From the IMG/VR virus record IMGVR_UViG_3300047157_000146: a DNA stretch of 21,298 bases; one strand, written 5' to 3'. The notes beneath the pieces were generated by a model that was not told the origin of the DNA, ran no database searches, and saw only the letters and a program-made list of their open reading frames with translations. The position numbers and the translations under genes are program-made. This document shows, piece by piece, positions 1 to 21,298 of the stretch. How positions within the stretch are numbered: the first letter of the stretch is position 1; each line of letters begins with the position of its first letter. Origin of the DNA: an uncultured virus (IMG/VR IMGVR_UViG_3300047157_000146) (Duplodnaviria; Heunggongvirae; Uroviricota; Caudoviricetes).

Positions 1-1127
1 AGACCGGACATGTTGATGGTGGATGGTTCCATGCCATCATCTCCTTCTCGCATAGAAGTACGCCCAACAACAACCACTTCGGAACCAATACCGAAGTCAA
101 CTTCGATATGTTGAGGAACCCAACAAGTAGTCATTCCGTCAGTATCGTAATCGAAGTCTGCATTAAGGTCAGTAATGTTCAGGATTCTATTTCCGTTAGA
201 AGTAGGGGTCATGTTCATATTACAAACCGTACCCATAGTAATCACAAACCGTTCAACTGCTGGTAGGTCGCGCTGTTCCATGTGCCTATCATCAAGAAGA
301 GATAGAGATACTACCTTGTCGGCTAGAATACTGCTGGCTAAGTTGTAAGGAGTCATAGGAGTTTCCCGATGTGTATCTCCTTCGGGGTCTAGTTCTGCAT
401 TGTATTCCCAACCTTCCAAAGTCTTCTTAGTGTAGCCGTAAATGTAGCCTTCTCTATTACTATCCTTAATGACCGGCATGTGGATAAACTCAAAAGTTCT
501 TGGTAAGAATTCAACACCATTTTGATTCTTATAAGAGAAATGGTACATTTGGTAGTCAGCATCATCGCCAACCTTACCAACGAATATTCCGCTTCGGCGC
601 ATTAGTTCCTTGGCCAGCGGCTTACCGTAGTTCTTGTTCTCTCCACCATTAGTGTACCGCTTTGTAACATCCAAAGGAATAACAATAGTTCCGTCTTCCA
701 ATGTTTCTGCTCCGTCTGCTAGAACGCTTAGTGTTCTCGTCTGTTCTTCTCCATCGAATACTCGACTAACGGTGTATTTTCCGTCTTCTGTTTCTTCAAC
801 TGTAGCAACAAAGCCTTCTTGATAGGCTTTGTAAGCGTCACGCTTCCATTCTTCAATCGCCCTTCGTCGGTTGTAGGCCATCATATCCCTTGGTTCTTCT
901 AGAGAAACAAAGAACCCAAAGGCACTATCTCCCCAAGATTTACGCTCGGTATTGTTTGTTCGCTTTTTCATGCTTATCTGTTGATGAGCGTAGGCTCGCC
1001 ACAGACCCTTTGCTAGGGTCGAGTCGGTTTCTACGCCGTTCGTCTTGCATATCTCTTCAAATTTCAGTCGTGCATCCTCTTCCGAGATGCCTAACTTCTC
1101 CGCTGCTTTATTTATTTCGTTTTGCAT
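1..1127 (-). CDS. OB-fold single-stranded DNA-binding (RPA/SSB-like) protein, 3'-truncated by the window edge
   Basis: Absent from the ORF track because there is no stop inside the window. ATG at 1127 follows GGAGGT and the frame is open to the edge (MQNEINKAAEKLGISEEDARLKFEEIC...). The C-terminal part VITMGTVCNMNMTPTSNGNRILNITD...TTCWVPQHIEVDFGIGSEVVVVGRTSMREG has an OB-fold pattern. It is adjacent to RFC. Confidence 0.65.
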   Translation of the reverse strand, partial: MQNEINKAAEKLGISEEDARLKFEEICKTNGVETDSTLAKGLWRAYAHQQISMKKRTNNTERKSWGDSAFGFFVSLEEPRDMMAYNRRRAIEEWKRDAYKAYQEGFVATVEETEDGKYTVSRVFDGEEQTRTLSVLADGAETLEDGTIVIPLDVTKRYTNGGENKNYGKPLAKELMRRSGIFVGKVGDDADYQMYHFSYKNQNGVEFLPRTFEFIHMPVIKDSNREGYIYGYTKKTLEGWEYNAELDPEGDTHRETPMTPYNLASSILADKVVSLSLLDDRHMEQRDLPAVERFVITMGTVCNMNMTPTSNGNRILNITDLNADFDYDTDGMTTCWVPQHIEVDFGIGSEVVVVGRTSMREGDDGMEPSTINMSG

Positions 1128-1139
1128 TTTTTTTACCTC

Positions 1140-2045
1140 CTATTGTAGGTTTCCCACCATCCATGATACAAGTAATTTAGGGGTCATGTTGTGGGAACGC
1201 CATTCTCCTTCTCCAATTACTCGTAGGAATTTCAGTTTTTTGTTGCTATCCATTTCCGAAGAAACGATATAATCATGCAACCCTATGCAAATCTCCTTAG
1301 TGGAGATTCCTTCATAGATTAGATTGTGTAGATTTTTCAGTGCTTCGTTTGGATTGTTATTCAATATGTTCATTGTAATTTGTTCGTACTTTTTGAGGCC
1401 CTTTTCGATTTGAGTCGTCAGTCGTATGCCGGATGCGACTGATGCCTGTAGTTCGGTAAGTGTCCTTCTCATATCACCGTTGAAGGCATATATAAACGAC
1501 CTAATTTCTTCGGGGACCGGATAATTTTCCGCCTCTAGGATTTTGACAATTGCTTCTTCAATCACTTCAAAGGTTAGGTTTTTGAAGAAGTAATTAGCAC
1601 AACGAGATTGTAGAGCATAGATAATCTTGTTTCGATTATTACAAGTAATGATGAATCGTATATTTGATTCATAACGCTCCATCAATCTCTTAAGTGCGTT
1701 TTGTGCATCATTAGTCATACCATCCATTTCATCTAACAAAACCATTCTAAATGGGACATCTCCAATAGCGGAGTCCTGTGCTATACTCTTTATTTTAGTC
1801 CTAACAGTTTCTAGCCTCCTATCATCGGAAGCATTAATCTCAAAAAAGTTAGAAGTAGAATCCTCACCTAGAAGGGCTTTTGCCAAGGCAACTGCGGCTC
1901 CTGTTTTACCAGTTCCCGAATTACCATAAAGCAAAAGGTTAGGGCATTCCTTATTCAAAACCCAATGTTCAGCATCCATGACAAAATGTTCTTGTCCCAA
2001 AACATCGGATAATTTACTCGGTCTGTACTTTTCAGTCCATAGCAT
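1140..2045 (-). CDS. rfcS: Replication factor C small subunit (clamp loader)
   Basis: N-terminal WTEKYRP...DVLGQ, Walker A GNSGTGKT, EINASD, Walker B LLDEMD, AQNALKRLME, SRC arginine finger, GDMR sensor 2. Confidence 0.95.
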   Translation of the reverse strand: MLWTEKYRPSKLSDVLGQEHFVMDAEHWVLNKECPNLLLYGNSGTGKTGAAVALAKALLGEDSTSNFFEINASDDRRLETVRTKIKSIAQDSAIGDVPFRMVLLDEMDGMTNDAQNALKRLMERYESNIRFIITCNNRNKIIYALQSRCANYFFKNLTFEVIEEAIVKILEAENYPVPEEIRSFIYAFNGDMRRTLTELQASVASGIRLTTQIEKGLKKYEQITMNILNNNPNEALKNLHNLIYEGISTKEICIGLHDYIVSSEMDSNKKLKFLRVIGEGEWRSHNMTPKLLVSWMVGNLQ

Positions 2046-2319
2046 ACGCTACACCTCGCAATCCCCAAACGCTAGTTCTAGTTTCATTATCATAACCTAA
2101 GTTATCAAATTGTTTTCTCTTCATTATTTGACCCACCACTCTTTTGTGTTGTTGCCAAAAGGCAGTTTCCGATTCGTAATGGTAGATAGTATTCTTATTC
2201 TTGACAACTTGAGTTGTTTTCAATGTAGATAAATAGTCTACAATTTGTTTTGTATTCATAGGCTTTCCTTCGTTCTCAAGTAATTTAATTATTTTATTTT
2301 GTAATCTTTTGTGTTTCAT
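2032..2319 (-). CDS. Small basic winged-helix protein, DUF3860-like (paralog 1)
   Basis: Likely start ATG 2319 (GGAGG upstream, ATGA overlap). MKHKRLQNKIIKLLENEGKPMNTKQI...VGQIMKRKQF...W is similar to the neighbouring ORF. The family resemblance is from recall. Confidence 0.6.
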   Translation of the reverse strand: MKHKRLQNKIIKLLENEGKPMNTKQIVDYLSTLKTTQVVKNKNTIYHYESETAFWQQHKRVVGQIMKRKQFDNLGYDNETRTSVWGLRGVAYAMD

Positions 2320-2564
2320 TTGTATTCCTCCTTTATGTACCAAATATCTAGTTTATTTTTTTCATCATGTCCTATTTTTACAAAGCACTTTCTTTTCATT
2401 ATGTTGACAAGAACATTCATACTTTGAATATAGAAATGGTTGGACTTAGAACCTGTCCTATTATTTTTAAAATTAGAACAATAGTTCTGTATTTCTCTAG
2501 TGTTCTTTGGTCCGTTTCTCTCTAAGTATGTTTTTATTCTATTCTGTAATCTTTTATGTTTCAA
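2316..2564 (-). CDS. Small basic winged-helix protein, DUF3860-like (paralog 2)
   Basis: MKHKRLQNRIKTYLERNGPKNTREI...LVNIMKRKCFVKIG...W, with ATGA overlaps on both sides. Confidence 0.6.
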   Translation of the reverse strand: MKHKRLQNRIKTYLERNGPKNTREIQNYCSNFKNNRTGSKSNHFYIQSMNVLVNIMKRKCFVKIGHDEKNKLDIWYIKEEYK

Positions 2565-2749
2565 TTTTTATTCCTCCAGCCTTGTTCTATGCTAATTAAG
2601 TCAGCATATCTAGGTAGAATCTTGCTCAGTTCGGGCATAGTAATACCCCACTTTAGTTTCTTATTCAAGTAATTGTAAATTTCGTCAGTTGTTTTTGGTC
2701 CTGTTTTCAAATACCTTTTTAGATGCCTAATGGCTACAACATTGGCCAT
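2561..2749 (-). CDS. Small winged-helix protein, DUF3860-like (paralog 3)
   Basis: LKRYLKTGPKTTDEIYNYLNKKLKWGITMPELSKILPR matches the same pattern. It overlaps both neighbouring genes at their start/stop codons. Confidence 0.6.
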   Translation of the reverse strand: MANVVAIRHLKRYLKTGPKTTDEIYNYLNKKLKWGITMPELSKILPRYADLISIEQGWRNKN

Positions 2750-3594
2750 TAGAAATCACCAAACGAAACAGGTTTTATTTCTTTCTTCTTGTGTTTTCTT
2801 ATTCTCTTCTCTCCTAATCCAAGTAGTCTGCATTCCGCATTGTTCAACTTAGTCTTAGCAAAGTTAGAAAACTCCTCGCTTTTGAGAAGTTGCTTAAGTA
2901 CCCTTTCATCACTACCTTTCAAACCTAATCTTCTACATAGGCTAGGCACTTTAGAGTAGGGGCGGCGTTGGGGCATTCTCGGTCTTGTAAATGTTTTACC
3001 GCTATGAGAATAGGCTAACATCTCTTTAAAATAATGAGAAGGCCATCTTCTTTTTACAATAGTGTCTATGAATAATAGACGGTTAGGGTGAATGTTTTCA
3101 GCCAACCAACTTATGATTTGGACATCCGGTGGATTATTGAATTGTATCAGTTCTAGTACCTTTTCTCTATCACTTTCTTTTAGGTAGTCTAATACTAGAG
3201 AGAATACATCTCGTTCTAAATTATTAGGTTCTTGACTTCTAGGGGCGAGTTCTGCAAACTGTTCTTGCCTGTAATTTATCTTACCTGCTCTTTTTATCTT
3301 AACCATATTTTTTATTTCATTTGGTATTGATTTTTGATTGATGCTGGTTAGAATGATAGTCCCCCGATACTTTCTCAAAACATTTAGAATTTCATCTGTT
3401 TTTGGTTTATAGTGTACTTCTTCTATAATGATTCCCAAGTCTAAAGGAAAGGAAAGAACATCTCTTATTGCCATCTCATCAGCATAAAGAACAAGGGCAT
3501 TGGGTAGCATTTTATTAGCCGTTGTTGTTTTCCCTGTGCCGGTTTTCCCAACAATTATAATTGGCTTATCTCGTTTAATCGTAGTCAGTGCCAT
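2749..3594 (-). CDS. P-loop/AAA+ ATPase, probably a shortened RFC large-subunit-like clamp-loader partner
   Basis: Walker A VGKTGTGKTT, Walker B-like IIIEEVH, IILTS sensor-1 strand, helical C-terminal region and basic tail. It lies near rfcS. Confidence 0.6.
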   Translation of the reverse strand: MALTTIKRDKPIIIVGKTGTGKTTTANKMLPNALVLYADEMAIRDVLSFPLDLGIIIEEVHYKPKTDEILNVLRKYRGTIILTSINQKSIPNEIKNMVKIKRAGKINYRQEQFAELAPRSQEPNNLERDVFSLVLDYLKESDREKVLELIQFNNPPDVQIISWLAENIHPNRLLFIDTIVKRRWPSHYFKEMLAYSHSGKTFTRPRMPQRRPYSKVPSLCRRLGLKGSDERVLKQLLKSEEFSNFAKTKLNNAECRLLGLGEKRIRKHKKKEIKPVSFGDF

Positions 3595-3991
3595 TTATTA
3601 TTCCTCTTATTTTCATTATTTTTTCTATCCCAACTAGGGTTAGGTGTTTTTTGTCAATTAGCATTTTAACTATGACATTGTGTTCGTGAATGTGATTCTG
3701 TAATTTAATTAAGTGTTCGGGAATTAGGTTCATTAACCTATCATTATTTTTTATTCCACTAATTCTTAATATTGGTCTTGGTCTTTTTTTGTTTTCTTTT
3801 TCTACTATGTTATTTACAATTCCATATAGAAAAAGAGTTTTACTGATTTGGCTCAGTAAGGGTAGTTCTCCCCGCATTAAGATTAAAGGTCTAACACTAT
3901 AACCGAGTCTAGAGTTTTCACTCCTAAACAATTCAATATTATAGGTTGGTTTGACTAAAAGAATACCAATTAAAGTATTTTTATTCAGCAT
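3575..3991 (-). CDS. LAGLIDADG homing-endonuclease-like protein lacking the catalytic motif
   Basis: GYSVRPLILMRG...LLSQISKTL...LRISGIK...KKHLTLVGIEKIMKIR resembles a single-domain LAGLIDADG fold. The position of the LAGLIDADG helix reads TLIGILLVKP, with no acidic residue. Likely start ATG 3991. Confidence 0.55.
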   Translation of the reverse strand: MLNKNTLIGILLVKPTYNIELFRSENSRLGYSVRPLILMRGELPLLSQISKTLFLYGIVNNIVEKENKKRPRPILRISGIKNNDRLMNLIPEHLIKLQNHIHEHNVIVKMLIDKKHLTLVGIEKIMKIRGIINGTDYD

Positions 3992-4301
3992 ACCTAACCA
4001 CTGCACCTATGTATTCGTTTTTTTGTTTGAGTGCTGTAACTACATTCGCTATAATAAATGCTTCATAGTCCAATTTTTCTCCAGATATAGTCAACACTAA
4101 TCTTCCTTCATAAGGACTCTCGTTTAATTCTTCTAGATGTATTGTGCTTTCTGCCTTTATGTTTCGCCTAATCATCATCTCAGTGCTTAAGTGGCCTATA
4201 GCATAAGCATCAATAATTTTCATTTTCTCTGATAGGTTGAAAACGAACTGTGTTGCTACTCCATGGTCAATGATTAATTGTTCTGCTATAGGTGTAGTCA
4301 T
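3981..4301 (-). CDS. Hypothetical protein
   Basis: 106-aa ORF packed between its neighbours, with AGGTGA upstream. Confidence 0.65.
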   Translation of the reverse strand: MTTPIAEQLIIDHGVATQFVFNLSEKMKIIDAYAIGHLSTEMMIRRNIKAESTIHLEELNESPYEGRLVLTISGEKLDYEAFIIANVVTALKQKNEYIGAVVRYAE

Positions 4302-5801
4302 TTACAAATCACCTACAATAGCCTGTATTTCTTGTACTGTGCTAGAATCTATTGCATATTTGTCATTTCGTATCGCATGTATCCTCGCTAGTTTCAAAGA
4401 ATATTTGTCATTCTTTTTCATTATTAGTTCTGCTTTTATGTGTAATACTATTCTAGGCATAAATGAATACTTAGATTCATCTGCTTTAGAAACTAATTTT
4501 CTAAGCATGTTAGAAAGCAATTTATGATTTATAGAAGAAAGCCCCGATACATAACCAATGGATATGTATTCGTTGTCACCCCTATAGGCTATTTCAAAAC
4601 TAGAGAAGGCGTTTTTAGAATCTACCTTTGCCCCTATTACAACTAAGTATAAGTCTATTCTAGGAGGGGAATAAATCACTAATGAATCCGATTTTTCATT
4701 TGGTTGATATTTTGCATCCATGTCTTTGATGAGAATCCCATCGAAACCATCACTGATTGATTGGTTGTAGAACGCTGTAGCGTCCTCATTTTCTTCGGAC
4801 CTAATAGGGAGGCATGGAAGGGTTTCCATCGTTTTTAGCCTAGTAGAAAACGGCATATCTAGCAAACAATTGCCACCCATAGAAAGACAGTCTAGGATAA
4901 CATACCTCAAATTGCTAGGTTCGGGGGTTTTCTTGTGTAGTATTTTCAAGACTTCATAGTAATCTATGGGCTTTTCATCTCCGTCAACACAATACAATTC
5001 GGCATCTAAAATAAAATCAGATGGGCAATCTAGAATTTCCTGCTTCGTTTTCATTGGCAAGTTTAGTAGTTTGCCTTTTCTGTTAAAGAAAATTATATTA
5101 TCCTTTTTCTTATGAATCTGCACTCTTATTCCACTATATCTGTATTCACAAATAGAGTTAGTGGGTTGTCCATTTAACCTAGAATAAGATTTACCTAACA
5201 TAGGTGGAACAAACAAACCATGTTTTGTTTTGTTTGTCAATTTTCTATTACTAGAATAAGCATAATACATAGTTTCTAATTCGTGCATTTTAGAATCCTT
5301 TTCTACATATGATGGCTCCAAATCAAAGTGCTTGCTTAGAACATTAATTATGATTCTTTTTCTATCCATTTTTAGTTTCGGTTCTCTAACCCAAAAAGAA
5401 ATGAACCATTTTCTTTCTAGGGAAGAGAGGCTTTCAATGACCTCCGAGAATAACTCAAAAGAACCACTTTGCCTACAGTCCATTTCTAAAAGACGCATGA
5501 CCATATTCAAACTATAGTCAGCAGATTTTTGTTTATCACGCTCAAGGCTAAATATCCCCTTTCCTAAATTATCTCCGTATACTTCCAACTCTTCAACGAA
5601 TATGCCGAAGTGTTCGCAAATCCACTTTTTGCTTTTGTGTTTTCCTATGTGAGAACTATCCAAATCTAGAGTTAGAATCTTTAGTAGTTGGAGTGGGTTT
5701 ATGTGTTTAGAACCAAATGCTTGAAGAATTAGTCGAGTCTGTTGCGCTGTTGTTTTCCTTTGCATCGTTTCGCAAAGTCTTGCTAGATGGCTCATTGTCA
5801 T
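4302..5801 (-). CDS. ATP-dependent DNA ligase homolog (DBD-adenylation-OB) with a degenerate active site
   Basis: PMLG, motif I EYRYSGIRVQIHK, FFNRKG, motif III ILDAEL, IIIa ILDCL, IV DGILIK, IDLYLVVIGA, IGYVSGLS and VI ARIHAIRNDK are all in order. The catalytic Lys of KxDGxR is replaced by Arg. Confidence 0.85.
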   Translation of the reverse strand: MTMSHLARLCETMQRKTTAQQTRLILQAFGSKHINPLQLLKILTLDLDSSHIGKHKSKKWICEHFGIFVEELEVYGDNLGKGIFSLERDKQKSADYSLNMVMRLLEMDCRQSGSFELFSEVIESLSSLERKWFISFWVREPKLKMDRKRIIINVLSKHFDLEPSYVEKDSKMHELETMYYAYSSNRKLTNKTKHGLFVPPMLGKSYSRLNGQPTNSICEYRYSGIRVQIHKKKDNIIFFNRKGKLLNLPMKTKQEILDCPSDFILDAELYCVDGDEKPIDYYEVLKILHKKTPEPSNLRYVILDCLSMGGNCLLDMPFSTRLKTMETLPCLPIRSEENEDATAFYNQSISDGFDGILIKDMDAKYQPNEKSDSLVIYSPPRIDLYLVVIGAKVDSKNAFSSFEIAYRGDNEYISIGYVSGLSSINHKLLSNMLRKLVSKADESKYSFMPRIVLHIKAELIMKKNDKYSLKLARIHAIRNDKYAIDSSTVQEIQAIVGDL

Positions 5802-5952
5802 TATCTTCCACCTTTACTTCTTCTACTCCAGCCGTGAATATTTTAGTATTTACGAGTTTAATCAGTTCTTCTATGTATTGGTATTTACCCTGTCTTGTTG
5901 TTTTAAGAAACCAAAGATAACTCGCTAGTTCAATCCATTCACTCTTCTTCAT
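5707..5952 (-). CDS. Hypothetical protein overlapping the ligase start
   Basis: Likely start ATG 5952 (MKKSEWIELASYLW), overlapping the end of the upstream gene. It overlaps the ligase 5' end by about 95 nt. Confidence 0.45.
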   Translation of the reverse strand: MKKSEWIELASYLWFLKTTRQGKYQYIEELIKLVNTKIFTAGVEEVKVEDNDNEPSSKTLRNDAKENNSATDSTNSSSIWF

Positions 5953-6298
5953 CTTCTTCCACATCCGAAAGAATCTTATTATGTATTCTAGGTATATTGG
6001 CAATCATAGTATTGATTGTATTCGATAGGTCATTAAGACCCTGTTGTTCTGCGGCGTACTGCATAAAGGTTAGAGTTCCAATAGTCACAGGCAATGCTAT
6101 GTGATTTATTTCTCCGCCTAGAATTAGACACCAATGAGAAACAAACGCTCCTCTTATCAATTCATTTGAGTTAGCAACTATTGGCCAAGATTCAGTAAAG
6201 GCTATTCTTTCCTTATGCGGTAGTTCTGCTGATGCTTCTACAGTCTTACACCAACTTACAAAGTTTTTCTGCTTAGTTCTGTTTCTCAATGTTCTCAT
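5939..6298 (-). CDS. Hypothetical protein
   Basis: 119-aa ORF with a TAATG overlap with the upstream gene and GGAGGA upstream. Confidence 0.65.
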   Translation of the reverse strand: MRTLRNRTKQKNFVSWCKTVEASAELPHKERIAFTESWPIVANSNELIRGAFVSHWCLILGGEINHIALPVTIGTLTFMQYAAEQQGLNDLSNTINTMIANIPRIHNKILSDVEEDEEE

Positions 6299-6501
6299 TA
6301 GTCTTCCTCCAATATTTCTCCTAGCATTTGGTATAGGAGTAGGGCTTCCTCTTTATTCATTCGTATTCCTTTCTTAGTAGGTTTATCATTCTTATACCAA
6401 CGAAGGTCTATTACATCAATCTTCCAATAGTTTCCTTGGTAGACTCTTATCGAGTCTTCGCTGTTTCTAGGTATCTCTCCTACGAATGCTAATTCACTCA
6501 A
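6298..6501 (-). CDS. PC4/Sub1-family ssDNA-binding / transcription co-activator protein
   Basis: IRVYQGNYWKIDVIDLRWYKNDKPTKKGIRM matches the PC4 signature D(I/L)RxxY...PTKKGI. Confidence 0.85.
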   Translation of the reverse strand: MSELAFVGEIPRNSEDSIRVYQGNYWKIDVIDLRWYKNDKPTKKGIRMNKEEALLLYQMLGEILEED

Positions 6502-6892
6502 TTTGCATTCCCTCCTTGAAAGTGGCTAGTGCCTTTCTACTAGTGAAATATTGGGGGGACTCTAAATTAGATAGACAGTTGGCAATCCAACACGCCCCAC
6601 CTATACTTGAAATTTGAACAATTTCATATTGTTCTCCGTTGACTTCAACCATCTCGGTAGTGTTTATCTCTGGAACTAAACCATACATTCTTGTGACTTC
6701 TGCGGATACTTCTACTAAGTTATCAACAACATACTTGATGATGTGCGCTCTTTGTATTGGTATCTTTGGCGCAACATTAATCTTCATTGTTCCTGTCATT
6801 TTACAAACAAGGCACTTATTTCCCTCACATATAGGACAGGCTATTTCTGCCGCATAGGGAGCAGGTAATGTTACAGTCACGGCTCTCTTCAT
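6494..6892 (-). CDS. Hypothetical protein with a DnaJ-like Cys cluster
   Basis: CPICEGNKCLVCKMTG. Likely start ATG 6892, immediately after groEL. Confidence 0.6.
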   Translation of the reverse strand: MKRAVTVTLPAPYAAEIACPICEGNKCLVCKMTGTMKINVAPKIPIQRAHIIKYVVDNLVEVSAEVTRMYGLVPEINTTEMVEVNGEQYEIVQISSIGGACWIANCLSNLESPQYFTSRKALATFKEGMQIE

Positions 6893-6896
6893 AGTA

Positions 6897-8426
6897 TCAC
6901 TCAAGAAGAACTGCTACATCGGTTGTTAAAAACATCATCGCAATAGAGAAGGCCGCAGAAACGCTACTCTTTGTGACAAGAGTGGGGTCAATAATTCCAT
7001 CCTCTAAAAGATTGGAAATGGCTATTGTCTTAGCATTAAAGCCTTGACTTCCTCCTTCCATCCAACCAGTTAATACCTGTTTGTCCTCTAGTTCATACTC
7101 ACAATTATTCAAGAGAGTTTCTATTGGTGCGGAAAGTACATCTTTAGACATGAAATCATCGGAATGTATTTCATGTTTCCAATATGGATAATATTGTGAT
7201 AGAGTTAATCCCCCGCCAACAATATATCCACCATCCAATGCCGCCTTAGTAGCGTTAAGTGCGTCGTCAAGTCTTTCCTTAGTATCTCTCATTTCAACAG
7301 AAGAACCAGCACCCACACGAATTACTGCGATACCTCCGCTAAGTCTAGAGATTCTTTTAGAGATGCTTTCCTTCACGAAGTCATTCGTACCTAATTCGTG
7401 GAGTTTTCTCAAGGCTTCTATTCTTTCAACAACTGCCTCTCCTCCATCTCCACCAATGATAGTAGTCTTGACTTTATCAATCACGACCTTAGTGCAACTA
7501 CCTAGAGTATTTTCATTGACTATTCTTAGGTCGTCGTCTGCTTCTTCTGCATAGGCTTTACCACCTACTACTGCAATCAAATCCTTTAGTTCGTCTAGTT
7601 GGGCGTCACCATAGTTTGGAGTTTCAATTACTCCCACATCAAGCCTACCTTGTGCCACATTCAATAGCACATTTTGTAGTGCTAGGTTCTGCAATCCTCT
7701 ACAGACTAATAGCAGTGGCCTTCCTTTTTGTGAAGCATATTCACAAGCAGGTAGAATATCTTGGAACTTTCTAATGATTTTGTTAGTGGATAGGATGAGT
7801 GGATTTTCTAAAACACAATCTCCATTATCCCGATTAGCAAACAAGTGACTAATGTAGCCGCTCTCTAATTCTAATCCTTCCTTAATCTCAAAAGAAGTAT
7901 TCAAGTCTAGACTTTCCTCGACTGAAACTACTCCGTTTCTACCAACTGCTTTGAAAACCTCGGCAATAAGTTCACCTAGTTTCTCATCATTGTTGGCCGC
8001 AATAGTAGCAATCTTTTGAATATCATCGTCAACGACGGGGATGCTTCTACTATCCAAATAGCCAAGAAGACCATCTCTAACATCTGTTAGGTAGGTTCTC
8101 CATTCGTGAATACTTCTATCATCTCTAAATTCGTGTAGCGATTTACACAATGCCCTAGCCAAAATACAGGCAGTAGTAGTACCATCACCTGCTTTTGATT
8201 GGGCCTTTGATGCTAGGTCTTGAACGAGTTGTACTCCCAACTGAACATAGGGGTCTTCGGAACGGACATATTTAGTGATAGTCACTCCGTCATTTATGAC
8301 AACTGGAGGGTTGCCTTGTAGAATAACGGTCTTCGCTTGTGGCCCAAATGTTGGGGCTACAGTATCAGCGACTAAACTAATGCCCTCTAGCAGTTTCTCC
8401 CCTACTTCCTTTCCGTTTAGAATCAC
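6897..8426 (-). CDS. groEL: Group I chaperonin GroEL
   Basis: PTFGP, INDGVTI, AGDGTTTACILA, IATIAANND, EGLELESGYIS, RLSGGIAVIRVGAGSSVEMRDTKERLDDALNATKAA, GIIDP. Probable GTG start at 8426 after GGAGAGG; the ORF-track start is 8459. Confidence 0.95.
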   Translation of the reverse strand: MILNGKEVGEKLLEGISLVADTVAPTFGPQAKTVILQGNPPVVINDGVTITKYVRSEDPYVQLGVQLVQDLASKAQSKAGDGTTTACILARALCKSLHEFRDDRSIHEWRTYLTDVRDGLLGYLDSRSIPVVDDDIQKIATIAANNDEKLGELIAEVFKAVGRNGVVSVEESLDLNTSFEIKEGLELESGYISHLFANRDNGDCVLENPLILSTNKIIRKFQDILPACEYASQKGRPLLLVCRGLQNLALQNVLLNVAQGRLDVGVIETPNYGDAQLDELKDLIAVVGGKAYAEEADDDLRIVNENTLGSCTKVVIDKVKTTIIGGDGGEAVVERIEALRKLHELGTNDFVKESISKRISRLSGGIAVIRVGAGSSVEMRDTKERLDDALNATKAALDGGYIVGGGLTLSQYYPYWKHEIHSDDFMSKDVLSAPIETLLNNCEYELEDKQVLTGWMEGGSQGFNAKTIAISNLLEDGIIDPTLVTKSSVSAAFSIAMMFLTTDVAVLLE

Positions 8427-8542
8427 TCTTCTTCCTCTCCTTTGTTTTTTAGATACCAATTATAGAATAAATCCATTCTTTCTCTCGCTGATTGGCGGGT
8501 TATGATGTAATATAATTCTCTATACATTCCTTCATACTTCAT
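8423..8542 (-). CDS. 39-aa small ORF between groES and groEL
   Basis: MKYEGMYRELYYIITRQSARERMDLFYNWYLKNKGEEEE*. It has an ATGA overlap with the groES stop and a GTGA overlap with the groEL start, and fills the gap exactly. Confidence 0.6.
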   Translation of the reverse strand: MKYEGMYRELYYIITRQSARERMDLFYNWYLKNKGEEEE

Positions 8543-8757
8543 TCAATCACCGCCATAATATCTTCAATCTTAACAATAGTAAATTCATTGTAAGTGAAAT
8601 GTCTATTTTCTGCGTTGTAGATTGCCTTCTTTCCAATGAGGCTACCATCCTTTTGACAGTCATGTACCAATGCAATGTTGTCATTGATAGAAACAATGCC
8701 ACTCTCGCTAAGAACTTCTTCCGTTTTCAGTATTACCCATTCTCCAATTGCTCTCAT
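8539..8757 (-). CDS. groES: Co-chaperonin GroES-like protein
   Basis: MRAIGEWVILKTEEVLSESGIV...GKKAIY...FTIVKIEDIMAVIE parallels the GroES pattern (PLxDRVIVK, mobile-loop GGI, C-terminal DILAIVE). It is upstream of groEL. Alternative start 8793. Confidence 0.8.
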   Translation of the reverse strand: MRAIGEWVILKTEEVLSESGIVSINDNIALVHDCQKDGSLIGKKAIYNAENRHFTYNEFTIVKIEDIMAVIE

Positions 8758-8794
8758 AATTATCTCATCTCCTTTCAGTATATAATCCACCATA

Positions 8795-9013
8795 TTAAGT
8801 GGTCAATCCGTTGTCTGCATCCATTTCTAATTGGAATTCCCAAGCGTGGTAGGAGGCATGTCCTGCTAAGAACCCGCCAGCCTCTCTAATAATTCCCGTA
8901 AATGATGAGCCGCATACATTACAAAAGACAGTGACTATTCTTTCATCTATGTAATGCCCATTCTCTGTTATTACTTCCACTATCTTTCCTATGTCTTCTT
9001 TTTTGTATTTCAT
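8795..9013 (-). CDS. Small putative zinc-finger protein (CxxC...HxxxH)
   Basis: FCNVCGSSF...LAGHASYH, with an ATGA overlap upstream. Confidence 0.6.
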   Translation of the reverse strand: MKYKKEDIGKIVEVITENGHYIDERIVTVFCNVCGSSFTGIIREAGGFLAGHASYHAWEFQLEMDADNGLTT

Positions 9014-9597
9014 CTAAACCATCCCGCATTTTTCTTTTTAATGTATATGTGGTTTTCCGGCCACCATTCCGGTCTTCTATTCTTTTTCCAAGTGGCGAAG
9101 TCCCACTTACCCTGTAGGTAATAGTGGCGATAGGACTTGATAACAAAGTCCCAACTGTGTCTTTCCTTTGGTAGTCTATAAATATCTGCCATAGCAATAG
9201 ATACAGGAGTCAAGTCTTCCTCTTCATAAGAGAAAGTGAAACTGTCGCCAATTCTTTTTTCTGTACCGTGAATCTTACCATACCTAAATGTGTATTCTTT
9301 ACATAGAGCAATGGCATGATTGTATAGCCACATGTAATTCGCTTTGTTTTGTCTAGCCCAAATAGTGCTAGGATGATTCAACATAGCAGGTTTCATTAGA
9401 TAGTTGAAGTGAGATTCTTTGTGGAACTCTTTCAGTTCTCTCAAGGAAGGTTCTCTCCCGTGACATTCCCAAAACAAAAAGTAAAGGCAATTTGTATGTA
9501 GCATTTGACAACTCTCGGTTGGCATTTTTACTACATGCTTATCTAACATTTGTTGCGCTGATAGTACTGGGTCTTTGGTCAGTGCAAATATATTCAT
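9010..9597 (-). CDS. Pyrimidine-dimer DNA glycosylase / DenV-like family protein
   Basis: MNIF...DKHVVKMPTESCQML...NHPSTIWAR...NYMWL...LCKEYTFRYGKIH...SYRHYY is typical of this marine-phage family. Confidence 0.75.
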   Translation of the reverse strand: MNIFALTKDPVLSAQQMLDKHVVKMPTESCQMLHTNCLYFLFWECHGREPSLRELKEFHKESHFNYLMKPAMLNHPSTIWARQNKANYMWLYNHAIALCKEYTFRYGKIHGTEKRIGDSFTFSYEEEDLTPVSIAMADIYRLPKERHSWDFVIKSYRHYYLQGKWDFATWKKNRRPEWWPENHIYIKKKNAGWFR

Positions 9598-9902
9598 TCT
9601 TCATTCCTCCATTGTTCTTCTGTGTAGTCTTCATCAAAATCATGCAAGTGCTTGTAAGTAGTGCCGTTATTCTTAGTGACTTCCATCATGTCCTTTGCGA
9701 ACTTGCAGCCAAGTTTTCTGTCTTCTTGATACAGCCGTATGAAAGTGAGTACACCCTCGTAAGACCCCCACTTACTATCCATTCTTTCAATGTGATATTT
9801 TAGGTCGGCGGCAGAAACATAACCCTCTTCGACACCATCAATGAGCATTCGATGATTGAGATAACCAAGCAGGTATTCAATGCCGTCGTCGCTCATAGTC
9901 AT
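9594..9902 (-). CDS. Hypothetical protein
   Basis: 102-aa ORF, tightly packed, with an acidic tail. Confidence 0.6.
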   Translation of the reverse strand: MTMSDDGIEYLLGYLNHRMLIDGVEEGYVSAADLKYHIERMDSKWGSYEGVLTFIRLYQEDRKLGCKFAKDMMEVTKNNGTTYKHLHDFDEDYTEEQWRNEE

Positions 9903-10217
9903 TCAAATCAACTCCTTGAGTATGTTCCAAGATGAATTGTAAATACGATGATTGGTATAAGAACTCATGGCGTCAAGTGCTTGTTGAATGCCTTCACGCA
10001 ATCGCTCGACTTCTGCGAGGGCTTCAATGTACTTCTTCAAAATCTCATTGTCTCCTTTAACTGCTTCGGCCAGTGTATCGTTTTCTTCACGCAACCGCTT
10101 GACTTCTTCAAGGAGAAGTGGTGCGTCTGCTATGAGTAATTTATTTGCCTCGTTAGCCATATTTACTTTCGTGCCTTCCCAATTATCATGTCCTTCGTAT
10201 TTGTCTGTGTCAATCAT
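9903..10217 (-). CDS. Hypothetical coiled-coil protein (MIDTDKYEGH family, copy 1)
   Basis: Shares MIDTDKYEGH and DAPLLLxEVKRL with the adjacent ORF. It has an internal second LAEVERLRE. Confidence 0.65.
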   Translation of the reverse strand: MIDTDKYEGHDNWEGTKVNMANEANKLLIADAPLLLEEVKRLREENDTLAEAVKGDNEILKKYIEALAEVERLREGIQQALDAMSSYTNHRIYNSSWNILKELI

Positions 10218-10560
10218 TCAATCATCTCCTCTTGCTTCATCATTACATATTCATAGACGCTACCCATGTAGCCTTGTGATACTGAATCAAGCCATTCTTG
10301 ATAGGTGTCATTATCCTCTTCAGAATCCTTTGGAGAGAAGTCAGCAATAATGTCCCGCAGTTCTTTGTGTTCTTGTTCATACATCTGCAACCGCTTGACT
10401 TCTGCGAGCAGTAGTGGTGCGTCATGCAATAGTTCGGAGGTAGCCTCATATTGTTCAGTCGTTTCAGCGTTCTTTAGCATCCACTTAGACCAACACCAAG
10501 GTAGTCTTTCGTCTGCTCCGCTTGCTAAGTGTCCTTCGTATTTGTCTGTGTCAATCATTC
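10189..10560. repeat. 31-bp perfect direct repeat (10189-10219 and 10530-10560) plus a 17-bp repeat (10091-10107 and 10387-10403)
   Basis: TGTCCTTCGTATTTGTCTGTGTCAATCATTC occurs twice. GCAACCGCTTGACTTCT occurs twice, with a diverged third copy near 9997-10013. Confidence 0.9.
10214..10558 (-). CDS. Hypothetical protein (MIDTDKYEGH family, copy 2)
   Basis: The first 10 aa are identical to 9903..10217, and it contains HDAPLLLAEVKRL. Confidence 0.65.
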   Translation of the reverse strand: MIDTDKYEGHLASGADERLPWCWSKWMLKNAETTEQYEATSELLHDAPLLLAEVKRLQMYEQEHKELRDIIADFSPKDSEEDNDTYQEWLDSVSQGYMGSVYEYVMMKQEEMIE

Positions 10561-10779
10561 TTTATTCCCCCACATTTCATTTTCTTCTTGCCAATCCATA
10601 CCTTCGGTCATCTTGAGGTATCTTGTTTTGTATAGGTCTAATTCCTTACGCAACCACTTAACTTGTGCTAATGTGTTTTCATATTCTACAAATATGAACA
10701 TTTGAAAAGAACCCATTGGTTCCCCTGCTACCTGCCATTGTTCATACAATATTTCGTACCTTTCATCAATGTCAGTCAT
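10555..10779 (-). CDS. Hypothetical protein
   Basis: ATGA overlaps on both sides. Contains LAQVKWLRKE, similar to the neighbours' motif. Confidence 0.6.
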   Translation of the reverse strand: MTDIDERYEILYEQWQVAGEPMGSFQMFIFVEYENTLAQVKWLRKELDLYKTRYLKMTEGMDWQEENEMWGNKE

Positions 10780-11372
10780 TCTTCTTCACCGTCCCAATTC
10801 TTCTCTAGTAGCATTTCATTGATAGTAGTTTTAATTTCAGCAGGTTTGTATTCTCGCTTATGTTGCCTTCTGTCGTAGTCAAAGTTACGATAAATATCAA
10901 GTTGTTTGGGGTGCTTATTATTCCAAATACCATAGTGGCCTATGCCACCTAGAACAATTGCATTGTGCATCAAAGGTTCCCACTTACCAACAGTATTCCA
11001 ATCAGTGCCACTAAAATAAGCCGCACCAAACGGATGAGTATGAATCCAACACTTAATCGGTAGAGTCATTCCAACAGGGTCAACCTTGAAGGAAACAAAT
11101 CCAGCAGTACCAAAAGAAATGTGTAGATTATCTTTACCATCTACTACAACCTGTACTTCTAATCCATTAAGGATTTCAGTAGATGCTTTCCAAATAGCCT
11201 CGGTGAACTTTCTGTCTGACCAAACACCATCGAAATTATCTCTAATTAGTTTCTCTATTAGACCTTGACAGTGTGCTTCGTGGTCTGCTTCTGCTTCACC
11301 CCATTCATGTCTATCGTCGTCTTCTCCGTGTACCTTAATTTGCCATTTATGCCATTCTCCGCCTTTACTCAT
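10776..11372 (-). CDS. JAB/JAMM (MPN+) metalloprotease
   Basis: Complete JAMM signature H111-T-H113-x7-S121-x2-D124 (WIHTHPFGAAYFSGTDW), with a candidate upstream catalytic E72 (GLEVQVVVD). Confidence 0.85.
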   Translation of the reverse strand: MSKGGEWHKWQIKVHGEDDDRHEWGEAEADHEAHCQGLIEKLIRDNFDGVWSDRKFTEAIWKASTEILNGLEVQVVVDGKDNLHISFGTAGFVSFKVDPVGMTLPIKCWIHTHPFGAAYFSGTDWNTVGKWEPLMHNAIVLGGIGHYGIWNNKHPKQLDIYRNFDYDRRQHKREYKPAEIKTTINEMLLEKNWDGEEE

Positions 11373-11641
11373 TCCTCTTCCCCCTTGATTTTCATTAGTT
11401 GGTGGTTGACCGCCGCTTGTGTGTATAGTATTTTTTGTATTTCATACTCCTTTTTATCTAGAGTTTGACTAGTGAGACAGAATATTCTAAATCTGACCAC
11501 ATAATCATTACAAGAATCACAACAACGACCTTCTTCCAAAGGTTCGGCATTGTGTCCTTCACTCCAATACATAACTTCCTCTCCTTCAAGATTAGTCATA
11601 TACTTCTTATCTATATTACCACGACAAATACAGCACTTCAT
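11369..11641 (-). CDS. Small Cys-rich zinc-finger protein
   Basis: MKCCICRG...GHNAEPLEEGRCCDSCN, coupled by ATGA overlaps between E1 and JAB. Confidence 0.7.
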   Translation of the reverse strand: MKCCICRGNIDKKYMTNLEGEEVMYWSEGHNAEPLEEGRCCDSCNDYVVRFRIFCLTSQTLDKKEYEIQKILYTQAAVNHQLMKIKGEEE

Positions 11642-12231
11642 ACATTCACCACCATAAACGGATTAACGCTCTCTCCAGCAAACCATCGTTGCATCCACTG
11701 TGCCCCAATGCTAGCAATTACAGCGTGCATGAAGTGAATGCCTTCTTTACTACCATCCCAAGAATCTCCTTGACATGAGAAGGAACCATCCGGACCTGCT
11801 AGTAGCGTATCATAGGAAGAAGGTTCTGCTTGATAAGAAACAAGTGCCGCATTCCTTCCTTGAGAGCGAAGGTCTAGCCACTTTACTCCTTCTACATTTG
11901 CCTTGTATAACATTCGCCGTGTGTTCAAATTATCAACACAACAAACCACTAGGTCATATCCCTTCAATTGGTCATCAACTAGGATTGGATATTTATTTCC
12001 AATCTTTACTTGTTCATAGTTCATCTTCATAACTAACGCTTTGTTCTTTCCAACATCATCTGTGGTAAAGCGTTGGTATGTCACATTCTTTTCTTCTACA
12101 GTGTCGGGGTCGCTTACGGTAATCTCATAGAGTTCTCGCTCATAACTTCCATTCCCTGTTAGGTTGTCTAAAGTGTTAATGAGATAACTCCCAATTCCAC
12201 CGGCTCCAATTATTAGTATTTTTCTAGGCAT
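11638..12231 (-). CDS. ThiF/MoeB/E1-family ubiquitin-like activating enzyme (minimal)
   Basis: KILIIGAGGIGS nucleotide-binding loop, DPDTVEEKNVTYQ, VGKNKA, YDLVVCCVDNLNTRR, WLD. Candidate catalytic C153 in GSFSCQ. Confidence 0.9.
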   Translation of the reverse strand: MPRKILIIGAGGIGSYLINTLDNLTGNGSYERELYEITVSDPDTVEEKNVTYQRFTTDDVGKNKALVMKMNYEQVKIGNKYPILVDDQLKGYDLVVCCVDNLNTRRMLYKANVEGVKWLDLRSQGRNAALVSYQAEPSSYDTLLAGPDGSFSCQGDSWDGSKEGIHFMHAVIASIGAQWMQRWFAGESVNPFMVVNV

Positions 12232-13073
12232 TCTATTCCCTTTCCTTTTATTTGTTTTTTATCGGTATTAATTATTTTTAGAAGTCTTTTAACTTCTTGA
12301 CCAATGGCTTCATACCGAATACCACTAACCTGTCCAATCGTTTTATTTGTTATTTTTAAGTTCTCCATAATAGCCGCTATAGAACAATATGCGGCTGGAG
12401 TACTCGGTTTTGCGTTGTTATCAGTCTTCGATAATATATTATCAAAGTAAGTAGATAAGTGAGAAACCTTCCCAACAAAGGAAGGAAATTCATCTCCTAT
12501 TAACATAGCATACTTTTCAGCAAAGATTCTAGATTCTTTTCTTAAAAAGACTGAAGTGTTGTTTTCTTCTTTGGCAATCTTTCTTGCCAATTTGAATACC
12601 TGCTTCTTATTGCATTCGTATTCATGGCATACTTCCTTTAGTGTAAAGGGGAGACTATCGCTTCTTAGGCAATAGTAGACTAGTGCCGCCGCTCTTGTTT
12701 CGAGAGGAGATGTAGAGAAAACATGTTTTCTATAGAGTGACAAATAGAGTTCTTCTACATTAGTGAAAACTACAGAAGTCCTTGGTATCTTTAGTGAAGA
12801 CATTAGTAATCTGCACATAGACACTCCCTTATACACTGCTTTATTTTCAATTTTAGTAAAGGATAATGAGTTAGGTTTTATGGTCTGTAAACCCATCTCA
12901 TGTAAGTTTGTTGACCAGCGTTCTCGTATAATAGAGCCTTGATTATCTTGTAGGTATGTACCCTTTTCAAAAGGTTCTGTAACCATAACAAGACCGCAGT
13001 CTATACAAACTAATTCTCCCAAACCTTCATCGAAATTAAACTTCTTCGATTGGCATTCTAAACATATCATCAT
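12213..13073 (-). CDS. tfb: Transcription initiation factor TFB/TFIIB homolog
   Basis: N-terminal Zn ribbon CLECQS...GELVCIDCGLVM, then cyclin-fold repeats (AAALVYYCLR...PFTLKEV; KPSTPAAYCSIAA...ITNKTIGQVSGI). The start is one of several ATGs at 13070-13082. Confidence 0.9.
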   Translation of the reverse strand: MMICLECQSKKFNFDEGLGELVCIDCGLVMVTEPFEKGTYLQDNQGSIIRERWSTNLHEMGLQTIKPNSLSFTKIENKAVYKGVSMCRLLMSSLKIPRTSVVFTNVEELYLSLYRKHVFSTSPLETRAAALVYYCLRSDSLPFTLKEVCHEYECNKKQVFKLARKIAKEENNTSVFLRKESRIFAEKYAMLIGDEFPSFVGKVSHLSTYFDNILSKTDNNAKPSTPAAYCSIAAIMENLKITNKTIGQVSGIRYEAIGQEVKRLLKIINTDKKQIKGKGIECLEKY

Positions 13074-14322
13074 CATCACCATTATTTTCGTAAGCAGGAG
13101 AAAACAGTTTTTCTGTCATTTTGTCATTTTTAATTCTAGGTTTTTTCGCTAGCATATAAGTACCTAGCGTGCTTACTCTACCCACTGTCATTGAATCGTT
13201 TAGCAGCGAAAGAATCCTAGAAGCAAATTGGTCCCCCAAAGAAGGGTTTGCTCCTCCACTATTAATGCAAATAGAAGACCCCCATTTTGCGGAGGGTTCG
13301 GAACCAATTGCTAAGTGTACTAGCGTTCTAGTTGATACTGCTTGTACTCCTGAATATTTCTGCATGTGCGATTTACGCCCTACCAACAACCAATCTGAAG
13401 CCCTTCCTAGAACTATGATTCTTATTAATTCTTGAGTATCGTTTCTAAAGACTCTTTCTGGGTACTGTTTTAGTAAATCATCAAGTAGTGTCATTGCTCT
13501 TTCCTGTACTAACTTTTCGGAGCGGTTTTGTTCTAAGAAAGCATACATTAAATTCAACTCGGAGGACGAAGGTTCTTTACCAATAAGCCTGTAAAAGAGT
13601 TTAGAAGGACTAAGGAATTTCCAATTACCGTTCTTTTTTCCGTGTCGGTAAAAGCCAATCATAGTCAATAAATTGTTTTTAGATATTTTACCCCATAGAT
13701 TTGAACTAATTTCAATTGCATAGTCTTCTTCAGATATTTGCACAACTTTCAGTCTAACCGAAACAGTTCTTCCTTCTTTTAAGAAAGTATAGGGTAACCT
13801 AGAAACAAGAACATATCTAATATCTTCCGGAGTTAAAATCGCAGAATTAATTATTTTTCTAATTTCTCTACGACCTATGTCTTCTTCTCTTTGTTCTTTA
13901 GAAGAAAGGTCTAGTAAGATTCTGGATAATATGGAGGATATTTTAGACCTAGCCATATTTATTCCATTGATGGAATATGAACTACCCTTTTTACTAACTA
14001 ATACTTCTACTTCTTGTGAACATATTTTGAAAGTAAATACTAAGAACAAATCGTCAGGACTAAGAAACTTCGTTTCTCCATTATGTCGAATATAATAGTG
14101 CTGCGTTCTTCTATTATAAGCAGATTTTAGTATGCTTTTAAAGCCGCTAGTCGTCTGCGAAAGAATAGGGTCTGCCTCGTATAGTTGTGTGTGACTTAGG
14201 CGGATTTCTGAGGGGATTAGATGCTCCGAATGTCCCACCATTCTTCCATCATGTTCAAAGTGAACATGAAATTGCATATTTCCTCCGTAGTCTTTATCTC
14301 TTCTAAAATTTATTTCTCTCAT
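13036..14322 (-). CDS. 428-aa uncharacterised protein; C-terminal region has an E2-like Cys motif (tentative)
   Basis: The long ORF is solid. The segment HLAIGSEPSAKWGSSICINSGGANPSLGDQFASRILSLLND (C352) resembles the E2 core HPN..GxICL...P...I.SLL. The function is inferred only. Confidence 0.5.
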   Translation of the reverse strand: MREINFRRDKDYGGNMQFHVHFEHDGRMVGHSEHLIPSEIRLSHTQLYEADPILSQTTSGFKSILKSAYNRRTQHYYIRHNGETKFLSPDDLFLVFTFKICSQEVEVLVSKKGSSYSINGINMARSKISSILSRILLDLSSKEQREEDIGRREIRKIINSAILTPEDIRYVLVSRLPYTFLKEGRTVSVRLKVVQISEEDYAIEISSNLWGKISKNNLLTMIGFYRHGKKNGNWKFLSPSKLFYRLIGKEPSSSELNLMYAFLEQNRSEKLVQERAMTLLDDLLKQYPERVFRNDTQELIRIIVLGRASDWLLVGRKSHMQKYSGVQAVSTRTLVHLAIGSEPSAKWGSSICINSGGANPSLGDQFASRILSLLNDSMTVGRVSTLGTYMLAKKPRIKNDKMTEKLFSPAYENNGDDDDMFRMPIEEV

Positions 14323-14326
14323 ATAA

Positions 14327-14485
14327 TCACATCATGTATGTTTTTGATTTGTATTGTTTAAGGCATTTATCATGCGCCTCTAGTTTCATGTCTTGTGGTG
14401 TCATTAAAGAGCCACCACATACTCTGCATTTGGTCGCTATTGGGCGACCTCGATTGTTCTTAGTATAGTCGGGGTTTTTACTCAT
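14327..14485 (-). CDS. 52-aa zinc-finger protein (CxxC...HxxC)
   Basis: Below the ORF-track cutoff. MSKNPDYTKNNRGRPIATKCRVCGGSLMTPQDMKLEAHDKCLKQYKSKTYMM* fills the gap and overlaps the end of the upstream gene. Confidence 0.65.
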   Translation of the reverse strand: MSKNPDYTKNNRGRPIATKCRVCGGSLMTPQDMKLEAHDKCLKQYKSKTYMM

Positions 14486-14768
14486 CTTCGTTCATCTCCG
14501 TATATCCAATAATAAATCGTTTTTCGACTACCTTTCTTTCTAGGTAGGCGTGGAACCCTATGTCAACTGCGATATTGTTATTCCATAGGGCCTGTTTTAG
14601 TCTAGAGACAACCATGTAGCATTTGCCTTTATTGTCTCTTCCGCTCGTTTCTTCATAGCGGATTCTTTCGACTACTCTTCTGTAGTCGGGGTGACTCTCT
14701 TCCAAGAAATCGTCAAGAATAAGAACAGCGAGTTTCTTACACTCATCGAAGTCTCGGAAGAGAGCCAT
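14478..14768 (-). CDS. Hypothetical protein
   Basis: 96-aa ORF directly downstream of the Ubl gene. Confidence 0.6.
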   Translation of the reverse strand: MALFRDFDECKKLAVLILDDFLEESHPDYRRVVERIRYEETSGRDNKGKCYMVVSRLKQALWNNNIAVDIGFHAYLERKVVEKRFIIGYTEMNEDE

Positions 14769-14813
14769 AGTTTCACTTTTGGGAAAGTTGTAGTTATGGG
14801 AGAGAGGACAACC

Positions 14814-15020
14814 TCAAAGAGAACCTCCGACAATAGCGGGGGTTAGGTCAATAGATTCCACAGTATCCCAATTGATACTTGAAATGTCTTGACGGCTAAT
14901 CATCTCTCCATCGACAAAAATCCAGTGTGTAGGATGGTTGTCGATTTGTTCAATGACTTCGGAAGAAGCCATCTCAACTTGTGTGTGTCCTGTTTCGTTT
15001 AAAATTCGTAGTGTAATCAT
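14814..15020 (-). CDS. Ubiquitin-like (beta-grasp, ThiS/SAMP-like) protein with C-terminal GG plus an SL extension
   Basis: Start ATG 15020 after AGGTGA; 68 aa: MITLRILNETGHTQVEM...WIFVDGEMI...W...ESIDLTPAIVGG-SL. The ending fits the ThiS/MoaD/SAMP terminal pattern. Confidence 0.8.
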   Translation of the reverse strand: MITLRILNETGHTQVEMASSEVIEQIDNHPTHWIFVDGEMISRQDISSINWDTVESIDLTPAIVGGSL

Positions 15021-15033
15021 AATATCACCTTTC

Positions 15034-16125
15034 TCATTTCTCCCATGTCCTACCACTATTTAAGCGGTCACTTTCCCTTCCTTGTTTGGCTTGCTCTATG
15101 GCGATAGCCCGTCCTAGTTGTAGTTTGGAGAATCTTTCTATGTCGCTGTTCTCCATGTTCAACTCTTGCGCTTTTTCAATTAGCCACTCATCGGGCGATT
15201 CTATAAAACGCTTGATAGTGTGAATGTCATCTGCACTTAATGATATGTAATTCGAGTTTCGATGTGCCATCAAATAACTATCATGCAACTTCCTAATGAA
15301 ATTCTTTTCAGCAGGGGATAGGAATTCCCAATTCTGTAAATAGCCTTTATCGGAAAAACCATACCATTCTAACATTTCACTAGTAGACCACTTGGTTCTC
15401 TTATCTTCTAGTGACTTTCGATAGCCAGTATATTCTTCTTCTGTAAAAGAGCGTCCATTGATTGTCGCTCCTCCAACAAATCTGTAAAAGTAATCTAGGT
15501 CGGCTAATAATGACTTGTTAGGATAACCCCTGCCATTTATTTGCGCTCTACGATTATTGGGATGGTTCCATCTCCAAACAATAGAGGCCATACCTTCCCT
15601 ATTGGCTCTCTTTCGTAATTTGGAACCCCTAAAATTACTAGTCACATTCAGCCTTAAGTCCAATTCTCGTACTGCTGTGAATTTCTCAACAAAATCTTCA
15701 CCATGCTTAGACCACCATGCTTCATTCTTCATTCCTTCAATACGAACAGAAATCCATTCTTCAATCATAGCGTCTGTGATAAGTTCTCTATCAATTCCCG
15801 TACTCTTTTCAATCTCTTTCAAGATAAGATATGAGTTGATGTGGTCGGAACCTACTGCAATAACTAAGCCGTTTATAATATTCCTAATAGCGAAGTGGTA
15901 CACAATACTGTGTCCACACAAACAATAGCCGTAAGTTCTTCTAACCCATCTAGGCATTTCGGCACTATCTTCTCCGTTCCACCACCAACATTCTCCGGTG
16001 GCTTCCCATTCTAGTTTAGCATCATCGTAGTTGTCAGCCTCAGATAAGAAAGTGATTTCCCTCTTTAGTACTCGGTCCCATCGGCCATTTCCTAAGTTTC
16101 TTTTGTACTTGGTAGTCAAGCCCAT
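15034..16125 (-). CDS. Hypothetical protein with a putative metal-binding motif
   Basis: 363 aa; YCLCGHSIVYHFAIRNIINGLVIAVGSDHI is a CxCGH...VGSx(H/C)I pattern. Confidence 0.65.
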   Translation of the reverse strand: MGLTTKYKRNLGNGRWDRVLKREITFLSEADNYDDAKLEWEATGECWWWNGEDSAEMPRWVRRTYGYCLCGHSIVYHFAIRNIINGLVIAVGSDHINSYLILKEIEKSTGIDRELITDAMIEEWISVRIEGMKNEAWWSKHGEDFVEKFTAVRELDLRLNVTSNFRGSKLRKRANREGMASIVWRWNHPNNRRAQINGRGYPNKSLLADLDYFYRFVGGATINGRSFTEEEYTGYRKSLEDKRTKWSTSEMLEWYGFSDKGYLQNWEFLSPAEKNFIRKLHDSYLMAHRNSNYISLSADDIHTIKRFIESPDEWLIEKAQELNMENSDIERFSKLQLGRAIAIEQAKQGRESDRLNSGRTWEK

Positions 16126-16364
16126 TCCTCCGTATCCATTTTTTCGTTTTGACGCTGTTCCAATAAGAATCCATTAAGAATCTCATCCATCTTGTCTTGT
16201 AGGTTATCAATAATACCTGCAATAACTCGACGGTTAAGGCTAATCCAAATTCTATGGTGTGTATTCAATACAACCTTTGGTTCATCGTTCTCGTTCATGC
16301 TAATTACCATAGGTGGCATGTGTTCATTGTCAATCAATTTAAATTCAACTGTTGTTCTATTCAT
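16116..16364 (-). CDS. Hypothetical protein
   Basis: 82-aa ORF with GAGG upstream, overlapping both neighbours. Confidence 0.6.
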   Translation of the reverse strand: MNRTTVEFKLIDNEHMPPMVISMNENDEPKVVLNTHHRIWISLNRRVIAGIIDNLQDKMDEILNGFLLEQRQNEKMDTEEWA

Positions 16365-16716
16365 TTTTATTCCTCTTTATTGTTGCTTTTTCTTTTGTGT
16401 GTTTATTTCCATCGGCGGCGAAGAAGTAGGTTGTTTTGTAGTAAGTTTTCCACCCATAGCGGTTAATCGTAGTTTCTTTAACGCACTGCGCTATTCTTCT
16501 GTAAGTATCCTTTCCGCCCTTTCTAGCGAATTGACGGACTGCTCCTCGGAATCCTATTCTCTCTCTACCTAGTGTCCGATAGTGATGTATGATAATGTCA
16601 TAGAATTCAGTCTTATCATATTGCTTATTCTCATCTAGAGAATCGAAGGTCAATTCAATACTTTCTTTCATCAAAGACCAATTGATTCTCTTTACTGTTC
16701 CCCTTCCCATAGTCAT
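16357..16716 (-). CDS. Hypothetical basic protein
   Basis: 119-aa ORF with an ATGA overlap upstream. Confidence 0.6.
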   Translation of the reverse strand: MTMGRGTVKRINWSLMKESIELTFDSLDENKQYDKTEFYDIIIHHYRTLGRERIGFRGAVRQFARKGGKDTYRRIAQCVKETTINRYGWKTYYKTTYFFAADGNKHTKEKATIKRNKNE

Positions 16717-17063
16717 TCTTCCTGTGTTGAGAAGGGAGGATAGAGTATGGTCAAACCGACCATAGCACCATTTTCATCATATTCGGCTTCCGAGTAGTTA
16801 TCTAATAAGAATTCATAGGCTTCTTCGGTAATAGTGTATTCTGCTCCTATATTGGTTCTATGATTAACAAACCTAATACCTCTTCCATGTAGTTTTCTTT
16901 GAAGAGCAATTATACCTGCTCTCACTGCATTTTTAGCAGGTAGGGATTCTAGTGAATCTAGACCGGACACAATAAGGGCCTCGGCTAGTTCATTTTTAGT
17001 TGCTTTCTTTCTTTTCATTAGTTCACTAATGATTAGTCTTTGTTCCATTGTGTTTATATTCAT
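16713..17063 (-). CDS. Putative winged-helix DNA-binding protein
   Basis: IISELMKRKKATKNELAEAL...VRAGIIALQRK...YTITEEAYEFL is a wHTH-like pattern; GAGG RBS. Confidence 0.55.
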   Translation of the reverse strand: MNINTMEQRLIISELMKRKKATKNELAEALIVSGLDSLESLPAKNAVRAGIIALQRKLHGRGIRFVNHRTNIGAEYTITEEAYEFLLDNYSEAEYDENGAMVGLTILYPPFSTQEE

Positions 17064-17135
17064 TTTAATTCCTCATTATTAGGCATTGCACCTTTCCGGT
17101 AGTCATTGATAGCACTACTACACTATTTGAATGAG

Positions 17136-17210
17136 TGGAACAAACAGGATTTGAACCTGTGGTCACTCGGTTATGAGCCGAGAGCATTAACCAAACTATG
17201 CTATTGTTCC
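17136..17210 (-). tRNA. tRNA with CAU anticodon (elongator Met or Ile2)
   Basis: GGAACAA/TTGTTCC acceptor, GCAT/ATGC D stem, CTCGG-CTCATAA-CCGAG anticodon arm, ACAGG-TTCAAAT-CCTGT T arm, discriminator A, no encoded CCA. It lacks the three G-C pairs of an initiator anticodon stem. Confidence 0.93.
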
Positions 17211-17215
17211 GTAGG

Positions 17216-17298
17216 TGTCGAAGGCAGGATTTGAACCTGCGAACCATTTAGGACAGGAGTTTAAGCCCTGCGTGTTTGACCTACTCCACCACTTCGAC
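17216..17298 (-). tRNA. tRNA-Leu(UAA)
   Basis: GTCGAAG/CTTCGAC acceptor, CAGGG-CTTAAAC-TCCTG anticodon arm, long variable region, GCAGG-TTCAAAT-CCTGC T arm, discriminator A. Confidence 0.93.
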
Positions 17299-17300
17299 AT

Positions 17301-17375
17301 TGGCGAGCGCAACAGGAGTCGAACCCGTATCACCGGCTTAGAAGGCCAGTATGCTATCCATTACACCATGCGCTC
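17301..17375 (-). tRNA. tRNA-Arg(UCU)
   Basis: GAGCGCA/TGCGCTC acceptor, CTGGC-CTTCTAA-GCCGG anticodon arm, ACGGG-TTCGACT-CCTGT T arm, discriminator G and encoded CCA. Confidence 0.93.
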
Positions 17376-17609
17376 ATTTGTCAATTTCCATATATTGACA
17401 GAATAACTGTACTGACTAAATTCAGCAATTACTCTTTCGGTTCCAATCTTTTCAAATTGTTTGTGTCGAGATAGAAGATTACCAATCTTACTACCACCCG
17501 AAGCCTCCTTCGGCCAGCGATTTTGATACTCGTCTAGTATCTCCGCCGTGTTTTTACTTCCATTTTCTAGTATTTTCTCTAATCTTTCGATTGTTCTCTT
17601 GTTTGCCAT
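17361..17609 (-). CDS. Small winged-helix protein, DUF3860-like (paralog 4)
   Basis: Likely start ATG 17609. RLEKILENGSKNTAEILDEY...IGNLLSRHKQFEKIG...VNIWKL. The last codons overlap the 5' end of tRNA-Arg. Confidence 0.65.
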   Translation of the reverse strand: MANKRTIERLEKILENGSKNTAEILDEYQNRWPKEASGGSKIGNLLSRHKQFEKIGTERVIAEFSQYSYSVNIWKLTNERMV

Positions 17610-17623
17610 ACCGCCACCATGCT

Positions 17624-17920
17624 TCACATGATGCTCCAATTCAAAAGATATTCGGCGTTGCCATTAGCAACACTATACTCTAAGGCTCTAACAGATTCTT
17701 CTTCATGGTGGTTTCTTTCCACTATAATAGAGGCAAGACAAAGACCTAGCCTCTCCTTAGAAAGTTTCTCGGACAGTACGCTAGCAATCTTAATTGCTAG
17801 TTCTTCTTTCAAACGCTCCTCCCACATTAAACAGTAGCAGGGTTCTTTGTAGAGAACATCATGGGTATGACACTCTACAATTCGTTCCCCTGTTCCATTA
17901 CATTCATTGCATTCGCTCAT
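17624..17920 (-). CDS. Hypothetical protein with an N-terminal CxxCxGxG zinc-finger motif
   Basis: MSECNECNGTGE...EPCYC, with an ATGA overlap upstream. Confidence 0.6.
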   Translation of the reverse strand: MSECNECNGTGERIVECHTHDVLYKEPCYCLMWEERLKEELAIKIASVLSEKLSKERLGLCLASIIVERNHHEEESVRALEYSVANGNAEYLLNWSIM

Positions 17921-18135
17921 TCTTCTTCATCTCCAAATAGGTCGGCATAAGAGCCATCTTCTTCGTGTGCTTCACGGAGTACGCTTTCATAGTCGCTCAT
18001 TCCAACTCGATAAGCGGTTTCATCTACTTCATACAATGCTACAGAAGCACTGCATTCAATACCACATACATCAATTGTGCCATATAGTTCATCGAGCATT
18101 TCATCGTAGTATTCTTTCATAATTATTTCATTCAT
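17917..18135 (-). CDS. Hypothetical acidic protein
   Basis: 72-aa ORF, tightly coupled, with GAGG upstream. Confidence 0.6.
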   Translation of the reverse strand: MNEIIMKEYYDEMLDELYGTIDVCGIECSASVALYEVDETAYRVGMSDYESVLREAHEEDGSYADLFGDEEE

Positions 18136-18364
18136 TTTTATTCCTCATTATTGGTTCGGGTATCCACTTAGGACAGTATTGCATATGAATATCTTCCATG
18201 CACCCGTAGCATAGTTGAGTTAGTATTTTTTCTTCCATCTCCTCCATATCTAGAGTTTGGAATTCAATTAGCATATTAACAGAAGCACCAAGTCCACATT
18301 TGTTACACTTGGGGTTTTTTCTAGTATCCTCGCTAACAAAGAATGATTTAATCCAATTTATCAT
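18128..18364 (-). CDS. Hypothetical zinc-finger protein (CxxC...CxxC)
   Basis: KCNKCG...LCYGCM. Likely start ATG 18364 after AGGTGA. Confidence 0.6.
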   Translation of the reverse strand: MINWIKSFFVSEDTRKNPKCNKCGLGASVNMLIEFQTLDMEEMEEKILTQLCYGCMEDIHMQYCPKWIPEPIMRNKNE

Positions 18365-18521
18365 TGGAATCACCTAACTGTCCAGCGAAGAAAGATTTGT
18401 AGGCATCAACTAATACTTGCGTATTGTTGTAGTTATGTGTGGAAGCAGAAATCATCCATTGATAATACTCATTGATTAGTTTAATCAAGTATTCGGGGTC
18501 ATCATTCCACCTTTCTTTCAT
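18348..18521 (-). CDS. 57-aa hypothetical protein
   Basis: Below the track cutoff. MKERWNDDPEYLIKLINEYYQWMIS...DKLD*, with an ATGA overlap with the upstream ORF. Confidence 0.5.
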   Translation of the reverse strand: MKERWNDDPEYLIKLINEYYQWMISASTHNYNNTQVLVDAYKSFFAGQLGDSNDKLD

Positions 18522-18667
18522 TCTTCACGCCTCTTCCATCTAGCGCAATAGTCTGCTGATTGCCTGTGGGGAATTGTTCCGTCTTGTATGTTAGCCTTAG
18601 AGTAGTGCCTCTTCAATAGGGCGCCTACTGCATGAACATTCCTTGGCATGTGATTTGGATGAATCAT
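18518..18667 (-). CDS. 49-aa hypothetical protein
   Basis: Below the track cutoff. MIHPNHMPRNVHAVGALLKRHYSK...RWKRREE*, with ATGA overlaps on both sides. Confidence 0.5.
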   Translation of the reverse strand: MIHPNHMPRNVHAVGALLKRHYSKANIQDGTIPHRQSADYCARWKRREE

Positions 18668-18810
18668 TTTTTCAGTTCTAGGAAGAGTTCATTAGAATAC
18701 CACTCTTCTTTCTTATCGAAACATTCGTCCATAGCAGAAAGAGCATAAGAGTTCTTACCTCTAAACTTATTTCTGTTTCTTCTATGCGCCACTGTAGTAT
18801 GTCTAGCCAT
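18664..18810 (-). CDS. 48-aa hypothetical basic protein
   Basis: Likely start ATG 18810 (MARHTTVAHRRNRNKFRG), overlapping the end of the helicase gene. Confidence 0.5.
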   Translation of the reverse strand: MARHTTVAHRRNRNKFRGKNSYALSAMDECFDKKEEWYSNELFLELKK

Positions 18811-20284
18811 TTCGTACAACTCCCTCGGCTGGTTTAGGACCAACATAGTAAAGATTCTTTTTAGCCCTCGTAATGGCAACATAACAGATGTTCATTTCTT
18901 CACGCATGTTAATTGCTCTTGGGTGTGGCATTCTTTCAGTAGCAAGGATATACACATTGTCTGCTTCTAGTCCCTTTGCTTTGTGAACAGTAGATAGCAT
19001 AATATCTCCCTTACCATCTTTGTAGGGGAATACTCTTTCGATTTCAGCAATCAGTTCTCTTACAGTATTCGTTCTGTAGACGAATAGACAAATACATTCG
19101 TGGCGGTCTTCAAGAGTATTAAGTTGTGCCGTCTTTTCTTGTTCCATCAACTTGTTTCGTTGTCTTTCGTATTCGTCGTCCAACTTCTCAGCAAACATTT
19201 GAGTTGTCATGTTCATGTCCTTTGTGATTTTCTTCACACTTTGAACGAGTCCCTTTCCTAGGTCACGACCTAAAATGTAGGCAGATTTACCTTTACCAAT
19301 CAATCGGTAAAAAGCCCCTACTAGAGGTGCATTGTAGCGACATAGCACCATGTCCCCCTTGACAGGTTCAAAGTCCGAATGAGTCACTACATTGCCCTTC
19401 TTAGCACCATCTACAGCATGGAAGTCTCCAACGAATCGGTTGGCTTCTTCCACCACACTAGTTGGGCAACGCCATGTTAAAGAAAGTGGAAACTTACTTA
19501 CTGTACGGCCCATCTGTTTTAGACTGTTTTCAAACAAAGACATGGAAGAAGAATCTGCTCCTCGGAATCCATAAATTGCTTGATTTGGGTCGCCAACAAT
19601 AACGCATCGGGCGTTTTCATCTAGGCATTTTAGTATGAGCATTCTTTGGGCTTGATTGAAGTCTTGTGCTTCATCAACAAAAACAACATCGTATTTATTC
19701 AATGGTAGGTTCAACACTATTGGTAGCCAAATCATATCATCGAAGTCAATAACATGAGAAGATTTAATCTTCTGCATAATCATTGGCAAGTTCTTCAAGG
19801 CCATCACTTCATCACTGTCTGTATTGAATTGGATATGGTGGACATCAACCAATCTCTTAATTGATTTCCTATCAGTGGCTTCTATAAGTCCACCCTTCAT
19901 CAAACTGATTAATTTGACTAGTGGTAAAGCGTAGTAGTTCTCACCAATAACTTCTCGGATAATGTTAGAACTCTTCCACTTATCCATCTTACGGTATCCC
20001 ATATTTTCACGAATTGCTGAATTACCCATAGAGTGAAAGGTAGCAGTGTAAACATTGTCTGGCAATCTCTTACCTAGTTCAGTAGCAATGGATTTATTGA
20101 AGGCAAAGAAGGCCATATTACCGGACATTCTTTTTGCACCTTCTACGATTGTTAAGGTCTTACCAGTGCCAGCACCAGCGTCAACCATAATGTCACCTTC
20201 ACCGTTTTTCATTTCATCCCAAATTGCTTCTTGTTGAGCAGTTCCTTGAATCAAGAAACCAACCCCAATTTCTTGTAGACCCAT
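18803..20284 (-). CDS. Superfamily 1 (UvrD/Rep/PcrA-like) DNA helicase
   Basis: Q motif TAQQEAI, Walker A DAGAGTGKT, FAFNKS, ATFHS, FVDEAQD, IVGDPNQAIYGFRGA, LTWRCP, STVHKAKGLEADNV, YVAITRAKK. The true start may be TTG 20254. Confidence 0.93.
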   Translation of the reverse strand: MGLQEIGVGFLIQGTAQQEAIWDEMKNGEGDIMVDAGAGTGKTLTIVEGAKRMSGNMAFFAFNKSIATELGKRLPDNVYTATFHSMGNSAIRENMGYRKMDKWKSSNIIREVIGENYYALPLVKLISLMKGGLIEATDRKSIKRLVDVHHIQFNTDSDEVMALKNLPMIMQKIKSSHVIDFDDMIWLPIVLNLPLNKYDVVFVDEAQDFNQAQRMLILKCLDENARCVIVGDPNQAIYGFRGADSSSMSLFENSLKQMGRTVSKFPLSLTWRCPTSVVEEANRFVGDFHAVDGAKKGNVVTHSDFEPVKGDMVLCRYNAPLVGAFYRLIGKGKSAYILGRDLGKGLVQSVKKITKDMNMTTQMFAEKLDDEYERQRNKLMEQEKTAQLNTLEDRHECICLFVYRTNTVRELIAEIERVFPYKDGKGDIMLSTVHKAKGLEADNVYILATERMPHPRAINMREEMNICYVAITRAKKNLYYVGPKPAEGVVRNG

Positions 20285-20442
20285 GCTCTAGCCGCATAAA
20301 TGTCTTCGCTAGTAAAAGGTCGGTCTGTGTACATCTCCCATTCATGGTTTGCTATTTCTAGAAGATAAGGAGTTTCACGATTCATTCCTTCTTCGATGAT
20401 TAGACCTGCTAGTGTTTTGATGTGCTTAGTGACTCTCTTCAT
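20251..20442 (-). CDS. Hypothetical protein
   Basis: 63-aa ORF with GGTGAGG upstream and an ATGA overlap. Confidence 0.6.
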   Translation of the reverse strand: MKRVTKHIKTLAGLIIEEGMNRETPYLLEIANHEWEMYTDRPFTSEDIYAARAWVYKKLGLVS

Positions 20443-20606
20443 TCTTCCTCACCTTTCCAGTACCAAGTCTGTTCTCCAAGTTCATCAACTGTCATTCCCA
20501 ATTGCTCGGCAATGACATTCATTGGTACACACATGTACCAACCAATGTCTTTACTCATTCCGTTATATCCTTTGTAGTGCTTTCTCATAAATTCAATTAT
20601 TTTCAT
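20439..20606 (-). CDS. 55-aa protein with a possible HTH; first gene of the minus-strand run
   Basis: Below the track cutoff. MKIIEFMRKHYKGYNGMSKDIGWYMCVPMNVIAEQLGMTVDELGEQTWYWKGEEE*, with a GAGG RBS and an ATGA overlap downstream. Confidence 0.55.
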   Translation of the reverse strand: MKIIEFMRKHYKGYNGMSKDIGWYMCVPMNVIAEQLGMTVDELGEQTWYWKGEEE

Positions 20607-20629
20607 TTGTATTCCTCATTTTTATTGGT

Positions 20630-20735
20630 CGGCGAGGCCCTTGCGAGTAATGATTGAAGAATCAATCGTTGTCGTTAGGCCCCCTACTCAAGCAGAAAGC
20701 CCCGCCGGTTATCTCATCGAGATGCCCTAACACCT
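20630..20735 (-). ncRNA. Candidate structured RNA (long stem, inner hairpin, possible pseudoknot)
   Basis: GC-rich non-coding patch. On the minus strand CGGCGGGGCUUU pairs with AGGGCCUCGCCG using G-U pairs, and the stem continues with UGC/GCA and GAGUAG/UUACUC. There is an inner hairpin GAUUGA/UCAAUC, and a 5' hairpin loop UUAGGG complementary to CCUAA. Confidence 0.5.
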
Positions 20736-20884
20736 GTGATTCATTTAAAAGGGTCCGTCAAACGACCCTATGTGACCTTGTTTATATTTGAAAATAGTAA
20801 AATGAAAGTAGTGTTTTGAAAATAGTATTTCACACATAGCATCTGACCCCCTCAAAACCACCAACAGCATTTGACCCTCTCGAA

Positions 20885-21130
20885 ATTCCATTATTCTAAT
20901 TCTAATTTTCGTTTCCAAATCCCAAACGCTATACTGCTCCCAAGTTTCCAACTTTCTAAGTTTCTAACCCCTAGATACTTAGAGAGAGTGTGTGATAGAT
21001 AGATTCACACTCTCATAGATAGAATAGATATTAGAATAATTAGAATATTAGAATAATGTATAAAAACAGGGTTTTTAACCCTTTCAGGCCACTTTTCGAT
21101 TCCAATTCCACTTGGAATCACGCTGGAATC
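20885..21130. repeat. Convergent TTCYAA/TTRGAA repeats around a GAGAGTGTG...CACACTCTC palindrome (candidate replication origin or regulatory region)
   Basis: TTCYAA at 20894, 20900, 20913, 20946, 20954 and 20962; inverted repeat 20984-20992/21006-21014; TTAGAATA at 21031, 21040 and 21048; further inverted repeat GATTCCAA/TTGGAATC at 21098-21119. Confidence 0.6.
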
Positions 21131-21298
21131 TTCAAACTTATCATCTATAGTATATGTAATATAAGCCCAATTGAAGTACTGCTAGTGTTAAATCAATATT
21201 AAACCAATAATAATAGTACCCCTTAAATTGTAAGTTCTTTAGTGGTTGTAACTAGGTAGTGGACTTTGTAGATACCCCTATAGTCCGATACCCTTATT

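Follow-up and report, generated by a model that had tools for sequence, protein, structure and literature searches.

A DNA ligase homolog of the Lig1 type, encoded in the replication module of a magrovirus, is a catalytically dead pseudoenzyme as judged from its sequence: catalytic residues are lost, the gene is intact and purifying selection acts across its orthologs. The motif I lysine is replaced by arginine throughout a clade of related viruses, and the same replacement is found in a second lineage of the family. We consider it probable, at roughly 55%, that the protein now acts as a non-catalytic, DNA-binding component of the replisome and that sealing is left to another ligase.

Gene, Fold and Genomic Context

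The window (the whole stretch of 21,298 nucleotides that was analyzed) is the replication module of a group-A-like magrovirus, a virus of marine group II archaea, according to its gene content and to related IMG/VR genomes of 90-96 kb. The features referred to below are:

1140..2045, minus strand: RFC small-subunit-like clamp loader (PF00004, PF13177, PF08542), a marker of the replicative module
2749-3594: AAA ATPase, from the profile search of the window
3575..4006, minus strand: downstream gene, single-domain protein of 143 aa with a LAGLIDADG fold (ESM Atlas model, TM 0.77-0.81 to LAGLIDADG_1 clusters)
3981..4301, minus strand: ORF of 106 aa with a predicted ferredoxin-like alpha/beta fold (model pLDDT 86.7), its ATG directly abutting the ligase stop codon
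4302..5801, minus strand: predicted dead Lig1-type DNA ligase homolog of 499 aa, stop codon at 4302-4304 (PF01068, PDB, AlphaFold, Foldseek)
4305..4661, minus strand: OB-fold domain of the ligase homolog, residues 381-499; motif VI changed to LKLARIHAIRNDK, with R473, R478 and K481 kept
4662..4691, minus strand: motif V region SDSLVIYSPP, residues 371-380, both Lys absent (S.GWAKYKPP in active orthologs)
4662..5216, minus strand: nucleotidyltransferase (NTase) domain, residues 196-380, nucleotide pocket apparently dismantled according to the motif alignment
5139..5141, minus strand: codon AGA for Arg221 at the site of the adenylated motif I Lys (AGA/AGG in orthologs, AAA/AAG in active relatives)
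5217..5801, minus strand: N-terminal DNA-binding domain (DBD), residues 1-195, with a weak PF04675 match (E 8e-4), all-helical in the model
5707..5952, minus strand: small conserved ORF (MKKSEW.ELA.YLW...) occupying the 137-nt upstream gap and extending, in a different frame, over the ligase start
6897..8459, minus strand: thermosome-type chaperonin (PF00118, E 5e-37)

Other genes of the window encode a PC4-like ORF, a pyrimidine-dimer glycosylase, a ThiF-like protein, a TFIIB-type zinc-ribbon protein and a UvrD-type helicase. Thermosome genes are described as marks of magrovirus groups A and D by Philosof 2017 (PMC5434244).

A preliminary description of this DNA, made from the letters alone, had proposed an intact 499-aa ORF with all ligase domains, and the ORF list, its translation and the predicted structure bear this out. 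Only the middle, PF01068-homologous NTase domain passes the Pfam cut-off (residues 200-373; E 8.3e-22, 78.3 bits against a cut-off of 26.2), the N domain (PF04675, E 8e-4) and the C domain (E 0.03) being sub-threshold. The best PDB sequence match by phmmer is the Pyrococcus furiosus ligase 2cfm (E 1.3e-21). The AlphaFold model, computed from a 54-sequence alignment, reaches a pLDDT of 92.4 and a pTM of 0.79, and in Foldseek its entire length aligns with three-domain ligases of archaea and human (2cfm, 3rr5, 3gde, 1x9n) at E values of 1e-32 to 1e-25; human Lig1, Lig3 and Lig4 are all among the matches. The DBD-NTase-OB architecture is thus found by structure prediction and structural alignment. 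The top TM-scores (0.70-0.74) are those of closed, DNA-encircling human Lig1 complexes, a preference for the closed state that may stem from the training data of the predictor. Compared with Lig1-type ligases of archaea (P. furiosus 2cfm; Thermococcus 3rr5, 4eq5 and 9dfa; A. fulgidus 3gde), the window protein has the same fold and shares the motif III Glu, several structural glycines, Arg473, Arg478 and Lys481. Nonetheless, identity is only around 20%, and the adenylated Lys, the motif V Lys, the IIIa Phe, the motif IV Glu and a loop of the DBD are missing. A PHROGs search of the protein returned the generic ligase family alone; among GenBank phages, tblastn gave a single distant match and megablast of the gene gave none.

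The gene resides in the same slot in dead-type and active-type genomes, with a 119-aa ORF and the thermosome on one side and the AAA ATPase and RFC on the other, as established by gene-by-gene BLASTP across L002, L005, L006, L011, L020, L031, L033, L041, L043, L065 and L071. Because the surrounding gene order is kept, the dead ligase is an ortholog of the active forms and not a stray paralog. Slot, neighbors and family are those of the replicative-module ligase of group A magroviruses, of which 37 IMG/VR orthologs keep their catalytic motifs. Several small neighbors are conserved as well. The 106-aa ORF recurs in L002 and L006 (57-58% identity), L071 (32%) and L020 (24%); its model has no specific match in the PDB (best E 8e-4, TM <=0.52), and the idea that it is a 'mini-TFB' was not confirmed, as the model shows a generic ferredoxin-like fold. 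The 143-aa LAGLIDADG-fold protein has no Pfam match, and its gene is present in active-type genomes too. The small ORF at the ligase start has tblastn matches in 10 of the 12 loci compared, active-type genomes included. A scan for sigma-70 promoters and terminators yielded 11 sites, compared to 9.1 expected.

Catalytic Motifs

In DNA ligases, the motif I lysine is the adenylated residue and is essential, as no adenylation takes place without it, while the motif V lysines are required for the later ligation steps. In characterized ligases, steps 2 and 3 need the motif V Lys, the motif I Asp, the IIIa Phe and the equivalents of R287, K369 and R370. The window protein was aligned with 45 viral homologs and four cellular ligases, a 208-aa fragment (L044) being excluded from the 47 loci. 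Its motif I reads CEYRYSGIR, compared to xDYKYDGNR in active orthologs, so that Lys has become Arg and Asp has become Ser; the underlying DNA is gaa tac aga tat agt gga ata aga, with the Arg221 codon at 5141-5139. A KxDGxR motif with its adenylated lysine is therefore absent. Motif IIIa is ILD instead of FD (Phe to Leu303), and motif IV is DGILIK instead of EGIxVK (Glu to Asp354); Lys359 of motif IV is kept in the window and is Arg in the dead-clade relatives. The two-lysine xxKxK of motif V is lost, with SLVIYSPP in place of the WAKYKPP of the 37 active orthologs, and motif VI is LKLAR...RNDK instead of LRFPR...RDDK. Three further basic residues that are conserved in active forms (R287, K369 and R370) are gone.

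The preliminary description had read motif I as EYRYSGIR, with Lys replaced by Arg221 (AGA at 5139-5141) and Asp by Ser, had noted Asp for Glu in motif IV and had seen the motif V lysines replaced by LVIYSP. Codon and alignment agree with it on each of these points. It was wrong in listing the DAE of motif III as a defect: the essential Glu268 is retained, and DAE does not represent a loss because motif-intact relatives carry it too (L041 and the structural-module ligase discussed below). Of the combination of a motif III Glu, a IIIa aromatic residue and a motif IV EGxxxK, the window protein thus has the first, with IIIa and IV changed. The broader pattern of conservation was assessed on 127 columns that are conserved at >=93% across the active viral orthologs (29 distinct sequences). 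Of these, 17 out of 26 DBD columns, 35 out of 69 NTase columns and 13 out of 32 OB columns are retained in the four distinct dead sequences. With Arg in place of Lys221, and after the loss of the motif V Lys, the IIIa Phe, the motif IV Glu and several basic residues that bind phosphate, no lysyl-AMP intermediate would be formed, and the protein is, on these grounds, predicted to be a dead ligase.

Orthologs and Recurrence of the Loss

The dead motif set occurs in nine of the 46 loci examined (L001-L009). L001 is essentially the window sequence, while L002-L009, at around 75% identity, represent three different nucleotide sequences and the truncated L007. All eight of these other loci carry the motif I Arg and have lost the motif V lysines. 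The remaining 37 viral orthologs from IMG/VR (30-38% identity) retain every canonical motif, with the loss observed in none of them (0/37). The Arg221 codon varies synonymously within the dead clade (AGA or AGG), and the sampled active relatives have AAA or AAG for Lys. Identical substitutions are found in contigs of many samples, and neither a stop codon nor a frameshift occurs in the window, in L001-L009 or in the second dead lineage (L065-L068). A sequencing error, which the preliminary description had argued against, is thus contradicted by losses common to 8/8 other loci, by the AGA/AGG variation of the Arg codon and by a dN/dS of 0.10-0.13. Close orthologs that retain KxDG would have pointed to a lineage-specific decay or an assembly error; instead, all eight share the Arg under purifying selection.

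An exhaustive search with representative sequences revealed intermediate and further degenerate forms. In P0021 (41% identity), the NTase motifs are all complete and motif VI alone is changed. P0007 (54% identity) still has the motif I Lys, but its motif I Asp, IIIa Phe and motif V lysines are missing, while P0027 and P0036 are two further degenerate ligase forms. A maximum-likelihood tree was built from 28 rows, i.e., P0001, P0003, P0005-P0008 and P0021-P0038 minus the fragment P0034, plus five cellular ligases. It groups P0007 with the dead clade and P0021 outside this pair, as (P0021,(P0007, dead clade)), with support of 100/99, and places P0027 and P0036 together elsewhere within the same larger clade. 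In this tree, the degenerate groups are separated by the intact P0021 and by P0007, which has the Lys; the change from Lys to Arg in motif I therefore arose at least two times. The P0027/P0036 lineage has, as read from its motifs, lost catalytic residues independently, again with Lys replaced by Arg. Members of the P0027 lineage come from five TARA contigs, of which L065-L068 were analyzed, and occupy the same syntenic slot; their motifs are HYRYDGHR, DGK, ID, SG..IK, WINYSPK and LRHPY. No relatives of P0027 or P0007 were found among the viral contigs searched, those of P0027 having come from a metagenome scan.

Selection and Divergence

Within the dead clade, the whole-gene dN/dS (Nei-Gojobori) is 0.10-0.13 at an unsaturated dS of 0.45-0.72; between the window and the other members, dS is saturated and dN is around 0.15. 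Fisher tests of synonymous versus non-synonymous changes reject neutrality for the whole gene (p <=6e-36) as well as for the NTase domain alone (p <=4e-9). Per domain, dN/dS is around 0.08 for the DBD, 0.07-0.08 for the OB domain and 0.14-0.23 for the NTase domain, which is the most relaxed of the three, yet far below 1. Active orthologs at comparable divergence show values of 0.04-0.15, with two pairs at 0.35, and the second dead lineage (L065-L068) shows 0.03-0.15. As the values of the dead ligase lie within the range of the neighboring genes (0.014-0.26), its constraint is comparable to that on the clamp loader or the chaperonin, with a somewhat relaxed catalytic domain.

Divergence was compared at equal RFC identity (70-75%) among 33 distinct loci. 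Ligase identity is then 61.7% between active forms (11 pairs), 39.6% between the first dead clade and active forms (31 pairs) and 44.6% between the second dead lineage and active forms (10 pairs). Part of this excess divergence predates the catalytic loss, since the motif-intact P0021-type ligase is also only around 38-40% identical to the others, measured at an RFC identity of 75-81%. Between the window and L002, dS is saturated in the ligase and only 0.025 in the thermosome 1 kb away, so that the ligase and its downstream neighbors form a divergence island.

A sliding clamp was also sought. A Pfam search of G002 and G007 for PCNA (PF00705) found none. A protein of 277 aa (L006:17232-18065, with an ortholog in L001 at 13613-14446) is a putative clamp on the basis of position and length only, and has no Pfam or PDB sequence match. 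A specific co-divergence of this candidate with the dead ligase was rejected, as it evolves fast in active-type pairs as well (at an RFC identity of 70-75%, 47% identity in active-type pairs versus 40% in dead versus active pairs).

Surface Charge and DNA Contacts

The two domains under the strongest constraint are also those that became more positive. The net charge of the DBD ranges from +4 to +7 across the four sequences of the dead clade and is +2 in P0007, whereas the active viral orthologs (29 sequences) average -1.2. For the OB domain it is +5 to +8 in the dead clade, P0007 included, compared to a mean of -2.6 and a maximum of +2 in the 29 active orthologs. The NTase domain of the dead clade carries less positive charge than that of active orthologs. 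Altogether, 30 basic positions were gained in the dead clade and 13 were lost. Four of the latter (135, 153, 161 and 167) lie in the DBD and are conserved in active orthologs, and because these are lost, the DNA contacts appear remodeled and not simply retained. All viral homologs, whether active or dead, lack a DBD loop of cellular ligases; in the Pyrococcus ligase, this loop presumably bears the PCNA-binding motif.

A Second Ligase in Related Genomes

Since an active ligase elsewhere in the genome had been put forward as a check on the proposed loss of function, related genomes are informative. A second PF01068 ligase of 828-979 aa is present in G002 (89,940 bp, rated 100% complete), G003 and G004; these are relatives of the dead clade. 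Two of these three second ligases were inspected (L051 and L049), and both look active, with the motifs KYDG, DAE, EGVVIK and KW[VI]KWKK all intact. Two further relatives, G005 and G006 (52-54% complete), show the dead ligase only. Four out of five active-type records carry both ligases too, so the two-ligase state is ancestral and only the replicative-module copy lost catalysis. According to Philosof 2017 (PMC5434244), magrovirus groups A and B have two ATP-dependent ligases, one in the replicative module and one in the structural module, and the replicative-module ligase of group A belongs to a 'thermostable ligase' family. The structural-module ligase (L051, L049) co-occurs with the dead ligase in the same genomes and shares the PF01068 NTase domain (E 1e-27). 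It nevertheless represents another family: its N- and C-terminal extensions are unrelated, and it matches neither PF04675 nor PF04679.

Possible Functions

Two independent lineages have kept an intact, folded and constrained gene after the catalytic loss, and the ligase body would therefore have a selected, non-catalytic function. In the reading we prefer, the replicative-module ATP-dependent ligase became a pseudoenzyme in a lineage of group-A-like magroviruses, and its three-domain, DNA-encircling fold has been kept by strong purifying selection, strongest on the DBD and OB domains, both of which turned more positive. The protein may still grip DNA, be it duplex, nicks or ends, and serve the viral replication or repair machinery as a scaffold or sensor without catalysis, and sealing would be carried out by the motif-intact structural-module ligase of around 830 aa or by the host ligase. 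The suggestion of the preliminary description that the protein is catalytically dead but exapted is upheld to the extent that the losses are conserved, that purifying selection is strong and that relatives encode a second ligase with apparently intact motifs.

That the gene is a pseudogene in decay, or an artefact of assembly or sequencing, would fit the observation that the ligase is more diverged than its neighbors (39.6% identity for dead versus active pairs, 61.7% for active pairs). This explanation is close to refuted by reading frames free of stops and frameshifts in the window, L001-L009 and L065-L068, by a dN/dS of around 0.1 (Fisher p <=6e-36), by the same substitutions across the contigs of many samples and by a model that is predicted to fold with confidence. 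Contigs of a metatranscriptome library that are 100% identical to positions 4584-4745 and 4753-5018 add a weaker point: as they are assembled contigs and DNA carry-over is possible, the match is a hint only. RNA run X1 contained 28% of the sampled words, and its contigs span only parts of the gene. It is very unlikely that the protein performs an altered chemistry, whether sealing or processing only pre-adenylated nicks (step 3), removing 5'-AMP or using another nucleophile or nucleotide. Adenosine-contacting residues do persist, i.e., Glu268, Arg226 (Lys in L003 and L006) and, in the window, Lys359 (Arg in relatives), and motif I lysine mutants of the Chlorella virus ligase reportedly still seal pre-adenylated nicks. 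Yet the motif V Lys, the motif I Asp, the IIIa Phe, R287, K369 and R370 are all absent, and no replacement lysine is conserved clade-wide.

Other roles would place the protein in contact with partners. As a decoy or counter-defense factor, it might titrate host PCNA, ligase partners or a nick- or end-sensing defense, or shield viral nicks and ends from nucleases. The heavily remodeled surface (30 basic positions gained, 13 lost), the recurrence of the catalytic loss and the divergence island formed with the downstream neighbors are in line with such a role, since divergence islands are common for genes in host conflict. We nonetheless regard it as rather improbable: dN/dS (0.06-0.13) shows no trace of diversifying selection, recombination rather than fast protein evolution is indicated by the high dS of the island, and the gene stays within the replication module. 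A partnership in which the dead ligase activates, targets or restrains an active viral or host ligase, by heterodimerizing or by handing over nicks, seems distinctly unlikely. Lig1-type ligases act as monomers encircling DNA, which speaks against heterodimers, even if dead and motif-intact ligases do occur together in G002, G003 and G004. The two are moreover of different families, located around 46 kb apart in different modules. A precedent from another enzyme family exists in the trypanosome AdoMetDC prozyme, described in PMC5201418 as a dead paralog that activates its active counterpart.

The preferred reading of a DNA-binding replisome component can be taken further, to a more specific version that is tentative and has the odds clearly against it. 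The replicative ligase may have been turned at least two times into a ring-shaped, non-sealing 'nick clamp', which would recognize strand breaks or genome ends by means of the ligase fold and hold these sites for, or away from, the structural-module ligase; the convergently acquired Arg would keep a phosphate-binding cation without adenylation. If so, unsealed nicks or ends, or the timing of sealing, would be a selected step of viral replication or packaging.

The closest known parallel to a non-catalytic replisome ligase is that of Lig4. According to three reports (PMC9638927, PMC11754673, PMC10858965), engineered, catalytically inactive Lig4 keeps a structural role in end joining while Lig3 seals. 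In both cases, a ligase body would work without catalysis while another ligase seals, which is the division of labor proposed here. The inactive Lig4 forms, however, are laboratory point mutants of a eukaryotic enzyme with BRCT partners, whereas the dead state in magroviruses is natural, involves multiple residues, and is fixed and conserved within a lineage. The available text of Philosof 2017 (PMC5434244) describes magrovirus ligases as enzymes and does not mention inactivated forms. Neither a natural, conserved dead DNA ligase nor an inactivated magrovirus ligase was found in the literature searched, which lay largely outside subscription journals.

Implications

Philosof 2017 (PMC5434244) reports that magroviruses rank with the most abundant viruses of the sea. 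As they carry a near-complete archaeal-type replisome, the dead ligase offers a handle on how such a replisome is organized. The automatic annotation of these proteins as 'DNA ligase' overstates the sealing capacity of their genomes. DNA ligases are usually treated as pure enzymes and, to our knowledge, a non-catalytic function of the ligase fold has so far been hinted at only by engineered Lig4 mutants. From a natural, conserved and recurrent dead ligase it would follow that selection can act on a non-catalytic function of this fold.

A second degenerate ligase lineage

An independently degenerate ligase lineage is found in another magrovirus group, at the loci L065 (3360-4748), L066-L068, P0027 and P0170. 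Here too, the motif I Lys is replaced by Arg, in addition to a Glu to Lys substitution in motif III, and the dN/dS of the gene is 0.03-0.15. P0036, a relative of the P0027 lineage, is degenerate to a greater degree. The structural-module ligase, inspected in two genomes, varies in length: 979 amino acids in L049 (G004; 331-3270) compared to 828 amino acids in L051 (G002; 331-2817). The difference corresponds to an insertion of about 150 amino acids that precedes the NTase domain, in the N-terminal part of the protein.

Small ORFs, tRNA genes and a sliding-clamp candidate

Three small ORFs lie near the dead ligase:

3575-4006, minus strand: 143-aa ORF, single-domain LAGLIDADG-like by its ESM Atlas model
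3981-4301, minus strand: 106-aa ORF that starts directly at the ligase stop
5707-5952, minus strand: small ORF (MKKSEW.ELA.YLW...LVN.KIF) occupying the 137-nt 'gap' that precedes the ligase gene

A Pfam search with the 143-aa ORF gave no match, and its predicted structure aligns with single-domain LAGLIDADG endonucleases at TM 0.77-0.81; active-type genomes, with canonical ligase motifs, also carry orthologs. For the 106-aa ORF, a ferredoxin-like beta-alpha-beta-beta-alpha-beta fold is predicted with confidence (pLDDT 86.7), with no specific match when the model was compared to the PDB. This ORF diverges fast, with 57% identity inside the dead clade. The upstream ORF overlaps the ligase start by about 95 nt in a different frame. 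A comparison of 12 loci shows its N-terminal residues (approximately 45) conserved in 10, distant active-type genomes among them.

Elsewhere in the window lie paralogous ORFs, a pair of neighbouring ORFs and a cluster of tRNA genes:

2032-2749 and 17361-17639, minus strand: four small paralogous ORFs with similar starts (KHKRLQN.I...LE..G)
9903-10217 and 10214-10558 (together 9903-10558), minus strand: two neighbouring ORFs
17135-17375, minus strand: clustered tRNA-Met(CAT), tRNA-Leu(TAA) and tRNA-Arg(TCT) genes

The four paralogs resemble a small winged-helix-type protein that recurs within the module; two of them have weak DUF3860 matches (E ~3e-4). The N-terminus MIDTDKYEGH common to both neighbouring ORFs suggests that they arose by tandem duplication. 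One RNA-library contig links positions 9895 and 10207 on opposite strands. The tRNA-Arg(TCT) decodes AGA; Arg221 of the dead ligase is specified by the same codon, a match that is probably coincidental. Leu and Arg tRNAs are reported for group B magroviruses (Philosof 2017, PMC5434244).

Between the RecA/Sak4-like ATPase and PolB genes lies a 277-aa ORF, at the following positions in L001 (virtually the same sequence as the window) and L006 (another dead-clade locus):

L001 13613-14446: 277-aa ORF
L006 17232-18065: 277-aa ORF

The family comprises 42 conserved ORFs across loci. Searches against Pfam and PDB sequences returned no match; by its position, the ORF is a candidate viral sliding clamp.

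Mosaic composition around the ligase

The genome of the window virus is a mosaic. Compared to the dead-clade locus L002, dS ranges from 1.1 to saturated in the ligase, the 106-aa ORF, the LAGLIDADG-like ORF and the AAA ATPase (window 2749-5801), whereas it is 0.025 in the thermosome gene, at 1 kb from this block, and 0.21 in the RFC gene. Such a high-dS block beside low-dS flanks points to recombination that would have replaced the block with a divergent allele.

Follow-up and report, generated by a model that had tools for sequence, protein, structure and literature searches.

Gene content of the locus

The window analysed here is the whole stretch of 21,298 nucleotides of viral DNA, in which a TFB/TFIIB-family gene is embedded. 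Across these 21 kb, all genes lie on one coding strand and are tightly packed, often overlapping, with few gaps and almost no intergenic space in the region. The TFB gene, its parts and its neighbours were delimited as follows:

12213..13082, minus strand: TFB/TFIIB-family gene, 289 aa counted from the first ATG, stop codon at 12213-12215
12960..13070, minus strand: Zn ribbon of TFB, residues 5-41, with C7, C10, C26 and C29 (PF08271 above cut-off)
12852..12959, minus strand: shortened ribbon-to-core connector of TFB, residues 42-77 (hhalign column mapping and length counts)
12273..12851, minus strand: TFB core with two cyclin-like repeats, about residues 78-270 (PDB searches and hhalign)
12216..12272, minus strand: family-specific C-terminal tail of TFB with the motif NT.KK.I.GKGIE.LE.Y (alignment A1)
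13036..14322, minus strand: gene of a 428-aa protein, adjoining TFB upstream (AF2 model, pLDDT 78.3)
13099..13527, minus strand: C-terminal UBC/RWD-like (E2-like) domain of the 428-aa protein, residues about 266-408 (VIA-align)
11638..12231, minus strand: ThiF/E1-like adenylating enzyme, 197 aa, with GAGGIG and Cys153 (Pfam ThiF)
10776..11372, minus strand: JAMM/MPN+ (JAB) metallopeptidase, motif HTHPFGxAYFSGTD at 11001-11042
14814..15020, minus strand: ubiquitin-like (Ubl) candidate, 68 aa, C-terminal LTPAIVGG (alignment A2)
11369..11641, minus strand: 90-aa Cys-rich protein (CxxC...CxxC) between E1 and JAB, not always present
14327..14768, minus strand: two small genes (96 aa and 52 aa) between the Ubl candidate and the E2-like gene, conserved in close relatives only

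Position 13073, at which an earlier note on this DNA had placed the start of TFB, corresponds to the fourth methionine of the ORF. Since the TFBs of relatives open with M-x-C, the true start is more likely at 13070-13073. The overlaps with both neighbours described in the earlier note were confirmed: at its 5' end, the ORF shares 38-47 nt with the 428-aa gene (13036-14322), and at its 3' end 19 nt with the ThiF/E1 gene (11638-12231), the last codons of the TFB tail coinciding with the start of E1.

Homology of the TFB gene product

Judged from its sequence, the ORF 12213-13082 is a genuine TFB/TFIIB homologue. The Zn ribbon was matched by Pfam Zn_Ribbon_TF (PF08271; E 1.3e-8, 34.6 bits, cut-off 29), and C7, C10, C26 and C29 were invariant in a 22-sequence alignment which included canonical TFBs. 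The NCBIfam TFB model NF001658 gave E 5.4e-11 and 42.1 bits, under its 384-bit cut-off. For the Pfam TFIIB cyclin repeat alone, the cut-off of 23.6 bits was missed by the window protein (17.1 bits) and exceeded by the relative L016 (26.1 bits). A phmmer search against PDB returned the P. woesei TFB core (1ais_B, E 6e-5, residues 93-269), and all 8 PDB matches of the family profile were TFB/TFIIB (best 6.1e-9, residues 93-265). When aligned with 13 canonical TFBs in hhalign, 270 columns were matched (query 6-282) at a probability of 99.84% and E 2.4e-30. Zn ribbon, connector and both cyclin repeats are present, hence the homology to TFB extends over the whole length, in line with the earlier description of a viral TFB with Zn ribbon and cyclin fold. 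In the alignment, the C-terminal helix-turn-helix falls on the helix with which canonical TFB reads the BRE.

The structure model had an overall pLDDT of 57.6, with about 80 in the first cyclin repeat and low confidence in the second repeat and in the connector. In Foldseek, the top 40 rows obtained with this poor model were all TFIIB/TFB/Brf chains, at a TM of about 0.35.

Reader, linker and tail

With canonical archaeal TFB/TFIIB (1AIS and 1D3U, Pyrococcus woesei), the viral protein shares the four-Cys ribbon, the connector, the two cyclin repeats and the C-terminal helix-turn-helix. In TFB/TFIIB, reader and linker have roles in promoter opening and start-site choice, and it is in these parts that hhalign showed the differences. 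The B-reader segment is present in the viral TFB, but other residues stand in place of its signature W, R, G and P: canonical E-W-R-x-F of the reader helix reads E-K-G-T-Y and canonical R-x-G-x-P of the reader loop reads R-E-R-W-S. The strand motif of canonical TFB (H-x-x-G-L-x-T) is kept, H-D-x-G-L-S-T appearing as H-E-M-G-L-Q-T. Thus, the post-ribbon region is divergent and lacks the canonical B-reader pattern, as the earlier note had stated, but the conserved strand motif was overlooked there, and the supposed ERW remnant aligns at the reader loop and not at PEWRAF.

About 26 residues holding the canonical RLRKW B-linker helix are missing from the viral TFB (unmatched template columns in hhalign). 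The connector measures 40-50 residues in 12 closer viral TFBs, the window's included (48 residues), compared with 76-82 in 7 of 8 canonical TFBs; the canonical connector is thus about 30 residues longer and contains the linker helix. Canonical TFB also has R-N-R-Y-K in the last (recognition) helix, which is absent from the viral protein. An extra conserved Lys/Gly-rich tail is found in the viral TFB only; its motif is conserved in closer relatives (alignment A1) and partly in more distant viral TFBs.

At E 0.001, the family profile retrieved only 345 of 1.84 billion representatives, and among the 150 matches listed, sequences with a canonical reader scored 3e-10 to 4e-7. In a quick FastTree tree of 127 rows, 95 viral-like sequences were placed apart from 32 which comprised all canonical-looking TFBs (support 98). 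The nearest named canonical TFBs came from Thaumarchaeota and unclassified archaea, which is uninformative on the host.

Viral setting

The window looks like a magrovirus genome, i.e., that of a virus of Marine Group II archaea. Besides the genes listed above, it encodes a thermosome, RFC, an ATP-dependent ligase and an SF1 helicase; a thermosome has been described in magrovirus groups A and D (PMC5434244, available text). All related loci were found on IMG/VR viral contigs, and DNA of the window was found in viral-fraction metagenomes from several studies. In a large, magrovirus-like group of marine archaeal viruses, TFB belongs to the core genes. Neither the thermosome protein nor the viral TFB alignment found a relative when scanned against 185,579 species genomes, and a single distant TFB (P0014) used as query in the contig scan gave no match. 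In an annotated phage collection, which apparently contains no magroviruses, TFB had no match, and E1 had three distant phage ThiF matches only.

A TBP was sought in five related viral records, four of them estimated to be complete, and none was found, so any TBP used would be that of the host. A scan for sigma-70 promoters gave hits at the level of shuffled controls, the sigma-70 model being inapplicable to archaea.

Proposed role of the viral TFB

The best explanation, and probably the correct one, is that the ORF encodes a virus-borne, reduced TFB/TFIIB-family protein acting as a virus-specific initiation factor. The ribbon would still dock on the host RNA polymerase and the core on TBP and promoter DNA. 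In this way, the host polymerase would be redirected, as the earlier note had suggested, to viral promoters with a different upstream-element or start-site specificity, and promoter opening would depend less on the linker. Reader and linker of TFB/TFIIB are important for opening the promoter and for choosing the start site (PMC3025549, available text). With the linker helix missing and the reader altered, the viral TFB may thus initiate poorly or not at all.

From this, another function can be proposed: the reduced TFB could be a decoy or inhibitor which binds the host polymerase through the ribbon or the TBP-DNA complex through the core, cannot open promoters, and by competing with the host TFB shuts down host transcription instead of starting that of the virus. 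The lost linker-helix segment and the replaced reader signature next to a fully conserved ribbon would fit such a protein, and a virus-encoded repressor of the archaeal RNA polymerase, ORF145/RIP, is known (PMC5123050, available text). The core with its DNA-facing helix-turn-helix and the tail are, however, kept under selection at 20-35% identity, more than a ribbon-only decoy would need. Furthermore, neither an RNA polymerase nor a TBP is present in the viral records searched for TBP, so the virus would still have to get transcription of its own genes started by some means. Naturally occurring TFB paralogues whose reader is degenerate remain able to initiate, which also counts against a decoy. 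We consider this function rather unlikely and retain the virus-specific initiation factor as the preferred reading.

Neighbouring genes

The genes around TFB form a plausible Ubl toolkit consisting of the GG-ended 68-aa protein, E1, the E2-like protein and the JAMM peptidase. Within these genes, a weak match to BilD was also recorded.

The 428-aa protein upstream of TFB had no match in Pfam, NCBIfam, PADLOC, PHROG or PDB sequences, and its residues 1-265 belong to no recognised family. Foldseek returned nothing at E 0.001 or better, and the Atlas search, with a poor model, nothing usable. With VIA-align over 48,161 chains, the C-terminal domain (residues 270-382) gave its best, modest Z of 5.4 with Ubc9, 95 residues being aligned at an rmsd of 3.4. 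Judged by their titles, 38 of 50 VIA-align rows were E2, RWD or UEV proteins. Just past the last strand, Cys352 (codon 13267-13269) is invariant in 43 sequences. None of these 43 family members was matched by the Pfam E2 families. The 428-aa protein is accordingly predicted to be E2-like at the level of fold only; the earlier assignment is supported at that level and found no counterpart among sequence families.

The downstream E1 was identified correctly in the earlier note. Pfam ThiF (PF00899) matched with E 2.1e-16 and 60.2 bits (cut-off 28.1). The best NCBIfam match, PRTRC ThiF, had E 2.1e-16 and was under its cut-off, and the PADLOC E1-E2 models gave 2.7e-8. The motifs GxGGxG, D-x-D-x-V and DN...RR as well as Cys153 were invariant in 11 sequences.

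The JAB protein has the exact HxHx7Sx2D spacing, and both H111-T-H113...S121-G-T-D124 and E72 upstream of the motif are invariant (alignment A3). No curated family model was matched (Pfam, NCBIfam), and in a profile search against PDB all 18 weak matches were JAMM deubiquitinases (best 0.067). In the Ubl candidate, LTPAIVGG is invariant, and all 8 sequences carry two variable residues after it. No match was found in Pfam or PDB; the nearest named Atlas cluster was ThiS (0.82), a lead only.

Conservation of gene order

In every locus with sufficient flanks, the order Ubl, E2-like, TFB, E1, JAB is kept, and 71 further loci have the identical order as far as each stretch reaches. The position of tfb between the E2-like gene and E1, put forward in the earlier note as something to look for in relatives, is thus found throughout, the related loci all being drawn from one viral lineage, and the unlinked tfb that the note had named as a refutation did not occur. 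The gap from E2-like to TFB ranged from -98 to +2 nt across all 41 non-redundant loci, and the junction was ≤ 170 nt in every locus seen. In 67 distant loci, searched 6 kb to each side, only Ubl, E2-like, E1 and JAB accompanied TFB in all 67; the next most frequent genes occurred in 59, 55, 50 and 50. For loci selected by E1 (best 80 of 296 E1-bearing stretches), TFB preceded E1 in 60 of 60 and JAB followed it in 79 of 79. All five genes stay together as a conserved array.

Spacing within the array varies by inserted genes, reaching 2154 nt from TFB to E1 and 2877 nt from Ubl to the E2-like gene. In L016, a ribonucleotide reductase gene is located between Ubl and the E2-like gene, and in L009-L014 a pyrimidine-dimer glycosylase gene between E1 and JAB. 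The term operon, used in the earlier note, is too strong, because the array sits in a long same-strand run and contains unrelated genes in these relatives.

Compared with the window, the median identity in 81 distant loci was 63.5% for Ubl, 52.0% for E1, 52.7% for JAB, 31.2% for E2-like and 28.4% for TFB. The well-conserved trio of Ubl, E1 and JAB looks like the chemistry of the system, and the fast-evolving pair of E2-like protein and TFB like its host-facing or specificity part.

One reading of the gene order, already raised in the earlier note, connects TFB to the Ubl genes directly. The viral TFB would be the main substrate of the Ubl cascade, or an adaptor which recruits the E2-like enzyme to the transcription machinery of the host, where polymerase, TBP or host TFB would be tagged for proteasome removal or altered function. 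The invariable adjacency of the E2-like gene and TFB with their overlapping reading frames and the presence of all four other genes alongside TFB in every one of the 67 distant loci are consistent with this, as is the similarly fast evolution of the two proteins beside conserved Ubl, E1 and JAB. The large N-terminal part of the E2-like protein could pick substrates. In Haloferax, the archaeal general factor TBP2 is Ubl-tagged and degraded (PMC4895103, available text). The support within the locus is nevertheless one of adjacency alone, and neighbouring genes frequently encode proteins which do not bind each other. Moreover, the array is broken by unrelated genes in relatives, and the E2 assignment depends on the modest Z of 5.4, with sequence-family matches in none of the 43 members. 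A complex prediction for the 428-aa protein and TFB, both entered as alignments, gave a score of 0.00, which weighs neither for nor against binding. Taken together, such a link appears unlikely. More improbable still is a coupled takeover, in which the E2-like protein, with the viral TFB as its guide or its target, would mark the host's TFB, TBP or polymerase for removal, and the linker-less TFB would serve viral promoters as the replacement.

Alternatively, the order may be conserved because a block of core genes was inherited collinearly. In that case, TFB and the Ubl genes would be independent core genes of an early or replicative block, and their constant order would reflect nothing more than vertical inheritance within this order of viruses. 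A window made of a single strand of tight, often overlapping genes is what would be expected under such inheritance, and the wide occurrence near TFB of the other block genes (the 59, 55, 50 and 50 of 67 given above) and the variable spacing on both sides of the E2-like/TFB pair agree with it. Then again, only the five genes reach 67 of 67 while those between and around them turn over, and the E2-like/TFB junction never widens beyond the 170 nt given above. We regard independent inheritance as quite conceivable, at somewhat less than an even chance.

Comparison with known systems

Pyrococcus TFB2 and Sulfolobus TFB3 are paralogues with a degenerate reader or a truncated body which serve as alternative or auxiliary initiation factors. 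They are likewise TFB-family proteins in which reader or linker is not conserved. Both are host genes, whereas the TFB described here is viral, forms its own large clade and is tied to Ubl genes.

Archaeal viruses are thought to depend on the TBP and TFB of the host (PMC5569661, available text). TFB homologues were reported in Asgard wyrdviruses and certain rod-shaped viruses (10.1101/2021.07.29.453957, available text). A TFB in a magrovirus is already known, since 'TFB' is labelled on the published genome map of magrovirus YSH_150918 (PMC10768690, available text). In the available text of the literature searched on virus-borne TFBs, no description of a reduced linker or of a link of TFB to Ubl, E1 or JAB was found. 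Similarly, 'ubiquitin', 'ThiF' and 'JAB' are absent from the available text of the magrovirus papers searched, and 'ubiquitin' and 'ThiF' from that of the ICTV profiles searched.

Prokaryotic gene sets of Ubl, E1, E2 and JAB were reportedly described by Iyer, Burroughs and Aravind in 2006. The viral set resembles the prokaryotic Ubl sets (PRTRC, Bil) and the archaeal SAMP/UbaA/JAMM system in having a small GG-ended protein with a short tail that would be trimmed, a ThiF-type E1, a putative UBC-like Cys protein and a JAMM peptidase. It differs from the known prokaryotic sets in family scores far below curated cut-offs, Pfam ThiF excepted, in an E2-like protein of 428 aa with a large N-terminal part without family, and in genes spread over about 4-8 kb with others interspersed. 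In contrast to those sets, TFB is a constant member of the viral array; no other Ubl gene set is known to include a constant TFB member.

Going by the literature searched, few viruses carry a TFB, and no such protein has been characterised biochemically. In the present case, an entire order of abundant ocean viruses retains a TFB without the promoter-opening element, always inside a set of Ubl, E2-like, E1 and JAB genes. Should TFB and the Ubl genes prove to be coupled, a prokaryotic virus would here combine protein tagging with a substitute for a general transcription factor, and the protein would also be a natural minimal TFB for dissecting linker function. If they are not coupled, the array can still serve as a clean five-gene signature of these viruses, and the proteins to test form a defined set.

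Minor genes and RNA-library contigs

Contigs from RNA libraries (four runs) covered JAB, E1, Ubl, the 96-aa gene and a 363-aa gene in part; no piece fell on TFB or the 428-aa gene, but such contigs cannot show absence and may derive from DNA. The gene of the 90-aa Cys-rich protein was missing in 4 of 13 JAB-holding loci (L007, L009, L012 and L014; tblastn) and was found in 5 of 67 distant loci (phmmer). The two small genes of 96 aa and 52 aa were present in 8 and 36 of the 67 distant loci, respectively. The 52-aa protein has a CxxC...C pattern with the look of a Zn finger.

Identity of the TFB gene

The long ORFs of the window all lie, closely packed, on the minus strand. The ORF under study is the following:

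12213-13082, minus strand, TFB ORF, 289 aa counted from the first ATG

It overlaps the 3' end of the 428-aa gene (13036-14322) and the 5' end of the 197-aa gene (11638-12231). Five Met codons are found near its start. Since relatives begin with M-x-C, translation probably starts at 13070-13073; position 13073, the fourth Met codon and the start proposed in the earlier note, lies within this range, downstream of the first ATG.

The Pfam TFIIB Zn-ribbon matched above its curated cut-off (34.6 bits, cut-off 29, E 1.3e-8) and the TFIIB cyclin repeat weakly, below it (17.1 bits, cut-off 23.6). The NCBIfam archaeal TFB model gave an E-value of 5.4e-11, yet its score of 42 bits falls short of the cut-off, 384. 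A phmmer search of PDB sequences returned the Pyrococcus woesei TFB core (1ais_B, E 6e-5, residues 93-269) and human TFIIB; with a profile of 13 relatives, the E-values improved to 6.1e-9 and 1.5e-8, and TFB or TFIIB made up 8 of 8 matches. Profile-profile comparison (hhalign) with 13 canonical-looking TFBs aligned 270 columns, which span the ribbon and the whole core (probability 99.84%, E 2.4e-30). The AlphaFold model was mediocre (pLDDT 57.6, near 80 in the first cyclin repeat only), and the first 40 Foldseek rows obtained with it were all TFIIB, TFB or Brf chains. The related loci are all IMG/VR contigs (14-185 kb). The gene is a real viral TFB, in agreement with the earlier note, and a reduced one.

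Thirteen clusters of close relatives were found by a word-indexed search and 345 proteins at E ≤ 0.001, 26 of them at ≤ 1e-30, by an exhaustive profile search. Among the 150 matches listed of these 345, the canonical reader motif appeared only between 3e-10 and 4e-7. A quick FastTree tree was computed from 127 full-length rows, after removal of fragments of < 240 aa, sequences of > 360 aa and three near-identical rows. It split 95 viral-like rows from 32 rows with a support of 98; the latter contain all canonical-looking TFBs, and the window TFB falls in a well-supported clade of nine. Where members of the closest canonical clusters have names, they come from Thaumarchaeota, from unclassified archaea or from a bacterial MAG that was mis-binned. 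This comparison, made without Poseidoniales TFBs, showed no affinity to any one host lineage.

Divergence from canonical TFB

In the hhalign mapping, the canonical archaeal E-W-R-x-F corresponds to E-K-G-T-Y in the window TFB and R-x-G-x-P to R-E-R-W-S, which places the 'ERW' pointed out earlier at the reader-loop position. About 26 canonical template columns, including the R-L-R-K-W segment, have no counterpart, whereas H-D-x-G-L-S-T is retained as H-E-M-G-L-Q-T. The post-ribbon region is thus divergent, as had been claimed, but holds this motif in addition to the ERW remnant. The exact register of the motifs is that of the profile method, because MAFFT places the connector motifs a few columns off.

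The connector between the last ribbon Cys and the first core helix is changed in length: in the MAFFT alignment it measures 40-50 residues in the window TFB and the other closer viral TFBs (12 in all), 76-82 residues in seven of eight canonical TFBs and 65 in the eighth. Two distant TFBs of the viral family (P0046 and P0062) have 59-63 residues and retain an R-L-R-type segment. The canonical C-terminal helix V-T-E-V-T-I-R-N-R-Y-K is replaced by I-R-Y-E-A-I-G-Q-E-V-K, and a C-terminal tail, NT.KK.I.GKGIE.LE.Y, is kept throughout the window clade and partly in TFBs outside it.

The ribbon would still bind the host polymerase, and the core TBP-DNA, while the altered recognition helix and reader may confer a different promoter or start-site preference. 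If both hold, the virus would have in this protein an initiation factor of its own. Alternatively, the protein may be a decoy that blocks host transcription. No TBP gene was found in five related viral records, four of which are estimated complete.

Ubiquitin-like neighbours

The earlier note had placed an E1 gene downstream of the TFB. The 197-aa protein belongs to the ThiF family (Pfam 2.1e-16), and relatives share its nucleotide-binding motifs and Cys153 without exception, which bears this out. The JAB protein (198 aa, 10776-11372) has an invariant HTHPFGxAYFSGTD with exact JAMM spacing; its profile gave 18 weak PDB matches, all 18 to JAMM deubiquitinases. The Ubl candidate (68 aa, 14814-15020) has an invariant C-terminal LTPAIVGG followed by two variable residues, the form expected, from its sequence, for a Ubl precursor.

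For the 428-aa protein, no sequence-family match was found in Pfam, NCBIfam, PADLOC, PHROG or PDB sequences, and Foldseek gave no match with its good AlphaFold model (pLDDT 78.3). An exhaustive VIA-align comparison placed residues ~266-408 on E2, RWD and UEV domains; judged from titles, this superfamily accounted for 38 of 50 rows. The best match was Ubc9 (95 aligned, rmsd 3.4) at Z 5.4, and values of Z < 8 may reflect a common arrangement. Cys352, just after the last strand, is invariant in 43 sequences. Given this modest Z, the invariant cysteine and the lack of a family match, the E2-like assignment made earlier is plausible, not proven: it stands at the level of the fold and lacks sequence-family and Foldseek support.

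Just upstream of the Ubl gene lie genes for a 363-aa (15034-16125, minus strand) and an 82-aa protein (16116-16364, minus strand) of no known family. Of the 67 distant loci, 50 keep the first gene near the TFB and 50 the second, and both may belong to the module as well.

Conservation of the array

The order 363-aa gene, Ubl, 96 aa, 52 aa, 428 aa, TFB, E1, (90 aa), JAB is shared by 13 loci found with the window-clade profile; in the less closely related half of them, JAB comes two genes later. Three other TFB sub-alignments led to 51, 57 and 14 loci, among which some contigs recur, with identical order as far as the fetched stretch reaches.

Gaps were determined for the first 66 loci (43 non-redundant); as ORFs were begun at the first possible start codon, overlaps are possibly overstated.

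Gaps between array genes in non-redundant loci
E2-like to TFB: -98 to +2 nt (41 of 41 loci)
TFB to E1: -29 to 2154 nt, median 444 (41 of 41 loci)
E1 to JAB: -26 to 1328 nt
Ubl to E2-like: 374 to 2877 nt (38 loci)

Neighbours were counted in 74 non-redundant loci with 6 kb on each side, 67 of them outside the window's group, using single-sequence phmmer, a method with lower sensitivity for short proteins. Besides the TFB, present by selection, Ubl, E2-like, E1 and JAB were the only window genes found in 67 of 67 distant loci; others reached 59, 55, 50, 50, 36, 33 or fewer. An independent scan with the E1 alignment gave 296 matching stretches. In the best 80, the TFB was upstream on the same strand in all 60 with 3.5 kb upstream, the E2-like gene was ≤ 150 nt from the TFB in 54 of 55 (exception 170 nt), and JAB was downstream in 79 of 79. 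The position of the TFB between the E2-like gene and E1 therefore holds in relatives.

Other genes do enter the array. One large group of relatives, represented by locus L016, has a 625-aa ribonucleotide-reductase-like gene (4457-6334, plus strand) between Ubl and the E2-like gene, which fits the ribonucleotide reductase of group B magroviruses (PMC5434244); in L009-L014, E1 and JAB are separated by a glycosylase gene and a small gene. The five array genes stay together amid turnover of the intervening and flanking genes. They differ in evolutionary rate, median identities to the window in 81 distant loci being 63.5% (Ubl), 52.0% (E1), 52.7% (JAB), 31.2% (E2-like) and 28.4% (TFB).

Throughout this virus group, the TFB lies inside the array of Ubl, E2-like, E1 and JAB genes. 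The 'ubiquitin-like operon' of the earlier note is not a separate one in the window, since the array belongs to an unbroken series of overlapping genes that extends from ~16.4 to 8.5 kb with all gaps ≤ 45 nt. A mere neighbourhood of TFB and Ubl genes would fit a single viral lineage with collinear core genes, to which all loci belong; the constancy of the array and the never-opening E2-like/TFB junction are more than expected from gene-order drift. The TFB could also take part in the Ubl cascade, as a substrate or as an adaptor; TBP2 of Haloferax is a precedent, being a general factor that is tagged with a Ubl (PMC4895103). A functional link between TFB and the Ubl genes is a testable idea.

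Viral setting and published record

The window encodes RFC, an ATP-dependent ligase, a group II chaperonin, an SF1 helicase and a pyrimidine-dimer glycosylase. Thermosome genes are known in magrovirus groups A and D (PMC5434244), and from gene content we infer that the window virus is a magrovirus. Its DNA is also present in viral-fraction and seawater metagenomes from several studies.

In the ICTV Aoguangviridae profile (PMC10768690), magrovirus YSH_150918 has a 'TFB' label on its genome map, and the sequence of the map's abbreviations SF1, TFB and RFC-S agrees with the window's gene order. The main text of three magrovirus papers makes no mention of TFIIB, ubiquitin, ThiF or JAB, nor the ICTV Apasviridae profile of the first three; supplements and figures could hold such annotations. 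According to an Asgard virus preprint (10.1101/2021.07.29.453957), TFB homologues were previously known only from some rod-shaped viruses. A host-prediction paper counts a ThiF/MoeB gene among the most prevalent archaeal-virus auxiliary genes, and another preprint describes E1-like genes in an Asgard virus. None of the top literature matches listed links TFB with Ubl-type genes.

Further features of the window

Three adjacent tRNA genes were found:

17135-17375, minus strand, tRNA-Met(CAT), tRNA-Leu(TAA) and tRNA-Arg(TCT)

They are overlapped by a 60-aa ORF (17065-17247) and by the start of ORF 17361-17639, both of which are unlikely to be genes. For group B magroviruses, tRNAs for Leu and Arg have been described (PMC5434244).

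Weak Pfam matches below cut-off were obtained at 6298-6501 (PC4/p15, 3.1e-4) and 2561-2749 (TFIIE-beta core, 2.2e-3), both on the minus strand. The PC4-like gene, near the TFB in 55 of 67 distant loci, may encode a single-stranded-DNA binder or another transcription-related protein.

The biggest non-coding stretch (20952-21298, minus strand) holds a TTTTTATACA box, then three copies of ATTCTAAT, and repeated CTATCTAT; it could be a promoter or control region heading the long leftward gene block. Acidic protein tails occur at the gene ends 10776 (GEEE), 11369 (GEEE), 14478 (NEDE), 16713 (TQEE) and 9594 (RNEE), in each case with the next gene's start within a few bases, and may be translated ribosome-binding sites of the downstream genes. 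Two neighbouring paralogous small genes (9903-10558, minus strand; 104 and 114 aa, 40% identity) both start with MIDTDKYEGH and are missing from nearly all relatives.
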